Source: a phage. Taken from it: a stretch of DNA of 64,000 nucleotides. Numbering within the stretch: the stretch's first letter is position 1; every line of letters begins with the position of its first letter. The notes beneath the pieces were generated by a model that was not told where the DNA came from, searched no databases, and worked only from the letters and a program-made list of their open reading frames with translations. Shown here in pieces: positions 1 to 64,000 of this stretch. Location of the stretch: the sequence record OZ470804.1. One strand, 5' to 3'. The position numbers were made by a program, and so were the translations under genes.

Positions 1-41
1 TCGTAGATAACTTAGAAAAAGCTTTTAAGGGGGAGAAATAA

Positions 42-407
42 ATGAAGTGGCTAGAGGAAGCTTTTAAAAATAATATTGGTGCAATTGTAGTTGGTATTTT
101 TAGTGTTATTGGGATGTATACCACGATGCAAGTCTCAAGTGGTAAGCAAGAAGTATCTGTCACAACAAAGTTACAGCAGCTAGATAATTATTCCAAAAGT
201 AACTATTCAGCTATTCGTGATTTACAGTCTGACATGAGACTGATTCAGCTAGGGATGGAGAACCAGAAAGTTCAGTTAGAGAATGTTAAGGGTGAAAACG
301 CAAAACTTACTAAAACCCTTGATAAATTCTCTGACAGTGTGAATAATCTGGCTCAATCGGTATCAGCCCTCCAAGCTATTACTGAGAAGAATACAAAAGA
401 ACACTGA
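42..407 (+). CDS. hypothetical membrane-anchored coiled-coil protein
   Basis: ORF with GGGGG RBS 8 nt upstream; N-terminal hydrophobic helix then Q/L-rich coiled-coil; followed by terminator at 421-448. Confidence 0.6.
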   Translation: MKWLEEAFKNNIGAIVVGIFSVIGMYTTMQVSSGKQEVSVTTKLQQLDNYSKSNYSAIRDLQSDMRLIQLGMENQKVQLENVKGENAKLTKTLDKFSDSVNNLAQSVSALQAITEKNTKEH

Positions 408-420
408 AAATAAAATTTTA

Positions 421-448
421 AGGCTCCTTTTTACGGGAGCCTTTTTTG
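421..448. terminator. bidirectional intrinsic terminator
   Basis: hairpin AGGCTCC..GGAGCCT followed by TTTTTT; A-run on the other side serves the convergent minus-strand thyA. Confidence 0.7.
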
Positions 449-451
449 TTT

Positions 452-1351
452 CTACTTACCTACTGACAAAGGTGCTTCAATCTTTCCTGCATGTTGGTAG
501 TTACTAATTCCACCGATAAAGTCACTTGCAGTAAGATGTTTCAGGTCACTTAAAGTATTAAGTTGTAGACCAATCTCAAAAGTTGGTGCATGGAACTCTT
601 CATTGTTCATCAGTTCATAAACCTGCTTCATATGATTCTGATAAATCTGAGTATCTCCAAAGACACCTATCAAGTATCGTGGAGTATACCCAGTCATCTT
701 GCAAAGAACTTCCAGAATAAAACCATAAGATGCAATGTTAAACGGAAGTCCTAAAAAGGTGTCTACAGAACGTTGATACCATTGTAAGTCAACTTCACCT
801 TCGTTAGTGATATAAATCTGAAACAGTACATGGCAAGGTGCTAAAGCCATAGAGTTAGCTGCAATATCTGCTGCATTCCAAGCATTAACAAGCATGTAGC
901 GGTCTGTGATATCACCCTTCATCTTCGTTACTAAGGTCTCTAACTGGTCTACAACACAACCATTATGACCTTCAAAGTTTCTCCACTGAACTCCATAGAT
1001 TCTCCCACCTGCATCCTCTAACCAATCTTGTTCAGAAGAATAATTAGAGCTTAACCAACGTTTAAAATCATCTGACCAGATAGTCCAGCGTTCTCCGTCA
1101 TTTTCACCCCAAGTACGGTAACGAAGTTCACCCAGCTTATTCTCACCATTCAGGAACCATAAAGCTTCCCCAATAACTTGCCGTGTAAACACCTGTTTAG
1201 ATGTTAAGAGTGGGAAACCAGTTCTCATATCAAAACGAAATTGTGGTGGAGCAAATGCAGAGATAACGTCTCCAGTTCGTGTAGTACGCAGTTCACCAAC
1301 GGATAGAACATGGTTCAGAATATTTTTGTAACTTGAATCTGCTTGTGACAT
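452..1351 (-). CDS. thyA: thymidylate synthase
   Basis: RTGFPLLTSK, ALAPCH, YQRSVDTFLGLPFNIASY, GDTQIYQNH motifs match ThyA active-site signature. Confidence 0.9.
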   Translation of the reverse strand: MSQADSSYKNILNHVLSVGELRTTRTGDVISAFAPPQFRFDMRTGFPLLTSKQVFTRQVIGEALWFLNGENKLGELRYRTWGENDGERWTIWSDDFKRWLSSNYSSEQDWLEDAGGRIYGVQWRNFEGHNGCVVDQLETLVTKMKGDITDRYMLVNAWNAADIAANSMALAPCHVLFQIYITNEGEVDLQWYQRSVDTFLGLPFNIASYGFILEVLCKMTGYTPRYLIGVFGDTQIYQNHMKQVYELMNNEEFHAPTFEIGLQLNTLSDLKHLTASDFIGGISNYQHAGKIEAPLSVGK

Positions 1352-1352
1352 A

Positions 1353-1898
1353 TCAAAAGTGTCCTTTTACTTGTGGAACATAAATTTCAAAGGTTGCTTT
1401 ACCATCATCTGAGGGTCTTGACTGCACCTTTGCAAATACACGGCTATCATACAATTTATCGAAGAAGTTTTCAAAAGGTAAATACACAGTGGCCTCTTCA
1501 GTGACTTTATGGAAAACTGTATGGAAAACTACACCAGCATACGGCAAAGCATCGACAAGAACACCTGCACCACCAATTACAAAGACATCTTCATCAATAG
1601 AGCTGTCAAGATACTTCAAAAATGCTCCAAAGGATTCTTTACTAGCCTTAGCATACATTACATCGTCTTTGTCAAAGTCTATACCCAAATATGGAACAGA
1701 GTTCGTTAAGACGAGGTTTGTACGTTCTGGTAATGGTTTACTACCCAGAGTCTTAAAAGTTTCATTACCCATTACTACTAAGTTATCTTTAGTGAGTCTC
1801 TTAAACTCTTGCATATCTTGCTTATGTCGAGGCCACGGCATACCAGTTGGAGTACCAAACTCCCCATTTTCACCACTTGCAAAGATTAATTTAATCAT
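1353..1898 (-). CDS. frd: dihydrofolate reductase
   Basis: MIKLIFA..G.P.GMPW N-terminus and VIGGAGVL.DALPYA motif typical of DHFR; adjacent to thyA. Confidence 0.8.
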   Translation of the reverse strand: MIKLIFASGENGEFGTPTGMPWPRHKQDMQEFKRLTKDNLVVMGNETFKTLGSKPLPERTNLVLTNSVPYLGIDFDKDDVMYAKASKESFGAFLKYLDSSIDEDVFVIGGAGVLVDALPYAGVVFHTVFHKVTEEATVYLPFENFFDKLYDSRVFAKVQSRPSDDGKATFEIYVPQVKGHF

Positions 1899-2155
1899 TT
1901 TGTAAACCCTTTCTTAATAAACCAGTTGATAACATTCTTCACAGCTTTATTGCTATGGTAGATTAGGTGTGGTGTAGGTTGGTATGAACCATAAGCCCAG
2001 AATGATAGCTGCTCACCACAATCAACACATGTCGTACTCTCTTCAGCTATATGACCATTAACAATCACATGAACTTCACCTTGTAAATCTGTACACCCAC
2101 AATGTGGACATCGGATAGGCGTCCCATCAGACTCATAGCAGTGTTCGATTTCCAT
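1895..2155 (-). CDS. zinc-ribbon protein (hypothetical)
   Basis: CPHCGC..CVDCGE cysteine pairs; ORF abuts DHFR. Confidence 0.5.
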   Translation of the reverse strand: MEIEHCYESDGTPIRCPHCGCTDLQGEVHVIVNGHIAEESTTCVDCGEQLSFWAYGSYQPTPHLIYHSNKAVKNVINWFIKKGFTK

Positions 2156-2671
2156 TTACTTAACCTCAAAAACTGGCTCAAGAACCAATATAAAGTCTAC
2201 ACAGTCATCTTCTTCATCCAGAATACCATCAAAGTTCTTAGGAATGAAGTCAAAGAGGCTCATAACAAAACAGTCAGAAGTAACCCTTATAGTTCCTCCC
2301 ATGTTCTCTACAGTTAACACTGTACGACTTTCTTTTACCTCCCTCAGAAGATTACCCACAAAGTCATCTAAGAAGTACTTCATCAATGACTTAAAACCTT
2401 TAGGGTAATCTGTACCAGAGTATGTTTCAATCTGAGGCACAAGCTTAGCATTTATACTAGTCTTTGTTAAGAACGTTTTAGAGAACATACTATCAGGTAA
2501 CTTACAAACAGTCTTTCCAGTACCTTCATGTTCAATCTCAACAAAACCAGCTTCATCGCCACATGTAACTATTTTAAAAGATGCTTCATTCTCATACTGT
2601 GAAGTCATAAACTTTTTAAGCATCTCTTTAAGGAAATCTGCATGAGCATCTTGTAAGTAGATATCAATCAT
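2156..2671 (-). CDS. hypothetical protein
   Basis: 171 aa ORF in co-oriented gene block, start codon at stop of neighbour. Confidence 0.5.
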   Translation of the reverse strand: MIDIYLQDAHADFLKEMLKKFMTSQYENEASFKIVTCGDEAGFVEIEHEGTGKTVCKLPDSMFSKTFLTKTSINAKLVPQIETYSGTDYPKGFKSLMKYFLDDFVGNLLREVKESRTVLTVENMGGTIRVTSDCFVMSLFDFIPKNFDGILDEEDDCVDFILVLEPVFEVK

Positions 2672-2684
2672 AGTTAATCACCTA

Positions 2685-3044
2685 TTATGGGAACAAACAC
2701 TTAATGTCATCGTTTTTGAAAACGAAACTTGTGTAGTTGTGACCATCAACATCTAGCCAAACAGCCTGAACATCTACACCATCAAGATTCTGGTAAAGCT
2801 CTTTGATGAAGTGGTCTTTCACAATCTGGCTACTAGTTGTTTCCAGCTTAATGTTGGAGATTGCTGAACCTACAGCCATATATCCCATGACACGTTTCTT
2901 CTCAGTATGTTTAATCTTACCATCTTTGTAAGCCATAATGAGATTGGAGAGAATCTTCACACCATAATACTTTTCAAGGTGAGTAGGTACACCATAAAAG
3001 CCTAATGCAAAGTTTTCAGAGTGGATAATGTTTTCACGTTTCAT
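2685..3044 (-). CDS. hypothetical protein
   Basis: 119 aa ORF in co-oriented gene block. Confidence 0.5.
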   Translation of the reverse strand: MKRENIIHSENFALGFYGVPTHLEKYYGVKILSNLIMAYKDGKIKHTEKKRVMGYMAVGSAISNIKLETTSSQIVKDHFIKELYQNLDGVDVQAVWLDVDGHNYTSFVFKNDDIKCLFP

Positions 3045-3045
3045 A

Positions 3046-3375
3046 TTAGTCTGCCAACCTTAAATTGAAATTAACACCAAATTTTTCACACACTTCCAAC
3101 ATATACTCAAGGGAAACATTCCCAGTGAGGTGGATTATGTTGGATACACGAGCCTGAGAGATACCACAAATTTTAGCAACTTGCTCTTGAGAAAGACCTC
3201 TGGATTTAATCTCTCTCTTAAAACGATGTGCAACGAAGTCTCTCATTTCGTCTACATCCATTGGACAAATATAACTCTCCATTTCAGCCTCTCTATCAGC
3301 CTCCCAATCATCTTGTGGGGCATAAGGGTCAAAAACCTCATTCATCTTTCTTCTTCCGTTTGCGTGAAGTGTCAA
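3046..3375 (-). CDS. HTH (XRE-like) DNA-binding protein
   Basis: GLSQEQVAKICGISQARVSNIIH helix-turn-helix motif; alternative start at 3345 would remove overlap with next ORF. Confidence 0.5.
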   Translation of the reverse strand: MTLHANGRRKMNEVFDPYAPQDDWEADREAEMESYICPMDVDEMRDFVAHRFKREIKSRGLSQEQVAKICGISQARVSNIIHLTGNVSLEYMLEVCEKFGVNFNLRLAD

Positions 3376-3550
3376 TCAATGAATCTATGTTTGTAGCCCT
3401 AACCTTTTCACGTTCATCGTTAAGATAATCGTCAAGAGCCTTTTCAATCTGTGAATCATCTTGACAGATAACTGTAAAGACTGTAAAGCCGTCTGTATCG
3501 TCAATTATCTTACCATAACCGCTTCTGGGATGTAACTTTTTAAGAGCCAT
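3338..3550 (-). CDS. hypothetical protein
   Basis: 70 aa ORF, basic C-terminus. Confidence 0.4.
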   Translation of the reverse strand: MALKKLHPRSGYGKIIDDTDGFTVFTVICQDDSQIEKALDDYLNDEREKVRATNIDSLIDTSRKRKKKDE

Positions 3551-3551
3551 A

Positions 3552-3935
3552 TCAAATACCTGTGCAGCTTCTGTTTTCTAAGAAATATTCAACACCATAC
3601 ATAGCTTTTTGCATCAAATCTTCTTTAAACTGGATACGATGATTGAGCATAACCTGTACATCAATATCATCATGGTGTTTCTCTTTAATATTTGCAGATT
3701 GCAGGAAATACTCTGCAAGAACGCGATACTGGTAGTCAGTCACCTTATCAGTCATCTCTGTCAAAGACTCTTCAGAGATTGGTTTAAGTAACTCGCCTTT
3801 AGATAGCGCAACACCTTTTACAATCTGGCAAGTGTCTTCTGAAACACCTGATAAGTCCACATTGGGAAGTTCTGTTGCACTAACTGGTAAACTCATTGCC
3901 ATAACCGTTGCAGCAGCTAATAAAATCTTTTTCAT
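3552..3935 (-). CDS. secreted hypothetical protein
   Basis: N-terminal signal peptide MKKILLAAATVMAMSLPVSA. Confidence 0.5.
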   Translation of the reverse strand: MKKILLAAATVMAMSLPVSATELPNVDLSGVSEDTCQIVKGVALSKGELLKPISEESLTEMTDKVTDYQYRVLAEYFLQSANIKEKHHDDIDVQVMLNHRIQFKEDLMQKAMYGVEYFLENRSCTGI

Positions 3936-4297
3936 AATGACCTCAAAGTTATATTAAATTTTGTATTACATTGAGTATAAAAATAAGCTATAACACCTGA
4001 CTTGTCAACAGATTTTATAGCTTATTTGGCAGATTTTTTATAAGGCTACTGCCATCCTTCCATACCGAACCGTGCCTAACCTGACCATGCCACACCTTAC
4101 AATACCAAACATTACTTAAAAACCCTCTTAGAAGACTCTTAAGTGATGTAATCGAATTTTAATGTAGCTCCGATTAACTACCCATACCTGACCAGACCTT
4201 GCCAAACCTTACCTCACCCAACTACACCGAACCTCATTAAAAGACCCTCTTAAAAGACCTTTTAAAAAGGAGCCTCCGAAGAGGCTACCTAGTCAAC
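3936..4297. repeat. structured intergenic leader, copy 1 (paralog of 5344-5772)
   Basis: shares modules GGCAGATTTTTTATAAGGCTACTGCCATCCTTCCATAC, TTTTAATGTAGCT-loop hairpin and C/A-rich G-poor tracts with the second copy. Confidence 0.7.
4262..4287 (-). terminator. intrinsic terminator (minus strand)
   Basis: hairpin AGCCTC-CGAA-GAGGCT with A-run on plus strand (T-run on minus) just downstream of ORF 4298-4738. Confidence 0.55.
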
Positions 4298-4738
4298 TTA
4301 GAAAGGTTTTCTACGTTGCTTGTTAATGTTAGCTTTCATAGCAGCTAAATGGTTTTGCTGTTCAATCAGTCGTGAACGTTCTTGATGACTAAGCGCCATA
4401 GTGTTCACATTCTCAATTGCTTGAGTGGCTTGCTTTAAAGCTCGACCAATCTTACCAGACATTTTGCGTTTTGCAATAGTTGCTTGATGCTTAGGTTCAA
4501 CCACACGATAACCAACACCCATTGAAGCAACCAGATAAATCTTCTCTTCTTTAAGAAGCTTTTCAATAAACTTCTCAAGTCGGTTTAGACGTGTAAGTGC
4601 ATAAGCCTTCATTTCATCTTCGTACTTAACAATGTCGCCTTGATAAGTTGGCTTCACAATACCTAAGAAGGTATCCATCTCAGAGTGTGATACAGTGTCA
4701 CCGTAACTAAACTTTGCTGCTAATGCTTTTGTATTCAT
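4298..4738 (-). CDS. hypothetical protein
   Basis: 146 aa ORF. Confidence 0.5.
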   Translation of the reverse strand: MNTKALAAKFSYGDTVSHSEMDTFLGIVKPTYQGDIVKYEDEMKAYALTRLNRLEKFIEKLLKEEKIYLVASMGVGYRVVEPKHQATIAKRKMSGKIGRALKQATQAIENVNTMALSHQERSRLIEQQNHLAAMKANINKQRRKPF

Positions 4739-4740
4739 AA

Positions 4741-5772
<1,032 letters not shown>

Positions 5773-5961
5773 TCAACAACTTTCTAATAAAGTTTTATGA
5801 AGATTTTGCTTAACGACCCGCCTCACATGCCTGTGCTCTTTCTTAATAAAGAGTGACCTCTTCTTGATAGAGCGCCTATTCTTGTAAGTGTTGCTAGGGT
5901 ACTTATCATGAACCGGACAACAGCCACCCGGATTTGTAAACTTGATAATCTCTCTTTTCAC
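5773..5961 (-). CDS. small basic hypothetical protein
   Basis: 62 aa ORF abutting ligase gene; highly basic, low complexity. Confidence 0.3.
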   Translation of the reverse strand: MKREIIKFTNPGGCCPVHDKYPSNTYKNRRSIKKRSLFIKKEHRHVRRVVKQNLHKTLLESC

Positions 5962-7100
5962 TATTCATAATCCCTAATAACTAGCCCAACAGGGAACTGT
6001 AAAGACCCCTTACGAGTCATCTTCTGGAACTGAACCGTTAAAGGCTTCCCGATAAACTCTTCAGGATGCTCAGCAAGATACTGTTTCTTCTCGTGTGTAG
6101 TTTTCCATGAAACATCTACAAAGACGTTAGGAAGAGTCTCTACAACGAACTTGCCATGACCACGCTTATCAGTCTTTACACCAGTCACTTTAAACTCTTC
6201 AGTGTGCATCTTCTTGTGCTTAATCAAGAAGTATGAACGGTGACAACACTCGTAGAAGGAGTCTTCAGAGATTGAGCGGTACATTGCACCTTCAAACTCA
6301 GCTTCAACCCACTTATCATGAGCTTCATCAAACTCTTCCCAAGAATTTACACGACGAGACTTAACAGGAACAACTTTACAGCCATCTCTAAAGTCATTCA
6401 ATGGTGAAGTCTCAATAATATCTCTACGCTCAGGCCACGTCTTAGTGCTGTCACAGATATCATACCAGTAAAACTTGAGTAAATGTCGGTCAGGATTGTC
6501 TTCATTTTTAATCATGGAGACAATATCTTCTAAATCCAACCCATGAGCATAGATTTCACCATCAAATTCATCAACGTCTTTATGGAGCCTCAACATTGCC
6601 ATAATGTCAGGTATTAGTTCAGTAGGAATTTTATAAATAGTGTTCTCACGAGAATATGCTGTAAATACACTGCCAATACTTAAGTGTCTTGAAATTCTAC
6701 AACGTACACCATCCAGTTTTGGTTGAGCATCAGCAGGGAACTTCAAATACTTTGCATGACTAACCTTTGCAGCATCATGAGCAAGCTGTACACCTACCTT
6801 CTCAGTATTCTGTGCAGACTCTTTTGTGTAAGCATAACCTTTACGGTCAACTTGCTTTTTATACTTAGCAGAAACTTCAAAGAGAGCTTGCTGTTCAGCA
6901 TTACGCTCATTCTTTTTACCGATGTTTTTAGGTTCTGCTGTATACTCTTCAAACATCATCTTGCCATTTTCTTTACCGTAGGTTGTAATAACTTTGTCAC
7001 CTACAGCGACACATGACCAGACGTTGAAAGAACCATCTTTATTTTGTTTGTACAGAATTGTCATTTTTAACCTCTGAGTGATACCAAGTGTAACAAGCAT
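5961..7100 (-). CDS. ATP-dependent DNA ligase
   Basis: motif I PKLDGVRC, motif III FDGEIYA, motif IV EGAMYRS, motif V LIKHKK in order; about 100 aa N-terminal extension before motif I. Confidence 0.8.
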   Translation of the reverse strand: MLVTLGITQRLKMTILYKQNKDGSFNVWSCVAVGDKVITTYGKENGKMMFEEYTAEPKNIGKKNERNAEQQALFEVSAKYKKQVDRKGYAYTKESAQNTEKVGVQLAHDAAKVSHAKYLKFPADAQPKLDGVRCRISRHLSIGSVFTAYSRENTIYKIPTELIPDIMAMLRLHKDVDEFDGEIYAHGLDLEDIVSMIKNEDNPDRHLLKFYWYDICDSTKTWPERRDIIETSPLNDFRDGCKVVPVKSRRVNSWEEFDEAHDKWVEAEFEGAMYRSISEDSFYECCHRSYFLIKHKKMHTEEFKVTGVKTDKRGHGKFVVETLPNVFVDVSWKTTHEKKQYLAEHPEEFIGKPLTVQFQKMTRKGSLQFPVGLVIRDYE

Positions 7101-7257
7101 TACATGCGTAAAGCTCTAAGTCATTTTTATCTGGTTTATGGAAACAGTTTGACCCACAACGACATCGGAATAGTTTACCATCAACACGAAGAATGAATGT
7201 TTCAAGCTCACCATCTTCTGTAAGAACTGCGTTCTTAAATTTATCTTCTACAGTCAT
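7039..7257 (-). CDS. zinc-finger protein (hypothetical)
   Basis: CRCGSNC..CNAC cysteine pairs; overlaps ligase 5' end so one of the two starts is probably shorter. Confidence 0.4.
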   Translation of the reverse strand: MTVEDKFKNAVLTEDGELETFILRVDGKLFRCRCGSNCFHKPDKNDLELYACNACYTWYHSEVKNDNSVQTK

Positions 7258-7460
7258 TTTCTCTTACCACCAATCTCTACGTCAATCACTTGAACATCAC
7301 CAGCAACATCAAACTTATGAATGATGCTTTCCACAGTGTAAGTCCAACCCTCGATGCGAACCAATTCACCTTCTCGTGGAACTATTGGGTTACGTTGGGC
7401 TACGGTTGTAGTGGAGTGAACAACATCATAACAATAGATATAGTTTACTAGGACTTCCAT
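7254..7460 (-). CDS. hypothetical protein
   Basis: ORF-track ORF 7254-7559 trimmed to internal Met to avoid overlap with lipoprotein gene. Confidence 0.35.
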   Translation of the reverse strand: MEVLVNYIYCYDVVHSTTTVAQRNPIVPREGELVRIEGWTYTVESIIHKFDVAGDVQVIDVEIGGKRK

Positions 7461-7470
7461 CGTGAAAACC

Positions 7471-7707
7471 TCACTCAATAACCGTAGTGTGCGATTGACC
7501 ATTTTTGCCATAGCTATAAGATGTTGTTGTTTGAGAGTTTGGACATCTGACAACAACAATATCCCTGCTTATGGCATCACCATGTAACTTATAGACTTTG
7601 CAATCTTGCATCTCTGGTGGGAGGCTATAAGAAGCGTTTTTGTCCTCGTAAGAGGGATTACAGCCAGATAGAAAGATAACACTAAGCACAATTACTACTT
7701 TCCACAT
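7471..7707 (-). CDS. lipoprotein
   Basis: MWKVVIVLSVIFLSGC lipobox signal peptide. Confidence 0.55.
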   Translation of the reverse strand: MWKVVIVLSVIFLSGCNPSYEDKNASYSLPPEMQDCKVYKLHGDAISRDIVVVRCPNSQTTTSYSYGKNGQSHTTVIE

Positions 7708-7894
7708 AATACTTCTCCTATTTACTGTTCACGATGTTCTACTTCTCTGTACGTTCGTCGATAGTTTATAATAAGCTGTGCTAATTCGTTGCTTTTAACA
7801 TCTGAACGTAGCAGTTGCCAATCAAAACCTTTACCGACTCTTCCATATAAACTAAAGAATTTTACTTTGCGTTTCATTTTGGTGTTCCCAATAC

Positions 7895-8122
7895 TCAGAG
7901 GTCAACGCTAATACGTTCACCCTTAAGGACTCCTGTACGGTCTCTTGCAATCTTACCGTCAACAATAAGGATATGCGCAGACTTTAAAGATTCACTATTA
8001 AAACCTTTTACGAACTTACTAGGCATCACCACAATAAGCATCTCTTGAATCAACTCTGGAGTGTAGCAATTATCGTGAAGTTGCTGAATAACGTCTGCAA
8101 GTGTCATTTTTGATGTCTCCAA
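7895..8122 (-). CDS. hypothetical protein
   Basis: 75 aa ORF. Confidence 0.45.
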   Translation of the reverse strand: METSKMTLADVIQQLHDNCYTPELIQEMLIVVMPSKFVKGFNSESLKSAHILIVDGKIARDRTGVLKGERISVDL

Positions 8123-8313
8123 TATTCAATATCAATAAGTTCTTGTGCAATGCTTTTCAGATTACCTTTCAAGAAAACCTTCTCAGAACCTGAAAGAGAT
8201 GAATTGTCAATTAACCTGTTCATTCTCTCAAACAACTTCTGCTTACGGTTCTTGATAGTTTCCTTTGAAGCACCTTTCATCATTGCTGCATGGGTTCTTC
8301 CACGGTGGCTCAT
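8104..8313 (-). CDS. hypothetical protein
   Basis: 69 aa ORF, basic. Confidence 0.4.
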   Translation of the reverse strand: MSHRGRTHAAMMKGASKETIKNRKQKLFERMNRLIDNSSLSGSEKVFLKGNLKSIAQELIDIEYWRHQK

Positions 8314-8364
8314 AAGCCCTCCTATATAAGATATAGTATAAGGTACTCTTCCATGAGAACCTTG

Positions 8365-8868
8365 TCAACTTAGTTTTGCAAACTCTCCGTGGAGTTTTAC
8401 AGCAGCTTCACAGTAAGCTTTATGGGCTTCTTCTGGTGTGTCAAATAAACCAAGTGATGTCCTTTTACCTCTGCATGTTATAGCTGCCCTCCACTTATTA
8501 CAGTCTTTAAAGTAATGTACACCCTTGTAACCTGATTTATTAGTCGTCTGCTTTATTCTATTTTGTGCATTTCCGTATTTATCAGTCTCCCTAAGATTAG
8601 AAATGTGATTATTACTTCTGTTACCATCAATGTGGTCTATCATCTTAGTGGGTTTGTAACCATGTTCGAACCACCAAACGAGGTGATGAATTTTTATTAC
8701 GACATCTTTGAATTTAAGTACTTTGTAACCGTAAGCATCAGCACCTCCTGCAATCTGCCCAGCTTTAGCTTGTCTATTCCTGTCATACTTGTTGTAGAAG
8801 ACCCCTTTGTCGGGGTCGTAAATAAAATTATCCTTGTAATCTTGAAGTGTTAGTGTACGGCGTACCAT
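8365..8868 (-). CDS. HNH homing endonuclease with AP2 DNA-binding domain
   Basis: HNH motif DHIDGNRSNNHISNLRE plus AP2-like SGYKGVHYF..WRAAI; sits immediately downstream of polymerase gene. Confidence 0.75.
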   Translation of the reverse strand: MVRRTLTLQDYKDNFIYDPDKGVFYNKYDRNRQAKAGQIAGGADAYGYKVLKFKDVVIKIHHLVWWFEHGYKPTKMIDHIDGNRSNNHISNLRETDKYGNAQNRIKQTTNKSGYKGVHYFKDCNKWRAAITCRGKRTSLGLFDTPEEAHKAYCEAAVKLHGEFAKLS

Positions 8869-11579
8869 GTCTTACCTACCTTACCAGTGCCTGTAACAAG
8901 CGTCTTACTCTTTAATCCAAGATTTTTTGATGCTTGACCATACATTCTATCAATAATTTCCTTAACATCAGGTACATCTTTGGTTGGAACCTCTAAAGAG
9001 ACCTCATCGTGGTAACTACAGACCCACCTAGCACCAATAGCGGGCTTCCTACCATTTAGAACTGTAAGCTTGCGCTCTGTTAACTCTCTGTTAGCCAAGT
9101 TAATACCCTCATTCTGCACCTGCGCCTCACTGCCCATAAGTGTGTAATTCAATAACTTATGTGGAGATTTACACCATAACCACGCTCCAGCAACTTTGAT
9201 ATAACCACCTTTGGCAATTGCAGAAGTTTTTCCGAAAACCTCTTCAAGTGCTTTCTTAGTTGCTTTGAAGTCTTCCTCTAACCTGTCCAGAAGCTTTTTA
9301 ATCTTAGGCAGACGCACAAAGTAAGTTTGTTTAGTCAATGCACCTTCTTCCGTAGATGATGCCTTGATAGTTTTTGCAAACTTCTCGTCTCCGGCTCCAA
9401 ATAACAGGGCGTAGATACCATTCTTAGCCTTCTTACGGCCTTTTGTAATCTCGTGAAGAAGTTCCTCATCCTGTGTCTCCCTACAAAGAATAATATCCTC
9501 TTCTTTGTTAAGACCAAAGTAAATACTGTTCAGTGTATGCGCATCAGTCCCTGTATAGACTTCATAGAGGTCATTCTCAGCATCATAACGAAGATACTTG
9601 TCAGTTTCTGGGTTAAGATACTTATCAAGATGCTTACAATAGTATCTACCATCCTCTTGCTTAGTGAACTCTACTGACTCTTTGCCCTCAGTGACCGCTT
9701 TAGTGAAGTCTTCATCACCCATAAAGTTACAAAGAAGAACTAGCTGGGCTGAGTTTTGGTCTACGGAGATGATGTCTGTACCATCTTCACAAGTCCACAC
9801 TTCCCTCATAGGCGCTCCATAGACAGCAGCACCAGACGGTACGTTTACAATGCCATATTGTGTCATACGTCCAGTTGAAGTACCAAACACCATTGCACCA
9901 GCACTAAGGCGACCATCTGGACGAATCTGGTTCAACCAACCTTTTTCATCATCCTTTGAGTTCTCAATAGTTCTGCGTCGGTGCATCAAAGTATAGTACT
10001 TAGCAATCTTCTGCCCAAGCTCACCTTCAATCGTATCATAAGATGATTCAGTAAGTTTTGGTGAAGTACGGATTAAGCAAGGTTCAAGCAAATCTGTGTA
10101 TTTCTTCACAGACCAGTTATGCTCGATGTACTGTACACCTTCGTGTTCAACATAACTCAAACCACACCGCTCAACCATTTCCTGCCACTTAGGATGCTTT
10201 GTAATCATCTTTTTATTGTCTTTGAAACGACAAACTTTGACAGGGCGACCATCTGAGTCTTTCTTGTAATTCCAGTCATCTGGAATCCAACCAACTGATT
10301 TCAAGTAGTCTTTAACAACTGCTACCTGAGTCATGCGAGAAACTTCGAACTCAATTGGTGTATATGGTGCATCAATCAAACCTGTGTAGCGACTTGACTC
10401 AAGTTCAAAGTGGTTAACAACATGACTGTTATAGTACTTCACAGTTTTGACTGTTTTTACTGGCTTCCAGTCTTTGCATTTCTTACCAATCTTTGCGTTC
10501 AACTCATTGCAAATTGCACGAGCATCCTTCATTGCTACAAAACCTTCCTTGTACTCTTCACCAGTTACAGAGTTGGTTGGTGTATAGCAATTTCTCTTTT
10601 CAATGTTAAAAATCTTTGTAGTTGGCTTACCAAATGGCTTGATTTCGTATGTCTGCATCTCACCGTTACGCACCTGTTGACGATACTTTGTCTTAGGATA
10701 CTTGGTAATCCTCTTCAGTCCATCTGCATGACCAAATGTTTCAACATACTCATTCCAAGCTTTTGCAAACTCTTCTCCAGTGACTTTACCTTTGGTCTTA
10801 ATAGTTGGAGGAAGGTGTGGTTCAACCTCTGAAGCAAGCTCATTAGTCAACTTGTCAAGTTCCTTTACATGGAACTCCATAAGCTCTTTATCAGCTTTCC
10901 AACCATTGATAGCTTGTTGACTCATCCAGAAAGATGTTTCTTTAGCTCGCATGTAGGTTTCATAAGTGTCTATGCCACACTTCTTAAGCTTGAGATACTC
11001 ATTATCAAGTGCCCGTTTAGTTTTGGCGTTAATACGGATATCTTCTACAACACGAGTGAAGATTTCTGCATTCCACACACCCCAATGTTCAATCTCTGGT
11101 TTACGAACACCAACACGAGCACCCCATGCAGCCAAGCCATGAGCACCTTTATAACCCTTTGGAGTTGGTCTATCCATCCACTGAACACGAGACTGGATAA
11201 GAGAATCCTGAAAGAAATTACTCCACGGCTTACACTTTGGATTATCAAAGTTCCATAAATCCGGTGCAATGTGATTGAAAACCCACCAGTCATAACCTAG
11301 ACCATTATGAATGCAAAGACGTTTTGCCTTTAACGCAAACTCAATACCTTCACGTAAGCCACCCTTAATGTACTTGGTATACTTGTGACCGAGGATAGGC
11401 TCATCTGTAAAGACCCATACAGGTGGCTCTTCATCGTCAGATTTATAGTCTGCGAAAGCCATTACGTGCACTTTAGTGAACTCAAGGAGTAAACCATCAG
11501 TTTCTGTATCACCAACTAAATGTAAGTTTTTAAAATCTACGTTTTCCATTTTTACTCCCTCTAAAATCATTAACCTCAT
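8850..11579 (-). CDS. DNA polymerase, family A
   Basis: exonuclease motif LVGDTETDG, motif B-like KNGIYALLFGAG, motif C YHDEVSLEV; 909 aa. Confidence 0.9.
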   Translation of the reverse strand: MRLMILEGVKMENVDFKNLHLVGDTETDGLLLEFTKVHVMAFADYKSDDEEPPVWVFTDEPILGHKYTKYIKGGLREGIEFALKAKRLCIHNGLGYDWWVFNHIAPDLWNFDNPKCKPWSNFFQDSLIQSRVQWMDRPTPKGYKGAHGLAAWGARVGVRKPEIEHWGVWNAEIFTRVVEDIRINAKTKRALDNEYLKLKKCGIDTYETYMRAKETSFWMSQQAINGWKADKELMEFHVKELDKLTNELASEVEPHLPPTIKTKGKVTGEEFAKAWNEYVETFGHADGLKRITKYPKTKYRQQVRNGEMQTYEIKPFGKPTTKIFNIEKRNCYTPTNSVTGEEYKEGFVAMKDARAICNELNAKIGKKCKDWKPVKTVKTVKYYNSHVVNHFELESSRYTGLIDAPYTPIEFEVSRMTQVAVVKDYLKSVGWIPDDWNYKKDSDGRPVKVCRFKDNKKMITKHPKWQEMVERCGLSYVEHEGVQYIEHNWSVKKYTDLLEPCLIRTSPKLTESSYDTIEGELGQKIAKYYTLMHRRRTIENSKDDEKGWLNQIRPDGRLSAGAMVFGTSTGRMTQYGIVNVPSGAAVYGAPMREVWTCEDGTDIISVDQNSAQLVLLCNFMGDEDFTKAVTEGKESVEFTKQEDGRYYCKHLDKYLNPETDKYLRYDAENDLYEVYTGTDAHTLNSIYFGLNKEEDIILCRETQDEELLHEITKGRKKAKNGIYALLFGAGDEKFAKTIKASSTEEGALTKQTYFVRLPKIKKLLDRLEEDFKATKKALEEVFGKTSAIAKGGYIKVAGAWLWCKSPHKLLNYTLMGSEAQVQNEGINLANRELTERKLTVLNGRKPAIGARWVCSYHDEVSLEVPTKDVPDVKEIIDRMYGQASKNLGLKSKTLVTGTGKVGKTWYAVH

Positions 11580-11609
11580 ACATTACTGCAAAAAATTATA
11601 AAAAGCAAG

Positions 11610-11638
11610 TTGACAATGCACTTGACAAGGTGTTAATC
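11610..11638 (+). promoter_or_regulatory. putative promoter with tandem TTGACA boxes
   Basis: AAAAAGCAAGTTGACAATGCACTTGACAAGGTGTTAATC; A-rich upstream element. Confidence 0.4.
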
Positions 11639-11806
11639 TTTGCGAAGTGGGTTTTTACTTAAAAGGTTACTTAACAGTTTAACTATACAGATACTTTAAA
11701 AGTCTTAAAAGATTATTTAATAGCTTTTAAAAAGCTTTAAAGTATAACGTATAGAATACGTTAAGATAAAAGATTAAAACTTAATAGTTACTTAAAAGAG
11801 GTTTAC

Positions 11807-12229
11807 ATGCAGAAAATGTTTGTTCACCCAGACATAGCTGACTTTGTTAGAGCTTTGCAGAAGTTGGAAGAACTTGACATTGCTGCTCAACGGGAATATG
11901 CTCACCATCACAGGAGAATGGTTGATATACAACATGAAATAGAGTTGTCTGAAAACTATGAAGATGACTTAAAATGCTCTGTATTTGAGCATATGAAAGA
12001 TGTTGCTACAGCGAGACGTAAAGCTAAAGACACAGTTGCTTTACTAGATTCTCTTAAAAAGAGGTTGCAAAGTGGTACAGACCTGTGTAATCTAGCGTCA
12101 CTGATTAACGATGTTGAAACTTCTTGGGATAGGCACTATTATCCACGTTCTGAAAAGACACTTGACTTTTCTTCATCAGAAAACTTAAAATGTTCTAGAA
12201 AGAAACTTAACCAACTGAGAGAGAAATAA
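11807..12229 (+). CDS. hypothetical protein
   Basis: 140 aa ORF with AAAAGAGG RBS. Confidence 0.55.
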   Translation: MQKMFVHPDIADFVRALQKLEELDIAAQREYAHHHRRMVDIQHEIELSENYEDDLKCSVFEHMKDVATARRKAKDTVALLDSLKKRLQSGTDLCNLASLINDVETSWDRHYYPRSEKTLDFSSSENLKCSRKKLNQLREK

Positions 12230-12230
12230 T

Positions 12231-13031
12231 ATGAATACTACTGTAGACCAGATGCTTGAAGAAAAAGGTATTGACGAAGCTTTCTTAATCAATGCCGTAG
12301 AAAGCATGGCTATGATTCTTCGTGGAAACAACTACACAGAACAGTTTATGCCTGCAAGCTATAACCTGCCTAAAGACAAGTCTGATAACGGTGCTTTTGC
12401 AGAACAGGTTAATATGATGTTGACAGACACTACACTTGCTCTAGCATCTATTGCGGTTGGTGTTGATGCACTTGCTGAGTTCATTTTTTATGAAATGCAA
12501 AAGAATGACTATATCAGGATGTCAGACGAAGATAAGGAACTGTTACTGACTAAGGATACTGATTTCATTATTGATACGCTTATCTCATCAACAAGTGCTG
12601 TTATGGCTGTTCTTGAGAAGCGTATGGAAGAGAAACTTTCACGATATGAAAAGCTTGATTGGGGCGTAGAAGAATTAAACCCACGAATCAAAGAGATTAT
12701 CCAGCAAACTAAAGAGTCTTTAGAAGAAGCTGTTGAAAATGACACTGTAGCTGATATAGAACCTCTTCAGGTGAAAGTTGCACTGATGATTCCAGCTATT
12801 TCTACAATGATGAATATCGTTGCACTAATCCAACTTTCACAGATGATGGGTGTGAGTATGGAGTTCATTGAGGAGATGACTGGTGGTGTCAGTATGCAAG
12901 CAATCAATGATGTTTTGGTGAACATTGGTGCTTCAATCATTGAAGAGAAACTACGCATCAACTTCGGTGATGATTTTGTGAAGCAACTCTCAGCTATGGC
13001 TGAAAAAGAGTCTGCCGAGCAACTGCACTAA
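12231..13031 (+). CDS. hypothetical protein
   Basis: 266 aa ORF, start overlaps stop of previous gene. Confidence 0.55.
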   Translation: MNTTVDQMLEEKGIDEAFLINAVESMAMILRGNNYTEQFMPASYNLPKDKSDNGAFAEQVNMMLTDTTLALASIAVGVDALAEFIFYEMQKNDYIRMSDEDKELLLTKDTDFIIDTLISSTSAVMAVLEKRMEEKLSRYEKLDWGVEELNPRIKEIIQQTKESLEEAVENDTVADIEPLQVKVALMIPAISTMMNIVALIQLSQMMGVSMEFIEEMTGGVSMQAINDVLVNIGASIIEEKLRINFGDDFVKQLSAMAEKESAEQLH

Positions 13032-13049
13032 GTCTTTATAAATCTTACA

Positions 13050-13074
13050 AGCCTCCTTAGTTGGGGGCTTTTTA
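13050..13074 (+). terminator. intrinsic terminator
   Basis: AGCCTCC..GGGGGCT hairpin followed by TTTTT. Confidence 0.5.
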
Positions 13075-13092
13075 GTAATTAAGGGAGATAAA

Positions 13093-13836
13093 ATGAGTAA
13101 TATTATTGCATTTACTGGAAAGGCACGCTCTGGAAAAGACACCTCATGTTCTATTGTGAAGAACATCTTAGAGGATGAGTACGGCTACAATGTTGCAGTA
13201 ATGGCCTATGCAGACAACCTTAAGCTATCTGCATCAAAGATATTTGACCTGACTTGGAATGACCTGTATGGTGAAACTAAAGAGACTCCACAGGTTTTTG
13301 ACTTATCATATCCTGAACTGATGTTAAAAGTTACAGAAGCTATGGAGTTCACTTTCAAAGGTGAGCGTTACCATATGGATTTTAAGCTTATGTCAGAGTT
13401 AACCGGACGATTAATCATGGAACTTAAGAAGGTGGCTAAACCGACTCTATTAACACGTCTGGGATTTAGCAAGAAGTATAAATTCTCATCAAGGCAAATT
13501 CAACAGATTTGGGGCACTGAAGTTATCCGTAAAGTTATGGGTGACAAGTTCTGGGCTAAAGACCTCGAAAAACGAATGGTAAATTTCTTTGACGTTTGCT
13601 CACTTAGAAATCAAGAAGGTGTTGTTTTAATCAGTGATTTAAGATTTGACTCTGAAGCTGAGTGGCTGAGTAGATTTGCACACCAAACTATTGAAGTAAA
13701 AAGAGACAATGTGGACAAAGTTTCATCACACGTTTCAGAAAATGGGATTTCTACAAAATATGAGCGTGACATTATTCATAATAATGGTACTCTTGAAGAC
13801 CTTGAAAGCAAGCTAAGAGCTATCCTGAAGATTTAA
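13093..13836 (+). CDS. deoxynucleoside monophosphate kinase
   Basis: N-terminal P-loop FTGKARSGKDT and C-terminal NNGTLEDLESKL resemble T4 gene 1 dNMP kinase. Confidence 0.7.
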   Translation: MSNIIAFTGKARSGKDTSCSIVKNILEDEYGYNVAVMAYADNLKLSASKIFDLTWNDLYGETKETPQVFDLSYPELMLKVTEAMEFTFKGERYHMDFKLMSELTGRLIMELKKVAKPTLLTRLGFSKKYKFSSRQIQQIWGTEVIRKVMGDKFWAKDLEKRMVNFFDVCSLRNQEGVVLISDLRFDSEAEWLSRFAHQTIEVKRDNVDKVSSHVSENGISTKYERDIIHNNGTLEDLESKLRAILKI

Positions 13837-13844
13837 AAGAGAGA

Positions 13845-14045
13845 ATGAAGATGAGAGTAAAAGATAATTTCAAAGTTATTGACCATCGTTTAGTGGAACT
13901 CTCATCTCTTTCCAATGAGGTAATGATTGAACGTCTTAAGAGAGTTGAATCACGAAGGAAAGAGATTGCAGACGAAATTCATGAACTGGACAAGATTGAA
14001 AATGGATTGAAGGCAGAACTACAACGAAGAGGTGCTAATGTCTAA
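13845..14045 (+). CDS. hypothetical coiled-coil protein
   Basis: 66 aa ORF overlapping primase start. Confidence 0.4.
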   Translation: MKMRVKDNFKVIDHRLVELSSLSNEVMIERLKRVESRRKEIADEIHELDKIENGLKAELQRRGANV

Positions 14046-16023
14046 AGGTCGTAAATTGAAAGAGGCTGGTCAGTTTATTGGTCATTGTGCATGTCCACGT
14101 TGTGGTTCATCAGATGCTGGTTCAATCTACCATCATGACGATGATTCTTATTCGATGACTTGCTTTAGTTGTAATAAAGGTTTCCCAGAGTGGGATTTTG
14201 ATAAAGGACAAATCGTGAGCACTTATTCTACTGGTTCAGACAATAAAAACCGTACTTTCCGTGGAATGGATTTAGACGATGTAAAAGAAAACCTAGAAGC
14301 AATGGACTTGAAAGACAGGAAGATTCCTGCAAAAGTCCTTGAACGTTTAGGTATCAAGGTTGACATTGATGGTGACGGTGAAATTGACGCACATTTCTAT
14401 CCAACTTACAAACGTAATGAAGATGGTAAGCTAGAGCACGTCGGTTATCGTGTACGTCACCGTTACCCAGAAGACCACCCAAAAGAACATCTACGCGGTA
14501 AGTTAAAAGACTTTTCAGGTGGTGTTGGGGACATTAAAGGTGAACTGGCAATGTTCGGTTCATGGATTGCTCCAGAAGGTGGTAACCGTCTATTCATTTG
14601 GGAAGGTGAGATGGAATGTGCCACAGCAATCTACATGACTTCTCTGGCGATTAAAGATAAGTCTCGTCGTAAGAATTACTGTCACGTATCTGTTCCATCA
14701 GGTGCAAACATTAAGTCTATCAAAGACAACTATCAGTACATTACATCATTTGATGAGATTTACTTGTGCTTTGATAACGATGAAGCAGGTGCTAAAGCTA
14801 CCAAAGAAGCTGCTGGTATCCTACCTATTGAGAAGGTTCGTTTATTCCAGTATCCAGAAGGTGTAAAAGACCTTAACGAATGGTGGACAAAGTTCTATAA
14901 AGAGAAAGACACAGTTCTGGAAGGATTTAAACAGCGTATCTACAACGCACCTCGTTACTGCCCTGCTGGTATCAAGAACTTCGCAGATGGTTTTGAGGCA
15001 ATGAAGAATCGTGGTCAGATTCCATTGATTCCTTTCCCAGAATCTTTCGGAGATTTGAACAGGTTGACTTATGGTGGTTATGGTTTAGGTGAGATTACAA
15101 CTCTGGCAGCACCATCTTCAGTAGGTAAATCAGCGTACACCCGTGAAATGATTTACACTGCTTGGAAGGAAACTGATTATAATATTGGTGTAATTCCTGT
15201 AGAAGATACCTATGAAGAGTTGATGGAGATGCTCTGTGCAATTCATCTAAGCAAGCAGATTTCTGAGATTCCTTATGATGAACGTGATTGGGATGAATTG
15301 AAGGAAGCACACGCAGAACTATCTAAAGGTCGTCGTATCCATATCGTTGACCATCAAGGGGCAATTGACCAAGATAACCTGCTGGAATTTGTTGACTATC
15401 TTGTTAACAGTTTAGACTGTAAGATTATTATTCTTGACCCTATTACGTTGGCTCTGTCACGTTCAGATACGGATGAAGAGGAAGTTTTATCTGAGCTATT
15501 GCGTCGTTGCAAACGCTACCAGTATGCACAGGTAAACGTATGTCACGTTCGTAAGAGTGCAGGTGGTCAGAAAGCTAACTCTGAAGGTGGAGATATCTCT
15601 GAAGAGGATATTAAGGGTTCTGGTGCATACTTCCAGATTTCCATGAACAACATTCTGTTAATGCGTAACAAGGTTGACCCAGACCCTGTTAAGAAAAACT
15701 TGACAAAAATCAAGTTAACTAAGTGTCGTCGTCATGGTAAGTCAACAGGTATTGCTGGTCATACTTGGTACAATCCAGATACAGGACGTCTTATCAAAGC
15801 TTCTGGATGTGGTGTTGACATTGATGGTGCAGCAGAAAATATTCGTCAACAGTTTGGTATTGGTGAAGCTGAAGACCATTACGATGACTCTTTACCTCAT
15901 TATGAGGATGAAGTGTTTGACCGTGAGACTGGTGAAGTCTATACTGAAGAACAGCGTCAAAGTTCAACAATCCCACCTGTATTAAGCGAGGATGCAGATG
16001 ACTGCCCGTTCGAAACTGAGTGA
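14032..16023 (+). CDS. bifunctional DNA primase/helicase (T7 gp4-like)
   Basis: N-terminal zinc ribbon CACPRCG..CFSCNKGF, DnaB-type Walker A AAPSSVGKSAYT, Walker B IIILDP. Confidence 0.85.
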   Translation: MLMSKGRKLKEAGQFIGHCACPRCGSSDAGSIYHHDDDSYSMTCFSCNKGFPEWDFDKGQIVSTYSTGSDNKNRTFRGMDLDDVKENLEAMDLKDRKIPAKVLERLGIKVDIDGDGEIDAHFYPTYKRNEDGKLEHVGYRVRHRYPEDHPKEHLRGKLKDFSGGVGDIKGELAMFGSWIAPEGGNRLFIWEGEMECATAIYMTSLAIKDKSRRKNYCHVSVPSGANIKSIKDNYQYITSFDEIYLCFDNDEAGAKATKEAAGILPIEKVRLFQYPEGVKDLNEWWTKFYKEKDTVLEGFKQRIYNAPRYCPAGIKNFADGFEAMKNRGQIPLIPFPESFGDLNRLTYGGYGLGEITTLAAPSSVGKSAYTREMIYTAWKETDYNIGVIPVEDTYEELMEMLCAIHLSKQISEIPYDERDWDELKEAHAELSKGRRIHIVDHQGAIDQDNLLEFVDYLVNSLDCKIIILDPITLALSRSDTDEEEVLSELLRRCKRYQYAQVNVCHVRKSAGGQKANSEGGDISEEDIKGSGAYFQISMNNILLMRNKVDPDPVKKNLTKIKLTKCRRHGKSTGIAGHTWYNPDTGRLIKASGCGVDIDGAAENIRQQFGIGEAEDHYDDSLPHYEDEVFDRETGEVYTEEQRQSSTIPPVLSEDADDCPFETE

Positions 16024-16276
16024 TAGTTATAAAAGAGAGGGGTTTATACCCTTCTTTGAAGAAAAAAGTTTAAATAAATTTCAGGAAGAGTGTTTGACAA
16101 AGATTGATAGGTTCTATAGAATGCTCCTCATGAAATGCGATGGGGAGGTTGCTATAAAAGAAGATTCCTACCAAAGCACGATTACAGTCATCATTACACT
16201 GCCTCAGCATAATATTAGTTGGCTGTTTATAATTAAAGAAAATGTGTTTGAATATCAAGTATATCGGAGAATATCA

Positions 16277-16425
16277 TGAAGCACTCTAAAGCATTTGAAA
16301 AAGTTTTTGGGGATTCCTTAAAAGCCACTGCTGGAAAACCAGCAAAATACTATGAAGAAAAACGTGTAAGAACTGGAAAAACTGCACGTAAAGCAGCTTC
16401 TAAAGATAAGCACAACTTCCAGTAA
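16277..16425 (+). CDS. small basic protein (not in ORF track, 49 aa)
   Basis: ATG at 16277, MKHSKAFEKVFGDSLKATAGKPAKYYEEKRVRTGKTARKAASKDKHNFQ, stop 16423-16425. Confidence 0.3.
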
Positions 16426-16432
16426 TTAGTAT

Positions 16433-16461
16433 TTGACAATAGAGTATCAACAAACTAGAAT
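16433..16461 (+). promoter_or_regulatory. sigma70-type promoter
   Basis: TTGACA-17 bp-TAGAAT upstream of SSB-like gene. Confidence 0.55.
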
Positions 16462-16497
16462 TGGTACTCTTCATAAATTGAGATAGAGGTTTAAATA

Positions 16498-17355
16498 ATG
16501 TCTAAAGTTGTTAAAATGAAAGCTCCGGTAGAGAAGTACAACGGTACTGAACGTCAAACTCTGCGTTACCTGCTGAAAGATGTCTGGTTTTATTACCTGA
16601 ACACTTCACCACGTCCGGGAAAAGGTAAGTCTATTGATAAGAAATTCCCAGGCAAAGACTGTAACTACAGCGTATCAATTCTGGCAGAAGACGGTAACAA
16701 ACTGTTTAAAGAGTTTACTAAGTCTAAGAAGAACCCAGAAGGTTGGGATAAAGTTACTACTGAAGCAGTTGATGCAGATGACTTCGAAGAGAAGTTTGGT
16801 TGTAAACCACCTTTTGAAGCAGACACTTACTACATCTTGAAAGTAAGTCGTGCAGCAGCTTATAAAGATGGTGCTGTGTGGACAGCTAAACAGTCATTCC
16901 CTGTAATGCTGATTGAAGAAGTAAATGGTAAGCGTGTAGCTGTTAAACAGCCGATGAAGAAAATCAAAGCTCAAGCATCTGACAAACATGAAGATGACAA
17001 GAACTATGATGTAATTCATCCAGATATTGCAGTTGGTAACGGTTCTTTTGGTAGTGTGATTCTTTCTACTCACTTCTACACTTTTGAGAACAATGTTCTG
17101 ACAAAACCTATTCAGGAACAGTTTATCATCGATACTCTTGTACCTTACACTGGTGGTAATGGTGCTAATGGTGAACCTGAACTGGATGAAGATGAACTGG
17201 CTATGCTTGGTCTTGATGGTGTTGAAGATAACGGTGAAATCACTGAAGAAGACGCAACAGACCACAAACCTTCGAATAATTCTGATGATGGTGACGATGA
17301 AGACTTGCCAGACCCAGATGACGAAGAAGATGAAGACTTCGATACAGAAGACTAA
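16498..17355 (+). CDS. single-stranded DNA-binding protein (putative)
   Basis: strongly acidic C-terminal tail DDGDDEDLPDPDDEEDEDFDTED; position between helicase and flap endonuclease. Confidence 0.5.
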   Translation: MSKVVKMKAPVEKYNGTERQTLRYLLKDVWFYYLNTSPRPGKGKSIDKKFPGKDCNYSVSILAEDGNKLFKEFTKSKKNPEGWDKVTTEAVDADDFEEKFGCKPPFEADTYYILKVSRAAAYKDGAVWTAKQSFPVMLIEEVNGKRVAVKQPMKKIKAQASDKHEDDKNYDVIHPDIAVGNGSFGSVILSTHFYTFENNVLTKPIQEQFIIDTLVPYTGGNGANGEPELDEDELAMLGLDGVEDNGEITEEDATDHKPSNNSDDGDDEDLPDPDDEEDEDFDTED

Positions 17356-17374
17356 TCTCTAAAAGTTACTTTAA

Positions 17375-17402
17375 AGCCCTGTACTTAGTATGGGGCTTTT
17401 TC
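17375..17402 (+). terminator. intrinsic terminator
   Basis: AGCCC..GGGCT hairpin followed by TTTTT. Confidence 0.5.
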
Positions 17403-17417
17403 ATATGGAGAGCCATA

Positions 17418-18464
17418 ATGGAGAAGTACACATTAACAAAACTTCCCGATTCAGTTACACATGTCTTTATTGACTCTGATAGCATTGCCTATAAAGGTGC
17501 TTGTGTAGTTGAGAAAGCAAAATATAAATATGTCAATAAACTCACAGCAGAAGAATCTGAACCATTTGATAATGCAAAAGATGCTGCAAGATGGTTAGCA
17601 GACCAGAGAATCCTTGTAGAAGAGCTTGGACTGACATTTGATGAAGATGAATGGGAAAGACAGACTTGGAAAGAAGCTAAGAGTGAAAAAGAAGCTATCA
17701 TGGCTACTCAGCAGGTTCTTCAGGAATGGCTTAAGGTTGTTGGTAAAGAAAGAACTTGGGTAGGTTATTTAACAGAGAAAGGTGTGCATAAACATAAAGA
17801 CATTAAAGGTCTTGAGCACCAATATCAAGGTAACCGCAAAGATGCTGTCACACCAACACACTTAGTTGCTTGTCGTGAGTATCTTCTGTCAAGGCCAGAG
17901 TTCAAATTGATTCTTGATGGATTTGAAGCTGACTCTATCGTTATTGCTAAAGCTGAAAAGATGGGTAAAAAGGCTGCCTTAATGAGTATTGATAAAGACC
18001 TTCGCCAAGCTGAAGGGACTTACTGCATTGATATGACCTATGAAAAGTCGCCTTTGATTTTCATTGCTGATAACAACGTTGGTGAAATTTGGGATTGTCC
18101 AATAAAATCGACACCAAAAGCTAAGAAGACAGTTGGGGTAGGTTTTAAATTTCTTTGTTACCAAGCTGTGGCTGGTGATAATGCGGATAATTATTTTGGT
18201 TTAAAGGGTGTTGGTAAGGTTACTATAATGAAAGCCCTTGAAGGTAAAACCACCTACAAAGAGTGTCTTGATGCAATTTATGAGCTTTATGCTAAGAAAG
18301 AGTCATACACTTATGTCTCGTGGGATGGTCAAACAATTACCAGAACACCTTTAGAGTTAATGCAGCAACACTTTTTCTTAGCTTATCAGGAAAGAAACAA
18401 GAAAGACGATTTCACTTTTGATAAGTATGGGTGGACACCAAATGTTAACTCAACAAACTCTTAA
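17418..18464 (+). CDS. 5'-3' exonuclease / flap endonuclease
   Basis: helix-3-turn-helix motif GLKGVGKVTIMKALEG and acidic metal-binding residues. Confidence 0.75.
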   Translation: MEKYTLTKLPDSVTHVFIDSDSIAYKGACVVEKAKYKYVNKLTAEESEPFDNAKDAARWLADQRILVEELGLTFDEDEWERQTWKEAKSEKEAIMATQQVLQEWLKVVGKERTWVGYLTEKGVHKHKDIKGLEHQYQGNRKDAVTPTHLVACREYLLSRPEFKLILDGFEADSIVIAKAEKMGKKAALMSIDKDLRQAEGTYCIDMTYEKSPLIFIADNNVGEIWDCPIKSTPKAKKTVGVGFKFLCYQAVAGDNADNYFGLKGVGKVTIMKALEGKTTYKECLDAIYELYAKKESYTYVSWDGQTITRTPLELMQQHFFLAYQERNKKDDFTFDKYGWTPNVNSTNS

Positions 18465-18942
18465 AGAATACCTGCACTATGACCCCGAAACAGGGGTCTT
18501 TACTTGGTTAGTTGGTAGAAAAGGTAAGGCCAAAGCTGGCTCAGTAGCAGGTCTTAAACATCATAGTGGTTATATTTATATAAAACTCTTCGGAAAAAGA
18601 TATGCAGCACACAGACTGGCATTCTTGTATATGAAAGGATACCTCCCAAAATTTGTTGACCACAAGAATGGTATCAGGCACGACAACTGGTTCGACAATT
18701 TGAGAGAGTGTAGCAGGTCAGACAACAACTGCAATGCAGTCAAAAGAAAAGATAATAAGTCTGGTGTGAAGGGTGTATATTACCACAAGCAAAGGGGTAG
18801 GTGGGCTGCACAAGTCAAGCATAATAAAGTATGCTACCATCTAGGTTTATTTGACTCTATCACTGAGGCTGAATCAGTTGTCAAAAAGAAAAGAGAAGAA
18901 CTCCATAGAGAGTTTACAAATCACGGAGAAGCTCATGAATGA
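18442..18942 (+). CDS. HNH homing endonuclease with AP2 domain
   Basis: FVDHKNGIRHDNWFDNLRE and SGVKGVYYHKQRGRWAAQV; paralog of 8365-8868. Confidence 0.7.
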   Translation: MLTQQTLKEYLHYDPETGVFTWLVGRKGKAKAGSVAGLKHHSGYIYIKLFGKRYAAHRLAFLYMKGYLPKFVDHKNGIRHDNWFDNLRECSRSDNNCNAVKRKDNKSGVKGVYYHKQRGRWAAQVKHNKVCYHLGLFDSITEAESVVKKKREELHREFTNHGEAHE

Positions 18943-19439
18943 TTAAAGTTAAAGGTTTTGGGAGTTGTCCAACTTATGGTCACTGGATTTCACTATGTGG
19001 TGAAGTTGACCCAGCAAAGCACTTTGGTTTTGTCTACCTAGTGTACTGCAAAAAGACTGGACAGTACTATTTGGGTAAGAAACAGCTTAACAGTGTGACA
19101 AAAAGAAAAGTTGCCGGTAAGACTCGGAAGAAGGTAGTCACTAAGGAGAGTGATTGGATGACTTATGAGACTTCTTCTGAGTATATTAAAAAAGATATTG
19201 AGAGCTTTGGAAAAGAATTTTTTGACTTTTACATTATTCAGACCTACTACACAAAAGGTGGCCTAGTCTATGGTGAAGCAAACCTTCAACATAAATTCGA
19301 TGTAATGACAAAAAGGATTGACTCGAAGCTCAGACTCTTCTACAATGCCAATATTGCAGCAATTAAGTTTATTACTAAAGAAACTTATGAAGATGCTGAA
19401 AAAAGAATCCATAAGGTAATGAAAGCAAATTGTGCTTGA
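18939..19439 (+). CDS. hypothetical protein
   Basis: 166 aa ORF. Confidence 0.5.
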   Translation: MIKVKGFGSCPTYGHWISLCGEVDPAKHFGFVYLVYCKKTGQYYLGKKQLNSVTKRKVAGKTRKKVVTKESDWMTYETSSEYIKKDIESFGKEFFDFYIIQTYYTKGGLVYGEANLQHKFDVMTKRIDSKLRLFYNANIAAIKFITKETYEDAEKRIHKVMKANCA

Positions 19440-19445
19440 TAACTA

Positions 19446-19691
19446 TTGAGAGAGAATAAAATGTTTAACAAAAGCAAAGCTGTGAGTCATGTAGCAAAAG
19501 TTGACAGTAAGATTGAAGAACTTGAGCGCATTCTTGCAAATGCTAAAGAGTCAATAATTAAAGAAGTTGAAGCTGTTGAATCTCAAATGCAGCACCTAAT
19601 GCTTAAACGCCAAGAGCTACGTGAGCATCTGGAATATATTGAAACACGAGAGCTAAAGGTTAACAGATTTTTAAGGAGTCCAAATGTTTAA
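19446..19691 (+). CDS. hypothetical coiled-coil protein
   Basis: 81 aa ORF. Confidence 0.45.
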   Translation: MRENKMFNKSKAVSHVAKVDSKIEELERILANAKESIIKEVEAVESQMQHLMLKRQELREHLEYIETRELKVNRFLRSPNV

Positions 19692-20439
19692 CTCAAGAGA
19701 AGCAGTAAAAAACTGGAATCTTCGTTGTGGAAACACTCAAAAGCAACCTTACAGTGATGAGTATTGGGAATCTTTAAAATCCCAGTCTCTGTGTATGCTT
19801 GAAGAAGCAAAAGAGCTTGTAAAAGCAATTGAAGAGAAAGACCCCATTGAGACACTGGATGCTCAGGCAGATTTGCAATATGTTCTTGATGGTCTGATTT
19901 ATCTGTCACAACATGACCATAACGGTGCTATGAAAGCTGTTTGCCATAATAATGACCTGAAGTACACAGATGACTATGAAGAGGCTTTAAAACGTCTTGC
20001 AGACATTGAAAAGCGTACTGGTCAAGAGTGTATCATCAGAATGTCAGTGGTTGATGGTAAAGAGTGGTATGCGATTGTCCGTGCAGCCGATGGGAAGATT
20101 ATGAAGCAATCAAATCTCCCTAAAGTACAGCTTGGTGAATACATTGTAGAACTTGAAAGCCAAGAACTTTTTGTGGTAGTATCTGAGACATGCGTTATCT
20201 GCAAAGGTATTGTAGGTAGCTTAAAGGATTTGGGTGTAGATGGTTTTGTAGAAGTTAATCCAATTACCTCTAAAGCAGATAAAGATTTCTGTAAAGAGAA
20301 TGGACTATGGATTGCAGATATTGTCTACTATGATGGTGAGCAGTTCCATGTAACCTCATACCCGAAACTGAATTATGATGCTAATAACCTGAAGTGCTGG
20401 TTAAAAGGGGTTGGTTATAATGGATTCACAGAACATTAA
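19684..20439 (+). CDS. hypothetical protein
   Basis: 251 aa ORF. Confidence 0.5.
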   Translation: MFNSREAVKNWNLRCGNTQKQPYSDEYWESLKSQSLCMLEEAKELVKAIEEKDPIETLDAQADLQYVLDGLIYLSQHDHNGAMKAVCHNNDLKYTDDYEEALKRLADIEKRTGQECIIRMSVVDGKEWYAIVRAADGKIMKQSNLPKVQLGEYIVELESQELFVVVSETCVICKGIVGSLKDLGVDGFVEVNPITSKADKDFCKENGLWIADIVYYDGEQFHVTSYPKLNYDANNLKCWLKGVGYNGFTEH

Positions 20440-20743
20440 TAAAGAGGGTGTGGCTCAGAAGAGCCACTTCTCAAACTACAATATTTCTATGACGGTGTTT
20501 ATGAATGACCCGTTACTAGAAAAATATGGTGAGACTCCAGATACACTTCTGGACAATGAACAAGTTTTAAAAGCAGTCCTGTACAAATATGGGATTGATA
20601 TTGAGAAAGAGTATTCTTTTGAAATCTGTCAACACAGGAATACTTTCGGTAAAGTTGTGATGGCTCCGCTCTTTATTGGTGTAGAAAGGACTGACTATGG
20701 TTGGTTGTATCTGAAAAGAAACTTGGAGAAATACCGTGTTTAA
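20411..20743 (+). CDS. hypothetical protein
   Basis: 110 aa ORF. Confidence 0.45.
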   Translation: MVIMDSQNINKEGVAQKSHFSNYNISMTVFMNDPLLEKYGETPDTLLDNEQVLKAVLYKYGIDIEKEYSFEICQHRNTFGKVVMAPLFIGVERTDYGWLYLKRNLEKYRV

Positions 20744-21074
20744 AGCAAAGAAGTTAGATTACGATGCCATTATCTCTGGTGCTAAGTTAGGTGTTGATAG
20801 TATCGGACAAGATGTTAAGCACGGGGACACAGTTATGTACTGTGATGACCGAAGAGGCAGAAGTGCAATCTTGTTTGGGAGAATTGTTTGCAAGATGCGA
20901 GGTAATTACGTTGTTGCAGACATGGATGTGAACGTTACACAAAAACTTGAAACACTTATGGATGATAATACATCATCATGGTTCTCCCTGAATTGTATGC
21001 ACACTTCTTCAGTCACAAAAGTAAGTGATAAGTTTTACGATATGTGGCAGAATGAGCAAATTTTCAAGATTTAA
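20736..21074 (+). CDS. hypothetical protein
   Basis: 112 aa ORF followed by terminator. Confidence 0.5.
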   Translation: MFKAKKLDYDAIISGAKLGVDSIGQDVKHGDTVMYCDDRRGRSAILFGRIVCKMRGNYVVADMDVNVTQKLETLMDDNTSSWFSLNCMHTSSVTKVSDKFYDMWQNEQIFKI

Positions 21075-21077
21075 ACT

Positions 21078-21104
21078 AGGGAGCCTCTTCGGAGGCTCTT
21101 TTCA
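21078..21104 (+). terminator. intrinsic terminator
   Basis: GAGCCTC-TTCG-GAGGCTC hairpin followed by TTTT. Confidence 0.7.
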
Positions 21105-21120
21105 TCTGTAGGATTCAAAA

Positions 21121-23355
21121 ATGATTAAGACAATTAAAAAATCAAACGGTACAGTAGTAAACTTTGACCCAGAAAGATTGAATAAGTGGGCATCATGGGC
21201 AGATAAGCGTGGAATTATCTGGTCAGAAGTCACTATGGAAGCCATGAAACGTGTCTATGAAGGTTGCACTACAAAAGAGATGCACCAAGCCATGATTGAT
21301 GTTTGTGTTGATAAGCAAACTCAAGAGTACTCAGACATGGCTGGACGGCTACTTCTGGGAATTATCTACAAAGAAGCCTTTGGAGGCTTTACTAAGGTTC
21401 CTACGCTGGTTACCTTCGTTAAAAATATGGAGAGAGCAGGACTTTGGGAGAAGATGGACTATTCTCAGGAAGAGCTTGAATACCTGCAAGGGTACATTGT
21501 GCACTCAAAAGATATCTCTTATGGTTATGCAGTCCTGAAACAGTTTAGAGACAAGTATGGTATCCGTGATATTAAAACGGGAAGACTTTTTGAGTCACCA
21601 CAGTTTATGTTTATGGGTATGGCTATGAAAGCCTTTGAGAAGCAACCAAAGCACCGTAGACTGCAAGATATTATCAAACTGTACACTTACCTATCTGACC
21701 TGAAGATTAATGCTCCTACGCCTTATCTGAATGGTTTAAGAGCTACTAAATCAGGTTATGCGTCATGCTGTTTGATTAAGGCGAATGATACTGCTGAATC
21801 ACTTGGTATCGCTGCAAAGGTTGCTTATGATATGACTACAAAGCAAGCTGGTATTGGGATGCTGATGGAGACTCGTACTATTGGTGATGGTATCCGTCAA
21901 AATACTATTGAGCACATGGGTAAGCTGCCTTATTACAAGCTTGTACGTTCATCTGTAGAGGCAAACAAACAAAAGAGCCGTGGTGGTTCAGCTAACAACT
22001 TCTACACTGCTCTAGACCCGCAGATTGAAGATTTACTGCGTTTGAAGCACCCTACAACGGTTCCTTCGAAACGTATTAACGAGATGGACTACTCGTTTGG
22101 TACAAATGATTATTTCTGGCAGTGTGTTCAATATGATACAGACTGGTTGCTATTCTCTTACAAGGACGCACCAAAGCTCTATGACATGTTCTACACAGCA
22201 TCTGCTGATGAGTTTGCTATGGCAGTTGGTCACGCAGTCCATTCAGGTGTTAAGCACAGACGAGTAAAGGCTCGTGAAATTGCTAAACTGTTTATCCAGC
22301 AGCGTTATGCAACAGGCCGTGTGTACCCATTCTTCACGAATAATGCAAACACACATACACCATTTAAAGAACCTTTGAAGATGTCAAATCTTTGTATGGA
22401 AATTGTGTTGCCAGTGTACGGCTTTGAGAAAGAGACAGACCTTTACAGAGACGATGCTGTGAAAGAGGATGGTGAGGTAGCTCTTTGCTTCCTAGCTAGT
22501 TTGGTTGCAGGGAGAATTTCAGAAGATGAATACGCTGACGTTGCTTATTATGCTCTTGCAATGGTTGACTCCGTTATTGACCTTATGGATTATCCGTATC
22601 CGTCGATGCGCAACCATGTTCAGAAGCGTCGTTCTGTTGGGATTGGCCTTACAAATGTGGCTCATTACCTTGCAAAAAACTACGTGAACTACTCTTCAAG
22701 AGCAGGTAAGACGAAGCTTCATGAGCTTGCTGAAATGCACTCTTACTACTTACACGAAGCTTCTTTAAGACTTGCTAAAGAACGTGGTGTACCTGAGTAT
22801 ATGCAGTTCACTAAGTATCCTGAAGGTTGGGTTCCTCCGAAGACAGCTAACAGGAAGATTGATGAGAAGCATGATGCAAAACTTCGTTATGATTGGGATG
22901 ACTTAGCACAACGTATTAAAGAAAATGGTGGAATCCGTAACTCTGTATTAGAAGCTTACATGCCTAATGAGAGTTCTTCACTGGCAACTAATACGACAAA
23001 TGGCTTGTATCCAATTCGTGACTTTATTTTAACTAAAAAGTCTGCAACTGGTAACGTACTGTTTATTGTTCCAGATTACGAAGAGTTGAAGTATGTCTAT
23101 GAAATTGCTTGGGATATTGACACCTTTGACCTGATTGATTGCTATGCAATTGTTCAAAAGTTCACTGGTCAAGCTATCTCTTCAGATTTCTATGTTGACT
23201 ACGCAAAAGCTAAGAAGGTATCATTGGCTCAAGCTTTGAAGTACATGATTTATGCCAACTCAGTAGGTATGAAAACCATGTACTACCTTAACAGCCGCAT
23301 TGGTGTAGGTAAATCTGCACTACAAGATGCTTATTGCGAGGGTTGTGGTGTTTAG
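21121..23355 (+). CDS. nrdA: ribonucleotide reductase class Ia alpha subunit
   Basis: 744 aa; N-terminal ATP-cone-like region, C-terminal CEGCGV tail. Confidence 0.85.
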   Translation: MIKTIKKSNGTVVNFDPERLNKWASWADKRGIIWSEVTMEAMKRVYEGCTTKEMHQAMIDVCVDKQTQEYSDMAGRLLLGIIYKEAFGGFTKVPTLVTFVKNMERAGLWEKMDYSQEELEYLQGYIVHSKDISYGYAVLKQFRDKYGIRDIKTGRLFESPQFMFMGMAMKAFEKQPKHRRLQDIIKLYTYLSDLKINAPTPYLNGLRATKSGYASCCLIKANDTAESLGIAAKVAYDMTTKQAGIGMLMETRTIGDGIRQNTIEHMGKLPYYKLVRSSVEANKQKSRGGSANNFYTALDPQIEDLLRLKHPTTVPSKRINEMDYSFGTNDYFWQCVQYDTDWLLFSYKDAPKLYDMFYTASADEFAMAVGHAVHSGVKHRRVKAREIAKLFIQQRYATGRVYPFFTNNANTHTPFKEPLKMSNLCMEIVLPVYGFEKETDLYRDDAVKEDGEVALCFLASLVAGRISEDEYADVAYYALAMVDSVIDLMDYPYPSMRNHVQKRRSVGIGLTNVAHYLAKNYVNYSSRAGKTKLHELAEMHSYYLHEASLRLAKERGVPEYMQFTKYPEGWVPPKTANRKIDEKHDAKLRYDWDDLAQRIKENGGIRNSVLEAYMPNESSSLATNTTNGLYPIRDFILTKKSATGNVLFIVPDYEELKYVYEIAWDIDTFDLIDCYAIVQKFTGQAISSDFYVDYAKAKKVSLAQALKYMIYANSVGMKTMYYLNSRIGVGKSALQDAYCEGCGV

Positions 23356-23410
23356 TTTTAATAACTATGAGGGTCGTAAAAGACCCTCTAAAATTAACTT
23401 TGGAGAAACT

Positions 23411-23668
23411 ATGAAAGACTTAATAGAAAAACATGAGAGACCAATATACTTGTTCTACAAACCCCGCAAAACATTATACTACGTGAGCAGCACAGGCATC
23501 ATGATAAAGCAGAATGACGACTTATGGGTCACTGGAGCCTCTTACATCTCTACAGCAGATGGTAAAATCTACGCAAGACCTTATGAGATGTTCAATGAAG
23601 AAAATTGGGAAGTTTTAGACAGAAAACAAGCCTTAGAGATGATAAAGAAAGGAGAAATCACGCTATGA
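23411..23668 (+). CDS. hypothetical protein
   Basis: ORF-track ORF trimmed to Met with GGAG RBS; ATGA overlap with nrdB start. Confidence 0.4.
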   Translation: MKDLIEKHERPIYLFYKPRKTLYYVSSTGIMIKQNDDLWVTGASYISTADGKIYARPYEMFNEENWEVLDRKQALEMIKKGEITL

Positions 23669-24738
23669 TTAACCAACACCCAATCTTTTTAGGTGGTGAG
23701 AGAAAAACATTCGACTCACTTAATAAGCACTACCCAAAAATCTTTGAGCTATATAAACAACAAAAAGCACAAGACTGGTCAGAAGATGAGTTCCCTTTTG
23801 AACAATCACGTCTTGATTTTGAGAGTGTACCAGCATCAATGTCAGGTGTAATGCTTGAGATTCTTAAGTGGCAATGGGAAGCAGATACCCAAGTTGCTAA
23901 GAGCTTAGCGTTTGCCTTTGCGCCATTCATCTCTGATGACATTTATGCAACTGCAATTATGAAGCAGTCTGAGATTGAAAACCTACATGCTCTTACTTAC
24001 TCGGAGATTGTAAGACAATGTATTAAAAACCCTGAAACAATCTTAGATGAGATTAACCAGAACATTGCTGTACAAGACCGATTAAAAACTGTGAATCGCG
24101 TTCTTGAAGAATTGCTGGACGAAGGCATAAACTATCGGCTGAGCTATGTCCGTGACTCGCTTCTGGACAAAGACCCTTTACACTTCCATAAAGTGATTCT
24201 AAAAGGTCTATTTGCAGTTACTGCACTTGAAGGTATTTCTTTTATGGCATCCTTTGCATGTACTTTTGCACTTGATGCTCAAGATAAATTTCAAGGTATT
24301 GCTCAAGCTGTCCAGAAAATTATGCTTGACGAAATCCTTCACACTAAAATTGATATTGAAGTTTTAAAAGAAACTCTAAGAGATGATGAGTGGCAAAAAG
24401 CTTTCCAACAAATTCTTCCAGAGATTAAAGTAATCTTAGATGAAGTAGTTGAAAGTGAAGAAAAATGGTCGTATTATATCTTCTCCGAAGGACGTGCTGT
24501 AGTTGGGTTGAATACAAAGCTTCTTCATGAGTGGGTTTACTATAATGCTGCCCCACTGTATGATATGTTTGGCATTCCCAGAGATTTTGTAGCTCCTAAA
24601 GAACCACCTTTGAAGTATATGATTAAGAAGATGGAAATTGATAAAGAGCAGAATGCTAATCAGGAGCAACAGAACGGTGCGTATTTATTGAATACTGTTG
24701 TCGATGATTTGAATAGTGGATTTTTAGAGGTTCCTTAA
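23665..24738 (+). CDS. nrdB: ribonucleotide reductase class Ia beta subunit
   Basis: start taken at MINQHPIF with AAAGGAG RBS; di-iron ligand region and position after nrdA. Confidence 0.8.
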   Translation: MINQHPIFLGGERKTFDSLNKHYPKIFELYKQQKAQDWSEDEFPFEQSRLDFESVPASMSGVMLEILKWQWEADTQVAKSLAFAFAPFISDDIYATAIMKQSEIENLHALTYSEIVRQCIKNPETILDEINQNIAVQDRLKTVNRVLEELLDEGINYRLSYVRDSLLDKDPLHFHKVILKGLFAVTALEGISFMASFACTFALDAQDKFQGIAQAVQKIMLDEILHTKIDIEVLKETLRDDEWQKAFQQILPEIKVILDEVVESEEKWSYYIFSEGRAVVGLNTKLLHEWVYYNAAPLYDMFGIPRDFVAPKEPPLKYMIKKMEIDKEQNANQEQQNGAYLLNTVVDDLNSGFLEVP

Positions 24739-24980
24739 TGACTTATGTAATTTACTCCAAAACTGGATGCCCTCAGTGTGAGACTGCAAAGAATTTTGCA
24801 AAAGCTCGTGGTATTGACCATGTTGTGAGAATGTTAGGGCAGGATTATGAACTGTCAGACCTGATGGATATTGCACAGATGCCAGTTCGTCAGATGCCAT
24901 TCATCATGAAAACTGATGGTCAAAATCTAAAACCTGTTGGAACGCTACAGAATTTTATGGCAGAGGTGAATAATGCTTAA
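24738..24980 (+). CDS. glutaredoxin-like protein (NrdC/NrdH type)
   Basis: CPQC active-site motif near N-terminus, 80 aa, directly downstream of nrdB. Confidence 0.7.
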   Translation: MTYVIYSKTGCPQCETAKNFAKARGIDHVVRMLGQDYELSDLMDIAQMPVRQMPFIMKTDGQNLKPVGTLQNFMAEVNNA

Positions 24981-25179
24981 ACGCCTTTGGGAAGGCTTGG
25001 TTGTTGATGCACCAGCCATTGTGATTGGTATGCTTATTGTTAACCTATTTACTGATTTTGAACAAGGTTCATTGTTTGGAGCCATGTTACTATGGGTTAT
25101 CTTTGAAATATTAGAGATACAGCTAGGCATCACTGAAAAACTAAGAAAACTCGTTTCAAAGTTTTCTAAAAAGATTTAA
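24973..25179 (+). CDS. small membrane protein
   Basis: two hydrophobic segments. Confidence 0.4.
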   Translation: MLKRLWEGLVVDAPAIVIGMLIVNLFTDFEQGSLFGAMLLWVIFEILEIQLGITEKLRKLVSKFSKKI

Positions 25180-25186
25180 AATGAAA

Positions 25187-25208
25187 GGGTCTCTTCGGAG
25201 ACCTTTTT
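25187..25208 (+). terminator. intrinsic terminator
   Basis: GGTCTC-TTCG-GAGACC hairpin followed by TTTTT. Confidence 0.7.
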
Positions 25209-25227
25209 AGCATGTAAAGGGGCAATA

Positions 25228-27372
25228 ATGAACAAAGTACAGATTATTAAAAAGAATGGCTCACTTGAAGAACCTGATATCAAAAAAGTTTTAGCAGCAG
25301 TAACTAAGTCAGCTAACAGGGTTGGGTATAAAGAACTTCCACCAGATGTTATCCAAGCTCTTGAGTCAGCATTTATGAGGATTCTGGTAAAGTCCACTAA
25401 GCAGAATAATTTGCTCATCTCGGTAAATGACATTCACAGTATTGTTGAGGGTGCTTTGGCAGAAGTCAATCACGAGATTTATGAGTCTTACTCAACATAT
25501 AGAAATTACCGTAAAGAGGTTGCTCAAAATTGGGATGAGCTTTACCAAAAGACTAAAGACACACTCTTCTTAGGTGACCGTGAAAATGCTAACTTTGACA
25601 GCAGTTTAATTTCTACAAAAGGTTCAATTATTCGTGGCTATCTGACTAAAGAAATCTTTAAACAATACCATTTAACACCAGAGGAACTCGAAGCCATTGA
25701 AAAAGGGTTTATCTACATCCATGACTTAAGAGACCTAATTTTTGGTGGTATCAACTGTTGCCTGTTTGACATCGGTAAAGTACTGAAAGGTGGCTTTGAA
25801 ATGTCTGGCATTGAATACTGTGAACCGAAGTCTGTGCTGTCAGCCTTACAGGTTATTGGTGATGTAGTTCTTTCAGCAACTGCACAGCAATTTGGTGGAT
25901 TTACTTTAGCAGAGATTGATAAGGTGCTTGTACCGTATGCTAAGAAGTCTCTACGCTATCATGCTGAGAAAGCAGCATCTTACGGTATTCCTAAAGAACA
26001 TTACCATAACTATGTCATGGAGCAGCTACAGATTGAATTAACTCAAGGCTTCCAGTCACTAGAGATGAAGCTAAATACTGTACCTTGTAGCCGTGGTGAT
26101 TTCGCATTCACAACTTTAACATTTGGTTTACTTGACTCAGATATGTCTAATGAAGACAACCGACTACAATACATGATTGCAAACACTATTCTTGATGTTC
26201 GCATGAATGGGCAAGGTAAGAGTAAGAAGCCCGTTGTATTCCCTAAACTGGTTTATATTCATGACCAGAAGAGACACGATGAGAATATCTGTCAAGGCCA
26301 ACTGTACAGTAAAGCTATTGAGTGTTGCTCTAAAGCTATGTATCCAGATTTCTTAAGTGTATCTGGTCACGGTGCTGTAGCAGAGGCTTTTGAGCGTTCT
26401 GGCAAGGTAATTTCACCGATGGGTTGCAGAGCTTTCTTATCCCCATATCTTAACGAGAATGGAGAAGAGTTCTACGTTGGTCGTGCTAACATTGGTGCTG
26501 TATCTTTGAACTTACCAATGATTTACCAGTATTCTAAAGAGAATGGTTTAGATTTCTGGAAAGAGCTTGATAAGTACCTAGAAATGATTCGCAGCTTCCA
26601 TAAGAAACGTTACGAAATGATTGCCAATATGCCAGCAAGTTCTAACCCTCTTGCATTCACACAAGGAGGATTGTACAAAGGAACTAAGAAACCTACTGAC
26701 AAGGTTGGTTGGGATATCGTGAAGTCCTTCACAGCTTCTTTTGGGGTTACTGCTCTTGATGAGTTATCTGTTCTTGCTGAAGGTAAACGACTTCATGAAG
26801 TTGGAAGTTCTAGTTTTGCATACGATGTTCTAGCATACATTAACATGAAAACTGAAGAGTTTAAGAATGAAGATGGCTTCCTGTATGCAGTATATGGCAC
26901 TCCAGCAGAGTCATTGTGTGGAACTCAGCTAAAACAGTTCAGAGATATGTTTGGTGTTATTAAAGGAGTTTCTGACAAGGAATATTTTACAAACAGTTTC
27001 CATATGAATGTTGCAGCAGATATCTCACCATTTGAGAAGCAGGACTTAGAAGAGCCATTCTTCCATATCTGTAGAGGCGGCAGAATCCAGTATGTGAGAG
27101 TAGCTAACCCAGAAAACTTACCAGCACTTAAAAGTTGTATTACAAGAGGGATGTTGAAGGGTTTTTATCAGGGACTTAACTTTGACTTAGCAATCTGTGA
27201 ACATTGTGGTAACAGGCCAAAGGCTGATGTTGAAGAATGTGAGGTTTGCCATTCACATGATATCTCTGTGATTAACAGAGTGTGTGGGTATCTTGGGTGG
27301 ACTAAGATTAAAGGTGAATCCCGAATGAATGATGCAAAAATTGCTGAGATTCGTGACAGGGTTTCTATGTAA
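25228..27372 (+). CDS. nrdD: anaerobic ribonucleotide reductase large subunit
   Basis: C-terminal zinc ribbon CEHCGN..CEVCHS and glycyl-radical motif RVCGYLG. Confidence 0.85.
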   Translation: MNKVQIIKKNGSLEEPDIKKVLAAVTKSANRVGYKELPPDVIQALESAFMRILVKSTKQNNLLISVNDIHSIVEGALAEVNHEIYESYSTYRNYRKEVAQNWDELYQKTKDTLFLGDRENANFDSSLISTKGSIIRGYLTKEIFKQYHLTPEELEAIEKGFIYIHDLRDLIFGGINCCLFDIGKVLKGGFEMSGIEYCEPKSVLSALQVIGDVVLSATAQQFGGFTLAEIDKVLVPYAKKSLRYHAEKAASYGIPKEHYHNYVMEQLQIELTQGFQSLEMKLNTVPCSRGDFAFTTLTFGLLDSDMSNEDNRLQYMIANTILDVRMNGQGKSKKPVVFPKLVYIHDQKRHDENICQGQLYSKAIECCSKAMYPDFLSVSGHGAVAEAFERSGKVISPMGCRAFLSPYLNENGEEFYVGRANIGAVSLNLPMIYQYSKENGLDFWKELDKYLEMIRSFHKKRYEMIANMPASSNPLAFTQGGLYKGTKKPTDKVGWDIVKSFTASFGVTALDELSVLAEGKRLHEVGSSSFAYDVLAYINMKTEEFKNEDGFLYAVYGTPAESLCGTQLKQFRDMFGVIKGVSDKEYFTNSFHMNVAADISPFEKQDLEEPFFHICRGGRIQYVRVANPENLPALKSCITRGMLKGFYQGLNFDLAICEHCGNRPKADVEECEVCHSHDISVINRVCGYLGWTKIKGESRMNDAKIAEIRDRVSM

Positions 27373-27526
27373 AACTTGACAAGGTGGTGTGAGTCTTGAT
27401 AGGCTTACATCATCTTTTTTATTGGATGTTAGATATGGCAGAGAGCATCATTGGCCTGTTCATAGGTTCTGTTTTACTAGGGTTCTTTTTAGGACTCTCT
27501 TATTGTGAGTTGAGAGATAAGTTAAA

Positions 27527-27727
27527 ATGTTTAAAATATCAAAAACATTGATATACATACTCCACATTCTAATCTTCTTCTTTGGGGTTAGTGTTATGGT
27601 ATGGGGTTTTTCAGACCCACAATGGAGTTTCGCATATCATGGTCAGATGGATTTATGGTCATGCTTCAAACCATTTTTAGGGTTAGCTATAGCATTCAGT
27701 GCATTACCAACTAAGGTGAAATTATGA
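27527..27727 (+). CDS. small membrane protein
   Basis: hydrophobic 66 aa ORF. Confidence 0.4.
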   Translation: MFKISKTLIYILHILIFFFGVSVMVWGFSDPQWSFAYHGQMDLWSCFKPFLGLAIAFSALPTKVKL

Positions 27728-28119
27728 TTAAGCTCAACCAGAAACAGTTAGAGTGGATTAAAGATTATGCCTCAGAGTGTGGCTCTTGTGAGAAGAATCA
27801 CGTAAGGTACTCAACATTCCATACAGTTTTCACATTGTATATCAGTGACAACGTTCTAAGTGATTCCGTAGAAGACGGTGTAGCGTTACCTAATGAATTA
27901 CTTGACAAATTAGCTGTAGTCACTGGAACTTGGTCTGAAGAAGATGGTCATGAACTATCTGGTGATGTTGTCTTCTACACCCTTGAAAACATCATGAATC
28001 CAGAGTACATTATGCTAATGACTTGTGCACAAGACTGTGTGCCACTACAGGACTTCATTAAAGAACACTGTGAAGAATTTATTACTAAACAGGTTCCTTG
28101 TCAGGTGGTGTTTGAATAA
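27724..28119 (+). CDS. hypothetical protein
   Basis: 131 aa ORF, Cys-rich. Confidence 0.45.
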   Translation: MIKLNQKQLEWIKDYASECGSCEKNHVRYSTFHTVFTLYISDNVLSDSVEDGVALPNELLDKLAVVTGTWSEEDGHELSGDVVFYTLENIMNPEYIMLMTCAQDCVPLQDFIKEHCEEFITKQVPCQVVFE

Positions 28120-28154
28120 GTAAAAGGTTTAAATAATATTGGTGAGGTAACGAG

Positions 28155-28640
28155 ATGAATTACATGGAGATTCGACCATTTGACACAGCTAATGGTGAAG
28201 GGGTTCGTGTAAGCCTCTTCGTAGCTGGCTGTAAACATCACTGTGAAGGCTGCTTTAACAGGGAGTCTTGGAAGTTTAATGCTGGTAAAGAGTTTACTTA
28301 TGCAAATCTCTACGGCATCATTAAGTTAATGGATGATGAGGCCATCAGTGGGTTGTCAATACTTGGTGGAGAGCCTCTTGATGATAGAAACATTCAAGAG
28401 GTCACTAACATATGTAAACGTATTAAAACTGTTTACCCAGAAAAATCTATCTGGCTCTGGACAGGTTTTCAGTTACACGAAAAAATCCACCTAGAGGTGA
28501 TGAAATATGTTGACGTGGTGATTGATGGTAAGTATGATTCTTCTAAACCAACAGTTAAACCATATCGTGGTTCTGATAACCAAAACCTCTGGAGAAAAGA
28601 GTATGGGTGGCAAGGTGACTGCCAATGGCGAGCAGAGTAG
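28155..28640 (+). CDS. nrdG: anaerobic ribonucleotide reductase activating enzyme (radical SAM)
   Basis: CKHHCEGCFN radical-SAM cysteine motif; 161 aa. Confidence 0.8.
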   Translation: MNYMEIRPFDTANGEGVRVSLFVAGCKHHCEGCFNRESWKFNAGKEFTYANLYGIIKLMDDEAISGLSILGGEPLDDRNIQEVTNICKRIKTVYPEKSIWLWTGFQLHEKIHLEVMKYVDVVIDGKYDSSKPTVKPYRGSDNQNLWRKEYGWQGDCQWRAE

Positions 28641-28872
28641 TATAGCAGGGCTATACATATACAACAGTGAGTTATTAGATGAGTGGACTAAGTTTACATC
28701 TGATAACCACGGGAAGGATGGTTTAGAATCTCTTGCTTGTATAGTTGGAGCAGGTGTATTTCTAGTCTTAGATGAAAAGTTTGGAGAGTACTACAAAACA
28801 AACCTCTTTTGTGGAATGTGGAGAGTCGGTATTACTCCAGAAGAGTTAATCAACTTCTGTATAAAAGTTTGA
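28603..28872 (+). CDS. hypothetical protein
   Basis: ORF-track ORF trimmed to Met after GGAG RBS; overlaps nrdG 3' end. Confidence 0.3.
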   Translation: MGGKVTANGEQSSIAGLYIYNSELLDEWTKFTSDNHGKDGLESLACIVGAGVFLVLDEKFGEYYKTNLFCGMWRVGITPEELINFCIKV

Positions 28873-28883
28873 GAGATAGTGAA

Positions 28884-29141
28884 ATGGGAATCTGGAATAG
28901 TTTTAAATCAAAAGTAAAAGCAGCATTGGCATCATTAGGTATGCTCACTGGTGTTGATGTGACCCATCTTATGCAAAACTTCAAGATGGATGAGAATCTG
29001 GCTAATGAGATTATGAAAAGCATCTACGTAGGTCGTGGTAAAGGTGGTAAGAAACAAGCACATCGACCAACTGGTGCAGCAGCAATTAAACGTGCAGCTA
29101 AAAAAGCTCGTAACCGTAAACGTAACAAGAAGGCTAAATAA
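28884..29141 (+). CDS. hypothetical protein with basic C-terminal tail
   Basis: C-terminus KRAAKKARNRKRNKKAK; start chosen at MGIWNSF. Confidence 0.4.
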   Translation: MGIWNSFKSKVKAALASLGMLTGVDVTHLMQNFKMDENLANEIMKSIYVGRGKGGKKQAHRPTGAAAIKRAAKKARNRKRNKKAK

Positions 29142-29143
29142 TC

Positions 29144-29455
29144 ATGAGCAAAGTTTATAACACTCGTAAAATTCAGATTTCTGTTCTGTGTCAGTTTATG
29201 GCTGATAAACACAATTCACATTATTGTGGCACAGGTTTCCTTACTCTTGGTGGCGGTTACATTAGCTTCAAAGAGGCTGTAAAGATGTACAATGAGCACC
29301 CTGAAGATGATAAAGAGCTGAAGCAGCTTAAACTCTCTTATGATAAGAAACGTAAGAAAATAATCTGCTTGAACAACCTTATCAAGCCAACTGAAAAGGT
29401 TTATGATGCAATTGGCGAAGAAGGTTTCTTCAAAGTATTGAAATTAGTTCAGTAA
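29144..29455 (+). CDS. hypothetical protein
   Basis: 103 aa ORF followed by terminator. Confidence 0.45.
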   Translation: MSKVYNTRKIQISVLCQFMADKHNSHYCGTGFLTLGGGYISFKEAVKMYNEHPEDDKELKQLKLSYDKKRKKIICLNNLIKPTEKVYDAIGEEGFFKVLKLVQ

Positions 29456-29468
29456 GAGTCTATGATTA

Positions 29469-29494
29469 GGGAACTGTAAAGGTTCCCTTTTTTA
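29469..29494 (+). terminator. intrinsic terminator
   Basis: GGGAAC..GTTCCC hairpin followed by TTTTTT. Confidence 0.7.
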
Positions 29495-29507
29495 TTTTGG
29501 AGATAAT

Positions 29508-30023
29508 ATGTACCTGTCAAACCTGAAACGTTCGGCTGCAATGTCAGTGTTAAGGCTCAGCTTTGAGGAACGTCAAGAGTTCATTGACTCCCACCAATAC
29601 GACCCTTCTAACTCAAATCACATGATTCTCTGGAATCGTGATAACTTCCGTGAAAGAGCACTTGTCCGTTATTACCCACACTACACAATAGATAACCTGT
29701 ATGAATGGTGTGTTGTGAAGAACACTATTGCAACACTTAACAATCTTTGCAGGTATACAGGCAAGCAAACATTTACACTAGGTCACCACAAGCCTGTTAC
29801 AAAAGGTGGTGAACATCACTGTGCAAACTGGTTTATCCAAACTAAAGCTGATAACCAGAAGCAAGGAGATAGACTCCTAAGCATCCCTAAGATGACCTAT
29901 GAAGAGCAAGAGAAATATATCAAAAATAATATGCCAGATGTGCTTGACAACAACTATACAGATTTGGCAATATCTCTCCTGTTGAAGTTTGAGACAGTTT
30001 ATAGGGCAACTTACAATGGCTAA
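29508..30023 (+). CDS. hypothetical protein, possible HNH-type nuclease
   Basis: LGHHKPVTKGGEHHCANWFIQTKADNQKQ resembles an HNH core. Confidence 0.35.
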   Translation: MYLSNLKRSAAMSVLRLSFEERQEFIDSHQYDPSNSNHMILWNRDNFRERALVRYYPHYTIDNLYEWCVVKNTIATLNNLCRYTGKQTFTLGHHKPVTKGGEHHCANWFIQTKADNQKQGDRLLSIPKMTYEEQEKYIKNNMPDVLDNNYTDLAISLLLKFETVYRATYNG

Positions 30024-30294
30024 AGCAGATTGGGAAATAAAAGACCTAATAAGTGATGCTGGAAATGGTTGTGAGATGTATATGATTCGTGGTCATGTAC
30101 CAGACCCATTAGCTCTTGAGATGATTGACCATCACACAAATGGATTCTACAAAGAACTAGGTGAACCAAATGTTGAACGCACTTGGACAAAACCAGTACC
30201 AGATAGCACAGGCAACTGTTCAGTCCTCTATCACATTGTGAATCCACAAAAATGCAAAACAGCTATGGCTGTGACATTCGTAACTTTTGATTGA
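30016..30294 (+). CDS. hypothetical protein
   Basis: start taken at MAKADWEIK. Confidence 0.4.
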   Translation: MAKADWEIKDLISDAGNGCEMYMIRGHVPDPLALEMIDHHTNGFYKELGEPNVERTWTKPVPDSTGNCSVLYHIVNPQKCKTAMAVTFVTFD

Positions 30295-30306
30295 GAGAGA
30301 AAAACT

Positions 30307-31188
30307 ATGAAAACATCTATCCGTGTTATAATTCATTCACCGACAAAAGGGTCTCATGAAGAAGAGTTTAACATCATCCAGTTCCCTTCTGGTGAGATTG
30401 GTGGACACTTTTCACAAGAGCTTGTTGACTTTACTGCTCACGCAGCATCATCCATCAACAATGTGATTATGATTGTAAAAGGCTATGATAAAGACACATT
30501 GTTTGCTGTGGCACTTGCTAAAGAAGCAATTGATGATTTAGTTCCTCATGAATATGCCTTAAAGACTGTCATCTTTTACTACTTACCAAATGCACGATAT
30601 GACCGTCACATGTTTAAAGGTGATGCAGCAGCTTTGAAGGTTTTTGCTAAACAGGTTAATGCAATGGGGTTTGGTGCGGTCTGTGCAGTTGACCCTCACA
30701 GTTATGTGCCAGATAACCTGTTTAACTGCTTCCAAAGTATTCCTCAAAATGAAATTGCAGTCCACTATGCAAATGACCCACTGGTTGATTACTTAGTAGC
30801 CCCAGATGCAGGTGCTTCTAAGAAGATTGCAGAGACTGCTAAAGAGGTGGATAAACCATACATCACAATGTCTAAAGTACGTAACCTTCAGACTGGTGAA
30901 ATTACTGGTATGCGAATCCTTGATGATGTGGATTTGACAGATAAAACTGTCATGATTCTTGATGATATCTGTGATGGTGGTCGAACCTTCATAGAAGCAG
31001 CTAAACATCTTCGTGAAGCAGGTGCAAAACGTGTGGAACTCTATGTAACACATGGTATCTTCTCTAAAGGTGTTGAAAACCTTCTTGACAATGGTATTGA
31101 CCACATCTACACTACAAACTCTTTAGGGGAAGCTAAAGACCGTGGTTTAACACATTATGGTCAAGTTACTGTAGCAAACCTTGATTAA
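30307..31188 (+). CDS. ribose-phosphate pyrophosphokinase (Prs) family protein; candidate ADPR-pyrophosphate synthetase
   Basis: PRPP-binding loop VMILDDICDGGRT and HGIFS flexible-loop motif. Confidence 0.7.
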   Translation: MKTSIRVIIHSPTKGSHEEEFNIIQFPSGEIGGHFSQELVDFTAHAASSINNVIMIVKGYDKDTLFAVALAKEAIDDLVPHEYALKTVIFYYLPNARYDRHMFKGDAAALKVFAKQVNAMGFGAVCAVDPHSYVPDNLFNCFQSIPQNEIAVHYANDPLVDYLVAPDAGASKKIAETAKEVDKPYITMSKVRNLQTGEITGMRILDDVDLTDKTVMILDDICDGGRTFIEAAKHLREAGAKRVELYVTHGIFSKGVENLLDNGIDHIYTTNSLGEAKDRGLTHYGQVTVANLD

Positions 31189-31197
31189 AACTTTATA

Positions 31198-31218
31198 GGG
31201 GGCTTTTAAGCCCCATTT
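31198..31218 (+). terminator. intrinsic terminator / attenuating hairpin
   Basis: GGGGCTTTTAAGCCCC hairpin followed by ATTTT. Confidence 0.5.
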
Positions 31219-31235
31219 TGAGAGAGATTAAAAAG

Positions 31236-33017
31236 ATGACTAAATCACTTTATGCAGTGCCAGCAGGTTTAAACGCAGATGCTTACAAATCTGGTCACAT
31301 TTACCAGTACCCTAGTGCAACAGAGTACTTAATGTTTAACCTGACACCACGTAGTGACAAATGGTTTAACAGTCCCTTAGCAATTGATGGTGTAGTTGCT
31401 TTTGGTATTCAACGTTTTGTTAAAGATTACTTGATAGACCACTGGAACGCCACCTTTTTTGAACGTGACAAAAAAGAAGCAATTGATGAAATCTTAGAAG
31501 TCATGAACGGTGTTCTGGGTAAAGATGCTATTGGTCGAGAGCATTGGGAAGCACTTCATGACTTGGGTTATCTACCAGTTGAAGTATACGCTGTAGAAGA
31601 AGGAACAGTTGTCCCTATGCGTGTACCAATGGTTGTCTTCCAGAACACTGTTTCAGGTTTCCATTGGGTAGCGGGGTATCTGGAAGATGCTTTCTCTGCT
31701 GAGATTTGGAAGGCTTGTACCATTGCAACTATTGCATTGCACTACAAACGTATCTGTAAGAAGTGGGCTGACCTTACTTGTGACAACGACTTGCATTTAC
31801 CTTATCAGTGCCATGACTTTGCTATGCGTGGTATGTCCGGCTTTACTGATGACGCATTTAACGCTGTAGGCCACTTAACCAGCTTTAAAGGGACTGATAG
31901 CTTCCCTGCTGTATATACAGCTAAACGCATCTACGGTCAGTCCTACCCAATCTCTGATATTGGTAGCTCTGTACCAGCCACTGAACACTCTGTAATGTGT
32001 GCAAACATTGCTTGGGAAGGTGGTAATGAGTTGATTGAAGAAGAAAGACGCTTCAAAGGTGAGTTACAAACCTTCCGTCGCTTCTTAACAGAAACTTACC
32101 CAACTGGTATTGCAAGTGTTGTTTCAGATACTTATAATTTCTGGAGAACTGTATCAGTCATATTGCCAGAACTCCGTAAAGAGATTATGGAACGAAATGG
32201 CAAACTGGTAATTCGTCCTGATTCTGGAGACCCTGTACATATTGTCACAGGTTATAAAGCAATTCACTTAGAGTGTGCTAAAAAGGCTTATTATGAACAC
32301 CTAAGCAAGCTGGAAGCCAGCGACACAATGTTGAATGCTGTTCTGAACATGAAGCTTGAAAACATCAATTATGGTATTGCTGGATGGCTACTGTTAGAAG
32401 GCTATGAGATGGTTGTTGACAGAGAAGACTTTGAAGTTGCTGATACAGTGATGTTGAAAAATGCTTATATGGTTGGTTCTGCAAACGTTGTAACACGTCC
32501 TGTAGCAGAGATTGATGGAGCTATTAAGACCCTGTATAACATCTTTGGAGGGACTATTAACTCTAAAGGTTTTAAGGTACTGGATGAGCACATTGGCCTT
32601 ATTTATGGCGACTCTATCACGTTGGAACGTGCAAATGAAATACTGAAGCGTTTGTATGAAATGGGTTTTGCAAGCTCTAACGTAGTGTTTGGTGTAGGTT
32701 CTTACACTTACCAGTACATGACTCGTGACACCTTTGCATTTGCTGTCAAAGCAACCCTTGCAAGCATTGGTGGTAAAGAGATTATGCTTGCAAAAGACCC
32801 TAAAACAGATAGTGGTGTTAAGAAGTCTGCTTTTGGTGGTGTAGCACCTATGTGGGATGGTGAAAATCTGAAAGCTGTAGATGGCTATGGGTTCCAGAGC
32901 TTTGCAGATGCACTTGAACATCCAGCTTGTGCTTTACGTCTAGTCTTTAGCGACTCTGAGCAGTTCGGCTACACAACTCTTGGTGATATTCGAAATAATA
33001 TTGACAAGCAGCTTTAA
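31236..33017 (+). CDS. nicotinamide phosphoribosyltransferase (Nampt) family protein; candidate Namat
   Basis: ADAYKSGHIYQYP, SSVPATEHSVM and IRPDSGDP motifs match Nampt; about 100 aa longer than typical Nampt. Confidence 0.7.
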   Translation: MTKSLYAVPAGLNADAYKSGHIYQYPSATEYLMFNLTPRSDKWFNSPLAIDGVVAFGIQRFVKDYLIDHWNATFFERDKKEAIDEILEVMNGVLGKDAIGREHWEALHDLGYLPVEVYAVEEGTVVPMRVPMVVFQNTVSGFHWVAGYLEDAFSAEIWKACTIATIALHYKRICKKWADLTCDNDLHLPYQCHDFAMRGMSGFTDDAFNAVGHLTSFKGTDSFPAVYTAKRIYGQSYPISDIGSSVPATEHSVMCANIAWEGGNELIEEERRFKGELQTFRRFLTETYPTGIASVVSDTYNFWRTVSVILPELRKEIMERNGKLVIRPDSGDPVHIVTGYKAIHLECAKKAYYEHLSKLEASDTMLNAVLNMKLENINYGIAGWLLLEGYEMVVDREDFEVADTVMLKNAYMVGSANVVTRPVAEIDGAIKTLYNIFGGTINSKGFKVLDEHIGLIYGDSITLERANEILKRLYEMGFASSNVVFGVGSYTYQYMTRDTFAFAVKATLASIGGKEIMLAKDPKTDSGVKKSAFGGVAPMWDGENLKAVDGYGFQSFADALEHPACALRLVFSDSEQFGYTTLGDIRNNIDKQL

Positions 33018-33031
33018 AAGTATATGATAAG

Positions 33032-33054
33032 AGGCTCCTACGGGAGCCTTTTTA
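33032..33054 (+). terminator. intrinsic terminator
   Basis: AGGCTCC-TAC-GGGAGCCT followed by TTTTT. Confidence 0.7.
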
Positions 33055-33070
33055 ATTTCTGGAGAAGATT

Positions 33071-33406
33071 ATGAAAATCAAAGAAATGAACATCAACATT
33101 GTCTTAGAAGAACGCTGGGAGAACATCAAGAAGCCTGAAAATGGTCATAAGTTCCTCAACAAAATCTTAGTAGCAGCTAAAGAAGAACTGACTGGCAAGG
33201 TTGCAGCAGCAATCACAATAAAGGTGTGTGTAAAGGGTCTTCCAGACAATCACCAATTTGCACTTGACGAGTTTAAAGAAAGCTTCTACAATCCAAACAA
33301 ACAGATGCTTGAAAGTAACTTTGCAGTGTCTACAAGTATCGTCCATGACAGAAGCTTTATCCTTTACAAGAATATGAGAGGTGAGTCATGCAAGCATATT
33401 GGATAG
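33071..33406 (+). CDS. hypothetical protein
   Basis: 111 aa ORF. Confidence 0.45.
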   Translation: MKIKEMNINIVLEERWENIKKPENGHKFLNKILVAAKEELTGKVAAAITIKVCVKGLPDNHQFALDEFKESFYNPNKQMLESNFAVSTSIVHDRSFILYKNMRGESCKHIG

Positions 33407-33564
33407 AAATTTTACTGTCACTTGGTAGTGTAGCAGTATTTGTCTACCTCCTTTGCAAGTACTTTGCAGAGCACAAAAAATGTGACTACTGTAATGGAGA
33501 GGGGTACATAATGGCAGGATGTTGCCCTATGTGTGGTGGTTCTGGTAAAATGTTTAATAAGTAA
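33388..33564 (+). CDS. membrane-anchored zinc-ribbon mini-protein (58 aa, not in ORF track)
   Basis: MQAYWIEILLSLGSVAVFVYLLCKYF then CDYCNGEG..CPMCGGSG. Confidence 0.4.
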   Translation: MQAYWIEILLSLGSVAVFVYLLCKYFAEHKKCDYCNGEGYIMAGCCPMCGGSGKMFNK

Positions 33565-33592
33565 TTTAACAGTAAACTGAGAGGAAAGTATT

Positions 33593-35959
33593 ATGCGCAT
33601 GGTAAACGACCACGCAGAAGTGATTAAGAGTTCAACTTCTTTAGAGACGTCTCAAGCACAGATTACAATGACACCTGAAATGTTCAGCCTTTTGAGTTCT
33701 GGTGTATATACCTTTAAAGAAAGGGCAGTGATTCGTGAACTGTCATGTAACGCAGTAGATGCTCAGAAAGAAGCTGGAAAAGAGAATATCCCGTTCCATG
33801 TGCATTTACCTACTCGTTTTGAGCCTTACTTTGAAGTCCGTGATTTTGGAACTGGATTGACTCATGACAAAGTAATGAGTTTGTATCTGAACTATGGGGC
33901 TTCTACGAAGAATGACTCTAATGATTACATTGGTGCAATGGGTATCGGCTCAAAATCCCCATTTGCAATTGCTCAGTCATTCACAGTGTCTAGCTATGTT
34001 GATGGTGTTGTTAATAAGTACTCTGTTTACCTTGAGAATGGTATCCCTCAAGTAACTAAGCTGACTACCAACCCAACAAAGGAACCTAATGGCTTAGCTG
34101 TACGTGTAGCAGTTGCTGACCATCGTATCTCAAAATTCTTTGAAGAAGCTGGTCACGTATACTCATACTTTTCTGTAAAACCAGAGAGTAATGTGGAGTA
34201 TAATGATATATTAGCAGATATGGATGTGATTGCTCGTGAAGAAGGTGTCTATGATGCCATGACTCATAAGCATAGCTGGCGTTCAAGCAGCAATAGAACA
34301 GAGTTTAACGTGGTTATGGGCAATATTGCCTACCCAGTTAATATGGAGGCATTACTTGGTGATGATTTCTTCAAAGTATTACCAGAATTTTTCCGCAGGA
34401 GCATAGACCTTGTAAACATCTACATGCCTATTGGTTCAGTTGCTATTGCAGCTTCTCGTGAAGCATTGCAGATGAATGACACGACAAAAAATGTTATCAT
34501 CGAGGCTACTAAAAAGATAACTGAAGCAATTACAAAGGATGTTATCAAGAAAGTTAATAGTCAACCTACACTCATGGATGCTGCACAGGCTTATGCTGAG
34601 TTACGCTTGAACTCACGAGAGATGTTTAATGTTGTGTGTCCAAAGCTAGAGTGGGGAGGTGTTAAGCTTGATTCTCTGGAAGAAGAATTACTAAACATTC
34701 GTCGTGGAATTATCTACGCAGAGGACGGCTCAGTCATCTATGAACGTGACGGCAAAGGTAATATTAAGGTTGACAGTAAAGGAAACAACATTCCTAAAGT
34801 GGACTACCTATACAATCCAGTTGCTTATGTTAAGTTCAACTCTTTAGAGAGTAAGATTCGTGCAACAGCACTTTCCTACACTCAAGAGGCGAGCATGTTC
34901 AATATCTTTGGTGCAATGCGTAAAAGCCAAATTGAACAGTTTTTGTTCGTGATTAATGACCGTCGCAATAAAAACGGTACTGAAAAGACTGTAGGCCGCA
35001 ATCAGATTCTGCGTGGTGCATGTCGAGACTACGCCAGTGAGTCAAGTCTGTTTCACAGATATAATGGTATTGTGTTTGTATTCTCGACTGAAAAAGAGTT
35101 AGACGACCTAATCAATCTACACAAACTTGATAAAAGCTTGTTAAAGATTGTGAAGATGTCTGATAAGGAACATCACTATCAGCGTAAAGAAGCTGTAAGG
35201 GGTGTTGTAAAACTCTGGAAAGCTGTTCCAGCAGAAGGTGTAGCTTCCTATAAAGAGGTTTCAGAGGACTTCGATACAATTGAAGAACCTCAGCTTTACA
35301 TTAAGGCAGTTGGTGATACAGTTGATGGCGAATGTTTTTGCTCATCTCCAGAAGATGTAGCCAAGTCAGTTGCTAATGTTACAGGGAAGACAGTCTATGT
35401 TTTCCGAAAAGCAAATTGGAAAAAGATACCAGAAGACTGGATTGAAGTAGATGAGAAGCTCTTGAACGACAGCTTAACTGATGTTCACTGGATTAATCAT
35501 AACAGGTATATGACACGTATCTATATGAATGGTGTTCTTGACCTTACAAGCAGTTGGATTATCGCCAGAAACTTTACATTCAATAACAGGAAGATTTCTC
35601 GTGGTTATTGCTATTCACGAGATACTAACAAAACTATCTTCCTAGAAGGCAATGAAGATGCTGTAGAGGCAATGTTCGGTAAAATCCAATACGTTGCTGC
35701 ACCATTTGCATACACTTATACTGTTAGTGTATTGAAAACTTTGAAAGACTGTCTTGACAATGATACAAAGCTTTACAAGAAAATTAAGAAAGCTGGTGAC
35801 CGCATGGTCATTAAGGTGACAAACTACCTTTCAAAAAGAAAACAAGAAAACTTCTTGCTTTCTCATTTAGATTGGAATAAAGTGTCACCTATCGAAGTGA
35901 GTAAGTTCTTAGGCTTTGATGTGAAGTGTGTTCCAGAAGGGACTACAATTTACGATTAA
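33593..35959 (+). CDS. rIIA-like protein with N-terminal GHKL ATPase domain
   Basis: Bergerat-fold motifs RELSCNAVDA, VRDFGTGL and GAMGIGSKS; 788 aa; followed by a co-transcribed partner. Confidence 0.55.
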   Translation: MRMVNDHAEVIKSSTSLETSQAQITMTPEMFSLLSSGVYTFKERAVIRELSCNAVDAQKEAGKENIPFHVHLPTRFEPYFEVRDFGTGLTHDKVMSLYLNYGASTKNDSNDYIGAMGIGSKSPFAIAQSFTVSSYVDGVVNKYSVYLENGIPQVTKLTTNPTKEPNGLAVRVAVADHRISKFFEEAGHVYSYFSVKPESNVEYNDILADMDVIAREEGVYDAMTHKHSWRSSSNRTEFNVVMGNIAYPVNMEALLGDDFFKVLPEFFRRSIDLVNIYMPIGSVAIAASREALQMNDTTKNVIIEATKKITEAITKDVIKKVNSQPTLMDAAQAYAELRLNSREMFNVVCPKLEWGGVKLDSLEEELLNIRRGIIYAEDGSVIYERDGKGNIKVDSKGNNIPKVDYLYNPVAYVKFNSLESKIRATALSYTQEASMFNIFGAMRKSQIEQFLFVINDRRNKNGTEKTVGRNQILRGACRDYASESSLFHRYNGIVFVFSTEKELDDLINLHKLDKSLLKIVKMSDKEHHYQRKEAVRGVVKLWKAVPAEGVASYKEVSEDFDTIEEPQLYIKAVGDTVDGECFCSSPEDVAKSVANVTGKTVYVFRKANWKKIPEDWIEVDEKLLNDSLTDVHWINHNRYMTRIYMNGVLDLTSSWIIARNFTFNNRKISRGYCYSRDTNKTIFLEGNEDAVEAMFGKIQYVAAPFAYTYTVSVLKTLKDCLDNDTKLYKKIKKAGDRMVIKVTNYLSKRKQENFLLSHLDWNKVSPIEVSKFLGFDVKCVPEGTTIYD

Positions 35960-35964
35960 AGTGT

Positions 35965-35994
35965 TTGACAAGGGGCTTCAAAACCCCTTAGAAT
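35965..35994 (+). promoter_or_regulatory. sigma70-type promoter with spacer hairpin
   Basis: TTGACA-18 bp-TAGAAT; spacer contains GGGGCTTCAAAACCCC palindrome. Confidence 0.55.
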
Positions 35995-36038
35995 AGCATC
36001 ACAAAATGATTTATTAACTAACAAGAGAGAGTAATAAG

Positions 36039-37148
36039 ATGACTACCAAAACTAAAGCACAGATTGACGCAGAAATTTACAAACTGGTTAAAGAAGGTAA
36101 GTTGACTAAAACAGCTATTGCACAGAAATTTAATACTTCAACCCGTTCAGTCGGTCGTGCTGTAGAGCGTCATGAAGCAACCTTAAAAGGGAATAAGAAG
36201 GCAACTTCTACACCAGCTACGAAGACTTTGAAGCAAGTTGCTAAGACCTTTAAAAAGAAAGCTGACAAACCAGTTGAAAAGGTTGTTAAAGATGCTGTAC
36301 AGAAAGCTCCGGTAAATAAACTGCATGAAGCTATGCAGAAAGATGACAAGATTGAGTACATGATTACTGGTGACTCTGTAATTATGACTTATGGTTCAGA
36401 ATCTGAAATTGTTGAGTCTACTCATCCGAACTATCAAGAGATTGTAGTTCATGTTGTGAAAGGTGAGTTCAAAAAAGCCTTTGAATTGATGAACATTCGT
36501 AAGTCTATCGAAAACTTCACTCAGGGCGCTATCACAATCAAAGGTGACAAGTTATTCTACGGTGCTGTTGAGATGCGTTCTACTCTGGTTGACCGTATTC
36601 TTCACATGATGAAGACTGGAGATAAAGGTTTCGAACGCCTTGTGATGTTCTTCGAAAAACTGATGGAAAACCCATCTAAAGACTCTGTAGAACAACTTTG
36701 GGGCTTCGTATCTCACCTTGATGTTGAAATTGATGAAGAAGGCTACATCATTGGTTGGAAGAAAGTATCTACTCGTGAAGGCAAGCTGGTTGACTCCCAC
36801 ACCTACAGAGTACCTAATGATTTGGGTAACATTGTAGAAATGCCACGTTGGATGGTTGATAATAACCGTAACGTGACTTGCTCTCAAGGTCTTCATGTTG
36901 GTGCTTGGGATTATGTTCGTTGCTTCTCAGGTGATACAATTCTGAAGGTTCGTGTCCATCCACGAGACGTTGTATCCGTACCAACTGATTACAACGATAT
37001 GAAGATGCGCTCGTCTCGTTATGAAGTTACAGCAATCGTTGATAATCAACGTAAAGTACTGAAAGCATGGGATGGCAAGACTGAAGCTTTGCATGTCATC
37101 GTTGGCACTGCTGGGGAACTTATCTCTCAGCGTAAACGTGAAATCTAA
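36039..37148 (+). CDS. rIIB-like protein (putative)
   Basis: 369 aa ORF immediately downstream of rIIA-like gene; assignment by context only. Confidence 0.35.
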   Translation: MTTKTKAQIDAEIYKLVKEGKLTKTAIAQKFNTSTRSVGRAVERHEATLKGNKKATSTPATKTLKQVAKTFKKKADKPVEKVVKDAVQKAPVNKLHEAMQKDDKIEYMITGDSVIMTYGSESEIVESTHPNYQEIVVHVVKGEFKKAFELMNIRKSIENFTQGAITIKGDKLFYGAVEMRSTLVDRILHMMKTGDKGFERLVMFFEKLMENPSKDSVEQLWGFVSHLDVEIDEEGYIIGWKKVSTREGKLVDSHTYRVPNDLGNIVEMPRWMVDNNRNVTCSQGLHVGAWDYVRCFSGDTILKVRVHPRDVVSVPTDYNDMKMRSSRYEVTAIVDNQRKVLKAWDGKTEALHVIVGTAGELISQRKREI

Positions 37149-37164
37149 TAAGTAATTTCTTAAA

Positions 37165-37188
37165 AGGCTGCTTCGGCGGCCTTTTTTA
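37165..37188 (+). terminator. intrinsic terminator
   Basis: AGGCTGCTTCGGCGGCCT followed by TTTTTT. Confidence 0.7.
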
Positions 37189-37248
37189 TTTGTATTTTGT
37201 GCAGAGTGCTGTATAATTGTTTTCACGATAAACTAAACAGGAGAACCA

Positions 37249-37797
37249 ATGAAGAAATTGATTCTAGGTTTGTGCTTAATGTTTACAGCACACTTATCTT
37301 ATGCAGTTGACTGCCCAGAGCTATCAATTAGCCAAAAAGTAAACATGTTAAAAGCTTACCAGTATGGTGAGAATAACATGGGTAAAGGTTGGGGTATCAC
37401 TCTAGCTGCTATAGCCTTACAAGAGTCAGAGTTAGGTCTGAAGGTAGAGAATAAAAAGACCCATGACTATGGTATCTTCCAGAATCACTTGAAGACTGTT
37501 GTAAAGCGTAACAAAATTAGTCCTAATGTGGCTAAAAAGAAACTCTTAAAAGACTTTGACTATGCTGCGAAGGAAACTCACAAAGAGCTTGAGTTTTGGA
37601 CAAAGGTGCATGGTCAGCCAAAGTCAAAGAAGACTTTACAAAAAGTTTTAGCATCATATAATGCTGGGTATTCGTACAGAATCCCTAAAGCTAAGAAATA
37701 TTCTCAAGATGTCTATAACAACATGAAAGTTATTGCTCAATGTGAATTTGCAACAAACATTTCTAAGGTAAACCATGAAAAAATTAAAAAAGTCTGA
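37249..37797 (+). CDS. secreted protein, possible lytic transglycosylase
   Basis: signal peptide MKKLILGLCLMFTAHLSYA; ALQESELG..YGIFQ resembles the SLT catalytic motif. Confidence 0.4.
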   Translation: MKKLILGLCLMFTAHLSYAVDCPELSISQKVNMLKAYQYGENNMGKGWGITLAAIALQESELGLKVENKKTHDYGIFQNHLKTVVKRNKISPNVAKKKLLKDFDYAAKETHKELEFWTKVHGQPKSKKTLQKVLASYNAGYSYRIPKAKKYSQDVYNNMKVIAQCEFATNISKVNHEKIKKV

Positions 37798-38470
37798 TGA
37801 AGTACTGTGTCATGCTTACGACTTACATCCTCATGAGTTAGGTCTTGATTCCTGTGTATGGACTCCAGAACAGTGTAGGGATTTTGAAGACACTGCAAGA
37901 GAAGTTGTATGTTCACTCGAAGAGTTCCACACATCAGAACCAATTGTGAATGTTGTAGATAAAGAGACTGGACAAACTATAGGTGTAAGTCGTGATAGCT
38001 TAGTCATAGTCAATAAAGACCTTGTAGAAAAAGGGAATCTCATCTTAGCAGATATTGATGGTGTTCTTACAAATTTTAATCACGAAGATTGTTCAACGGA
38101 ATTGACTGACGGTTCATTCTCGCAGTACACTAATCTTCTTGACTCTGTAAGAGCAAAACCAACGTATGTTTTCAATATCATTGATGCAATTGCTAATCAT
38201 GCTGCTGTTGGACTCTTGACAGCGAGAGGTGAATCTCAGAGAATACCTACTGAGATGTTTTTAAGGCATAACACAGAGCATGACTACATGCTTTTTATGC
38301 GTGGTTTTGGGACTAACTCTATAAGCGCAGAAAGTTTGAAAGTGAGGATGATTCAGTCTTGCATTCTGCCTTACTTTAATATAGTATGTTTTATAGAAGA
38401 CACAGAGAAGAATGTGCAGAAGGTGAACAGAATCCTTCCACACATTAAAACCATGTTAGTTAAACATTGA
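37775..38470 (+). CDS. hypothetical protein
   Basis: 231 aa ORF. Confidence 0.5.
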   Translation: MKKLKKSDEVLCHAYDLHPHELGLDSCVWTPEQCRDFEDTAREVVCSLEEFHTSEPIVNVVDKETGQTIGVSRDSLVIVNKDLVEKGNLILADIDGVLTNFNHEDCSTELTDGSFSQYTNLLDSVRAKPTYVFNIIDAIANHAAVGLLTARGESQRIPTEMFLRHNTEHDYMLFMRGFGTNSISAESLKVRMIQSCILPYFNIVCFIEDTEKNVQKVNRILPHIKTMLVKH

Positions 38471-38480
38471 GAGAAAACTT

Positions 38481-38945
38481 ATGAACAATATCATTACGGT
38501 AGCACTGGACGATACGGTAAACAAATCTGCAATAGTTCGTAAAATGATTCAAGGTAACTTTGAAGGTAAAATTTTTCGTGCTGTTAATGTAAAAGCTGAT
38601 GGCAGCATTCGTGAATATCGTGCATTATTGAATGTTAAAAAACACGTAAAAGGTGCTGGTTCAACGACTGCACACAAAGAAAACCTGATGACTATCTATG
38701 ATATGGGTAAGGCTTCAGAGTTAGGTGCTGAAGGTATCGTTAAAGAAGGTGCTCCGTATCGCTCTTTCAATCTGGAAACTACTCTTATGCTTTCCTTTAC
38801 AAGTGGTTCTAAAACAATCACTTATCTCTTTACTGATGCTGCAACGGTATCTGCTATTAAGGATAGCACTGTCAAAGCTGGCGTAGTTGCTGCTGCAAAA
38901 GCTTCTTCGATGGCTGCGAATATCCTTGCTAAAGTCCTCGGTTAA
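38481..38945 (+). CDS. hypothetical protein
   Basis: 154 aa ORF, strong RBS, terminator downstream. Confidence 0.55.
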   Translation: MNNIITVALDDTVNKSAIVRKMIQGNFEGKIFRAVNVKADGSIREYRALLNVKKHVKGAGSTTAHKENLMTIYDMGKASELGAEGIVKEGAPYRSFNLETTLMLSFTSGSKTITYLFTDAATVSAIKDSTVKAGVVAAAKASSMAANILAKVLG

Positions 38946-38956
38946 GGTTAAGATAC

Positions 38957-38980
38957 AGGCTCCTTCGGGAGCCTTTTTCA
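38957..38980 (+). terminator. intrinsic terminator
   Basis: AGGCTCCTTCGGGAGCCT followed by TTTTT. Confidence 0.7.
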
Positions 38981-38997
38981 TTTTAGGAGATTGTTAA

Positions 38998-39345
38998 ATG
39001 ACATTTAAAGAGTTCTGTCAAGCTACTTTCATAATTGTTTTCTTAGTTGGTGCAGGTGTCTGGGGAGGATACTCTTACAGAGACTACCAAGTTGCTGAAA
39101 CTGAGCTAAATAATGAGAAGCTGATAAGTGTTGCTAAAGATGCTTATCAGGAAGGATTAGTCACACTGAGCACCAATTACAAAAATGATTTGAAAGATGT
39201 GCTTGCTAAGAATAAGCATACAAAAGAGGTACTAACATATGAAAAAACTAAGCCAGAGTTTTATAATGTTTGTGTTACTGATAACTATGTCAGGGTGTTC
39301 AACGAACAAAGTGAGCAGTACATTCAAAAACTCCCAAGTAAGTGA
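38998..39345 (+). CDS. i-spanin-like protein (Rz-like)
   Basis: N-terminal transmembrane helix then charged helical region; AGGAGA RBS. Confidence 0.4.
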   Translation: MTFKEFCQATFIIVFLVGAGVWGGYSYRDYQVAETELNNEKLISVAKDAYQEGLVTLSTNYKNDLKDVLAKNKHTKEVLTYEKTKPEFYNVCVTDNYVRVFNEQSEQYIQKLPSK

Positions 39346-39508
39346 GAGTGATAAGTACACTCAAGAAGAATCACGGTATATCATCAAAGGTAACACAGGC
39401 AGTGATGTAGCAGCAGCCCTTGAGTTCTATCGTGACGGCTTTTACCAGTGCACAATCAAAGCTAACAACCTTATTGACATGATTTTATTAGGGAATAAGC
39501 AGCAATGA
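39239..39508 (+). CDS. o-spanin-like lipoprotein (Rz1-like)
   Basis: starts inside 3' end of previous gene in another frame; lipobox LITMSGC. Confidence 0.4.
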   Translation: MKKLSQSFIMFVLLITMSGCSTNKVSSTFKNSQVSESDKYTQEESRYIIKGNTGSDVAAALEFYRDGFYQCTIKANNLIDMILLGNKQQ

Positions 39509-39774
39509 CAGAGAATCAAGACACTTTCTATGTAGAAGGTTACTTACTGTTGCCACGACCAAAAGAAACTTATATGCGAATTGATTTCTTACCAACCATT
39601 ATGGATAATGTGATGTGCCATATCTTTATGCAAGGTGTCACAGCACAGCTTAAGCATGTTGGTAAAGAGTGCAAAATAAAGGTTGACACTCATCCAGAAA
39701 TCAAAGAGAATCACTACACATGGTTCTTACCAGACTCTAAAGAAATCTTAGCAGTTCTTAAAACGAGGAAGTAA
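39505..39774 (+). CDS. hypothetical protein
   Basis: 89 aa ORF. Confidence 0.45.
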   Translation: MTENQDTFYVEGYLLLPRPKETYMRIDFLPTIMDNVMCHIFMQGVTAQLKHVGKECKIKVDTHPEIKENHYTWFLPDSKEILAVLKTRK

Positions 39775-39776
39775 CT

Positions 39777-40100
39777 ATGCAGATTAATGGAAGAGACTTT
39801 GTAGCCGTTTACTACGAGAAAGGTAAAGAAGTTGGCGTAGCACAAGTATCTTATGGCAATGGTAAGTGGCTATATGGAACAATCGCAGTAGTAGGCACAA
39901 GAAGTGATACAAAAACTTTTAAAGATTGTGTTGAACTTCTTGAAGAATCCATTCAGAACCATTGGTGTCTGATATGGATGACTGACAACGAAGTGATAGA
40001 ACGTTTCAAAAAGATTGACATCAACATTGACAGTATTGAGCATGTTGATTTATATGAGCTAACTGAGAAGGTAAACTATGAAAGCTCTAGAGGTAATTGA
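39777..40100 (+). CDS. hypothetical protein
   Basis: 107 aa ORF. Confidence 0.45.
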   Translation: MQINGRDFVAVYYEKGKEVGVAQVSYGNGKWLYGTIAVVGTRSDTKTFKDCVELLEESIQNHWCLIWMTDNEVIERFKKIDINIDSIEHVDLYELTEKVNYESSRGN

Positions 40101-40305
40101 TAAAGACACTGGAGAAGTTACATCAGCATGTGTTTTCGTTAGTAACGACACAGTGATACCATTTTACAATCTCGATAGTTTTAGTTTTACAGGGACAACT
40201 CCAGAGGAATACTTTGAAGACCTCACCTTTGCCAGAATCTCTATAGATACATTCTATAAATGCTTCTATGATGAAGGTAAAGAATTACGAGAAACCGAAC
40301 TATAA
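40078..40305 (+). CDS. hypothetical protein
   Basis: 75 aa ORF. Confidence 0.4.
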   Translation: MKALEVIDKDTGEVTSACVFVSNDTVIPFYNLDSFSFTGTTPEEYFEDLTFARISIDTFYKCFYDEGKELRETEL

Positions 40306-40317
40306 GGTGTATATTAT

Positions 40318-40518
40318 ATGGCTGACTTCTGCAAAGACTGTTCTATCGAAATGTTTGGACGTGATACAGGTGACTTAAAAGGTCTTATCACTGAAGATGA
40401 CTTTAAAGCTGGCTATGCAATGCCAGTAATCTGTGAAGGCTGTGGGTGCATCTGGGTAGACCATGAAGGGCAACGTGTAAAACCTTCAGAAGATAAAGAA
40501 TCTTGGGAGAGATGTTAA
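40318..40518 (+). CDS. Cys-rich small protein
   Basis: CKDC..CEGCGC pairs, 66 aa. Confidence 0.45.
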   Translation: MADFCKDCSIEMFGRDTGDLKGLITEDDFKAGYAMPVICEGCGCIWVDHEGQRVKPSEDKESWERC

Positions 40519-41304
40519 ATGGGTATTGTAAAAATCATCAAAGGCGATATCTTTGACGCCTTTGATAAAGGTAAGTTTGATATCATTGGGCATGGTTGCA
40601 ACTGTATGAATTTCATGGGTGCAGGTATTGCAGCAACTATTTCTAAGCGTTATCCAAAAGTGTATGATACTGACACAGAAGTTTACCTGTTTGCAGGTGG
40701 CATCCGTCACAAACCCTGTGAGAATTTACTAGGTAATTTCTCTGTAGCACGCTTAAAACAAGGTCGTATAGCTAACCTTTACACCCAACTTCATACTGGT
40801 AAAGATGCCCGATACAGTGCTTTAGAGTCATCTTTGAAACAACTTAACAGATACTGTGAAGTTAACCAGTTGAAGAAAGTCGGTCTGCCTATGATTGGTG
40901 CAGGTATCGGTGGACTTGACCCTCAAGCTGTCACAGTTATCATCAATCAGGTTATGAAGAGCGTAGATGTTTATCTGTATGTCTATGAAGCAAAAATGTA
41001 TAATGAGTTACACTCAGGTTGGAAGAACTACTGTGAACCAGAATACTTTGCAGGTGTAGCAGTGTTCATAGATAACGCAGTTACCCTCTTCAGACGAAGA
41101 AAAGGTAAGATACATCAAAGTAACCCTCCGGTTGAAAAGATGTCTCTAAGTAACGCTCTAGTTACCCACCTGTCAAAGAGCAATCACAGAATTGCAGTAA
41201 CATTTGGAAGTGATGCAGATGCTTATATCTATGCAAGAACTGATGAGGATATCGAGACGGTTTTCTCTTCACCAGAGCTTACCTTCTTAGACGCAAAGAA
41301 CTAA
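40519..41304 (+). CDS. macro-domain (ADP-ribose binding/processing) protein
   Basis: IKGDIF..FDIIGHGCNCMNFMGAGIAATISKRYP and VGLPMIGAGIGGLDP match macro-domain signature; about 110 aa C-terminal extension. Confidence 0.65.
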   Translation: MGIVKIIKGDIFDAFDKGKFDIIGHGCNCMNFMGAGIAATISKRYPKVYDTDTEVYLFAGGIRHKPCENLLGNFSVARLKQGRIANLYTQLHTGKDARYSALESSLKQLNRYCEVNQLKKVGLPMIGAGIGGLDPQAVTVIINQVMKSVDVYLYVYEAKMYNELHSGWKNYCEPEYFAGVAVFIDNAVTLFRRRKGKIHQSNPPVEKMSLSNALVTHLSKSNHRIAVTFGSDADAYIYARTDEDIETVFSSPELTFLDAKN

Positions 41305-41369
41305 GAAACTTCGTAGTATATTCACAATAGACTAAGCCTTTCTTATCTGGTAAATTTTTCAGGTAAGGA

Positions 41370-41600
41370 GGGCTTTTTCATTTCAGAATTGTGCAGGTAT
41401 ATTTCTATAGAGAAATCTGTAGAGGAAATTTTGAACTCCAAAGAGAAAATTCATTTTCAAACTGTGCAGATAATCTCCAAAGGACTTTTTCATTTTCAAA
41501 ACGTGCAGACCCCGCTCAGGTCGGGCAAGAAAAATCATTTTAGAATTGTGCAGGTAGGTGGGTGCAGGTGTGGATGTCGCCATTTCTCACAAGGCTACCA
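41370..41600. repeat. iteron-like array (4-5 copies of TCATTTTCARAAYTGTGCAGRT)
   Basis: copies near 41380, 41450, 41495, 41540 plus GGGTGCAGGTG; about 45-55 bp spacing. Confidence 0.6.
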
Positions 41601-41733
41601 CATCTGAAAAGAAAAGTCAACAGAAAAATTTGTAGCGGATTGAAAAATAATTCTTGATTGTAGTTCTGTTTTGTGGTAGTCGCGTGCGCCCGTTTCATTA
41701 CAGTTTTTTGCAAAAATATTTTTAAAATTCCTA

Positions 41734-41762
41734 TTGACTCTCTGACTATGGTTATTTAGTAT
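41734..41762 (+). promoter_or_regulatory. sigma70-type promoter
   Basis: TTGACT-17 bp-TAGTAT in AT-rich region upstream of first small gene. Confidence 0.55.
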
Positions 41763-41812
41763 TTGCATCAGACAGGCAAACAAGCCTACTTCCTAAACTG
41801 GAGATTTAAAAA

Positions 41813-42019
41813 ATGATTTACAGCCGTGAATTGATGGTTACAACCAACGTTAATACAAAGGTAAAACGTTTTTACATGCAAGTGTGCGGCGCATGGCGTA
41901 GAATATCAGAAGCTGATTATTGCAACTATGTAGAAACGGCAATCAATTCTAATTGCTACCTTACGAAGAATACAAAGCGACATATAAAACAGACAGCGGT
42001 TTACTATTACGATATATAA
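41813..42019 (+). CDS. small hypothetical protein (array gene 1)
   Basis: 68 aa ORF preceded by conserved TAAACTGGAGATT RBS block. Confidence 0.5.
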   Translation: MIYSRELMVTTNVNTKVKRFYMQVCGAWRRISEADYCNYVETAINSNCYLTKNTKRHIKQTAVYYYDI

Positions 42020-42020
42020 A

Positions 42021-42109
42021 AAGTACTTTACAGGGGGCTTAAAAGCTGATATCTTAAGCCCCAGATAAAGAGCTTTACTAAATTAACCCTTAAACTAGGA
42101 GATTCAAAA
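42021..42109 (+). promoter_or_regulatory. leader cassette type A, copy 1
   Basis: AAGTACTTTACA, GGGGCTT..AAGCCCC hairpin, AGATAAAGAGCTTTAC, TAAACTAGGAGATTCAAAAATG. Confidence 0.65.
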
Positions 42110-42493
42110 ATGGCTTATCGTGCACCTAAATTCATCAACAAAGACAACTTTCGCAACGCACTGGAGAAGTCACTTGATGAAAATTTTAAAGGTAACATTA
42201 TCGTTGTTCACGCATTCAATTTTAAGTATGATGTAAACGGGAATAGAATCAACCATTACACAGCAACCATGTTAGATGGTACGCTATCAAGTGAAAAAGC
42301 TGTACTGAATGCACTTGCAGGACGTGGTAAAAACCTGATAAGATGCGATAAGAGACGTTATCAGGGTGGCGCATATGGTTATGATGATGCTGTTTACCAT
42401 CTTGAAAATATGGGCTATCAAGTAGAAAAAGCTGGAGCATCACAAATCATCGGCAGCGATGGTTATGTAACTATCTTCAAAATTAACAAATAA
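42110..42493 (+). CDS. small hypothetical protein (array gene 2)
   Basis: 127 aa ORF driven by type A cassette. Confidence 0.55.
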   Translation: MAYRAPKFINKDNFRNALEKSLDENFKGNIIVVHAFNFKYDVNGNRINHYTATMLDGTLSSEKAVLNALAGRGKNLIRCDKRRYQGGAYGYDDAVYHLENMGYQVEKAGASQIIGSDGYVTIFKINK

Positions 42494-42579
42494 AGTACTT
42501 TACAAGGGGCTTATAGTTCGATAAAGTAAGCCCCAGATAAAGAGCTTTACCACTCAATCCTAAATTGGAGAACTTAAAA
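42493..42579 (+). promoter_or_regulatory. leader cassette type A, copy 2
   Basis: same cassette with compensatory stem variant GGGGCTTAT..TAAGCCCC. Confidence 0.65.
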
Positions 42580-42837
42580 ATGGCTATTATCAAAAACGTT
42601 GTAATTACTGCAAAGACTCGTGATGACGCTCGCGTTATGGCTAAAAAGTTATGCGGGAAAGTGGTTGACAACGGAAAACAATCCGCTGTAAGGTGGAACG
42701 TGAAGTCGGATAAGCAATTAACCTTAAAACGTAATTCAAACAACCTTTTTAAAGGTGTAAAATCACTCGGTAAAGTGAACGTGTTTACCAAAAAAGGCTA
42801 TAAAATGCACTTATCATTAACTGGCAATTTAATCTGA
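42580..42837 (+). CDS. small hypothetical protein (array gene 3)
   Basis: start set to ATG 42580 by analogy with other cassettes; ORF-track start 42565 is TTG. Confidence 0.5.
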   Translation: MAIIKNVVITAKTRDDARVMAKKLCGKVVDNGKQSAVRWNVKSDKQLTLKRNSNNLFKGVKSLGKVNVFTKKGYKMHLSLTGNLI

Positions 42838-42839
42838 TA

Positions 42840-42925
42840 AAGTACTTTACAAGGGGCTTAAAAGTTGGTATCTTAAGCCCCAGATAAAGAGCTTTACCAC
42901 TAAATCCTAAACTGGAGATTCTAAA
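42840..42925 (+). promoter_or_regulatory. leader cassette type A, copy 3
   Basis: TTTACA-17 bp-TATCTT promoter-like spacing overlapping the hairpin. Confidence 0.65.
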
Positions 42926-43222
42926 ATGAAATTATCGAATAAAGTTCGTGAAAATCTAAGCAAGTTACTCAACAAAATTGATTTTATCGAGACATCAAGA
43001 AATAGTCATGATGTTATGGAATGGTTACACGGCAAAATAAAAGGCCGTCGTGTAGTGATTTGCTTATGGAATAGTTGCAGGGAATATAAAAAACCTGTAT
43101 TGCAAGTTAATATTTATGATGATACTTTTAAAAGTCCTGTAAAGTCTAAAAGCGATTTATTAGAATCCTATGAGATAACTGTAAATGGCAAAGTGTCACG
43201 TAAAGAGGAAACACCATGTTAA
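42926..43222 (+). CDS. small hypothetical protein (array gene 4)
   Basis: 98 aa ORF. Confidence 0.55.
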   Translation: MKLSNKVRENLSKLLNKIDFIETSRNSHDVMEWLHGKIKGRRVVICLWNSCREYKKPVLQVNIYDDTFKSPVKSKSDLLESYEITVNGKVSRKEETPC

Positions 43223-43548
43223 TGACTGGTATCACTGCAATCATTGCCATTTTCGCGCTATATAAGGCATATAAAGCCTATAATCTAGCAAATAAGGCAA
43301 TCACACAGCAGGTTAGCAATAACCTTGTAGAAAGCTTTCTAGGGCGTCTCAGTGATGAGCAAATAAAGCGGTTAGAAATGAGCTTCAGATTTCAATCAAA
43401 AACTTATCAAATCAGCGACATTTTCAAAGATGATTTTCAGCTAGTCGATGATTATAATGCTCTGATAAATGCTTTAAATGTCAGTGACTTAAAAGACTAT
43501 TACGCTGTAATTGTTCAAGAATTAAGCAAACGAAAAAATTTCTCTTGA
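43216..43548 (+). CDS. small membrane protein (array gene 5)
   Basis: N-terminal TM helix MLMTGITAIIAIFALY. Confidence 0.5.
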   Translation: MLMTGITAIIAIFALYKAYKAYNLANKAITQQVSNNLVESFLGRLSDEQIKRLEMSFRFQSKTYQISDIFKDDFQLVDDYNALINALNVSDLKDYYAVIVQELSKRKNFS

Positions 43549-43638
43549 TTTTAGTTTTAAAAACAAGTAAATTATCAATCAACGGGGAGGGAATGACCTT
43601 CCCCACTAAGTAAAGTCCTTAAACTAGGAGATTCAAAA
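43545..43638 (+). promoter_or_regulatory. leader cassette type B, copy 1 (promoter + leader hairpin + RBS)
   Basis: TTGATT-17 bp-TAAATT then GGGGAGGGAATGACCTTCCCC hairpin then TAAACTAGGAGATTCAAAAATG. Confidence 0.65.
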
Positions 43639-43911
43639 ATGTATACTACTAACAACGGTCGCACTCTAAACGTAACCCTACGCCACTATGTGAACGGTGT
43701 AATGCACTTCGAGGATTTACAAGCTGAACAGCACATTTTGGATTGGCAACTTGCAGGACTCCAAAAAACTGCTACCGGATACGGGAAAAAGATTCCAACT
43801 AGCTGGAAAGTATACTACGAAGGACGTTTGCGCAGAATTTATCAGGATGTATATAGCAATAGCGCAACAAGTTACATCATGGTAAAAGGTAAAAAATTAC
43901 ACTTAGTATAA
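43639..43911 (+). CDS. small hypothetical protein (array gene 6)
   Basis: 90 aa ORF. Confidence 0.55.
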   Translation: MYTTNNGRTLNVTLRHYVNGVMHFEDLQAEQHILDWQLAGLQKTATGYGKKIPTSWKVYYEGRLRRIYQDVYSNSATSYIMVKGKKLHLV

Positions 43912-43996
43912 AGTACTTTACAAGGGGCTTATAGTTCGATAAAGTAAGCCCCAGATAAAGAGCTTTATCACTCAATCCTAAATTGGAGATTCTAAA
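43911..43996 (+). promoter_or_regulatory. leader cassette type A, copy 4
   Basis: near-identical to copy 2. Confidence 0.65.
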
Positions 43997-44401
43997 ATGG
44001 CTATTAATAATCGTGAGTTATCAATCTTAAAAGCACGTTTGACCGTTAACCGGATTAATGTTATTACGTCGTCAGCACCTGATGAGACATTGCACAACAT
44101 TATCGGGAAGATTCAAAGTGTTATCTTAGACGTTGAAAGCGTAAAAAACTCATTGGCTGACGTTGCAGCAGGTATCACGCTAGACGGTGCACAATATGAA
44201 ATGGCTGACATGTTAGGCAAATCTAAGGTAATGAATAAAGAGCTTGATTTAAAAATGTTCCGCTTTGCCGTGAAAGTGTGGCTATCTGTCGAGTATGACG
44301 CAAATTTTGCAATCGCTGACTTTTTCGCAACATGGTTGCAACGTAATTTGACAAATCACGATTTTCGTGATGTCTGTGATGCAATTTATGCAGAACTCTA
44401 A
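43997..44401 (+). CDS. small hypothetical protein (array gene 7)
   Basis: 134 aa ORF. Confidence 0.55.
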   Translation: MAINNRELSILKARLTVNRINVITSSAPDETLHNIIGKIQSVILDVESVKNSLADVAAGITLDGAQYEMADMLGKSKVMNKELDLKMFRFAVKVWLSVEYDANFAIADFFATWLQRNLTNHDFRDVCDAIYAEL

Positions 44402-44410
44402 AAAATTTTG

Positions 44411-44502
44411 TTGACACTGGTTTTTAGATAGATTAAATTACACATCAACGGGGAGGGAATGACCTTCCCCACTAAATAAAGTCCTAAACTGGAGATTCTA
44501 AA
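44411..44502 (+). promoter_or_regulatory. leader cassette type B, copy 2
   Basis: TTGACA-17 bp-TAAATT then GGGGAGGGAATGACCTTCCCC. Confidence 0.65.
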
Positions 44503-44700
44503 ATGGCTATTATTAACGGTTTAACCATTGAAACTACACACATCAAAGATATCAAAGTTGGCGATATAGTCCTTTCCCACGGCGTAGAAAAAACTGTCAC
44601 TGCAAAGGATATCAAAGAGGATTCTTTCATGGGTAGAACTCTCTTCGGTGATTCTTATTGCTTAGGTTATCTTGCAGTTTTAAAAGTTGTCAAAAATTAA
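44503..44700 (+). CDS. small hypothetical protein (array gene 8)
   Basis: 65 aa ORF. Confidence 0.5.
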   Translation: MAIINGLTIETTHIKDIKVGDIVLSHGVEKTVTAKDIKEDSFMGRTLFGDSYCLGYLAVLKVVKN

Positions 44701-44706
44701 GTAATA

Positions 44707-44792
44707 AAGTACTTTACAAGGGGCTTAAAAAGTTGGTATCTTAATCCCCAGATAAAGAGCTTTACACAGTCCTTAAACTAGGAGATTAAAAA
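44707..44792 (+). promoter_or_regulatory. leader cassette type A, copy 5
   Basis: GGGGCTTAAAAAGTTGGTATCTTAATCCCC variant. Confidence 0.6.
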
Positions 44793-45041
44793 ATGATGAA
44801 TTATTTAAACATTCCCGACACTTGCAAACTGTTAACGCAACCAGAAAATTTAGGTAAGGCTTACCTATACCATATGCCAAATAATACGGCAAAAACTTAT
44901 AGTTACACTGTTAACCGATTCACGGCATACGCTGCAAAAAACGGTTACAAGGTTGTTACTCAAAAAGTAACACTGTTTACAACTGTTGAGGAACTCCCCA
45001 CGGTTGCAGTTAAACTGATTTTTTCAAAGAAAACTAAATAG
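44793..45041 (+). CDS. small hypothetical protein (array gene 9)
   Basis: 82 aa ORF. Confidence 0.5.
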   Translation: MMNYLNIPDTCKLLTQPENLGKAYLYHMPNNTAKTYSYTVNRFTAYAAKNGYKVVTQKVTLFTTVEELPTVAVKLIFSKKTK

Positions 45042-45126
45042 ATTTCTTTACACGGGGTTATCAAGCTGATAAGATAGCCCCAGATAAAGAAATTTATCAA
45101 ATAAATCCTAAACTGGAGATTCAAAA
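45041..45126 (+). promoter_or_regulatory. leader cassette type A, copy 6 (diverged)
   Basis: GGGGTTATC..GATAGCCCC stem keeps pairing despite sequence change. Confidence 0.55.
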
Positions 45127-45669
45127 ATGAAATGTTTTCACGGTACTACTCAAGAAAACTTTATCAACCTGATTAATAACGGTGATAAACCATCAGGCGC
45201 ATGGAATTGTTCTGATATGGATGGGAATTTTTACGTTTACCCAGAGAATAAAATCTATGGCGACGATGAGGAAGAAATAATCTTTGAAGGTATCCAGCAA
45301 GCTCTGGGCAATGCCACTATCACCGCAGCTTTTCAGATGAAAACTCAAAACATTGTTATCTTGGAACTTGAGATTCCAGAAGATGAGCTAAACGATGATT
45401 ATTCTTGTGATAATATGTCGAGCGTGGCAAGTTTTACAGAATATTTCGATTTAAATTGGATTAAAAAGGTTTACATCACTGAATTTAATGCTATGTATTC
45501 GCCTTTTTGTCTTCCTTCACTGGATAACCCAAATATGAATTATCTTGATGAGACATTAGAACTACTTGCTAAAAGTGTTCAACAATCGGACAGTATTCAG
45601 GTTTTTTGTGACATCATGGACACACTAACGGAAAACATCGCAGAAGAGGATTTAAAGAGCTTTTTCTAA
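45127..45669 (+). CDS. hypothetical protein (array gene 10)
   Basis: 180 aa acidic ORF followed by terminator. Confidence 0.55.
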   Translation: MKCFHGTTQENFINLINNGDKPSGAWNCSDMDGNFYVYPENKIYGDDEEEIIFEGIQQALGNATITAAFQMKTQNIVILELEIPEDELNDDYSCDNMSSVASFTEYFDLNWIKKVYITEFNAMYSPFCLPSLDNPNMNYLDETLELLAKSVQQSDSIQVFCDIMDTLTENIAEEDLKSFF

Positions 45670-45701
45670 AAACCTATGCAATCACATTATAAACACTATT
45701 C

Positions 45702-45721
45702 AGCCCCTTGTAGGGGCTTTT
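45702..45721 (+). terminator. intrinsic terminator
   Basis: AGCCCC-TTGT-AGGGGCT followed by TTT. Confidence 0.55.
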
Positions 45722-45735
45722 AAGAGGCTTAAATC

Positions 45736-45969
45736 ATGCTTACAACCGTTTATCTTATCCTTTCTATATGTAATGGTCATTCATGCGATTTTAAAGGGCT
45801 TGAAGAGTTTACAGGAAGTAAAGAAAATGCTATTCAAGTTTGCCAGATAGCGAGACAAGACTATCCCGCAAGTGATGATATTCAGTGTTACTTTAAGACA
45901 GAAGATGAAGACGGTATCTATTTTGACAGTGTAGATGGTCAGTATGAAATTATCATTGAAAAAGACTAG
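45736..45969 (+). CDS. small hypothetical protein (array gene 11)
   Basis: 77 aa ORF. Confidence 0.5.
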   Translation: MLTTVYLILSICNGHSCDFKGLEEFTGSKENAIQVCQIARQDYPASDDIQCYFKTEDEDGIYFDSVDGQYEIIIEKD

Positions 45970-46058
45970 ACAAGCCTGATAAAAATCTGTAAATTGTCAA
46001 TCAACGGGGAGGGGATGACCTTCCCCACTAAATAAAATCCTAAACTGGAGATTCAAAA
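45967..46058 (+). promoter_or_regulatory. leader cassette type B, copy 3
   Basis: TAGACA-17 bp-TAAATT then GGGGAGGGGATGACCTTCCCC. Confidence 0.65.
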
Positions 46059-46400
46059 ATGGCTTATGTAACCGTAATTACCGATAAAGCTGGCGCATCT
46101 TGGTCAACTCAAGTAAGCGATAAGATGTCACCTATGCAGTGCCTAAAATACTTTGAGCAATGGAACAAAGGCGAGGATGTCAGCCCCTTTCAAGTAATGC
46201 AGATTATCCATACAGATAACGAAGGGAAGAAAACTGTTTTGAATAGTGAGTACTACGCAACCAGATTTGAAACGAGATGTAAAGCAATGAAGCTCTTGCG
46301 TGAGTCTGGTTATTCTCATATTGCGGCAATAATCTGGGATGACTTGCTAAAAAGTCAGCGTATCAGCTATGTAAAACCTGAAAAAATATTCATCAGTTAA
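46059..46400 (+). CDS. small hypothetical protein (array gene 12)
   Basis: 113 aa ORF. Confidence 0.55.
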   Translation: MAYVTVITDKAGASWSTQVSDKMSPMQCLKYFEQWNKGEDVSPFQVMQIIHTDNEGKKTVLNSEYYATRFETRCKAMKLLRESGYSHIAAIIWDDLLKSQRISYVKPEKIFIS

Positions 46401-46432
46401 TCAATAACTTACAAAAAACTTTTAAAAAAGTG

Positions 46433-46461
46433 TTGACAATGCCCCTTGACATTGGTAACTT
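46433..46461 (+). promoter_or_regulatory. putative promoter with tandem TTGACA boxes
   Basis: AAAAAGTGTTGACAATGCCCCTTGACATTGGTAACTT. Confidence 0.4.
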
Positions 46462-46529
46462 TGTTCGAGGGGGTTTATCTAAAAGGGATTAACTTAAAAG
46501 ATTCTTTATAGATAAACTTAAAAAATTGC

Positions 46530-46622
46530 TTGCAATCAGATATCAAAACAAGTAAATTACTAATCAACGGGAGGCGATAACCTCCCCACTAAGTAAAGTC
46601 CTTAAACTAGGAGATTCAAAAA
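46530..46622 (+). promoter_or_regulatory. leader cassette type B, copy 4
   Basis: TTGCAA-17 bp-TAAATT then GGGAGGCGATAACCTCCCC variant hairpin. Confidence 0.6.
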
Positions 46623-47153
46623 ATGAACAAGTTCAAAGCTATCAACTTCATTCGTTCAAATAGTGTTATGTCAAAGCCTGTTAAAGACACCTATGAATTT
46701 CGTTGTAATGGTGTACATTTTGCAACAATCACCAAATCAGAAAACGGGGCTTATTACGTCCATCGTCGTAATGTTTCTACTGTTGTAGTTTCTCACTTTA
46801 TGCAAGCTGTCGCGGAACTTCTCCCGATGTTTTTAGGTCTTTACTTAGATGAGTGTAAAAACGTTTACAATCACGTTAAAAACCTTTTAAACAGTTATAA
46901 AATGGCTTACGAACGCTCTATCAAGTCCTTAAACAAGTTCTATAAAGCCCCTGCAAATACTGTATCAATGGCCTATGGCGTAGGTGGCTGGACTTTTAAC
47001 CTTTCCCTAGTGGAAGAAATCGAGCTTTATGATTTACGTCCTAATGGTTACTCTAAGACACTGGGAGAAGGTTTAACGTTCAATATCAAAAACTTAGAAA
47101 AAACTTTAAAAGATATTGAAAAAGATATTGACGAAACAATCAAAAACCTGTAA
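46623..47153 (+). CDS. hypothetical protein (array gene 13)
   Basis: 176 aa ORF. Confidence 0.55.
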   Translation: MNKFKAINFIRSNSVMSKPVKDTYEFRCNGVHFATITKSENGAYYVHRRNVSTVVVSHFMQAVAELLPMFLGLYLDECKNVYNHVKNLLNSYKMAYERSIKSLNKFYKAPANTVSMAYGVGGWTFNLSLVEEIELYDLRPNGYSKTLGEGLTFNIKNLEKTLKDIEKDIDETIKNL

Positions 47154-47243
47154 TTTGTCAATCAACGGGGAGGGAATGACCTCCCCCCACTACATAAAAC
47201 CCTTAAACTAGGAGATTCAAAAATGGTGATAAGAAAGAAGTAG
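47128..47243 (+). promoter_or_regulatory. leader cassette type B, copy 5 (orphan, drives only a 6-codon ORF)
   Basis: TTGACG-17 bp-TAATTT then hairpin then RBS then ATGGTGATAAGAAAGAAGTAG. Confidence 0.55.
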
Positions 47244-47245
47244 TG

Positions 47246-48110
47246 ACCATGTTAATAGCTTGTTAAAAAGATTAGACACTTGTTAGGAACTTGTTAATTA
47301 TCTTAACAAAATAACTCTTAAAAATTAACTTGTTAGCTCTTGTTAGTCATCTGTTAAGATTCTGTAAAGCCTATTCAGCACTTGTTAAGAAACTGTTAAA
47401 GCCTTGTTAGTTCTGTTAAGAATCTGTTAAGACCTTTGAAGAGTTGTTAAGAAGATGTGAGAGCTGTTAAGAGATTGTTAAGGATATTTTAAAATTTTGC
47501 AAAGGGGATGTTACAGGGATGTTAAGGGCTACCAAGCAGATATACATCTTCTACAGATATTTTTGAGTTCCTTCAAAGACCCTAAAAAATGACTTGATAG
47601 TCCTATTTTATAAAAATTTTAAAATTCTGAATAATTACCTAGACAGTCTTTTAAAAATACAGGTAGAAACAGGCTTATAAGATACCTTGTTAGTACCGTG
47701 TTAGACCTTGTGAGATAAGGTCTGTGAAGATATTCCTGTTAAGTTTGTTAAAACAGTCTATATAGAGGCTTAGTAATACCTAGTGAACACCTATAGAGAG
47801 TCACATAGCTTACATAGAGATTAAGAGGTGTATAGGAGCTTCTAAGAGTGTGTAGAGAGATGGTTAAGATGATTGTATAGGTTGTTTAGAAGGCTTGTTA
47901 GAAGAGTGTTTAGATGGCTATTTAGAAGGGCTATACAGAGGGCTATTAAGACCACTAGATAGTTACTAAGATACTATATAGTACTATATAACTATATAGA
48001 GAGTAAGATTAAGAAGGTTGTTAAGAAGGATAGATATTTTATTCACATATGATGGTGACCCAGAGGTTGGGACAACCGATAAAATTTTATAAAAAATATA
48101 AATTTCGTAA
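47246..48110. repeat. non-coding block of degenerate ~11 bp periodic repeats (YTGTTAAG / TTGTTAG / TATAG units)
   Basis: more than 20 copies of CTGTTAAG-like units between 47270 and 47480, further TAGAG/TTAAG/TATAG units to 48050; no ORF longer than 60 codons. Confidence 0.7.
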
Positions 48111-48137
48111 ATTTTACTCAATAAAAAGCCCCCGATT
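48110..48137 (-). terminator. intrinsic terminator (minus strand)
   Basis: AGCCCCC..GGAGGCT hairpin with plus-strand A-run, downstream of ORF 48158-48751. Confidence 0.45.
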
Positions 48138-48157
48138 AAGGAGGCTCTTAAGATATT

Positions 48158-48751
48158 TTAAATCAGTGTTTCCAGAACTGTTTTTAATGATGACTTGGTT
48201 GTCTGATAAAAATGAGTAAATCCATTGTTGTTATCAAATACCTGCATCATGATATCATCTCCCTTGATTGGGTACACTCGGATATCATAGTGAAAACCAT
48301 TAAAGACACAAGAACCACTACAGAATGCTCTAAAGTCATCCACTGAGATATACTCTTCATGACCTGTGATTTTTATACAAACACCTTTACTCGGTCTCTT
48401 AGGGTTGATATCTTCCATCACAGACATACTCTGTCCACCAAGAGATACCATAGTGACTACTTTACGGTTCTTCTGTCTAAAGTACATCTTAACTTTCTGT
48501 AAAGTGTCTTCATAGAACGGATAAGACTTCTCTACAAAGATTCCTTCAAGTGGCTCTTTACCATTTTTAACTTCTCTGTAACCACGTACTGCAAAAACAA
48601 TCTGTTTTAATCTGTCAAGACTTTCTTCAGAGAGTGCTTCTTGAGCATCACTCCAGTCAAGGACTAGATAGTTACCTTCAACATCTTTTAAGTTATCTTT
48701 TTCCATAACTATCACACCATTATCGTAAAACTTGGTAAGCTGGAACTGCAA
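48158..48751 (-). CDS. hypothetical protein
   Basis: 197 aa ORF. Confidence 0.5.
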   Translation of the reverse strand: MQFQLTKFYDNGVIVMEKDNLKDVEGNYLVLDWSDAQEALSEESLDRLKQIVFAVRGYREVKNGKEPLEGIFVEKSYPFYEDTLQKVKMYFRQKNRKVVTMVSLGGQSMSVMEDINPKRPSKGVCIKITGHEEYISVDDFRAFCSGSCVFNGFHYDIRVYPIKGDDIMMQVFDNNNGFTHFYQTTKSSLKTVLETLI

Positions 48752-49184
48752 ACTTGTTGCCGTTGTTCTTAATGAGGTCTTCTTCTGTTACTAAGAATGT
48801 AATCCCACACAAGTGTGTGTAGTGGCTATCATACTCAAATATTTTAAGTAAGTATTTACCGTCGTGATAAACAGATTCTACTACACCTTTTGCAACAATC
48901 TTTCCAGTCTTGAAATCTTTAAGAGGGTATACATTACCAACTTTAGGGACTGTTTTCATCTCAGGTTCTTTTAGCTTCTCACCAGCTTCTACATCACCTA
49001 GTAAGTGAGAACTTTCAAACGCTACATATTGCATATAAGCCTCTGAGCATTCCCAGATAAAACAATGTACAAGAACCTTAGCAGCATGTCTTGAACAATT
49101 CAACTTATCACAAATTTCTTTATACATTTCATCTTTAGTTGAGTTGTCAAGCATTGCTCTTTGCACTACTTCTTTAATTTTCAT
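48720..49184 (-). CDS. hypothetical protein
   Basis: 154 aa ORF. Confidence 0.5.
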   Translation of the reverse strand: MKIKEVVQRAMLDNSTKDEMYKEICDKLNCSRHAAKVLVHCFIWECSEAYMQYVAFESSHLLGDVEAGEKLKEPEMKTVPKVGNVYPLKDFKTGKIVAKGVVESVYHDGKYLLKIFEYDSHYTHLCGITFLVTEEDLIKNNGNKFAVPAYQVLR

Positions 49185-49602
49185 AAGCTCTCCGAATAAC
49201 CCTATTAAGCATCTCTAAAGTCAGCTTTCCAGATTCTAAATGTGGCATAACAAGCTTTAAAGCTTTTTCAACATCATGCACAACATCTATTATACCTTCT
49301 GCATAGGCTTCTACAAGGATATCTTTTACATTTTGTGATTTACCTTTTTGTGGTATCACTAGATGCATATCAAACTCATTTGCTTGAGGATGGTTCTTAC
49401 CACGCCAGAAACCGTCCTTATCAAAGCTTATAAAGTTATCCTCATTAAAATTAATACCACAAACCTTAAACTTATCTAAAACTATGCAGTTGAGAGGGTA
49501 ATCATCACTTGCATCATTCATTCCAAGAAACTTAACAGTAGCTATATACCTCTGTGTCTTTGCATCTACAACGTCAAGCTCTTTACCTATAAGCTCTTTC
49601 AT
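49174..49602 (-). CDS. hypothetical protein
   Basis: 142 aa ORF. Confidence 0.5.
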   Translation of the reverse strand: MKELIGKELDVVDAKTQRYIATVKFLGMNDASDDYPLNCIVLDKFKVCGINFNEDNFISFDKDGFWRGKNHPQANEFDMHLVIPQKGKSQNVKDILVEAYAEGIIDVVHDVEKALKLVMPHLESGKLTLEMLNRVIRRAYEN

Positions 49603-49654
49603 TTCGCTACCTTCTAAGTTCCTACAAAGGGGCTATCAAGTAACCCCTAAGTTA

Positions 49655-49879
49655 TTACTCAGACTTTTCAGTCTTCTTATCGGATTTCTTACTAGTCTTC
49701 TTCTCAGCTTTCTGTTCAGGTTCCTTCTCAGAAGTTGCCTTGATAACCATGTCAAGAAGCTCTGATAAGTCACTCTTCAGCAGAGTAACAGGCTGCTCAT
49801 TGTAGAAGTTTTTGTCAAGATAAACTTTGAACTCTTCAATAGATGGAAATCCAAAAATTGGTACAGGTGTCTTAATCAT
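49655..49879 (-). CDS. hypothetical protein with lysine-rich C-terminus
   Basis: 74 aa ORF. Confidence 0.4.
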   Translation of the reverse strand: MIKTPVPIFGFPSIEEFKVYLDKNFYNEQPVTLLKSDLSELLDMVIKATSEKEPEQKAEKKTSKKSDKKTEKSE

Positions 49880-49955
49880 TACTTAGTCTCTCCATAGGCA
49901 TCTTTCAAGATTGCCTTGTTAATCATTTCAGCGATTGCAAAACGAACACATACAG

Positions 49956-50489
49956 CTATAATTGTAGGTTGCATTCTTTACTTACCTCTTCAAGTTTAAC
50001 CTCAGAATCCTTAAGTCGTTTCTTATGAACTCTGAATCTTAGTAGTGAGATGATGATACCAGCTAAAGGAACAGCATACAAGTACCAAACATCATATACC
50101 TTTGCGGTAATCTGTGTAATGGTCAAGTCTTGAGCTATGGAGCTGATTGCTGATACGGCTAGTAATGTTGCTAAGAAGAAAACCAGTATCATAGCAATAT
50201 TCAGACAACCTCTGGCATGGTATTCATGCTTAATGCACTTATTCTTCTCTTCAACAACCCTGTTGTAGTCATTTGTAAAGTCTCTGTAGAAAGCTTTCAG
50301 GTATTCTTGAGTGTAGCCTTCAAAGCAACCTGTACCGTACCAATAATCACCACCAAAGTGTGCTATGATACCGGTATCTCCATTTGGTTTGGTTACTCTC
50401 AAAGAAGTATGATGACGCGTATCCTGATAATCTATCTTATATCTTTCTTCGTAAATCATTTTCCAACCCCTCTCAATCGTTTGTTCCAC
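49956..50489 (-). CDS. membrane protein
   Basis: two predicted TM helices in C-terminal half. Confidence 0.5.
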   Translation of the reverse strand: MEQTIERGWKMIYEERYKIDYQDTRHHTSLRVTKPNGDTGIIAHFGGDYWYGTGCFEGYTQEYLKAFYRDFTNDYNRVVEEKNKCIKHEYHARGCLNIAMILVFFLATLLAVSAISSIAQDLTITQITAKVYDVWYLYAVPLAGIIISLLRFRVHKKRLKDSEVKLEEVSKECNLQL

Positions 50490-50674
50490 TCAAGGTCAAC
50501 AAGCCTTTGCAGGACTTTCCCTCTAGGTGTTACACCTTTTAAATCTGCATCGTAGCAATGGTAAAAGTCACCTTCAGCGTGTTTACCATAGCATTTTCTG
50601 ATATTCTGACTTCTACGATATTGTTCTAATAGGGACAGCTTGTAGTAATCTTCAACTGTAGTTAGCTTTTTCAT
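50456..50674 (-). CDS. hypothetical protein
   Basis: 72 aa ORF. Confidence 0.4.
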   Translation of the reverse strand: MKKLTTVEDYYKLSLLEQYRRSQNIRKCYGKHAEGDFYHCYDADLKGVTPRGKVLQRLVDLEWNKRLRGVGK

Positions 50675-50757
50675 TCTTTCACCACGAATCCTCTTAAGAA
50701 ACTAAAAAGGGAACTACCTCTCGATAGCTCCCATCATAGTTAACATTGTATACTCGG

Positions 50758-51339
50758 TCAAGAGTATTTTTTAGGCAGTAATGCGCTACGTTTGTTACTC
50801 TCTTCACTCAACAGTGCGATGAAGTCATCACCTTTGCCTTTCCACGGGCTGAATGAAGGGATATGCTCACGAATAGCTTCAATCACTGTCTTAAGTGCTG
50901 TATTTTTCATCCACCAATCAGAATCTGCTAATGCCACTACGTAGTATCCACCTTCATCAGTCAGAATAGGTTCTGAGATACATGGTGAAATCACAGTGGT
51001 AATGACTGAACCATTGTTCATGTAGTATGTACGCTTAATAACTTTTTCAAGAAGCTTGTGAAGGTCACCAAACAGTGTTACAAGCTCTTTGTGGTCAATG
51101 TCTTTTTCGAGATTTGCTCGATACTTCAAAAGTGCAGCATCAACTTCTCTGTCATTAAACTTGAAGTACTGAACTTCCTCAACAAGACAAACACTGATGT
51201 TGTTGACATTCATAGTCAACTTGCAAACTTTTGCAGGAGAATTGATATTTGGTTGAAAAAGTGCAATACACCCTTCGATGTTTCCAAAATGTTGTACTAA
51301 TGTCACTTGTGGAGTGATACTCTGTTGCTCTTCGGACAT
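50758..51339 (-). CDS. hypothetical protein
   Basis: 193 aa ORF. Confidence 0.5.
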   Translation of the reverse strand: MSEEQQSITPQVTLVQHFGNIEGCIALFQPNINSPAKVCKLTMNVNNISVCLVEEVQYFKFNDREVDAALLKYRANLEKDIDHKELVTLFGDLHKLLEKVIKRTYYMNNGSVITTVISPCISEPILTDEGGYYVVALADSDWWMKNTALKTVIEAIREHIPSFSPWKGKGDDFIALLSEESNKRSALLPKKYS

Positions 51340-51683
51340 TACAGTTTCCTCATTAAATACTTTTTAAGTTGTGTGTTAGGTTTCTCAAAAACTTCTATAG
51401 AAGATATCTTGACAGATTCACCACGCATACCTGTATGTTTGAATATATAGTACTCTAACATCCCTATATACTTTGCTGGTAAGTCATGCTTGACATACAC
51501 CGTTACAGAATCTTCAAATTCAACAACCTTTGTACCATCTTTGTAGTTAAACTCTTTAGGATGGTTATAGTTGTCAATATCGTACATTAAAAAGAGTCTT
51601 TTCCGTTGCATATCAAGCTTATTGGTTAAAGACTCTTTGATGTCTGAGAAGTTTTTATACACTGTGACATGGAGCTTACTCAT
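51339..51683 (-). CDS. hypothetical protein
   Basis: 114 aa ORF. Confidence 0.5.
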   Translation of the reverse strand: MSKLHVTVYKNFSDIKESLTNKLDMQRKRLFLMYDIDNYNHPKEFNYKDGTKVVEFEDSVTVYVKHDLPAKYIGMLEYYIFKHTGMRGESVKISSIEVFEKPNTQLKKYLMRKL

Positions 51684-51969
51684 CGTTAAACTCTCTGACG
51701 AAGAAATAGTTGACTTTATTATTACCTACCATAAGGTCAAAGCAGGTGTTCTCAAAAGGTTTGTTGTAGGCATCATATGAAGTGTACGTATCAGCTACTT
51801 GTTTGGTGTTGAGCTTTTTACTTGATGGATTTAAGAGGCCACCATACAGTTTCTTGATAGCCTCTTCTACAACAGACCAGATGATTTCGTCAGTAATTTC
51901 TTCGTACAGGTCAAGTTCACGCTCTAGTGAGAAGTCACAAATTGGGAAAATAACCTGTACTTTACTCAT
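51676..51969 (-). CDS. hypothetical protein
   Basis: 97 aa ORF. Confidence 0.45.
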   Translation of the reverse strand: MSKVQVIFPICDFSLERELDLYEEITDEIIWSVVEEAIKKLYGGLLNPSSKKLNTKQVADTYTSYDAYNKPFENTCFDLMVGNNKVNYFFVREFNDE

Positions 51970-52388
51970 TAACGAATAACCTGTGAGACTTGAATTGCTT
52001 CAGTTACTGATAAGTCACCCACTTTCTCTTCTTTGATAAAAGTGAAGGTGAGTTCAACAGGCTCTTGCTCTTCTTGCTCAACCGGAACACCGTTAAGCTC
52101 ATCAAAGATTGATTGAGTTGTCCAGTCTTCTCCACCATCTGGATAGTGGATGGCATAAAGAGGGAACTCTAAATTATACCAAGCAAAAACAGGGCAACCA
52201 TCTGCATCATCTCGGCATCTGTGGAGATATGTGTTTGTACCTTCAAAATGCAAATGGAGATTACCATTCTTCTCAAAAAGAAGAGCATCTTGCAGGTCTA
52301 GTTCCTCATTTTCACTGTAACGGCTGACATCGACTTTAACGTGAATATGACTGTTATTATTCATAAAAACCTCTCTCTGCTTGTTCAA
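51969..52388 (-). CDS. hypothetical protein
   Basis: 139 aa ORF. Confidence 0.5.
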   Translation of the reverse strand: MNKQREVFMNNNSHIHVKVDVSRYSENEELDLQDALLFEKNGNLHLHFEGTNTYLHRCRDDADGCPVFAWYNLEFPLYAIHYPDGGEDWTTQSIFDELNGVPVEQEEQEPVELTFTFIKEEKVGDLSVTEAIQVSQVIR

Positions 52389-52755
52389 TTTTTTCTCTTA
52401 AAATTTCGCAATGTTGTAAATGGTAGTTAGCTTCTTGTTCATGTGTTGCTAACTGCCTTTCAAGAACAGTTTTATAATAACTTGCAAGTTGCTCTTTTGT
52501 CAACGGGTGTTCTGAAATAATATCAAGTCCACTTTCACCAAGAGGGTTGAATTGTCCATGTTCATTGACATTGTAAGTCTCAAACTTGAACAGGCCATTG
52601 TTCACAGACTCAATAGGTGACAGCTCAACAAGCTCTACAGTAAACCGTGTATACACCTTGTCGCCTCTTGAAACCACATTGTTTCCAACAATTCGTACAA
52701 GAGAACCATTACGAGTGTACTTAAAAGTCCCAAAGTCACTAGCCCAAAGCTTCAT
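52357..52755 (-). CDS. hypothetical protein
   Basis: 132 aa ORF. Confidence 0.5.
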   Translation of the reverse strand: MKLWASDFGTFKYTRNGSLVRIVGNNVVSRGDKVYTRFTVELVELSPIESVNNGLFKFETYNVNEHGQFNPLGESGLDIISEHPLTKEQLASYYKTVLERQLATHEQEANYHLQHCEILREKIEQAERGFYE

Positions 52756-52769
52756 AGTTTTCTCCTTAG

Positions 52770-52796
52770 AAAATAAAAAAGGCTCCCGAAGGAGCC
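52770..52796 (-). terminator. intrinsic terminator (minus strand)
   Basis: GGCTCC-CGAA-GGAGCC hairpin with plus-strand A-run. Confidence 0.65.
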
Positions 52797-52806
52797 TATG
52801 AAGATA

Positions 52807-53271
52807 TTACTTTGGATATACACTGTCAAGATAAATGTCAGCTTCCATTCTACGTCTGTTTTTCAGACCGTTTGAAGTGACCTTCTTACCTTTGACTGTA
52901 ACCTTGTTCCACCACTGCATAGCTTCTGCACAACCTACCTTATTACCAGCGTTGTGGCGCTTGATAAATGTAGAATCCTGCATAGCTGTGATACCGATGT
53001 TGTATGTTTCACTTACAAGTGCATCGAACTCATTCTGAGAGGTTGGAACCTTGATAGCTTTATTCACTGCTGCAACGAACTTCTCAACATCTGCAAGAAG
53101 ATACTGTTCAGCTTGTTCAGCAGTAATTTTCATACCCATCTTAACAGGTTTTCCGTCAATACGGATTGTACCATACCCGATTGTTGGGATTCCGGCAGAG
53201 TCTTCGTAAGCCTCTAACTTCAGACCTTCAAAGAACTTAATAGCTTCTAAACCTTTTCTTGAGAGTTGCAT
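52807..53271 (-). CDS. endolysin, GH24 lysozyme
   Basis: catalytic E..D..T spacing in FEGLKLEAYEDSAGIPTIGYGT. Confidence 0.85.
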   Translation of the reverse strand: MQLSRKGLEAIKFFEGLKLEAYEDSAGIPTIGYGTIRIDGKPVKMGMKITAEQAEQYLLADVEKFVAAVNKAIKVPTSQNEFDALVSETYNIGITAMQDSTFIKRHNAGNKVGCAEAMQWWNKVTVKGKKVTSNGLKNRRRMEADIYLDSVYPK

Positions 53272-54404
53272 TATGCCTCCCCTGCTGGGTTAACTGTAAC
53301 TGTTGCCGCATTAGATGTCACAGAGCCACCTGCACCAGTAACTACACAAGTGTAGCTTCCTGCATCAGCAGTGGTTGCACCTTCTTTGGTGTAAGTTGCA
53401 GCAGTTGCGTCTGGGATGACTTCCTCACCCTTCTTCCACTGATAACCTGTTGCACCAGTAGCCACAACATTCAGCGTTAAGGTCTCACCTTCAGTGATTT
53501 CTTGATTGGCTGGCTGTTGAGTGATAACTGGTAAAGCATTTACCGTGATTGTTGCAGGGTTAGAAGTAACAGAACCTCCAGCACCTGTTACAACGCAAGT
53601 ATATGAACCTGCATCTGCTGGCAGTGCACCAGACTTGCTATAGGTGGCGTTTGTAGCTGAAGGGATGTCAGAACCATCTTTCTTCCACTGGTAACCTGTT
53701 GCGCCTGTTGCAGTCACTGCTAGACTGATGTTTCCACCTTCATTAATGGTCTGGCTAGAAGGTTGCTGTGTAATCACTGGCAAGGCGTTCACAGTCACTG
53801 TTGCTGCATCTGAGGTGACACTTGTCCCACCCTCTCCAGATACAACACAAGTGTATGAACCAGCGTCAGAAGGTGCTACGGATTGTTTTGTGTAAGTTGC
53901 AGAAGTGGCACTAGGGATGTCCTCACCATCCTTCTTCCACTGATATCCAGTGGCGTTAGTTGCTAGAACACTTAGAGTAAGTGTGCCACCCTCATTGACT
54001 GTTTGACCTGTTGGTTGCTGAGTAATTGCTGGTGGCTTAATAGCATCCTTCAACTTAGCATTCAACATTGAGAACGGTTTAACTCTTGCCAACCATTCAC
54101 AGTAAATTGTGTCAACATCTTTACCGTTGATAATTGCATACTGTAAATCCATGAAGAAATCAGCAGTTCTCATCTGTGCACCAACGCTGTAAAGAAGTTC
54201 ATCACTAAATGGAACTTTGTAGTCTGGTTTGTAGTCAAACTTCGCAACCTCTGCAATATCAGCTTCAGGCCAATATGAGCTATAGGTGAGCGGTAAAATA
54301 GCTTCTTGATATGTTCTAAAATCATATCTCTTACCAGCCTTTACATTTGCAACGAAACCCTTTACAAATTCTTTGAAGTCTGGGTAAGTCTTTGCTTTAA
54401 TCAT
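53271..54404 (-). CDS. Ig-like repeat protein (N-terminal domain + three tandem Ig-like domains)
   Basis: three ~85 aa repeats each with ATGYQWKKDG and GSYTCVV; N-terminal ~125 aa homologous to next ORF. Confidence 0.65.
   Translation of the reverse strand: MIKAKTYPDFKEFVKGFVANVKAGKRYDFRTYQEAILPLTYSSYWPEADIAEVAKFDYKPDYKVPFSDELLYSVGAQMRTADFFMDLQYAIINGKDVDTIYCEWLARVKPFSMLNAKLKDAIKPPAITQQPTGQTVNEGGTLTLSVLATNATGYQWKKDGEDIPSATSATYTKQSVAPSDAGSYTCVVSGEGGTSVTSDAATVTVNALPVITQQPSSQTINEGGNISLAVTATGATGYQWKKDGSDIPSATNATYSKSGALPADAGSYTCVVTGAGGSVTSNPATITVNALPVITQQPANQEITEGETLTLNVVATGATGYQWKKGEEVIPDATAATYTKEGATTADAGSYTCVVTGAGGSVTSNAATVTVNPAGEA
53285..54045 (-). repeat. three tandem ~255 bp coding repeats
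   Basis: direct DNA repeats encoding the Ig-like units. Confidence 0.65.
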
Positions 54405-54772
54405 TTCTTTTTAGCCTCTAAACGTGCGTTTAATCTAAAATAGCCTTTATGTTGTGGAGACACATCACTAACAACAATGCCTTCAACTTTATAACCCTTA
54501 CCAATTACATACTGGATATCCATAAGAAACGTACCAAGCCCAACAATGTGGAACATTGGGTATAGCAACTTATCTGAATCTGGGAGTTTAATTTCTGGGT
54601 TATAGGTGGGTTGTTCGGCAGTTGGTGTAATATCCTCTTCAGGCCATTTACTCATTCTCCATGTTAAAGGTGTTGGGATAACATCGTTAAGATTGTATCT
54701 TTCACCATTCTCCACGGAGTGGATATAGGATTGTAGGAAGCAATAAAAGTCTTTTGCACTCTTAGCCTTCAT
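54401..54772 (-). CDS. paralog of the N-terminal domain of the Ig-like protein
   Basis: shared KDFxxFLQSY..ERY..LLY..F.MD.QY.I..G pattern, no Ig repeats. Confidence 0.55.
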   Translation of the reverse strand: MKAKSAKDFYCFLQSYIHSVENGERYNLNDVIPTPLTWRMSKWPEEDITPTAEQPTYNPEIKLPDSDKLLYPMFHIVGLGTFLMDIQYVIGKGYKVEGIVVSDVSPQHKGYFRLNARLEAKKK

Positions 54773-54785
54773 TAAATATCCTTAT

Positions 54786-54812
54786 AAACAGATAAAGGGG
54801 CATCAGCCCCTG
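54786..54812 (-). terminator. intrinsic terminator (minus strand)
   Basis: AGGGGC-ATCA-GCCCCT hairpin with plus-strand A-rich run. Confidence 0.45.
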
Positions 54813-54819
54813 TTTATAC

Positions 54820-55410
54820 TTAAGCTTTGGTCTTAAGTAGGTTCTTAAGTTTTTTGAGATTCATGCTCTCGTCAAACTTAAAACCAAATCCATTGACATA
54901 ATCAATGAACTCGGATTTCTTACTAAGTGATAGTGCGTAACTCATATCAAAGTTATTACTTGTTTCTGCGTCTGGACTAGAGTTCACATCAAATGAAATT
55001 TCTGTAGGCTCTTGCTTGCTACTTCTCATATTATCAATCAATAGACAGGTGTAGTTCGCTGGATAGAAGTTAACACTCCCATCAACATACCCATACTTAT
55101 TATTGTGAATAAGGCTGGAAAATACCTTAAGAAATGTTTCTGAGTCGTGGCATACAAGTTTGAATTGACTGCATTCCCCAAGAGCCACTAAAGAGTAAGG
55201 GCTTTCACTATCAATGTCATAGTTTGGATTTGATGTTGTAACCGTCACACGCATCAAGTTATTAGCAATAGTCTTCTGCTTGAAAGAATTTGGGACATAG
55301 TGAAGACCTCTATCACACTGATTAACTAGCTCTTTAAGTAGGTCGTTTGCATATGGTGAATTAATTGATACAGAGCCATCACTATTATAATTAAAACTTA
55401 CTGTTAACAT
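54820..55410 (-). CDS. hypothetical protein
   Basis: 196 aa ORF. Confidence 0.5.
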   Translation of the reverse strand: MLTVSFNYNSDGSVSINSPYANDLLKELVNQCDRGLHYVPNSFKQKTIANNLMRVTVTTSNPNYDIDSESPYSLVALGECSQFKLVCHDSETFLKVFSSLIHNNKYGYVDGSVNFYPANYTCLLIDNMRSSKQEPTEISFDVNSSPDAETSNNFDMSYALSLSKKSEFIDYVNGFGFKFDESMNLKKLKNLLKTKA

Positions 55411-55637
55411 TTTTCAGTTCTCCTGCGATTTATGATTTTGCTGCAATAGAGAAACGAAGTAAACTCACTGGAAGAAACCATTAAGTGTTGTTCACTAGAT
55501 TGAGCCATTGCCCTGAAATACATTCCAGTCAAAGCATCGTAGTGACTATTCTTTCCAATTGAGGTTATATAGCCATGACTCTTTGCAGTTTTATATAAAT
55601 CTATAATATCTGCGATTTCTAATTGGGAACTACACAT
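55404..55637 (-). CDS. hypothetical protein
   Basis: 77 aa ORF. Confidence 0.4.
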   Translation of the reverse strand: MCSSQLEIADIIDLYKTAKSHGYITSIGKNSHYDALTGMYFRAMAQSSEQHLMVSSSEFTSFLYCSKIINRRRTEKC

Positions 55638-55879
55638 AGATAATCCTCTTGTCTTCTGTAATTTTGAAAGAACAGGTACAGACCAATTTCAGAGGATGAA
55701 TAGTAGAGTAACTCTACCCTTTTTGATTCCTTACAGTGATTGGTATTTTTACCTTTCTTCGGGTTGTTTGATTTTCTCATTAAGTCTCCTTTGTAGAACA
55801 AGGCAGACCTACAGCTTTAAGTAAGATGGTACAGTAATCCATACAACAAGTCAAGAACTATTGCAAGTTAAAAAAGTTG

Positions 55880-55920
55880 TTGACAAAGTACTTGACAAGG
55901 TGTAGCCTTATAAATACTTA
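55880..55920 (+). promoter_or_regulatory. putative promoter with tandem TTGACA boxes
   Basis: AAAAAGTTGTTGACAAAGTACTTGACAAGGTG; -10 element not resolved. Confidence 0.35.
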
Positions 55921-56029
55921 GAAGATAACTTAAAAGGTTCCTCTAAAAAGGCTATTTAAACAGATATCTTTCTGGATATCTATCTTTTATCTTAAAAGCC
56001 TTTTAAGAGGTCTTATAAGAGGCATACCA

Positions 56030-56401
56030 ATGAAAAACAGAACAAACAAAGGCCAGTTTAAAAAAGGCCAGTCTGGAAACCCATCTGGAAGACCAAAAGG
56101 CTCTCGTAACAAAAGTTCACTCGTAAAAGCTCAACTGACCATTGATAATTCTGCTGAGTTTGCTGCAAAGTTGTTTGAAGCGATTGTTACAAGGGACGCT
56201 GCTAAGCTTGCAGAGTTTGGGTTAAACACAGACGACGTAACCATCAAGAGCATGATTGAGGTCGGTAAAACTATCATGACCCACTCAGCAGGTGAGATGA
56301 AAGCAATTGCAGCAGACACTAAGAAGACTCCTGATAATGGTGGTCAGTCTCAGACAGATAACAAACCAACGTTCTCTGCTGTAGCGACTCTCAAAAAATA
56401 A
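56030..56401 (+). CDS. hypothetical protein with GQSGNPSGRPKG motif
   Basis: 123 aa ORF; motif is common in phage proteins of unknown function. Confidence 0.5.
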   Translation: MKNRTNKGQFKKGQSGNPSGRPKGSRNKSSLVKAQLTIDNSAEFAAKLFEAIVTRDAAKLAEFGLNTDDVTIKSMIEVGKTIMTHSAGEMKAIAADTKKTPDNGGQSQTDNKPTFSAVATLKK

Positions 56402-56483
56402 TTTTAAAAGGTGTTGACAGGCTCTACAAAGTTGCTCTAAAGTCTGTCACATCAACAAACAAAATGAGAGAAGAGAGTAAAAT

Positions 56484-63980: not shown

Positions 63981-64000
63981 TTCTATTTGCGGAGGTGCTT

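Follow-up and report, generated by a model that had tools for sequence, protein, structure and literature searches.

The genome considered here raises the question of whether two small open reading frames (ORFs), one of which begins inside the other, encode a spanin, even though they are located far from the gene coding for the endolysin. The window, i.e., the whole stretch of phage DNA that was analysed (64,000 nt, sequence record OZ470804.1), is a genome of Felixounavirus, a group of Felix O1-like myophages of Salmonella, E. coli, and Shigella. The sequence-only reading of this stretch had pointed to a spanin-like pair in the "classic Rz/Rz1 arrangement", remote from a GH24 endolysin and lacking an evident holin. 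The follow-up reported below makes it very probable that the products of these ORFs form a two-component spanin, with genes of the overlapped type. Both genes are present in the ORF listing as well as in the raw sequence, together with the following elements:

38998..39345, plus strand: i-spanin gene, 115 aa, with a transmembrane domain (TMD) at residues ~6-24 (nt 39013-39069) and a periplasmic domain of ~91 aa; assigned by the match to PHROG 1152, pN/pS of 0.07-0.26, and the i-spanin annotation in many records.
39239..39508, plus strand: o-spanin gene, 89 aa, with a signal peptide at residues 1-19 and predicted acylation of Cys20 (codon 39296-39298); assigned by the lipobox rule, PHROG matches, pN/pS of 0.11-0.20, and the o-spanin annotation in many records.
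39239..39345, plus strand: dual-coding overlap of 107 nt, comprising i-spanin codons 81-115 in frame 0 and o-spanin codons 1-35 in frame +1.
38985..38989, plus strand: Shine-Dalgarno sequence AGGAG, 8 nt 5' of the i-spanin ATG; a ribosome-binding site (RBS) is annotated at the equivalent site in phage Meda.
39224..39229, plus strand: Shine-Dalgarno sequence AAGAGG within the i-spanin gene, 9 nt 5' of the o-spanin ATG; Meda and Mijalis carry an RBS annotation at the corresponding position.

The N-terminal transmembrane helix expected in the 115-aa product was borne out by its hydropathy profile. The best Kyte-Doolittle 19-mer (residues 6-24, FCQATFIIVFLVGAGVWGG) has a mean value of 1.75, and hydrophobicity is confined to residues ~1-28, no other hydrophobic stretch being present; the remaining ~91 residues are hydrophilic and contain a single cysteine, C92. 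We infer an N-in, type II orientation for this protein. The lipoprotein signal (LITMSGC) ascribed to the 89-aa product was likewise found in place: its N terminus, MKKLSQSFIMFVLLITMSGC followed by S, conforms to the PROSITE PS51257-type lipobox rule (MFVLLITMSGC, Cys20) and is made up of a basic n-region (K2/K3), an uncharged h-region, and a T-M-S-G-C lipobox, where Met at the -3 position is less usual than Leu and permitted by the rule. The +2 residue following the lipobox Cys is Ser and not the Lol-avoidance Asp, which would fit sorting to the outer membrane. Mature o-spanin comprises 70 aa, is devoid of proline, and possesses one further cysteine, C71. In the whole window, the lipobox rule is matched by two of the 525 ATG-started frames of at least 50 aa, so the o-spanin signal exceeds chance.

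The second ORF does begin inside the 3' end of the first one in another frame, as had been claimed: it occupies the +1 frame relative to the i-spanin ORF and extends 163 nt beyond the i-spanin stop, while the overlap codes, in the o-spanin frame, for the signal peptide, the lipobox, and the first mature residues. Alternative-frame ORFs are common in the AT-rich window and several GenBank records omit or shorten the 89-aa ORF, so one could suppose that only the 115-aa gene is real and the other is a chance frame resembling a lipoprotein signal. This supposition is contradicted by the pattern of substitutions in the window compared with Mijalis, SUSP1, and EcSzw-2. The part coding only for i-spanin displays pN/pS of 0.07-0.26, and the part coding only for o-spanin displays 0.11-0.20 in the o-frame vs. 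1-6 in the two remaining frames of this DNA, which served as controls. In the 107-nt overlap, nucleotide divergence is about half that in the single-coding parts (0.09-0.14 vs. 0.10-0.30), and both frames show a suppression of apparent synonymous change; such a pattern is the signature expected of two functional overlapping genes, each frame being under purifying selection. Moreover, the o-spanin gene has a Shine-Dalgarno sequence of its own at the correct spacing, its homologues were found by tblastn in 400 phage records (the i-subunit, in 406), and the ORF, the lipobox Cys, and the C-terminal motif persist in lineages retaining about 25-33% identity. The chance-frame explanation is effectively refuted already, and its probability is negligible.

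The pair is an already known, catalogued, and annotated member of the JH2 spanin family. A megablast search with the region 37000-41500 returned 258 phage records, 210 of them covering at least 80% of the query; the best matches were 95-97% identical and belonged almost all to Felixounavirus. Dozens of GenBank records label exactly these two ORFs, with the same boundaries, as i-spanin and o-spanin (e.g., VSe11, Meda, BPS17L1, JohannRWettstein, and others), the notes in the Meda record stating "Identified by ISP tool / OSP tool". The i-spanin of BPS17L1 is 100% identical to that of the window and the i-spanin of JH2 is 98.3% identical. At the level of protein families, i-spanin matched PHROG 1152 "Rz-like spanin" over its full length (E=9.6e-42), and o-spanin matched two unnamed families, PHROG 4180 (E=2e-50) and PHROG 2425 (E=8e-10), and weakly PHROG 456 "Rz-like spanin" (E=3e-4). 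No meaningful match for either subunit was retrieved from Pfam or NCBIfam, and no Rz or Rz1 model of Pfam-A was matched by either of them at E<=1. In the published spanin census, the "Overlapped" JH2 i-spanin family covers Felix01, wV8, JH2, Moogle, and PhiEco32 along with ECBP2, KBNP1711, NJ01, EC6, FO1a, FSL_SP-010/012/107, Mushroom, and UAB_phi87, and its Felix O1-like members recur in the JH2 o-spanin family (Kongari et al. 2018, PMC6139136). The window pair belongs with the Felix O1-like part of this family (Felix O1, wV8, JH2, FO1a, UAB_Phi87, Moogle, Mushroom), its i-spanin branch also taking in phiEco32-like podophages; the JH2-type relatives have the same gene lengths, 107-nt +1 overlap, and genome position and differ by strain-level substitutions only.

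Existing annotation of the o-spanin gene is uneven, the ORF being omitted from several GenBank records or annotated in a shorter version. In the Yersinia phage vB_YenM_324 the o-spanin frame spans 4191-4481 (locus L004) and the GenBank CDS begins too late, at 4293; in EcSzw-2 the frame spans 1242-1511 (locus L009) and the CDS begins too late, at 1305. Both late-started CDSs lose the signal peptide and the lipobox, and the upstream in-frame sequence restores both of them; in vB_YenM_324 it reads ...LLMCVLLMNMSGC followed by STK.

With regard to the genomic neighbourhood, two further elements need to be specified:

36039..37148, plus strand: rIIB homologue (PHROG 609 RIIB, E=8e-89; synteny with VSe11, Meda, and JohannRWettstein).
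38957..38982, plus strand: intrinsic-terminator-like hairpin (AGGCTCC-TTCG-GGAGCCT followed by a T-run), ending 16 nt 5' of the i-spanin start; a terminator is annotated at this place in Meda and Mijalis.

The local order, i.e., rIIA, rIIB, a secreted 182-aa protein, polynucleotide kinase (pnk), a 154-aa protein, the terminator, the spanin pair, several small genes, and a macro-domain phosphatase, is the same in VSe11, Meda, Mijalis, SUSP1, and JohannRWettstein. The pair is thus situated in an early-type rIIA-rIIB-pnk block, outside any lysis cassette, and no sigma-70-like promoter was found between the hairpin and the i-spanin start codon. The early-looking block, the terminator-like hairpin just 5' of the pair, and the want of a recognisable promoter of its own count against the spanin reading. 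Because the hairpin directly precedes the i-spanin gene, the pair probably has to be transcribed by read-through out of the rII/pnk-type block lying upstream.

Other genes of this region deserve mention in their own right. The 182-aa protein (37249-37797, plus strand) has a cleavable-looking Sec signal, MKKLILGLCLMFTAHLSYA followed by VD, and lytic-transglycosylase-like motifs (ALQESE, YGIFQ, SYNAG); its match to Pfam SLT (E=9e-4) falls just short of the cut-off, its family (PHROG 600) has no assigned function, and some records call it "putative lysin". Its gene, flanked by rIIB and pnk, precedes the spanins by 1.2 kb, and the product may be a second muralytic enzyme, one that is exported. The macro-domain (Appr-1-p processing) "phosphatase" is encoded at 40519-41304 (plus strand), 1 kb downstream of the spanin pair, and in the podophage phiEco32 a macro-domain gene (locus L003, 4439-4879) comes directly after the homologous spanin pair; this proximity is a small synteny common to otherwise unrelated phages. 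After the macro-domain gene, the region 41300-47200 harbors small genes without an assigned function, each preceded by an intergenic gap, and the 3' end of the window (58000-64000) corresponds, by comparison with the JohannRWettstein annotation, to the large Felix O1-like tRNA gene cluster.

The position of the pair in the rIIA-rIIB-pnk block, away from the late and lysis genes, leaves room for another envelope role of an inner-membrane protein and an outer-membrane lipoprotein, e.g., superinfection exclusion or receptor blocking as in the case of T5 Llp or the Cor lipoproteins. Such a role would be in line with the best PHROG match of the lipoprotein, which is of "unknown function", and with the fact that the spanin function of JH2-type pairs is a predicted one. 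Exclusion lipoproteins are not known to be encoded in conserved frame overlap with a type II membrane protein as their partner, which argues against this interpretation. It is further weakened by the deep conservation of the pair and by the genomic context of its distant homologues.

Nine lineages were compared, including Felixounavirus, Mooglevirus, Suspvirus, Kolesnikvirus phiEa104, Pectobacterium phage Arno18, Kuravirus phiEco32, and the P2-like Peduoviridae phages SW3 and vB_YenM_324. Identity to the i-spanin of the window drops to 21-30% in the distant lineages, and the alignment shows the TMD kept in all nine i-spanin homologues; the +1 overlapped lipobox ORF is also present in all nine lineages, the lipobox being SGC, SAC, or ASC followed by S. 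Invariant residues of i-spanin (E82, F88, N90, C92, Y97, F101, N102) fall into the C-terminal motif EK-x-K/Q-P-x-F-x-N-x-C-x-x-x-x-Y-x-x-x-FN, and those of o-spanin (G54, C71, N76, L78) into the C-terminal block G54...LEFYRD-x-Y-x-x-C71-x-x-x-x-N76-x-L78. Each subunit therefore has one invariant periplasmic Cys near its C terminus (C92 and C71, respectively), which fits the finding that lone spanin cysteines lie near the heterotypic interface (PMC6139136).

Relatives of both subunits occupy the spanin position in canonical lysis cassettes of unrelated phage types. In vB_YenM_324 the gene order is holin, metallopeptidase (M15 endolysin), I-spanin, O-spanin; in the P2-like SW3 it is holin, M15 peptidase, i-spanin homologue; and the cassette of Sashavirus Sergei reads holin/antiholin, endolysin, holin/antiholin, i-spanin, o-spanin, the last one being 32% identical to the o-spanin of the window. 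The assignment of the spanin function to the pair comes from signals, architecture, and context: the structure of the genes, their topogenic signals, the selection acting on either frame, the families to which the products belong, and the occurrence of homologues in lysis cassettes were all observed directly. Indeed, the pair possesses the attributes by which two-component spanins are predicted (Summer 2007, Kongari 2018), i.e., a single N-terminal TMD, a signal peptidase II lipobox without Asp at +2, adjacent overlapped genes with the i-gene first, and periplasmic Cys; the association with holin and endolysin is absent at this locus and present for the homologues in vB_YenM_324, SW3, and Sergei. 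By analogy with T4, whose spanin genes show as much, adjacency to holin and endolysin genes would not be obligatory. The proven spanins of T4 are also situated away from e and t, beside pnk, and the joint retention of both subunits by nine lineages, an invariant Cys being found close to the C terminus of either, is the pattern of two-component spanins (PMC6139136). Considering all these arguments, an envelope role other than that of a spanin is improbable.

The comparison with the known spanins specifies what kind of spanin is encoded here. The notion of a "classic Rz/Rz1 arrangement" stands as far as it denotes a spanin pair and has to be amended with regard to gene architecture: lambda Rz1 is wholly embedded in Rz, whereas the o-spanin gene of the window is overlapped only, like that of P2. 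In P2 LysB/LysC, the prototype of the overlapped type, the o-gene starts in the 3' end of the i-gene in the +1 frame and passes its stop, and the same is the case here. The likeness to LysB/LysC concerns architecture, the P2 proteins being filed in sequence families separate from JH2 (Kongari et al., PMC6139136); the P2 pair lies within a lysis cassette, in contrast to the window pair, and the lysis cassettes of P2-like Peduoviridae hold distant homologues of the i-spanin of the window.

With lambda Rz/Rz1 the window pair shares the predicted logic, i.e., a type II inner-membrane protein and an outer-membrane lipoprotein acting after holin and endolysin, as well as the availability of periplasmic Cys for intermolecular disulfides. 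At the same time, mature Rz1 is proline-rich whereas the mature o-spanin of the window is proline-free. The number of periplasmic Cys (i + o) is 1 + 1 in the window pair, 2 + 1 in lambda, and 0 + 2 in T4; the disulfides of lambda and T4 have been shown to be homotypic. Overall, the pair is a predicted functional analogue of lambda Rz/Rz1 outside its sequence families. T4 PseT.3/PseT.2 are of similar size (117 and 83-99 aa), and T4 resembles the window phage in having scattered lysis genes, spanins near polynucleotide kinase, and rII genes; the T4 spanin genes are separated, whereas those of the window are overlapped. Homology to PseT.3/PseT.2, suspected from the common polynucleotide kinase neighbourhood, was rejected by BLASTP: the i-subunits gave E=27 against PseT.3, and the o-subunits aligned with PseT.2 only at the signal-peptide/lipobox region (E=0.04). 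Lacking sequence homology to the T4 proteins, the proximity to polynucleotide kinase is at most a curiosity. The dissimilarity in sequence to both the lambda and the T4 spanins, as well as the proline-free mature o-spanin, likewise counts against the spanin reading.

The need for a spanin follows from the other components of the lysis system, of which two are to be listed:

52807..53271, minus strand: endolysin, a T4-lysozyme-type muramidase of GH24 (PF00959, E=6.6e-41; PHROG 7 endolysin).
42..407, plus strand: holin candidate of 121 aa, whose gene closes the tail-fibre block; a single TMD at the N terminus is combined with a coiled-coil-like tail.

The endolysin gene is located on the opposite strand, 13.3 kb downstream of the spanin pair, in agreement with the distance of 13 kb given by the sequence-only reading. 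Its product carries the E-x8-D-x5-T catalytic motif and has no N-terminal signal, SAR helix, or hydrophobic segment; hence, the enzyme is soluble and needs a canonical holin somewhere. A soluble endolysin acting in a Gram-negative host also makes a spanin or its equivalent necessary. The remark that no holin is evident was a fair one: following a hydropathy scan of all window ORFs, eight membrane-protein candidates were compared with PHROG and Pfam, and none of them matched a holin family. The ORF 42-407 is 88% identical to the "holin" of vB_SflM_004 and the "putative holin" of phiSUSP1, and it is the most often nominated holin candidate in the Felix O1-like group. Another ORF, 24973-25179 (plus strand), lies between the glutaredoxin and nrdD genes and encodes 68 aa in which two TMDs are combined with a charged tail at the C terminus, a shape that resembles class II holins; it is conserved in 258 phage records, whose annotations go no further than "membrane" or "hypothetical" protein. 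A tblastn search with two of the candidates showed that other records name them only membrane or hypothetical proteins, and no holin is annotated in the BASEL phage JohannRWettstein. Spanins far from the endolysin and the lack of an obvious holin are a published trait of Felix O1-like phages (PMC3185647, PMC4319497, PMC6486253); according to the Moogle announcement, the lysis genes of this group "are scattered around the genome" (PMC4319497).

A further question is whether the spanin could be dispensable or redundant, its task being accomplished by another outer-membrane disruptor, e.g., a disruptin-like peptide or the lipoprotein encoded at 7471-7707. Spanin-less phages using other outer-membrane disruptors are described in the preprint bioRxiv 10.1101/515445, and the window does contain this second small lipoprotein, with no assigned function. 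Such a redundancy is difficult to reconcile with the strong purifying selection on both genes and their universal retention across Ounavirinae, and the lipoprotein 7471-7707 lacks a C-terminal TMD, hence it is no unimolecular spanin (u-spanin). Dispensability of the spanin is accordingly judged very improbable. The product of 7471-7707 (minus strand) is itself a 78-aa protein with the signal MWKVVIVLSVIFLSG followed by C and two further Cys, belonging to PHROG 902 (function not assigned); a u-spanin was considered for it and rejected on the above ground, and it may be an exclusion-type lipoprotein.

For the overlapped two-component spanin, a mechanism can be proposed in which complex formation, disulfides, membrane fusion, and timing are modelled on the work on lambda and T4. 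Experimental work on spanins essentially comprises that on lambda Rz/Rz1, plus the T4 complementation by the authors of the census (Kongari et al. 2018, PMC6139136). The 115-aa protein would be anchored in the inner membrane in type II orientation, its ~91-residue periplasmic domain reaching outward. The 89-aa protein would be exported via Sec, acylated at Cys20, and cleaved by signal peptidase II, and the Lol system would then deliver it to the outer membrane, into the inner leaflet, since Ser and not Asp is found at the +2 position. The conserved C-terminal blocks of both subunits would bind to each other, forming a bridge across the periplasm threaded through the murein, and Cys92 and Cys71 would most likely form intermolecular disulfides near the interface, as in lambda and T4. 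Upon the release of the GH24 endolysin by the putative holin and the degradation of murein, the spanin complexes would become free to move and collapse, fusing the inner and outer membranes and removing the last barrier to virion release.

Two embellishments of this scheme can be envisaged, and we consider them rather unlikely. As there is one invariant Cys per subunit and both reside in the C-terminal blocks presumed to form the interface, a heterotypic i/o disulfide, i.e., a covalent bridge between the inner and outer membranes, could lock the complex. Separately, as the pair has an early-type operon position directly behind a terminator, read-through rather than late transcription could set the spanin dosage. 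Single-sequence AlphaFold2 models (mean pLDDT of 52 for i-spanin and 71 for o-spanin, the signal peptide coming out as a beta strand) were judged unreliable, also with regard to the expected helical or coiled-coil periplasmic domain.

Felix O1-like phages are widely used for typing and biocontrol of Salmonella and E. coli. It should be borne in mind that frame-overlapped o-spanin genes are still overlooked or mis-started in many deposited genomes. The pair described here completes the predicted lysis toolkit of a Felix O1-like phage and otherwise implies little beyond correct annotation; with its genes scattered, the lysis system is T4-like rather than lambda-like.

Follow-up and report, generated by a model that had tools for sequence, protein, structure and literature searches.

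A Felixounavirus macrodomain protein resembling the counter-defence protein AdfM carries an additional, lineage-specific C-terminal domain

RESULTS

An AdfM-like macrodomain joined to an extra domain

We analyzed a 64,000-nt stretch of phage DNA (OZ470804.1; hereafter, the window), which is from a Felixounavirus, and found that its sole macro open reading frame (ORF) encodes a protein in which an ALC1-like macrodomain is followed by a folded C-terminal domain (CTD). Judged from its sequence, the macrodomain is the single-copy counterpart of T4 Tk.4, also named AdfM. We favor, with slightly better than even confidence, a most likely function as an early, AdfM-like eraser of DarT2-type DNA ADP-ribosylation that would act by a Gln-type mechanism. 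The gene is already catalogued in hundreds of genomes and therefore is not new in itself; the new part is the architecture, an AdfM-like macrodomain with an extra CTD, within a recently recognized kind of counter-defence protein rather than a new kind of system.

The gene is complete (40519..41304, plus strand), running from an ATG at 40519 to a stop codon that ends at 41304 and specifying a 261-aa product that contains all of the motifs quoted in the original prediction (GDIF, IIGHGCNCMNFMGAGIA, YP, and GLPMIGAGIGG). A Shine-Dalgarno-like GGGAGAG lies 8 to 15 nt 5' of the ATG, which directly abuts the TAA of a preceding 66-aa ORF. That ORF (40318-40518, plus strand; phrog_2210) is Cys-rich, with a zinc-ribbon-like CxxC ... 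CxxCxC pattern, and FelixO1 and SUSP1, unlike the Erwinia phage vEam_W_25, have the same junction between its stop codon and the macro ATG. The 6 kb around the macro gene share 92 to 93% DNA identity with over 200 records in addition to REP6, VpaE1, and FelixO1.

The gene matches phrog_335 (E 1e-113) and is the equivalent of FelixO1 ORF13 (Felix01p025), which is annotated "phosphatase" with the remark "17.5 kDa protein in tk-vs intergenic region," that is, T4 Tk.4. Hundreds of genomes label the gene "putative phosphatase," "macro domain protein," or "O-acetyl-ADP-ribose deacetylase." The widespread "phosphatase" label, whose source is Poa1p, is probably misleading. The "putative phosphatase" g95 of phage Bas63 is probably an orthologue, an assignment based on the same annotation and on a gene order within two of our own count.

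The macrodomain is of the ALC1-like class

An N-terminal macro domain had been proposed from the sequence, and five approaches agree on it: Pfam, the PADLOC DarG model, a family profile, AlphaFold2, and Foldseek place a macrodomain at residues 1-156 (40519..40986, plus strand). The Pfam Macro family (PF01661) matches residues 25-141 with 30.1 bits (cutoff, 22 bits; E 5e-7) and covers profile positions 2-117 of 118, and the PADLOC DarG model matches residues 7-162 (E 4e-15). The AlphaFold2 model of the full-length protein, built from a 28-sequence alignment, has a pLDDT of 89.2 and a pTM of 0.88, and comparison of this model with the PDB by Foldseek bore out the predicted macro fold: 241 matches were obtained at E<=0.001, the best 50 of which are all macrodomains or macro-fold proteins. 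The best PDB matches are TARG1, DarG, and Poa1p (probability 1.00; TM 0.75-0.85 on target), with the DarG structures 5M3E, 5M31, and 5M3I at TM 0.78-0.80 on target.

The family profile points to the same group among PDB sequences, with E values of 4e-17 for TARG1, 9e-17 for SCO6735, 4e-16 to 7e-16 for BT1257, 1e-15 for Poa1p, and 4.5e-15 for Mycobacterium tuberculosis DarG. Members of the TARG1/DarG/SCO6735/Poa1p class score within about two orders of magnitude of one another, apart from the weaker Thermus aquaticus DarG, and viral nsP3 macrodomains and TTHA0132 rank below TARG1, SCO6735, BT1257, Poa1p, and DarG. The macrodomain belongs to the ALC1-like class (TARG1/DarG/SCO6735/Poa1p), not to the MacroD, PARG, or viral nsP3 type. 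MacroD, Af1521, and YmdB, which had been suggested as the comparison set, are not its nearest class.

A glutamine at the position of the catalytic lysine

The predicted ligand-binding elements are found in three segments on the plus strand. An HGCNC motif that includes Asn28 (40600-40602) leads into MGAGIA (residues 33-38), the first glycine-rich ADP-ribose-binding loop (40591..40632; alignments, PMC9411070 and PMC13309987); an NLYTQ motif ends in Gln90 (40786-40788; motif 40774..40788; alignments and PMC9411070); and IGAGIGG (residues 126-132; 40894..40914) forms, by alignment, the second glycine-rich loop, predicted to bind the diphosphate. Asn28 and the whole of NLYTQ are invariant in the 28 aligned family members, as are M33, G36, and A38 of the first loop and G127 and G129 of the second, and G131 and G132 are invariant among 12 full-length homologues. 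At the His25 position of HGCNC, vEam_W_25 (Kolesnikvirus; locus L004, 2998-3780) has Gln.

Asn28 aligns with Asn27 of SCO6735, a residue described as conserved in DarG homologues (PMC9411070). Gln90 sits at the position of the catalytic Lys84 of TARG1 and matches Gln85 of SCO6735 and the Gln of T4 Tk.4, which also has NLYTQ; PhiKZ gp104 has Lys at this position in our alignment. Lys80 of T. aquaticus DarG, Lys84 of TARG1, and Gln85 of SCO6735 have been reported as equivalent, and the SCO6735 substitutions Q85A and N27S each abolish hydrolysis of thymidine-linked ADP-ribose on DNA (PMC9411070). SCO6735 also rescues cells from DarT (PMC9411070). The catalytic Lys is missing from the phage protein, yet inactivity does not follow, because the Gln-type SCO6735 cleaves ADP-ribosylated thymidine in DNA. 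These residues place the macrodomain in a Gln-type subgroup that has a documented DNA de-ADP-ribosylase, SCO6735.

The protein as a candidate eraser of DarT2 modification

Three functions had been offered for the protein, namely, recycling of ADP-ribose (ADPR), removal of ADP-ribosylation, and degradation of ADPR-derived immune signals. Homology to Tk.4/AdfM and the Asn/Gln site of SCO6735 favor removal, most likely in the form of reversal of DarT2-type DNA ADP-ribosylation. By BLASTP, Tk.4 shares 35% identity with residues 3-157 (E 6e-24), that is, over the whole macrodomain and including the HGCNC, NLYTQ, and IGAGIG motifs, at a level that does not guarantee the same substrate. Each phage record contains one matching place by tblastn, and Tk.4 is the sole macro gene of T4. 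Both genes lie in an early or accessory region, and FelixO1 has a homologue of the T4 neighbor vs.1. Within the window, the macro gene follows rIIA/rIIB and the gene for a PseT-like kinase in a region of early genes.

Of the T4 genes, tk.4 alone was found to be needed on a DarTG2 host, and its clean knockout sensitizes T4 to DarTG2, for which it was named adfM; the activity of T4 AdfM on DNA was deduced from genetics, not biochemistry (10.1101/2025.11.20.689424). The more distant PhiKZ gp104, likewise a phage-encoded DarG-like macrodomain, protects its phage and, in vitro, strips DarT2-modified DNA of ADP-ribose (PMC13309987). This biochemically tested AdfM is of the Lys type (N23/K78), only 25% identical to the phage protein (E 2e-5), and a stand-alone protein of 162 aa that is imported into the phage nucleus.

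From these likenesses we infer a mechanism in which the macrodomain would bind ADP-ribose that host DarT2-type toxins put on thymidine in single-stranded phage DNA and would hydrolyze the ribose-base bond. Asn28 would position Gln90, and Gln90 would in turn position the distal ribose for a water-mediated step such as that proposed for SCO6735, so that free ADP-ribose is released and the DNA can again be replicated. In this scheme, the CTD would pack against the macrodomain and is most likely a noncatalytic accessory module for recognition of a substrate or partner.

In the accessible part of the PhageMaP study, the fitness scores of Bas63 g95 are positive, i.e., the gene is nonessential, on hosts and defence strains alike across the conditions covered there, a pattern that fits a conditionally useful accessory gene. 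None of these hosts and strains carried DarTG, which is not among the 33 defence systems of the panel. Our literature search returned no published test of a FelixO1-type or other Andersonviridae phage against DarTG.

DarTG2 is found in pathogenic E. coli, and Felixounaviruses are predicted to resist it if the gene is an adfM; AdfM counter-defence would then reach a third major family beyond T4-like and PhiKZ-like phages. Resistance to host defences is of practical value in Felixounaviruses, which are in wide use for biocontrol and phage therapy involving Salmonella and E. coli.

Comparison with characterized macrodomain proteins

The phage protein combines traits that are distributed differently among its characterized relatives. 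It departs from the stand-alone format of about 155 to 162 aa that is typical of AdfM: Tk.4 is a 155-aa macrodomain, whereas the protein described here has 261 aa, including a folded 105-aa CTD. SCO6735 (PDB 5E3B) has in common with it the Gln at the catalytic-Lys position and the positioning Asn, but is encoded on a bacterial chromosome rather than by a phage, is under the control of DNA damage (PMC9411070), has a longer mobile loop bearing Lys89 and Lys94, and is without a CTD; its Val25 corresponds to Gly26 of the phage protein in our alignment numbering. DarG2 (PDB 5M31/5M3E/5M3I) is, like the phage protein, a two-domain protein with its macrodomain at the N terminus. It differs in having a catalytic Lys80 in place of Gln90, a C-terminal DarT-binding domain of a kind that we did not find in the phage protein, and a gene located beside darT, whereas the neighbors of the phage gene are small early genes and no darT is adjacent.

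TARG1/OARD1 (PDB 4J5R/4J5S) is the best match in both sequence and structure and also cleaves ADP-ribosylated thymidine in DNA (PMC9411070). It is a eukaryotic protein glycohydrolase with a Lys84/Asp125 dyad, which corresponds to Gln90/Gly131 in the phage protein. Poa1p (PDB 6LFQ/6LFR), a eukaryotic enzyme for a tRNA-splicing by-product, has the same fold and a similar H-x-CNC...GxGIA...YPK segment; it has Ser at the position of the invariant Gln, and its own Ser30 is not conserved in the phage protein.

The C-terminal domain is specific to its lineage and evolves rapidly

The CTD comprises residues 157-261 (40987..41301, plus strand) and is an orphan fold that our searches place in Andersonviridae only. 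The original prediction had described the C-terminal half as having no recognizable motif, and we found the same for these 105 residues: neither Pfam nor PADLOC gave a match. The domain is nevertheless confidently predicted to be beta-rich: its pLDDT is about 90 within the full-length model and 78.6 in a model of the CTD by itself, and both models have the same secondary structure, a helix at residues 158-166 followed by six beta-strands and a short helix. The high pTM of the full model (0.88) points to probable packing of the CTD against the macrodomain.

We searched widely for relatives of the CTD. A phmmer search of 1.84 billion representative sequences gave only the domain's own family, a profile search of 5.8 billion proteins gave only one P0009-like fragment and one fragment of the same family, and the SUSP2 orthologue was the only structural neighbor in BFVD. 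There is no CTD paralogue within the window, and the T4 neighbors of tk.4 (vs and tk.3-tk.1) have no similarity to it. The CTD is therefore a confidently folded domain without a relative in current sequence or structure libraries outside its own family. Other architectures occur among relatives; P0017 and P0019 have N-terminal extensions.

Within Andersonviridae, the two-domain length is kept in Felixounavirus, Suspvirus, Kolesnikvirus, and Arnovirus. By hhalign, the Felixounavirus/Suspvirus CTD is homologous to that of the P0009 group (97.6%) and probably to the tail of the Arnovirus group (82.6%), and it has no detectable relationship to the Erwinia Kolesnikvirus tail of the same length (0.5%). 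The vEam_W_25 orthologue (260 aa) keeps the macrodomain, at 42% identity, and has a tail unlike the Felix-type CTD, which suggests that the domain has been replaced or has diverged extremely. Sequence identity is lost about two to three times faster in the CTD than in the macrodomain, and in the same pairs dN/dS is 0.26-0.57 for the CTD versus 0.09-0.26 for the macrodomain; the CTD is thus under purifying selection. Its only invariant residues are P174, G179, and Y236, and the alignment contains no conserved polar CTD residues suggestive of catalysis.

We considered whether the domain might act on DNA by charge. A net charge of about -2 and a pI of about 6 led us to reject both an acidic mimic of single-stranded DNA and a basic DNA clamp, and the local RRRKGK hairpin is not conserved in distant members. 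The pI of the macrodomain is uninformative here, because T4 Tk.4 is acidic.

Tk.4 works without a CTD, so the eraser model leaves this domain unexplained. It is best described as a lineage-specific, fast-evolving accessory domain, and it may recognize a toxin or substrate. One specific, rather unlikely proposal is that the CTD is a toxin-recognition module that would bind and neutralize DarT2 or another host ADP-ribosyltransferase, thereby doing the job of the C-terminal domain of DarG with an unrelated fold. If so, Andersonviridae would carry a complete orphan antitoxin, made up of an enzymatic eraser and a stoichiometric inhibitor, and the specificity module would be swapped between host genera, the Kolesnikvirus tail being such a replacement. 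As a natural experiment, the CTD may reveal how an ADP-ribose eraser of a general type becomes adapted to individual toxins or substrates.

Alternative functions

Among the members of the ALC1-like class are TARG1, a protein glycohydrolase, and Poa1p, an ADPR-1''-phosphatase, and other substrates are possible because the class is versatile (ADPR-1''-phosphate, small molecules, and protein or RNA conjugates). Iyer, Burroughs, and Aravind proposed that most phage macrodomains destroy ADPR-derived immune signals or toxic metabolites. A hydrolase of small ADP-ribose derivatives of this kind, or a Poa1p-like ADPR-1''-phosphatase that clears by-products of RNA repair, is an improbable reading of the phage protein, for which several likenesses to Poa1p speak. 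Poa1p ranks near the top in both the structural and the profile comparison, and the N-terminal H-x-CNC...GxGIA...YPK motif is strikingly Poa1p-like, down to the His that corresponds to H23 of Poa1p; a PseT-like polynucleotide kinase is encoded 2 kb upstream. In addition, the metagenomic relative P0020 (339 aa) has a Tk.4-type macrodomain with NLYTQ fused to a C-terminal region with PF20274, which we take to be a cyclic-phosphate-processing receiver-like domain, and this fusion would be a hint that some members act on small molecules. However, the single-sequence match to Poa1p is confined to residues 5-55, and of the residues on which Poa1p activity depends according to PDB mutant entries (H23/S30), the former is present as H25, replaced by Gln in the Kolesnikvirus homologue, and the latter is Phe32; Poa1p, for its part, is without the invariant Gln. 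A KptA/Tpt1-type enzyme that would make Appr>p and couple the protein to RNA repair was not detected by Pfam in the ten ORFs tested at 43997-51683, and the literature hint of a KptA/Tpt1 likeness, for Bas63 gp107, is only of "slight structural homology." The closest characterized homologue, T4 Tk.4, has a known genetic phenotype only against DarTG2. We likewise regard it as unlikely that the protein reverses ADP-ribosylation of protein or RNA, rather than of DNA, by host toxin ADP-ribosyltransferases (ARTs) or a phage-encoded transferase. TARG1 is the best match, SCO6735 also hydrolyzes protein ADP-ribosylation (PMC9411070), and the macrodomain class is versatile (PMC9503650); against this, the TARG1 dyad is missing (Lys84 to Gln90 and Asp125 to Gly131), no ART was recognized among the tested ORFs of the window, and genetics is not known to point to such a role for any Tk.4-type protein.

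Two further readings are less probable still. The absence of the canonical catalytic Lys would suit a catalytically inactive ADP-ribose binder or sponge, or a stoichiometric toxin inhibitor, with the CTD giving the main function; SCO6735 inhibits DarT through interaction even when it is catalytically dead (PMC9411070), and the rapid evolution of the CTD is like that of binding interfaces in arms races. We consider this very unlikely, since the Gln-type site is competent in SCO6735 and the invariance of NLYTQ, Asn28, and parts of both glycine loops in all 28 homologues fits a conserved active site. Finally, the original prediction implied a functional tie to the NAD+ module of the window, in which the macro protein would feed NAD+ reconstitution (Adps plus Namat, 30307-33017) by freeing ADP-ribose from conjugates or derivatives. 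The two loci lie in one early genome arm at the predicted spacing of 7.5 kb (7502 bp), and macrodomain hydrolysis gives free ADPR, the NARP1 substrate (PMC13464706). They are not adjacent, however, rIIA, rIIB, and about ten other genes intervening, and their distributions differ: Tk.4-type macrodomains occur in 2818 phage records, mostly T4-like, and Adps-like genes in 1413. The host spread of the two sets of carriers is largely different with only partial overlap; 36 Vibrio harveyi phage records appear in each list and Pseudomonas and Salmonella phages in both, but Escherichia contributes 994 records for Tk.4-type macrodomains (the T4-like bulk) versus 178 for Adps-like genes, and many Adps carriers are Mycobacterium, Bacillus, Listeria, and Staphylococcus phages, which are not featured among macro carriers. 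Furthermore, Bas63 g79/g80 alone account for the counter-defence against Sir2-HerA, and the g95 scores in the accessible PhageMaP data already point to normal plating on NAD+-depleting defence strains. NAD+-depleting effectors already make ADPR in bulk. On gene order and distribution, we rejected functional coupling to NARP1 and consider the feeding role highly improbable. Erasure of DarT2-type DNA ADP-ribosylation is the reading that we retain as most likely.

Genomic surroundings

The NAD+ module is a NARP1-type pair on the plus strand, in which a Prs-like protein (293 aa, 30307-31188; 100% identical to its Escherichia phage EF202P1 counterpart) adjoins a NamPRT-like protein (599 aa, 31218-33017). 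The pair corresponds to Bas63 g79/g80, for which NAD+ reconstitution as a counter-defence against Sir2-HerA has been reported. It is followed by genes for rIIA, rIIB, a T4 Vs.1-like protein, the PseT-like kinase, spanins, and small proteins of unassigned function. At 37249-38470 (plus strand), the Vs.1-like gene, whose product has a weak, below-threshold match to SLT transglycosylases (E 9e-4), overlaps the start of the PseT-like kinase gene. The PhageMaP study reports Bas63 g84/g85 as co-essential against QatABCD; by gene count, these may be the Vs.1-like and PseT-like pair.

Downstream, a hairpin of 17 pairs followed by a T run (41334..41375, plus strand) lies 30 nt past the macro gene stop codon; it resembles an intrinsic terminator and probably ends the early transcription unit that includes the macro gene. 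The approximately 500-bp gap in which it is located (41305-41812) gave no Rfam family at E < 0.1. The same gap contains four direct copies of a 19-nt motif, TCATTTYMRAAYKGTGCAG, starting at 41378, 41451, 41490, and 41535 (41378-41553, plus strand), and the motif is found nowhere else in the window (0.03 expected). No exact match, the only kind searched for, was present at the Erwinia phage locus. The same array of four copies, identically spaced, follows the orthologous gene in FelixO1 (locus L001, 7989-8164) and SUSP1 (locus L003, 3867-4046), and the array could represent regulator or iteron-like binding sites or a promoter array. Further along the window, 22 tRNA genes are clustered at 58065-63555 (plus strand), an arrangement that FelixO1-type phages are expected to have.

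Follow-up and report, generated by a model that had tools for sequence, protein, structure and literature searches.

What could four copies of a short direct repeat be doing in a non-coding gap that is costly to its owner, a phage whose genome is about 90% coding? The stretch of DNA considered here, hereafter called the window, comprises 64,000 nucleotides of sequence record OZ470804.1, and the phage is a Felixounavirus. Salmonella typing, biocontrol and therapy all make wide use of Felix O1-like phages, and Bas63 is now a model for genome-wide phage genetics. In the genome paper of Felix O1 the temporal regulation is described as not understood, and nothing was found in the literature on an origin of replication or its mapping, on transcription start sites or on the mode of DNA entry in Felix O1-like phages; no published description of the repeat array was found either, and the Bas63 knockout study, its supplements aside, contains no intergenic data for its locus. 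Outside the terminal-repeat region no other non-coding repeat element is at once conserved and single-copy, and this unique status makes the array the obvious first target for origin mapping, pull-down and deletion.

The repeat array and its non-coding gap

The gap, put at 500 bp in an earlier note on this DNA, measures 508 bp (41305-41812), and the array lies in it, with a strong terminator on one side and a conserved sigma-70 promoter on the other (Table 1). The array is made of four copies of a ~23-base motif, all on the + strand, with the consensus (A/T)5-TCATTT(T)-N6-GTGCAG-RT; the units are asymmetric, without dyad symmetry, and follow each other at 73, 39 and 45 bp from start to start, leaving inter-repeat gaps of 50, 16 and 22 bp. 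Where four to five copies spaced 45-55 bp apart had been announced, four full copies stand, the spacing differs as just given, and the supposed fifth is only a half-motif (GGGTGCAGGTG, 41560-41570) inside a segment that is swapped for unrelated sequence in many relatives. With ≤3 mismatches allowed, the ungapped 22-mer consensus proposed at that time recovers only one copy, owing to 1-nt indels between the copies. A weak look-alike of the motif at 41693-41724 is not conserved.

Table 1. Features of the gap and of its two flanks in the window
Feature	Position	Strand	Sequence	Basis or score
Upstream gene, macro-domain 'phosphatase' (Felix O1 ORF13 homologue)	40519-41304	+		Pfam Macro, phrog_335 phosphatase
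Intrinsic terminator hairpin, 17-bp stem	41334-41375	+		terminator scan
Repeat 1 (T-type)	41376-41398	+	TTTCATTTCAGAATTGTGCAGGT	PWM 38.8 bits
Repeat 2 (A-type)	41449-41471	+	ATTCATTTTCAAACTGTGCAGAT	PWM 37.5 bits
Repeat 3 (T-type)	41488-41510	+	TTTCATTTTCAAAACGTGCAGAC	PWM 31.2 bits
Repeat 4 (A-type)	41533-41555	+	AATCATTTTAGAATTGTGCAGGT	PWM 36.9 bits
Variable segment, 'allele A' in the window	41556-41611		includes half-motif GTGCAGGTG	alignment
Conserved AT-rich block, about 73% A+T	41612-41670		AAAAGTCAACAGAAAAATTTGTAGCGGATTGAAAAATAATTCTTGATTG	
Sigma-70-type promoter	41734-41762	+	TTGACT-17-TAGTAT	promoter scan
First gene of the small-gene block, 68 aa	41813-42019	+		phrog_5293 (PHROG)

A motif search across the 64-kb window returned the array as a single locus. 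The pattern TCATTT-N3-9-GTGCAG has four matches, exactly the four repeats, where shuffled sequence is expected to give 0.08 and none of 100 shuffles gave four. By PWM scan the four repeats score 31-39 bits against 11.8 for the next-best site in the window, and in the complete genome of the relative UAB_Phi87 there is likewise one locus, with a next-best site of 13.7 bits; a phage-specific class of promoter, or a dispersed regulon, was rejected on the strength of these single loci. The earlier note took a motif confined to this spot as an argument against its reading; the motif is so confined, but its uniqueness speaks more for a single-copy element of the origin kind than against it. In the rest of the window's non-coding DNA, local direct-repeat arrays were found only in the terminal-repeat region and as one pair. 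That pair is a promoter-like direct repeat of two copies lying before the tRNA cluster.

The flanks of the array are themselves well defined. The macro-domain gene always precedes it (synteny in Felix O1, Moogle, phiEa21-4, Sf13, Ro111lw and Hena2). The terminator, which had escaped mention in the earlier note, has a T-run overlapping the start of repeat 1; its equivalent is listed in the Felix O1 genome paper as t13, at -21.8 kcal/mol, and a terminator is annotated at the same locus in Tribble and ASO1A. Immediately after repeat 4 comes the variable segment, whose identity to relatives is 0.32-0.38 vs at least 0.83 on both sides. Felix O1, Moogle and SUSP2 have in its place a C-rich tract (CCCCTCTCCCCCTCTTACTCCCCCTCTCCCC) that is a minus-strand G-quadruplex motif as defined by a G4 regular expression, and the Erwinia phages have a shorter C-rich stretch that fails this pattern. 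The AT-rich block beyond it is 83-100% identical between phages, even to Moogle and SUSP2, its arrangement GTCAAG-N32-TTGAYT is seen in phiEa21-4 too, and the block may serve for unwinding or belong to the upstream DNA of the promoter. The AT-rich stretch reported to follow the repeats is thus borne out, with a GC of 0.28 at 41610-41669 and of 0.25 at 41700-41759 vs about 0.38-0.39 for the window. A/T tracts, at 43 per kb in the gap vs 14 per kb in the genome, are enriched threefold and are not helically phased (R=0.09-0.19 vs a null mean of 0.20).

The promoter read earlier as TTGACT-17-TAGTAT is present downstream of an A/T-rich region and is directed at the small-gene block, with the array behind it. 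Across 22 distinct relatives its -35 and -10 never change while the spacer between them varies, and the annotation of ASO1A has a promoter at this place. Array and promoter do not stand at a fixed distance: about 186 bp separate them here, against about 172 in Moogle and about 221 in phiEa21-4. The first gene of the small-gene block is not tied to the array, because it is absent from this position in some relatives: many of them align only to query position 466, and in Ro111lw the first gene after the gap is one of 381 bp, which we take to be a 127-aa homologue.

The open reading frames drawn over the repeats on both strands had been judged probably spurious, and none of them is conserved in relatives. 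In Moogle both frames are broken, the + strand one at 41391-41543 and the - strand one at 41383-41583; the former is also broken in Sf13, the VpaE1 type and one IMG/VR locus (L017), and the latter lacks a start codon in Felix O1-type alleles. A CRISPR-like mini-array was rejected in view of the irregular inter-repeat gaps and of intervening sequence that is conserved between phages. With regard to sigma-70 promoters, only copy 1 shows a match (9/12, TTTTCA-17-TATATT), and repeats 2-4 are not such promoters because a 1-nt indel ruins the geometry. It is also very improbable that the gap acts at the level of RNA, as a non-coding RNA or sponge carrying the four motifs, whether its transcription comes through t13 or starts at a weak leftward promoter (TTGACT 41620-41615, 17 nt, TAGCCT 41597-41592). 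RT-PCR in the Felix O1 genome paper was positive for the old 'ORF14' in the gap, but it was not strand-specific, and the + strand folds with a z-score of -3.8, but the fold is essentially the terminator hairpin, the repeats share no structure in it and the minus strand reaches a z-score of only -1.3. Rfam yielded on the gap two matches only, both with E>0.3 and far under the gathering scores, ARAGORN found no tRNA in the gap, and the -10 of the leftward promoter is poor and changes with the allele.

Conservation across the Ounavirinae

The position of the array is kept, once per genome, in four genera, namely the Felixouna-, Moogle-, Susp- and Kolesnikviruses. In Felix O1, where its equivalent lies at about 7.95-8.4 kb, and in 20/20 IMG/VR loci (one of which, L014, is incomplete), it occupies the same position, mostly with four copies fitting the strict pattern and otherwise with one of them diverged. 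Four copies are also found in Moogle, Sf13, SUSP2, phiEa21-4, phi63_307 and Hena2, and the array was found in 28 Erwinia phages. In the latter the repeats are the sole alignable part of the gap, BLAST aligning only 41450-41552 to the Kolesnikviruses; repeat 4 looks orthologous to copy 3 of the Erwinia phage phiEa21-4, whose repeat variant is GTGCATAG. Phages of the VpaE1 type have three copies, repeat 2 being replaced by an inverted half-site (CTGCACAGAT). The spacing differs between genera, with 75/41/45 in Moogle and 37/37/39 in phiEa21-4, a Kolesnikvirus. Among the first 120 IMG/VR stretches listed, those outside the Ounavirinae gave only chance single matches, and no similar sequence was found in 5,426 E. 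coli genomes or in plasmids, nor any homology to plasmid origins or E. coli chromosomal sites.

Within the array, conservation is concentrated on the repeats. The minor-allele fraction is 0.060 in the cores vs 0.123 in the spacers (p=6e-6), and identity to Moogle is 85% for the cores, 62% for the spacers and 64% for four-fold sites of the neighbouring gene; judged by these alignments, the repeats are under purifying selection. These figures bear directly on the idea that the array is a functionless relic, composed of decayed tandem duplicates of a module of terminator tail plus downstream sequence. Such an origin would explain why terminators in this phage (t5, t13, t35) usually end in the first half of the motif (CTTTTTCATTT), why copies 1 and 3 follow G-rich runs resembling a hairpin 3' arm and why the Kolesnikvirus array looks homogenised to regular tandem units of 37-39 bp. 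A relic would, however, hardly keep its cores well above spacers and four-fold sites across genera, nor would each copy be expected to retain its own identity between Felix O1 and Moogle and the copy number to stay at about four in independent lineages; moreover, the GTGCAG half is unrelated to terminators. The relic is accordingly regarded as distinctly unlikely.

Replication, transcription control or a host factor

Because the repeats are absent elsewhere in the genome and conserved across the phage subfamily, the array is predicted, almost certainly, to be a protein docking site. Its best reading would be that of a cis-acting array, present in a single copy, at which one sequence-specific DNA-binding protein docks; this protein is probably phage-encoded. 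According to the Felix O1 genome paper, both flanks of the gap are early genes, so the gap marks no temporal boundary and needs some other cis function.

For this function the likeliest reading, although a tentative one, is an origin-of-replication iteron module, in which the repeats stand by the AT-rich block and the outward promoter. We infer both that a protein binds and that the complex starts replication rather than controlling transcription. The protein would load on the four same-orientation sites, in a pocket that terminator t13 would keep free of transcription; the DNA would open at the neighbouring conserved AT-rich block; and the strong promoter at 41734 would fire outward, contributing negative supercoiling and/or a priming transcript to a T7-type replisome. 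A replisome of this type, with a gp4-like primase-helicase and an adjacent large DNA polymerase, is annotated in relatives. T7-type replisomes use promoter-linked origins, and T7-type origins need no iterons. The order of the elements, repeats followed by the conserved 73% A+T block and then by the invariant outward promoter, is the layout in which the earlier note had seen operator or origin iterons; the array is real, non-coding and built of direct repeats as iterons or operators are, and it may be either an origin or an operator.

Several observations weigh against an iteron origin. The spacing is irregular (39-75 bp) and varies by genus, unlike the classical periodicity of ~22 bp, and VpaE1-type phages manage with three copies. 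No initiator-like or DNA-binding gene was recognised among the neighbours of the array or in the replication module, the neighbours being the macro-domain phosphatase and small proteins without Pfam or PHROG function. The GC skew has no switch at 41.4 kb and turns at about 12 kb and 48 kb, with the direction of transcription. There are no consensus DnaA boxes in the gap.

The main rival, which is possible if less probable, is a local element of transcription control or insulation, where a phage or host protein on the four sites modulates the adjacent early promoter or promoters. It could take the form of an upstream activator platform, of a looping or spreading repressor for early shut-off, or of a roadblock that reinforces the terminator and uncouples expression of the small-gene block from that of the upstream operon. 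The placement of the array, with a strong terminator before it and the small-gene block's first promoter after it, speaks for this reading, as do the overlap of repeat 1 with the terminator T-run, which is kept even where the hairpin is non-homologous (VpaE1 type), the high conservation of the promoter and of its -70 to -125 block, and the RT-PCR of the Felix O1 genome paper, which places the downstream small genes in the earliest class. On the other hand, the nearest copy lies 178 bp upstream of the -35, at a distance that is not conserved across genera, and the units are asymmetric; the sites of a promoter-proximal operator array would overlap the promoter or lie close to it, and here the last repeat ends at 41555 and the -35 begins at 41734. 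No copies occur at the other promoters, which precede nearly every small gene, so that a single array could not shut off the small-gene block.

The identity of the regulator raises a further difficulty for control of transcription. The sole recognisable one is an HTH_3 protein, and the earlier note had named an HTH protein at 3046-3375, as well as host DnaA, as possible binders. The HTH_3 protein is encoded at 3049-3375 on the minus strand and was found in 261 records, none of them from an Erwinia phage; it was thus not detected in the Kolesnikviruses, which carry the array. DnaA fares no better, the repeats of the window being at least two mismatches from a DnaA box.

That a cluster of sites for DnaA or another nucleoid or regulatory protein of the host, instead of a phage protein, accounts for the array has little chance of being right. 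Each Kolesnikvirus repeat contains CTATGCACA or TTATGCACG, which match TTWTNCACA at 8/9 positions, all four repeats of phiEa21-4 pass a DnaA-box test at ≤1 mismatch, and the threefold density of A/T tracts in the gap would suit a host factor. However, by the same test the repeats have no DnaA box in the window, Felix O1 or Moogle: the copies of the Felixouna-, Moogle- and Suspviruses (ACCTGCACA, ATCTGCACA or GTCTGCACG) reach only 6-7/9, although the specificity of host DnaA is expected to be the same. Perfect DnaA boxes in the window are, if anything, fewer than expected (5 vs 11.4), and the failure to find anything similar in the 5,426 E. coli genomes or in plasmids likewise argues against host sites. 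None of the consensus sequences for IHF, Fis, CRP, ArgR, Fur, LexA and sigma-54 fitted the repeats in an informal comparison by eye.

Genome ends, DNA entry and known systems

The resemblance of the 508-bp gap to reported direct terminal repeats (DTR) of 581-613 bp, and two IMG/VR contigs that end at the same base just after repeat 4, could suggest a genome terminal repeat or packaging (pac) site. There is next to no chance of this. The identical 613-bp DTR at both record ends of Ro111lw maps to ~47228-47533, about 6 kb downstream of the array, and the Bal31/SpeI fragments of UAB_Phi87 (4322 + 2819 bp) fit only that region. Of the DTR present in relatives, a part is missing from the window. 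The contig ends were rejected as termini, since they fall in the strain-variable C-rich tract of a multi-strain sample and one of them enters a Nextera adapter.

Another proposal is that the array is a boundary of DNA entry resembling the injection-stop signal (iss) of T5: entry would begin with the right end and halt for a time at the array, when about 7-8% of the genome is inside, and only the terminal small early genes would be expressed before the remaining DNA follows. This is a long shot, and so is the two-step delivery that it would imply for Felix O1-like myoviruses, in which transfer would resume after a right-end protein acts at the repeats. The agreement between the DTR of Ro111lw and the fragments of UAB_Phi87 is in its favour, and so are the distances, the array being 7.0-7.2 kb from the right end of Ro111lw (about 8% of the genome), about 6 kb from the end here and about 7.3 kb from the record end of the Erwinia phage Hena2. 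Furthermore, the array lies exactly at the inner edge of the small-gene block, much as the first-step-transfer DNA of T5, 7.9% of its genome, is bounded by a non-coding repeat region; key pre-early genes of T5 are likewise transcribed toward the end, and ORFs 16 and 20-22 of Felix O1 peak at 5 min (Felix O1 genome paper). The repeats of phiEa21-4, all one mismatch from a DnaA box, recall the DnaA boxes that Davison proposes for T5, but this T5 model is a preprint hypothesis and the repeats of the window are, as noted, further from such a box. Against an entry signal it must also be said that no report was found of two-step injection, or of the end that enters first, in Felix O1-like phages, that T5 has for its signal ~1 kb of tangled inverted repeats and palindromes, located within a terminal repeat of 10 kb, whereas four direct repeats lie here outside a repeat of 0.6 kb, and that the upstream gene ORF13 is early as well. 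If the proposal were true, two-step injection would not be a peculiarity of T5, and the array would offer a second, independent example of its strategy, in phages of an unrelated family whose terminal repeat is short.

Whatever the binder of the array turns out to be, its identification would mean a function for one or more of these phages' many unknown proteins and would tell genome engineers which non-coding DNA to keep.

Among known systems, the iss of T5 (Repeat Region 3) is comparable in that conserved non-coding repeats stand at the inner edge of a terminal block of ~8%, and in that this block holds small genes of the earliest class, many of them transcribed toward the genome end. Sequences like its DnaA boxes are found only in the Kolesnikvirus version of the array, and the T5 element differs in its size of about 1 kb, its inverted repeats and palindromes, its paired DnaA boxes and its place inside the terminal repeat. 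Operator arrays of ribbon-helix-helix or winged-helix proteins, and centromere-like arrays, are also made of asymmetric direct units in multiple copies, a structure that suggests cooperative binding; no binder of either fold was identified for the array, and, unlike such systems, its sites are far from the promoter, in a lytic phage without a partition system.

At the primary origin of T7, a short non-coding gap holds promoters with an AT-rich region after them. The Felix O1-like phages share with T7 a gp4-like primase-helicase beside the DNA polymerase, and the gap shares with this origin its non-coding nature, strong promoter and AT-rich DNA. Here, however, the promoter is of the host sigma-70 type and the AT-rich DNA lies upstream of it rather than downstream, and the T7 origin has no repeat array. 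Repeats bring the comparison to the iteron origins, such as lambda ori (four O-protein sites and an AT-rich region), P4 ori/crr, SPP1 oriL, T4 oriE and those of iteron plasmids. From these the array departs in its irregular spacing of 39-75 bp, which is not about two helical turns, in having neither an adjacent recognisable initiator gene nor DnaA boxes, and in serving, if it is an origin, a T7-like replisome that is classically promoter- and not iteron-dependent. It resembles them in bringing together, at one non-coding locus, several direct repeats of ~20 bp in the same orientation with an adjoining AT-rich block and promoter.

Layout of the gap and of the repeat array

Megablast with 40500-42500 as query matches 248 phage records (best identity 91-94%), almost all of them from Felix O1-like myoviruses (Felixounavirus, subfamily Ounavirinae) that infect Escherichia, Salmonella and Shigella, and the 22-tRNA cluster typical of this group is present in the window. 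Just before this cluster are two direct repeats, 91 bp apart, AAAAAGTTTTAAAAAGGGTATTGACAAT-like with an A/T-rich upstream tract and TTGACA, which resemble strong promoters in tandem serving the tRNA genes.

Coordinates of features in the window
Feature	Position	Strand	Remark
HTH_3 protein gene	3049-3375	minus	
HNH + AP2 domain homing-endonuclease-type gene	8365-8868	minus	
Toprim + DnaB_C primase-helicase	14032-16023		
HNH-type ORF	18418-18942	plus	phrog_99
SegE-like GIY-YIG gene	18939-19439	plus	
Macro-domain 'phosphatase' gene	40519-41304		upstream neighbour of gap
Non-coding gap	41305-41812		508 bp
Terminator hairpin	41334-41375		17 pairs; t13 of Felix O1
Repeat copy 1	41376-41398	plus	
Repeat copy 2	41449-41471	plus	
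Repeat copy 3	41488-41510	plus	
Repeat copy 4	41533-41555	plus	
Variable segment	41556-41611		56 bp, directly after repeat 4
Very conserved A+T block	41612-41670		73% A+T
Promoter TTGACT-17-TAGTAT	41734-41762		hexamers invariant in 22 distinct sequences
68-aa gene	41813-42019		downstream neighbour of gap
28-bp direct repeats	57898-57925, 57989-58016		

Within the gap, terminator, array, variable segment, A+T block and promoter follow one another, copy 1 starting in the T-run of the hairpin. About 90% of the genome is coding, and in Felix O1 the flanking ORF13 and ORFs 16 and 20-22 belong to the earliest class, peaking at 5 min; since both flanks are of this class, the gap, costly in such a genome, is not a temporal boundary. 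The small genes downstream (42020-42076 and between most up to ~47150) are separated by repeated cassettes with a promoter-like TTTACA-17-TATCTT/TAAAGT, a hairpin (GGGGCTTAA...TTAAGCCCC) and a ribosome-binding site that hardly varies (TAAACTAGGAGATTCAAAAATG); these cassettes are the counterparts of the 57-bp repeats that the Felix O1 paper describes.

In the array, a ~23-bp unit occurs four times in direct orientation, at spacings of 73, 39 and 45 bp. The earlier note had described four to five copies of ~22 bp at intervals of 45-55 bp; four copies are borne out, the intervals were inaccurate, and the fifth copy is an extra GTGCAGGTG at 41560, a half-motif in the replaceable segment. The AT-rich stretch and the promoter that it placed after the array are both there. 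Aligned on GTGCA, the unit reads as a purine-rich stretch, (A/T)5, TCATTT(T), CAAWYT, GTGCAG and RT, with T-type copies 1 and 3 (CTTTTTCATTT) alternating with A-type copies 2 and 4 (GAAAA(T)TCATTTT).

The pattern TCATTT-N3-9-GTGCAG has only these four matches in 64 kb, against 0.08 expected. The genome-wide motif search proposed in the same note returned the array locus alone in the window and in UAB_Phi87: with a weight matrix built from relatives, the copies score 31-39 bits, and the next-best site 11.8 bits in the window and 13.7 in the complete 87-kb UAB_Phi87 genome. The only other local direct-repeat arrays in non-coding DNA of the window are those of the direct terminal repeat (DTR) region and the two-copy promoter-like pair before the tRNAs. 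Being unique in the genome, where such arrays are few, the array points to a single cis-acting site. This uniqueness rules out a dispersed regulon, and the single locus per genome a promoter class.

A coding reading is rejected, as both overlapping ORFs are disrupted among relatives, in keeping with the earlier note, which took them as probably spurious. The plus-strand ORF (41391-41543) has no ribosome-binding site and is interrupted by a frameshift or a stop in Moogle, Sf13, VpaE1-type phages and L017; the minus-strand ORF (41383-41583) is disrupted in Moogle and has no start codon in alleles of the Felix O1 type. Rfam gives nothing at gathering score in the gap (two matches, E>0.3), and RNA folding of the gap yields the terminator hairpin alone. 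That the array works at the RNA level is very improbable, its sole point in favour being an RT-PCR positive for the old 'ORF14', which was not strand-specific.

Conservation among relatives

The relative placement of the copies is unchanged in all 20 IMG/VR relatives and Felix O1; most of these genomes have 4/4 copies at the strict pattern, the rest having one diverged copy and the truncated L014 three copies. After repeat 3 (from ~locus 4008), L014 continues into GC-rich, bacterial-looking sequence (mukB-like, by eye only) and is probably a chimeric assembly. Four copies are also found in Suspvirus SUSP2, in the Moogleviruses Moogle and Sf13, and in the Kolesnikviruses phiEa21-4, phi63_307 and Hena2 of Erwinia/Cronobacter; in Erwinia phages the repeats are the sole BLAST-alignable part of the gap (query 146-248). 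Outside Ounavirinae, just chance single matches occur among the first 120 IMG/VR stretches listed.

The mean minor-allele fraction is 0.060 in the cores versus 0.123 in the inter-repeat spacers (Mann-Whitney p=6e-6), and identity to Moogle is 85% in cores, 62% in spacers and 64% at four-fold degenerate sites of the adjacent gene. Copy-specific quirks are common to Felix O1 and Moogle (copy 1 is one T short, copy 3 ends CAGA), which indicates that the array is ancient and maintained, with no recent duplication. A decayed relic of terminator-tail duplications, as the CTTTTTCATTT tail common to t5 and t13 (near variant in t35) might suggest, conflicts with these conservation data and is improbable.

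Kolesnikvirus units form regular 37-39-bp tandem repeats, all ending GTGCATAG rather than GTGCAGGT, which may reflect either homogenisation or co-evolution with a putative binder. VpaE1-type phages have three copies and an inverted half-site: in VpaE1_ev035 and phiWec172 (locus ~845-885), a small palindrome ATCTGTAGGGGTCTGCACAGAT, holding the GTGCAG half of the motif inverted, takes the place of repeat 2, and the macro-gene 3' end and terminator hairpin are also non-homologous. Several inter-lineage recombination breakpoints coincide with repeat edges (BLAST alignments starting 41490 or ending 41559).

Two unrelated alleles occupy the variable segment, as seen by comparing the window with L024, L026, L032, L033 and other loci. 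In Felix O1, Moogle, SUSP2 and roughly one locus in three, the segment is a C-rich mirror-repeat tract, CCCCTCTCCCCCTCTTACTCCCCCTCTCCCC, whose minus strand has a canonical G-quadruplex motif and which might act in Rho loading or as an R-loop element. The window allele is unrelated to it, and no G-quadruplex motif occurs anywhere in the 64 kb.

Origin and transcription-control readings

The layout, in which a repeat array guarded by a terminator is followed by a conserved AT-rich block and then by a strong outward-facing promoter, is the one expected for an origin that benefits from transcription close by. T7-type origins are promoter-linked and, the window having a T7-like replisome with a primase-helicase, this layout tentatively ranks an origin module first. 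T7-type origins also need no iterons, which counts against it, as does the irregular and genus-specific spacing; no initiator is recognisable among the array neighbours or in the replication module, and neither DnaA boxes in the gap nor a GC skew signal at the array was found. The Felix O1 paper, too, mentions the T7-like replisome. Over the whole window, consensus DnaA boxes (TTWTNCACA) are rarer than expected (5 vs 11.4 +/- 3.1 in shuffles), and three homing-endonuclease-type genes lie within the replication module.

The main rival, doubtful in itself, is local transcription control or insulation. It fits the position between terminator and promoter, and also the finding that copy 1 always overlaps the terminator tail, including in phages with a non-homologous hairpin; however, the nearest copy is 178 bp from the -35, at a distance that is not conserved, the units are asymmetric, and none of the numerous other promoters in the small-gene block has a copy. 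As binder, the formerly proposed HTH_3 protein is an unlikely candidate, being found in 261 records, 0 from Erwinia phages, with the array present in 28 Erwinia phages. Similar sequence was sought in plasmids and 5,426 E. coli genomes, and none was found. That the array is a host-factor cluster is very unlikely.

Terminator t13 and direct repeats of at least 24 bp are listed in the Felix O1 genome paper, but the array is not; in other genome papers or annotations the gap is either blank or occupied by short hypothetical ORFs. Full-text literature on the Felix O1-like group yielded no study of an origin, of start sites or of injection. The array is filed as a direct-repeat array, putative protein-binding, in a phage non-coding region.

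Physical ends and comparison with T5

Reported DTR sizes (UAB_Phi87, 608 bp; Ro111lw, 613 bp; Pr103Blw, 581 bp) are near that of the gap, and two IMG/VR contigs (L007 and L009) stop at an identical base in the C-rich tract just after repeat 4. This shared end lies inside a tract that varies between strains, and many related strains are present in the sample; L009 runs into a Nextera adapter there (CTGTCTCTTATACACATCT...). The Ro111lw record has an identical 613-bp sequence at both ends, mapping to UAB_Phi87 15152-15765 and window ~47228-47533, so that the physical genome ends lie there, and the sizes of the two SpeI fragments of UAB_Phi87 that are sensitive to Bal31 (4322 and 2819 bp) are compatible only with the DTR region, about 15260-15833. 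Together they place the physical end ~6 kb downstream of the array, in convergent non-coding DNA (47154-48157), and rule out the array as terminal repeat.

This ~1-kb region, where cumulative GC skew also peaks, is dense in TGTTAAG/CTTAACA-type short repeats (11/37 TGTTAAG sites of the window in 47302-48025; a ~31-bp periodic family at 47350-47495). Compared with Ro111lw and UAB_Phi87, the window is short of about 1 kb at 47223-47243 (junction 47227/47228), a stretch that takes in the leftmost ~285 bp of the DTR and probably, going by the gene table of Ro111lw, the final small genes ahead of the DTR. At the junction, a ribosome-binding site and ATG are fused to DTR-internal sequence as a 6-codon stub (ATGGTGATAAGAAAGAAGTAG), reflecting either a real deletion, necessarily shifting the phage's termini, or assembly collapse at the terminal repeat. 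The UAB_Phi87 GenBank record (JN225449) has a 542-bp terminal redundancy (1-542, 87062-87603) within the tRNA region, in disagreement with the paper's own Bal31/SpeI ends and the Ro111lw DTR, and appears to have been opened at an assembly overlap rather than at physical ends.

In Ro111lw the array lies 7.0-7.2 kb (about 8%) from the right physical end. In Erwinia phage Hena2 it lies about 7.3 kb from the end of the record, which was opened in the equivalent repeat-rich non-coding region. A T5-like injection-stop signal with stepwise entry would be a long shot, rated so low because no evidence for stepwise entry was found in the Felix O1-like group. According to the proposal in Davison's preprint, the T5 signal would act through DnaA boxes, and 4/4 repeats of phiEa21-4 are one mismatch from such a box, whereas those of the window are not. 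The array is always at the inner edge of the small early-gene block transcribed toward the right end. In T5, the first-step-transfer DNA makes up 7.9% of the genome, has essential pre-early genes that are also transcribed toward the end, and stops at the injection-stop signal, a conserved repeat region in non-coding DNA.

Follow-up and report, generated by a model that had tools for sequence, protein, structure and literature searches.

The window analyzed here is a whole 64,000-nucleotide stretch of phage DNA (sequence record OZ470804.1). Felixounavirus genomes were its top matches, with 255 records matched, and judging by the sequence the source phage is a Felixounavirus (Felix O1-type, Ounavirinae). 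Between 41.8 and 47.2 kb lies an array of 13 small ORFs, here F1 to F13, with six type A and five type B cassettes between them. A BLASTP comparison with a family cutoff of E <= 1e-5 placed the 13 ORFs in 13 separate families, as expected from the original prediction that they are mutually dissimilar. A standard unit, composed of a predicted host-type promoter, an RNA hairpin, and a ribosome-binding site, was found before 11 of the 13 genes of this 5.4-kb region. It had been claimed that every small ORF lies behind a cassette, which was overstated: F5, at 43216, starts inside the 3' end of the preceding ORF, F11, at 45736, follows a different, terminator-like spacer, and both are without a cassette. 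For F1 (41813) the claim held in part, since this gene has its own promoter and the common ribosome-binding module but neither the type A nor the type B hairpin. The ribosome-binding module CCTAAACTGGAGATTCAAAAATG (variant CCTTAAACTAGGAGATTCAAAAATG), conserved over about 25 nt, was present in 11 copies with at most 2 mismatches, all on the + strand, from 41791 to 47223 (chance expectation, 0.01). A twelfth, more divergent copy precedes the ORF at 42580; all 12 are in the array, with none in the remainder of the 64 kb. The type A core CCCCAGATAAAGAGCTTTA was found six times (at 42059, 42531, 42878, 43949, 44746, and 45078; chance, 0.04). The type B core ATCAACGGGGAGGGAATGACC was found four times with at most 3 mismatches (chance, 0.00), and a fifth copy, with an indel, is at 46563. 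No copy of either core was detected outside the array in the rest of the 64 kb. These scans bore out the modular layout with two cassette classes.

All of the parts are on the + strand, and the promoters described below are predicted ones. The first, TTGACT-N17-TAGTAT (41734..41762), has no type A or type B hairpin after it; in ASO1A, XTG1, and KhF1, it is joined to a type B hairpin. A ribosome-binding module (41791-41812) then leads into F1 (41813..42019; 68 aa, Felix O1 ORF15 family, phrog_5293, unknown function). Type A cassette 1 (42020..42109) contains a -35 box, TTTACA (42027-42032), a -10 box, TATCTT (42050-42055), a three-tier hairpin (42020-42076; -21.0 kcal/mol, z -3.2), and a ribosome-binding module (42089-42109), and it is followed by F2 (42110..42493; 127 aa). 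In type A cassette 2 (42494..42579), the hairpin takes in the upstream stop codon (42491-42549; -21.6 kcal/mol, z -4.8), the promoter is TTTACA-N17-TAAAGT (42499-42527), and the ribosome-binding module is the variant CCTAAATTGGAGAACTTAAAAATG, which is followed by F3 (42580..42837; 85 aa when counted from the ATG after this module). Type A cassette 3 (42838..42925; hairpin 42838-42896, -22.1 kcal/mol, z -3.5) has the promoter TTTACA-N17-TATCTT with a TG extended -10 (42846-42874). It precedes F4 (42926-43222; 98 aa), which overlaps F5 (43216-43548; 110 aa) by 7 nt with no cassette between them. Type B cassette 1 (43545..43638) begins with the -35 box TTGATT (43545-43550), which overlaps the F5 stop codon, and continues with the -10 box TAAATT (43568-43573), a hairpin (43584-43604; -15.2 kcal/mol), and a ribosome-binding module (43618-43638) up to F6 (43639..43911; 90 aa).

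Type A cassette 4 (43912..43996; promoter 43917-43945; hairpin 43905-43972, -24.4 kcal/mol, z -5.3) is followed by F7 (43997..44401; 134 aa). Type B cassette 2 (44402..44502), where the ASO1A record annotates a promoter plus a "terminator," has the promoter TTGACA-N17-TAAATT (44411-44439; 10/12 consensus positions) and a hairpin (44450-44470), and it precedes F8 (44503..44700; 65 aa). The hairpin of type A cassette 5 (44701..44792; promoter 44713-44742, 18-nt spacer) is weakened by a mismatch (TTAATCCCC; z -0.8), and F9 (44793..45041; 82 aa) comes next. Type A cassette 6 (45042..45126) is a variant with the promoter TTTACA-N17-TAAGAT (45047-45075) and a hairpin (45038-45097; -25.1 kcal/mol, z -6.6) built on a 13-bp contiguous lower stem with GGGGTTATC/GATAGCCCC on top. 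F10 (45127..45669; 180 aa) and F11 (45736..45969; 77 aa) are separated by the cassette-free spacer (45670..45735), which has the hairpin AGCCCC..GGGGCT (45702-45718) followed by UUUU and its own Shine-Dalgarno sequence, AAGAGG. Type B cassette 3 (45967..46058; promoter TAGACA-N17-TAAATT, 45967-45995; hairpin 46006-46026, -16.6 kcal/mol) precedes F12 (46059..46400; 113 aa). An orphan promoter-like site, TTGACA-N17-TAACTT (46433..46480), overlapped by the inverted repeat CCCCTTG..CGAGGGG and followed by GTTTATCT, is conserved in phage Moogle. Type B cassette 4 (46520..46622; -35 TTGCAA, 46530-46535; -10 TAAATT, 46553-46558) has a shortened hairpin, GGGAGG..CCTCCC (46569-46586; -12.3 kcal/mol), and precedes F13 (46623..47153; 176 aa). 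The predicted count of five type B cassettes stood, but the fifth (47117-47222; -35 TTGACG, 47128-47133, inside the F13 end; -10 TAATTT, 47151-47156; hairpin from about 47167 to 47186) drives no full gene, just a six-codon stub (47223..47243). This stub is a deletion scar, and relatives have two further genes (F23 and F24) and a terminator at this site.

We then examined the cassettes in alignments. A promoter had been described for type B only, a limit that did not hold, as TTTACA-N17/18-TAnnnT was found in all six copies of the window, several of them with a TG extended -10. Across 58 distinct type A copies, only -10 positions 1, 2, and 6 (T, A, and T) were invariant in the loop; there were 11 variants of the -10 hexamer, and TG preceded it in 32 of the 58. 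Just 9 of 12 positions of the type A promoters agree with the consensus. The hairpin GGGGCTTA..TAAGCCCC of the original prediction is real, but its extent was underestimated. The full hairpin, a three-tier stem that spans about 58 nt with ~20 bp and includes the upstream stop codon, carries the -35 box in its middle stem and the -10 box in its apical loop. Folding gave -21 to -25 kcal/mol, with z scores of -3.2 to -6.6 for five of the six copies. In the stem alignment, 98.5% of the cells were paired, compared with just 29-60% in controls in which the 3' partner was slid by 1-3 columns. The proposed compensatory changes between copies were also recovered in the cassette alignment: three pairs change on both sides, a level reached by 0-1 of 500 shuffles, with 10 of 18 pairs never varying, and this covariation signal comes from few events in a set of related, highly conserved sequences. 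The pairs included 73 G.U and 3 A.C, which points to pairing on the sense strand. In type B, the -10 box was TAAATT in 63 of 71 copies, with a TTGACA-like -35 box. A gap of 10 nt separated the -10 box from the hairpin in 69 of 71, consistent with the earlier description of a promoter followed by a leader hairpin. This 8-bp hairpin would begin about 3 nt into the transcript. A search of Rfam gave no family matching the cassette hairpins.

By blastn, type A was found at 1376 places in 287 phage records and type B at 1161 places in 253. The architecture reaches Mooglevirus and Erwinia Kolesnikvirus. In Erwinia phage Tian and Citrobacter phage Moogle, the promoter-in-hairpin arrangement is kept and the stems and ribosome-binding module differ; the Tian promoters are TTTACA-N17-TAGTAT and TAATCT, with stems unlike type A. 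It had been proposed to check in related phages whether payload genes vary with the cassettes conserved, and this comparison came out positive, with 12 different gene arrangements among the 13 genomes compared. Cassettes make up 24% of the length, and 71 of 83 blastn alignment end-points fell inside them. Relatives have an extra 170-aa gene (F21) at the type A cassette 3 junction. A chimeric single cassette is present at the F9 junction, before F10, in SUT_S920, and another chimeric cassette precedes F12 in Felix O1; such cassettes mark junctions. Eight hairpin variants are each private to one genome, yet occur at two different positions there. Global within-genome homogenization was close to null for both type A (0.855 versus 0.851, p = 0.15) and type B (0.838 versus 0.834, p = 0.03). 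Assembly errors at the ~90-bp repeats could account for some of the differences in gene order among public genomes, notably in DE7.

No demonstrated function was found for any of the 13 payload genes, and F10 possibly has a weak ADP-ribosyltransferase-like fold. For at least 8 of the 13, some viable isolate lacks the gene; among these, F1 is absent from EcoM2, REP8, and SUT_S920, F2 from ASO1A and Felix O1, F3 from Felix O1 and REP8, F8 from Felix O1, F9 from 7 of 12 relatives, and F13 from ekra and MBP4696116. F7 was present in all 13 genomes compared, and F11 always traveled with F10 in them. The array shares a transcription unit with replication genes, and all of its members may be early genes. 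In Felix O1, expression peaks at 5 min for ORFs 16, 20, 21, and 22 and at 25 min for ORFs 17, 19, and 23, with no sorting by cassette type. A role of the array in host takeover or anti-defense is plausible.

The cassettes match the PeSL (promoter-early stem-loop) cassettes of T4-like myoviruses (Arbiol et al. 2010, PMC2839356; Comeau et al. 2014, PMC4122927). In both, a stop codon in AT-rich sequence is followed by sigma-70-type -35 and -10 boxes 17 nt apart, a stem-loop, a Shine-Dalgarno sequence, and an ATG. The stem-loop is of the G-run..C-run type (GGGG..CCCC) and sits over the two boxes, between them, or immediately past the -10 box. In each system the cassettes cluster where small ORFs of unknown function form a variable region, and comparisons of close relatives place the ends of indels and swaps within the cassettes. 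The -35 box TTTACA found here fits the T4/PST PeSL consensus TTTACW. However, this phage belongs to the Ounavirinae and is not T4-like, its type A hairpin is a longer, three-tier structure extending over both the stop codon and the -35 box, its ribosome-binding module is conserved over a longer stretch, and its hairpins have no U-tracts. In addition, promoter and terminator activity and mini-circle formation have been shown for RB49/phi1; the promoters of the cassettes here are predicted. A blastn search with the cassettes gave no sequence similarity to T4-type elements, and in the literature we found no report of PeSL cassettes in Felix O1-like phages and no transcript mapping for any of these phages. 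Start-associated sequences (SAS/ESAS) of Cluster K mycobacteriophages (Pope et al. 2011, PMC3203893) are also similar, in that a conserved Shine-Dalgarno motif lies a few bases upstream of many nonstructural genes of different families in one orientation, with an imperfect inverted repeat just upstream of about half of the SAS motifs. Unlike the cassettes, no promoter was described there, the consensus GGGATAGGAGCCC is absent from the window, and the authors' analysis gave RNA pairing little support, whereas pairing covaries in the cassettes. As in integrons, unrelated small genes are each bounded by a repeated, recombination-prone element, and gene content differs between close relatives; here, however, each unit has its own predicted promoter, and exchange presumably occurs by general homologous recombination.

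We therefore consider it likely that the array is a variable region of accessory genes in a Felix O1-like phage and is made of PeSL-type expression cassettes. Each cassette begins at the stop codon of the preceding gene. It supplies a predicted host sigma-70 promoter, a hairpin whose placement with respect to this promoter is constant, and a standard module of Shine-Dalgarno sequence and spacer up to the ATG of the next gene. Because the type A hairpin encloses the promoter, it would form only in RNA reading through from upstream. In such RNA, it would most likely insulate the units, either by attenuating read-through or through cleavage that would give the message upstream a protective 3' hairpin. 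In type B, a near-consensus promoter followed by an early-transcript hairpin has the geometry of a 5'-end stabilizer. The role of the hairpins may be attenuation, processing, or RNA stabilization, and the original suggestion of processing or stability elements seems reasonable from the sequence.

An alternative that we rate as unlikely, with a modest chance of being right, is that the hairpins are true terminators, the cassette being a terminator and then a promoter and each gene its own transcription unit. T4-type PeSL stem-loops cut lacZ expression as strongly as rrnB T1, and WebGeSTer called the type B hairpins terminators in the ASO1A record. However, no U-tract follows any cassette hairpin, as originally noted, and no cassette scored as an intrinsic terminator in our scan, although the same phage uses canonical hairpin-plus-U terminators at 41334-41375 and 45702-45721. 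In Felix O1, TransTerm detected no terminator in the interval from t13 to t23. Moreover, the type B promoter precedes its hairpin, so that efficient termination there would shut off the cassette's own gene. Because the hairpins have no U-tracts, it is doubtful that the "terminator" half of the PeSL model applies here.

T7 RNase III sites are irregular hairpins about two helical turns long that have an internal loop, located between early cistrons and without a U-tract, and cleavage there would leave a stabilizing 3' hairpin. The type A hairpin, also irregular, intercistronic, and without a U-tract, would resemble them, with its ~20 bp and 3x3 internal loop. This likeness and the strong, conserved, sense-strand structure of type A favor a single polycistronic early operon in which type A is promoterless and acts only in RNA processing or stability, with starts at type B only. 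We regard this reading as improbable: TTTACA-N17/18-TAnnnT is in every type A copy, the other loop bases vary around the invariant T, A, and T of the -10 box, and the promoter geometry persists in phage Tian despite different stems. The T7 sites, unlike type A, are not known to contain promoters.

It is still less probable that the inverted repeats act at the DNA level, by binding a phage repressor (early-promoter shutoff) or a recombinase, with RNA folding irrelevant. The repeats do overlap the promoters in an operator-like manner, type A has two local 12-bp palindromes (TAAAGTACTTTA and TAAAGAGCTTTA), and a possible GGGG..CCCC-binding protein was also raised by the PeSL authors. However, the excess of G.U over A.C is not expected of a duplex site, the stem changes are compensatory and not sequence preserving, and the variant at 45038-45097 has lost both palindromes and extended the long-range pairing. 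Type A, type B, and a third class in phage Tian are also unrelated in stem sequence and loop size. Selfish or neutral intergenic repeats spread by recombination with no expression role, which the many near-identical copies and those fronting nothing (e.g., the stub at 47223) might suggest, are very improbable, as all copies are on the coding strand and exactly framed by stop codon and ATG, their -10/-35 positions and Shine-Dalgarno sequence are conserved, and the architecture persists in three genera despite sequence turnover.

In addition to their proposed function as PeSL-type expression cassettes, these elements would provide portable homology because the same ~90-bp units recur between unrelated genes. 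Gene gain, loss, and reordering at such units have already been described for T4-like phages. Recombination between cassettes would delete, insert, swap, and reorder genes in Felix O1-like phages, and the expression signals would stay intact.

A megablast search with the region from 41700 to 47300 matched 255 phage records, essentially all of them Felix O1-like myoviruses of ~85 to 90 kb, with Escherichia phage EcoM2 as the top match (94% identity). The window is thus from a Felixounavirus, of the subfamily Ounavirinae, and the array is the counterpart of ORFs 15 to 23 of Felix O1. In annotated relatives, the array is flanked on one side by a Macro-domain "phosphatase" gene (40519 to 41304 in the window; Pfam Macro, E = 5e-7) and on the other side by a minus-strand gene block. 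The genes immediately upstream, at 39.7 to 41.3 kb, adjoin one another with no spacers in between, and a terminator scan revealed a strong canonical terminator at 41334 to 41375. Therefore, the array is distinct from its surroundings. Four direct repeats of ~28 nt (..TTTTTCATTTTCAnAAnTGTGCAG) were also found at 41369 to 41553, between this terminator and the first array promoter at 41734. Further along, 22 tRNA genes are clustered on the plus strand at 58065 to 63555, as expected of Felix O1-like phages.

The original prediction described small, unrelated ORFs behind near-identical cassettes of two types, A and B, and the counts agreed with it. Eleven copies of the ribosome-binding module (up to 2 mismatches) were found between 41791 and 47223, all on the plus strand, against 0.01 expected, and a 12th, more divergent copy lies ahead of the ORF at 42580. 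All 12 have GGAG, an 8-nt spacer, and ATG. The array has six copies of the type A core and four of the type B core, along with a type B indel variant, whereas no copy lies elsewhere in the 64 kb, and the 13 ORFs represent 13 distinct BLASTP families. A cassette had been placed ahead of every ORF. This is true for most of them, but the ORFs at 43216 and 45736 have none, the first ORF has its own distinct promoter, and the last type B cassette is followed by nothing more than a 6-codon stub.

It had also been suggested that a comparison with related phages could reveal variable payload genes behind conserved cassettes, and this is what we observed. Payload families and the type of cassette upstream of each were mapped in the homologous region of 12 Felixounavirus genomes (~90% identity) and in the window. 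The 13 genomes displayed 12 arrangements, drawn from ~20 payload families. With the window payloads numbered F1 to F13 in order, F7 is directly followed by F12 in Felix O1, where F8 to F11 are missing; F9 is missing in 7 genomes and F13 in 2. Two families, F21 (170 aa) and F22, were found in 10 and 4 genomes, respectively, the former being absent from the window. At least 8 of the 13 payloads are lacking in some isolate.

The boundaries of these differences lie in the cassettes. Although they make up 24% of the length, 71 of the 83 array-internal blastn alignment end-points, which are not independent events, were at most 6 nt from a cassette, and most of the others were 7 to 21 nt off a cassette edge; at least 10 distinct indels were bounded by cassettes. 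Adjacent alignments overlapped over the cassette, a signature that arises when two flanking cassettes of one genome are both matched by a single cassette of another. The cassettes at junctions are chimeric. For example, the single cassette before F10 in SUT_S920 matches the F9 cassette of the window through the hairpin, except for a stem mismatch of the window copy itself, and its last 27 nt are identical to those of the F10 cassette of the window. The same payload was found with different hairpin variants across phages, and the same variant ahead of up to eight different payloads. Eight hairpin variants were private to a single genome and yet present at two positions there. Only these eight point to a general homogenization of cassettes within genomes (concerted evolution), and a global identity test was nearly null, so we make no such general claim.

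The stub at 47223 to 47243 was left by a deletion, specific to the window, that removed two further payload genes (F23 and F24), their terminator, and the adjacent spacer. The left end of the deletion is in the ribosome-binding module, and its right end is in noncoding DNA at a patch of microhomology. Since the terminator is deleted, the last type B promoter now reads directly into the repeats of a ~900-bp noncoding stretch (47227 to 48026) located between the array and the minus-strand genes. This stretch is dense in TGTTAAGA-like 8-mers, nearly all on the plus strand, with six exact copies at 47352 to 47472; Tandem Repeats Finder gave a period of 31 and 4.2 copies. The 8-mers are followed by tandem repeats of TTTAGAAGGCTA (5.5 copies, 47885 to 47951) and ACTATATAG (3 copies, 47972 to 48000). 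Judged by its repeats, this iteron-like stretch could be an origin, a packaging site, or a genome terminus. Escherichia phage vB_EcoM_DE7 has a permuted order (F2, F7, F8, F10, F11, F35, F12, F6, an F3/F5 fusion, F13, F24), with junctions mostly in cassettes; either the cassettes mediated a real rearrangement or the genome was misassembled at the ~90-bp repeats.

Type A cassettes had been considered to be without a promoter, a view that the sequences contradict. In a consensus scan, all six type A cassettes of the window had TTTACA and, after a spacer of 17 nt (18 nt in one copy), TATCTT, TAAAGT, or TAAGAT; in four of the six, the -10 is extended by a TG. We then aligned the 58 distinct type A sequences from the window and the 12 related arrays. 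TTTACA-N17/18-TAnnnT was present in 58 of 58, with 11 different -10 hexamers and with TG at -15/-14 in 32. The apical loop of the type A hairpin was variable except for three invariant columns, which correspond to the first, second, and sixth bases of the -10 hexamer, the pattern that would be expected from selection on a sigma-70 -10 element. For type B, the -10 box is TAAATT in 63 of 71 copies, the -35 box is TTGACA, TTGCAA, TAGACA, or TTGACG with an N17 spacer, and the distance from the -10 box to the first G of the hairpin is exactly 10 nt in 69 of 71 copies. Both cassette types therefore have sigma-70-like boxes ~17 nt apart and, at the level of a consensus match, predicted promoters. The upstream stop codon lies within a conserved ATAAAGTAC in type A and in or beside the -35 or -10 box in type B. 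Transcription would start ~7 nt past the -10 box in both types, which is around the A of CCCCAGAUAAAG (near the A of CCCCAGATAAAG) in type A and ~3 nt ahead of the stem (2 to 3 nt before GGGG) in type B. At 46433 to 46480, the long spacer that precedes the F13 type B cassette contains what looks like an orphan promoter (TTGACA-N17-TAACTT, with a TG upstream). It is overlapped by an inverted repeat, CCCCTTG..CGAGGGG, followed by GTTTATCT, and is kept in Citrobacter phage Moogle.

A type A hairpin was indeed found, but RNA folding showed it to be far larger than first described, with ~20 bp over 58 nt. Its lowest tier, UAAAGU/GCUUUA, includes the UAA stop codon of the preceding gene. Next come a bulged A and CUUUA/UAAAG, then a 3 x 3 internal loop (CAA/AGA), and on top GGGGCUUA(U)/(G)UAAGCCCC, for a geometry of 6 + 5 + 9 bp. 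The stem covers the promoter spacer and the -10 box, whereas the type B stem begins 10 nt past the -10 box. Folding energies were -21.0 to -25.1 kcal/mol, with z values of -3.2 to -6.6, for five of the six window copies; the copy at 44701 to 44792 has a stem mismatch and folded poorly. In the 58-sequence alignment, 98.5% of the stem cells were paired, and when the partners were slid by 1 to 3 columns as a control, pairing fell to 29 to 60%. Three pairs were changed on both sides (G-C to U-A twice and C-G to U-A once, in 8 cells), which was matched by 0 to 1 of 500 shuffles, in agreement with the compensatory changes reported initially. Because 10 of the 18 pairs never vary, this covariation evidence is positive but not deep. 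The type B hairpin is a simple stem of 6 to 8 bp, with -12 to -17 kcal/mol in the window and as weak as about -8 kcal/mol in relatives. It occurs in 31 distinct sequence variants, and the stem is kept in all those folded.

We also considered that the type A repeat could act as duplex DNA, as an operator, given its two local 12-bp palindromes (TAAAGTACTTTA and TAAAGAGCTTTA). This was rejected on the basis of the asymmetry between G.U and A.C pairs (73 versus 3) and of the variant at 45038 to 45097, in which both palindromes are lost and the lower stem forms 13 contiguous pairs. Canonical Rho-independent termination was rejected as well, since, as predicted, neither hairpin type is followed by a U-tract and none scored as an intrinsic terminator. 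The terminator scan gave only two terminator-like sites in 41200 to 47600, neither at a cassette, and an Rfam scan of 41200 to 48200 gave only two chance-level sRNA matches, none at a cassette. Some of the GenBank records examined present type B as a promoter plus a "terminator," a label that has weak grounds, and none of them annotates a type A promoter.

As an RNA structure, the type A hairpin would exist only in read-through RNA, since the predicted start lies downstream of its 5' arm. T7-type RNase III sites are irregular ~20-bp hairpins with an internal loop, located between early cistrons and cut by the host RNase III; the 6 + 5 + 9 bp and the 3 x 3 loop of type A fit this geometry, so that type A may be a site of this kind. 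In read-through RNA, the type A hairpin might act as an attenuator, or its cleavage might provide the upstream message with a hairpin at the 3' end. The type B stem, near the predicted 5' end, could protect the mRNA; 5' stem-loops with the geometry of that of ompA shield E. coli mRNAs from 5'-end-dependent decay.

In the ribosome-binding module, the (A)GG of the Shine-Dalgarno sequence has a complementary CC(U) ahead of it, and pairing of the two would close a loop of 6 nt, UAAACU (for example, at 41791 to 41812 and 43618 to 43638). Among 156 modules, the extra T and the extra A were both absent in 82, both present in 74, and found singly in none. This may reflect a weak hairpin partly occluding the Shine-Dalgarno sequence or merely two linked alleles. 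The module of Erwinia phage Tian (CCCTTATAAAGGAATCAAAAATG) is different but follows the same logic, with CCUU..AAGG versus CCUC..GAGG.

Pfam gave no matches for the 13 payloads, which fall into 13 separate PHROG families, all of unknown function. For F10 and F13, homologues were found solely on contigs of Ounavirinae size. A fold search with F13 was uninformative. Homologues of F13 carry PF26821 in precomputed Pfam annotation and the local Pfam scan of F13 found nothing; this family may be newer than the local Pfam copy. By RT-PCR of Felix O1, expression peaks at 5 min for ORFs 16, 20, 21, and 22, but only at 25 min for ORFs 17, 19, and 23. This timing is not sorted by cassette type, and the idea that types A and B are temporal classes was rejected.

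Matches to the type A cassette were found at 1376 places in 287 phage records, and matches to the type B cassette at 1161 places in 253 records. The number of places per record agrees with the cassette numbers in arrays, so the cassettes appear to be limited to the array region. The matches reach Citrobacter Mooglevirus and, at 75 to 80% identity, Erwinia Kolesnikvirus. In Erwinia phage Tian, TTTACA-N17-TAGTAT or TAATCT lies within a three-tier hairpin with the top stem GGUGUUUA/UAAGCACC, and a third hairpin class (GGGGUUAcGGUUAU..) occupies the corresponding place with respect to a box reading TTGCAA or TTTACA. That the geometry is kept in Tian despite sequence turnover argues for a function.

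In its sequence features, the array matches point by point the promoter-early stem-loop (PeSL) cassettes of T4-like phages, whose features include promoter and terminator/attenuator activity and the formation of mini-circles by recombination between neighboring cassettes (PMC2839356, PMC4122927). As in PeSLs, the element starts at the upstream stop codon with AT-rich sequence, has sigma-70-like boxes ~17 nt apart (here as a consensus match only), and ends with a Shine-Dalgarno sequence and the start codon of the next gene. A stem-loop with a G-run and a C-run (GGGG..CCCC stems) lies between or over the boxes or just past the -10 box, and its position defines subclasses. The -35 box TTTACA found here fits the T4/PST PeSL consensus TTTACW. 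Also as in PeSLs, the cassettes are clustered in a variable region of small nonessential ORFs, and indels or replacements between close relatives end in them. PeSLs have been described in T4-like myoviruses, whereas the window is from a Felixounavirus; this difference limits the described distribution and not the mechanism. In the literature library that was searched, we found no paper naming both PeSLs and Felix and no Felixounavirus transcriptome. In the Felix O1 genome paper, type A appears as a repeat of 57 bp and the type B promoter as one of 39 bp, both listed just as direct repeats, and neither promoters nor terminators are predicted from t13 to t23. A second analogue is provided by the start-associated sequences (SAS/ESAS) of Cluster K mycobacteriophages, in which a 13-bp consensus, GGGATAGGAGCCC, lies 3 to 7 bp upstream of the start codon (PMC3203893). 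No match to this consensus with up to 2 mismatches was found in the window.

Beyond the cassette anatomy, conservation, covariation, and rearrangement end-points observed here, a wider reading can be proposed, although we consider it rather unlikely: type A would be a dual-use sequence, and the whole array an integrase-free "plug-and-play" system of gene capture. As DNA, type A would be a sigma-70 promoter; as read-through RNA, it would fold into the ~20-bp hairpin and become a substrate of RNase III or of a nuclease encoded by the phage, so that any polycistronic RNA would be split into single-gene messages with protected ends. With a small covarying hairpin that half covers the Shine-Dalgarno sequence, one factor could silence the whole array, and the repeated units would make each gene exchangeable by homologous recombination across the Ounavirinae.

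Until now, descriptions of PeSL-type cassettes have been limited to T4-like phages. The presence of the same architecture, with unrelated sequence, in three genera of Felix O1-like phages suggests a recurrent solution that allows virulent phages to harbor accessory early genes, and to trade them, while the expression of neighboring genes is undisturbed. Felix O1-like phages are widely used in typing and biocontrol of Salmonella and E. coli. For these phages, the cassettes mark insertion-tolerant sites of the genome and offer ready-made expression signals, and they bound a pool of ~20 dispensable early genes that are candidates for host-takeover or anti-defense screens.

Follow-up and report, generated by a model that had tools for sequence, protein, structure and literature searches.

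Features at the end of the early region

We analyzed a window of 64,000 nt from the phage sequence record OZ470804.1 (one strand, 5' to 3'). A 4-kb query around the promoter cassette described below matched 258 phage records at 88–91% identity, almost all of them Felix O1-like myoviruses, which assigns the window to the genus Felixounavirus (subfamily Ounavirinae). The nearest phage records overall are 92–94% identical to the window, and the window sequence itself was found in none of the collections searched. Its coding density is 86%, and it is otherwise well formed and contiguous over 64 kb. For comparison, 59 loci were fetched; the cassette was aligned in 22 orthologues, and the left-end motif of the terminal repeat was examined in 35 loci.

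The cassette lies after the last small gene of a cassette-rich early region, where the following features were found:

43545–43641, 44411–44505, 45967–46061 and 46530–46625, plus strand: four other type-B cassettes, each driving a small early gene
46623–47153, plus strand: upstream gene, homologue of Felix O1 ORF22 (gp22; 176 aa, phrog_4725)
47128–47156, plus strand: sigma-70-type promoter of the orphan cassette (TTGACG, 17 nt, TAATTT)
47167–47186, plus strand: GC hairpin with a 7-bp stem (GGGGAGG/CCTCCCC) and a 6-nt loop (GAATGA)
47210–47225, plus strand: Shine-Dalgarno AGGAG (47210–47214), 8-nt spacer and ATG, the former start codon of gene 23 (see below)
47223–47243, plus strand: 6-codon junction ORF, MVIRKK-stop, with ATGG from gene 23 and the remainder from inside the direct terminal repeat (DTR)

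The –35 hexamer TTGACG (47128–47133) is separated by 17 nt from the –10 hexamer TAATTT (47151–47156), and the TAA stop codon of the 176-aa upstream gene falls inside the latter. The hairpin begins 14 nt past this stop codon and 3–4 nt past the predicted transcription start (around 47163–47164), and it dominates the folded leader of the cassette. Among 41 element variants from the window and its relatives, all of which retain hairpin potential (–5.7 to –15.6 kcal/mol), it is the most stable (–15.6 kcal/mol). The codons after the ATG at 47223 are GTG ATA AGA AAG AAG TAG.

The first-pass annotation had described an intact promoter, a hairpin and a ribosome-binding site in front of an ATG at 47223 that opens a reading frame of only six codons. 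The hairpin, the ribosome-binding site, the ATG and MVIRKK-stop can all be read directly from the sequence. As for the promoter, the TTGACG/–10 pair with its 17-nt spacing is present, but the word intact is too strong, since the –10 hexamer departs from the TAAATT of the paralogues. TAATTT is private to the window: all four window paralogues (4/4) have TAAATT, and the aligned orthologous cassettes have TAAATT in 21 of 22 cases and TAAGTT in the remaining one. With three of six consensus matches, the orphan –10 leaves the promoter below the threshold of the consensus promoter scan, which lists the copies at 44411 and 45967. We also considered accelerated decay of the cassette and rejected it; its three private substitutions in about 100 nt lie within the genome's 6–10% divergence from relatives and are uninformative. 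A search of positions 41500–48300 against Rfam 15 gave no match at or above the gathering score, and its two sub-threshold chance hits lay elsewhere in this interval. In the precomputed Pfam labels of the collection, gp22 homologues (including loci L032–L050) carry PF26821 (Phage_T4_Y16F), a T4 early-protein family; this family is absent from the Pfam scan of the window's own gp22 protein (46623–47153).

The cassette, which the first-pass annotation had called type B, is the fifth copy of a repeat family (repeat families D2, D6 and D7; 65–100% identity over 40–89 nt). The –35 hexamers of the other four copies lie at 43545, 44411, 45967 and 46530. A 29-nt exact repeat, far beyond chance, is shared between 47198–47226 and 42085–42113. 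The five type-B copies and about six type-A copies all lie within 42.0–47.2 kb. In the type-A cassettes (window 42018–45127), the hairpin GGGGCTTA..TAAGCCCC is placed between TTTACA and the –10 hexamer and is followed by AGATAAAGAGCTTTAC; their GGGGCT..AGCCCCAGATA motif is also present 3' of gene 23 in relatives, just before the terminator t23. At the upstream edge of the cassette-rich region, positions 41436–41554 contain three tandem-like 35-nt direct repeats (CTCCAAAGAGAAAATTCATTTTCAAACTGTGCAGA) with spacings of 39 and 45 nt.

Gene 23 and adjacent DNA are absent from the window

We aligned the locus with those of related phages, a comparison that the first-pass annotation had proposed, and found a gene at the position of the 6-codon ORF, namely Felix O1 ORF23 (82 aa). 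In about 290 relatives, the orthologous cassette drives this gene, which in some of them is preceded by an 87-aa gene; UAB_69, tootiki, Felix O1 and Bas63 are among the phages in which it precedes the 82-aa gene. Downstream of gene 23, the relatives have t23, then a conserved non-coding stretch of about 480 bp, and then a DTR of 570–660 bp. In Felix O1, t23 was described as an intrinsic terminator after ORF23 by Whichard et al. (PMC3185647). The Felix O1 intergenic region between genes 22 and 23 (PMC3185647) is the orthologue of the orphan cassette, with flanks that are 85–95% identical; however, the Felix O1 locus contains ORF23 and t23, whereas the window has neither.

In UAB_69, tootiki, Felix O1 and Bas63, gene 23 starts with ATGGC(A/T)ACTATCCGC.., and t23 is followed by about 750 bp of non-coding DNA before the sequence reaches ..GGGAACGATAAGAAAGAAGTAGTGACCATGTTAATAGC. 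The window reads ..AAAAATGG-T-GATAAGAAAGAAGTAGTGACCATGTTAATAGC, that is, the ATGG of gene 23 is fused straight to about position 274 of the DTR. The T between them (47227) also occurs as a natural variant in EC6, and Felix O1 has an identical GATAAGAAAGAAGTAGTGACC within its DTR. The missing segment thus comprises codons 2–82 of gene 23, t23, the conserved non-coding DNA of about 480 bp and DTR positions 1–273. Measured between the counterparts of 47226 and 47228, the interval is 1.0–1.37 kb in the first 21 spanning comparison loci, reaching about 1.37 kb in relatives that also carry the 87-aa gene; in locus L023, which has a deletion of its own, it is 0.70 kb. From the junction onwards, the window contains the following features:

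47226–47228, no strand: novel junction ATGG-T-GATAAG, at which about 975–1010 bp of the relatives are missing
47228–47533, no strand: retained right 306 bp of the DTR, corresponding to positions 274–579 of the CRP22 DTR (93% identity)
47250–47526, plus strand: array of TGTTAAG-type heptamers in the retained DTR half, with nine exact copies at 47302–47526 and more with one mismatch
47536–48157, no strand: conserved non-coding DNA from the DTR to the first minus-strand gene, including a terminator at 48129–48143 (minus strand)

Judged by this alignment, the orphan appears to be the cassette that regulates Felix O1 gene 23, now lacking the gene it served. The codons of MVIRKK past ATGG are terminal-repeat DNA that happens to be open in frame, a by-product of the junction. 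This ORF is unique to the window and conserved nowhere, and it should not be annotated as a gene. The slot had earlier been said to look decayed; a gene is indeed missing, but the proposed mechanism does not fit, as the whole gene, t23 and about 750 bp of conserved non-coding DNA are absent rather than eroded.

A point mutation or sequencing error that creates a premature stop in an otherwise present gene would account for the short ORF itself and for nothing further. Neither gene 23 (tblastn with gp23) nor the lost DNA (blastn with the lost segment) was found past the stop codon or anywhere else in the 64-kb window, and homology resumes about 1 kb further on in the coordinates of the relatives. 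We therefore exclude such an error, which had been named as a possible refutation, and give this explanation next to no weight.

The repeat-rich block and the direct terminal repeat

The repeat-rich non-coding block that had been noted directly after the stop codon was recovered at 47244–48157, where it forms the largest non-coding gap in the window. In UAB_Phi87, direct terminal repeats of 608 bp were determined by Bal31 digestion and run-off sequencing (PMC4837284). The record of UAB_69 annotates a DTR of 618 bp in the corresponding non-coding region, and that of CRP22 has an identical 579-bp copy at each end, the limits of which agree within 2 bp with those of UAB_69. These correspondences indicate that the block is the terminal-repeat region of the genome.

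The DTR maps only to 47228–47533/5 of the window, and the physical right genome end of relatives maps to 47533–47535. As in other Felixounavirus genomes, the right terminus ..GATGTTAAGGGCTACC is present; however, the window lacks the left 273 bp and the left end, in which it stands alone among about 290 genomes. The conserved left-end motif GCCCCCTTAACA is present in all of the loci examined (35/35), and the CRP22 record and two metagenomic contigs (L041 and L042) begin exactly at it. The conserved left terminus GCCCCCTTAACAT.. had no match in the window with up to three mismatches. To the right of the block, the first minus-strand gene is a homologue of ORF24 (48158–48706) with its own terminator at 48129–48143 (minus strand).

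The terminal non-coding region of relatives shows a switch in heptamer polarity (UAB_69, L001 5840–7400; window 47250–48025). Minus-oriented heptamers (CTTAACA/CTTAAAA type) occupy the stretch of about 480 bp that precedes the DTR as well as the first 30 bp of the repeat itself, and plus-oriented ones (TGTTAAG type) fill the rest, so that the polarity switches at the left end of the DTR; the window retains only the plus arm. These heptamers may be binding sites for terminase or a replication protein.

A deletion in the phage or an artefact of assembly

Homology is lost at 47226/47228 in all 257 matching phage records, and the junction was absent from every collection searched (phage records, IMG/VR, JGI metagenomes, GTDB genomes and the 59 fetched loci). 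There is no microhomology at the junction. The left breakpoint, 47226, lies within 0–2 nt of the end of the dispersed 29-nt repeat shared with 42085–42113; in an ancestor with ATGGC(T), this repeat would extend only 1–2 nt further. The right breakpoint lies at no repeat boundary that we could find. The non-coding DNA that was lost has counterparts in 256 phage records, at least 80% of it being covered in 238, and for much of it conservation is roughly at the level of coding sequence (40-column blocks score 0.84–0.98).

We narrowly prefer, with a probability of about 0.5, the reading that a genuine deletion of about 1.0 kb occurred in the phage, extending from after the fourth base of gene 23 (ATGG) to inside the DTR and taking the conserved physical left end with it. 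In favor of a real molecule, the junction lies within a contiguous 64-kb sequence of normal coding density. Moreover, no k-mer is shared across the junction, and de Bruijn repeat collapse therefore cannot have created it. On the other side, the lost DNA is near-universal, the junction has no microhomology (compared with 8–9 bp in both natural deletions at this locus, described below) and the left breakpoint almost coincides with the end of a dispersed repeat. In addition, normal packaging is difficult to square with a DTR phage that has lost its left cleavage site.

Alternatively, the ends of an incomplete linear contig may have been joined during assembly or finishing, for example on re-permuting to a conventional start. 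The phage would then have a normal gene 23, t23 and a full DTR, and the orphan cassette and its 6-codon ORF would not exist in the virus. The two contig ends would have lain, respectively, on the final base of the dispersed cassette repeat and within the DTR. The coincidence of 47226 with the exact end of the 29-nt repeat, the absence of microhomology and the loss of near-universal DNA that includes the physical genome end all fit such a join, as does the fact that the junction was found nowhere else. Assembly problems are also common in terminal-repeat regions; L018, L013 and L021/EC6 are assemblies that stop within these cassettes, and a record of the same genus, EcF-vB, has an inverted mis-join inside the DTR, 131 bp away. 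However, standard pipelines circularize a DTR genome without losing sequence, no repeat boundary was found at the right breakpoint, and the remainder of the window looks well assembled. We regard an artefact of this kind as quite possible, at somewhat below even odds. Given that the junction is unique and devoid of microhomology, that its breakpoint is at a repeat end and that the left genome end is lost, we rate a genuine deletion and a finishing artefact as nearly even.

We searched for an independent assembly of the phage. An exact-protein look-up found gp22 on no record, and a look-up with neighboring proteins gave 30 further loci, all with a normal region or with other deletions. The Logan contig L043, at 99.3% identity to the window, ends at 48024, short of the junction. 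We also examined a wrap-around of record ends, for the match to REP12 seemed to begin at base 1, and rejected it; REP9 and REP12 have a normal locus with the extra 87-aa gene. Until reads confirm the junction, the record should carry a flag stating that it is without gene 23, t23 and half of the DTR.

The record of EcF-vB (L029, PV683228.1, 84,200–84,380; 98 kb, marked UNVERIFIED) joins a block of minus-strand genes in inverted orientation to DTR-internal sequence, 131 bp left of the right breakpoint of the window, and looks like a fold-back mis-assembly.

Properties and natural losses of gene 23

ORF23 encodes an 82-aa protein of 9.68 kDa; Pfam gave nothing for it, and PHROGs placed it only in phrog_4559, a family of unknown function. 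Although its gene lies in the early region (Felix O1, 1558–1806 of L003), gp23 was detected in purified virions of this phage with four peptides and 53% coverage (Whichard 2010, PMC3185647). Homologues down to 44% identity were found in 224 records of Felixounavirus, Suspvirus and Mooglevirus. In Bas63, the homologue is gene 111 (by locus tag). The study of that phage annotates it as a membrane protein, and gp111 goes unmentioned in the cryo-EM paper on Bas63. In the PhageMaP data for Bas63, knock-outs of gene 111 score 0.06 to 0.76, whereas those of essential genes score –2 to –4.

Two independent natural deletions of the gene were found among the fetched loci. In L023 and L030, codon 43 of gp22 is joined to the base after the gene 23 stop codon through a 9-bp repeat, AACGGGGCT. 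In L039, the start of the cassette hairpin is joined to the same place through CAACGGGG. Both deletions keep t23 and the entire terminal region. Because the Bas63 knock-out scores are neutral to positive and the gene was lost independently in these two cases, we conclude that gene 23 itself is dispensable. The deletions (L023 4080–4140, L030 5564–5700 and L039 2040–2080) lie between GGGG-containing direct repeats of 8–9 bp in metagenome or SRA assemblies, and both end exactly before the hairpin and t23 that come after gene 23. The slot array is hyperplastic, with gp22, the 87-aa gene and gp23 each variably present: some relatives lack gp22, and in others the additional 87-aa gene is present, with cassette sequence on its flanks.

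Predicted consequences of a deletion

If the deletion is genuine, host sigma-70 RNA polymerase would still initiate around 47163–47164, probably more weakly because the –10 hexamer is TAATTT. The 5' stem-loop may stabilize the transcript, and by analogy with the T4-type cassettes discussed below it may attenuate read-through from at least four upstream early promoters. Ribosomes would translate the six codons. With t23 gone, early transcription would continue into the DTR, including the TGTTAAG heptamer array. If the template is injected linear DNA, it would run off the right end about 310 nt past the ATG, and on concatemers it would proceed antisense into the convergent minus-strand genes. 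A terminator scan found no plus-strand terminator between the orphan cassette and 48157; the sequence therefore predicts that the orphan promoter, if active, fires unterminated into the DTR, in line with the other reading offered in the first-pass annotation, a promoter that fires into the repeat region. A literature search found no Felixounavirus transcriptome.

A second question is whether a phage with the deletion would be viable. It is possible, at somewhat below even odds, that such a phage propagates without the left 273 bp of the DTR, the left cleavage site and the upstream non-coding DNA of about 480 bp, which about 290 relatives have kept. In that case, the packaging or terminus signals must lie in the retained right half (the TGTTAAG array) or be redefined, and the phage would also tolerate unterminated early transcription into the DTR. 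A real junction would be a natural experiment that reveals what portion of the Felix O1-type terminal region the phage can do without, and would narrow the search for the packaging signals of a phage genus that is widely used in therapy and diagnostics.

The arrangement might instead be a purposeful unit, in which a regulatory RNA or the 6-aa peptide acts on the terminal repeat, for example if transcription activated replication or packaging there. The promoter, hairpin and ribosome-binding site are retained, and RNA synthesis from this promoter would reach the heptamer array; in other phages, origins or pac regions are known to be transcribed. However, the arrangement occurs in one sequence only, its junction being absent from the 59 loci and the 257 records, and the relatives examined place a gene and the strong terminator t23 between the promoter and the DTR. 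Furthermore, the mini-ORF is conserved nowhere, an Rfam match is lacking, and the –10 hexamer is weaker here rather than stronger. We consider a purposeful unit very improbable.

Resemblance to the stem-loop cassettes of T4-type phages

Promoter-early stem-loop cassettes (PeSLs) have been described in T4-type phages (Arbiol et al. 2010, PMC2839356; Comeau et al. 2014, PMC4122927); those of RB49 and phi1 were shown to be strong promoters, with stem-loops that are strong attenuators. The cassette family of the window resembles these PeSLs, by which we mean an analogy in how the units would work and not strict membership. Both are multi-copy intergenic units of about 100 bp that carry the stop codon of the upstream gene in an AT-rich 5' part, a sigma-70-like –35/–10 pair with a spacing of about 17 nt, a GGGG...CCCC stem-loop (between the hexamers in type A of the window, just past the –10 hexamer in type B) and a Shine-Dalgarno sequence with an ATG at the 3' end. 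Both also cluster among small early genes of unknown function that are present or absent between close relatives, and show deletions at GGGG-containing short repeats. The other type-B copies (4/4) have their own Shine-Dalgarno sequence and ATG driving an ORF, whereas the orphan has only the 6-codon ORF.

However, the window phage is a myovirus of the Ounavirinae and not T4-type, its cassettes are without sequence homology to the T4-type cassettes, and their promoter and terminator activities are predicted, whereas those of RB49 and phi1 were shown. In addition, the right junction of the orphan is outside any cassette, and we accordingly rejected PeSL–PeSL recombination as its origin. Our literature search found no paper linking PeSLs to Felix O1-like phages, and Whichard et al. 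2010 (PMC3185647) listed the Felix O1 repeats without interpreting them. The early region of Felix O1-like phages can thus be viewed as a set of PeSL-like promoter/stem-loop cassettes flanking shuffled small genes, which would extend beyond the T4-type phages a mechanism described so far only there.

Stem-loops at the 5' terminus of the ompA type act as mRNA stabilizers. The orphan hairpin resembles them in lying 3–4 nt from the predicted 5' end of its transcript, a likeness of position only, counted from a start site that is itself predicted, and the type-B hairpin could also act as a 5' stabilizer.

Other repeats in the window

A second repeat-rich non-coding region lies among minus-strand genes at 4026–5720. 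It contains a 40-nt exact repeat at 4026 and 5403, and three to four copies of an 86–98-nt unit with ACC-rich short periodic repeats, each ending in ..TTAAAAGACCCTCTTAAAAGAC... At 58100–63560, repeated T-arm/acceptor motifs reveal a cluster of tRNA genes, as expected for the genus (Felix O1 has 22).
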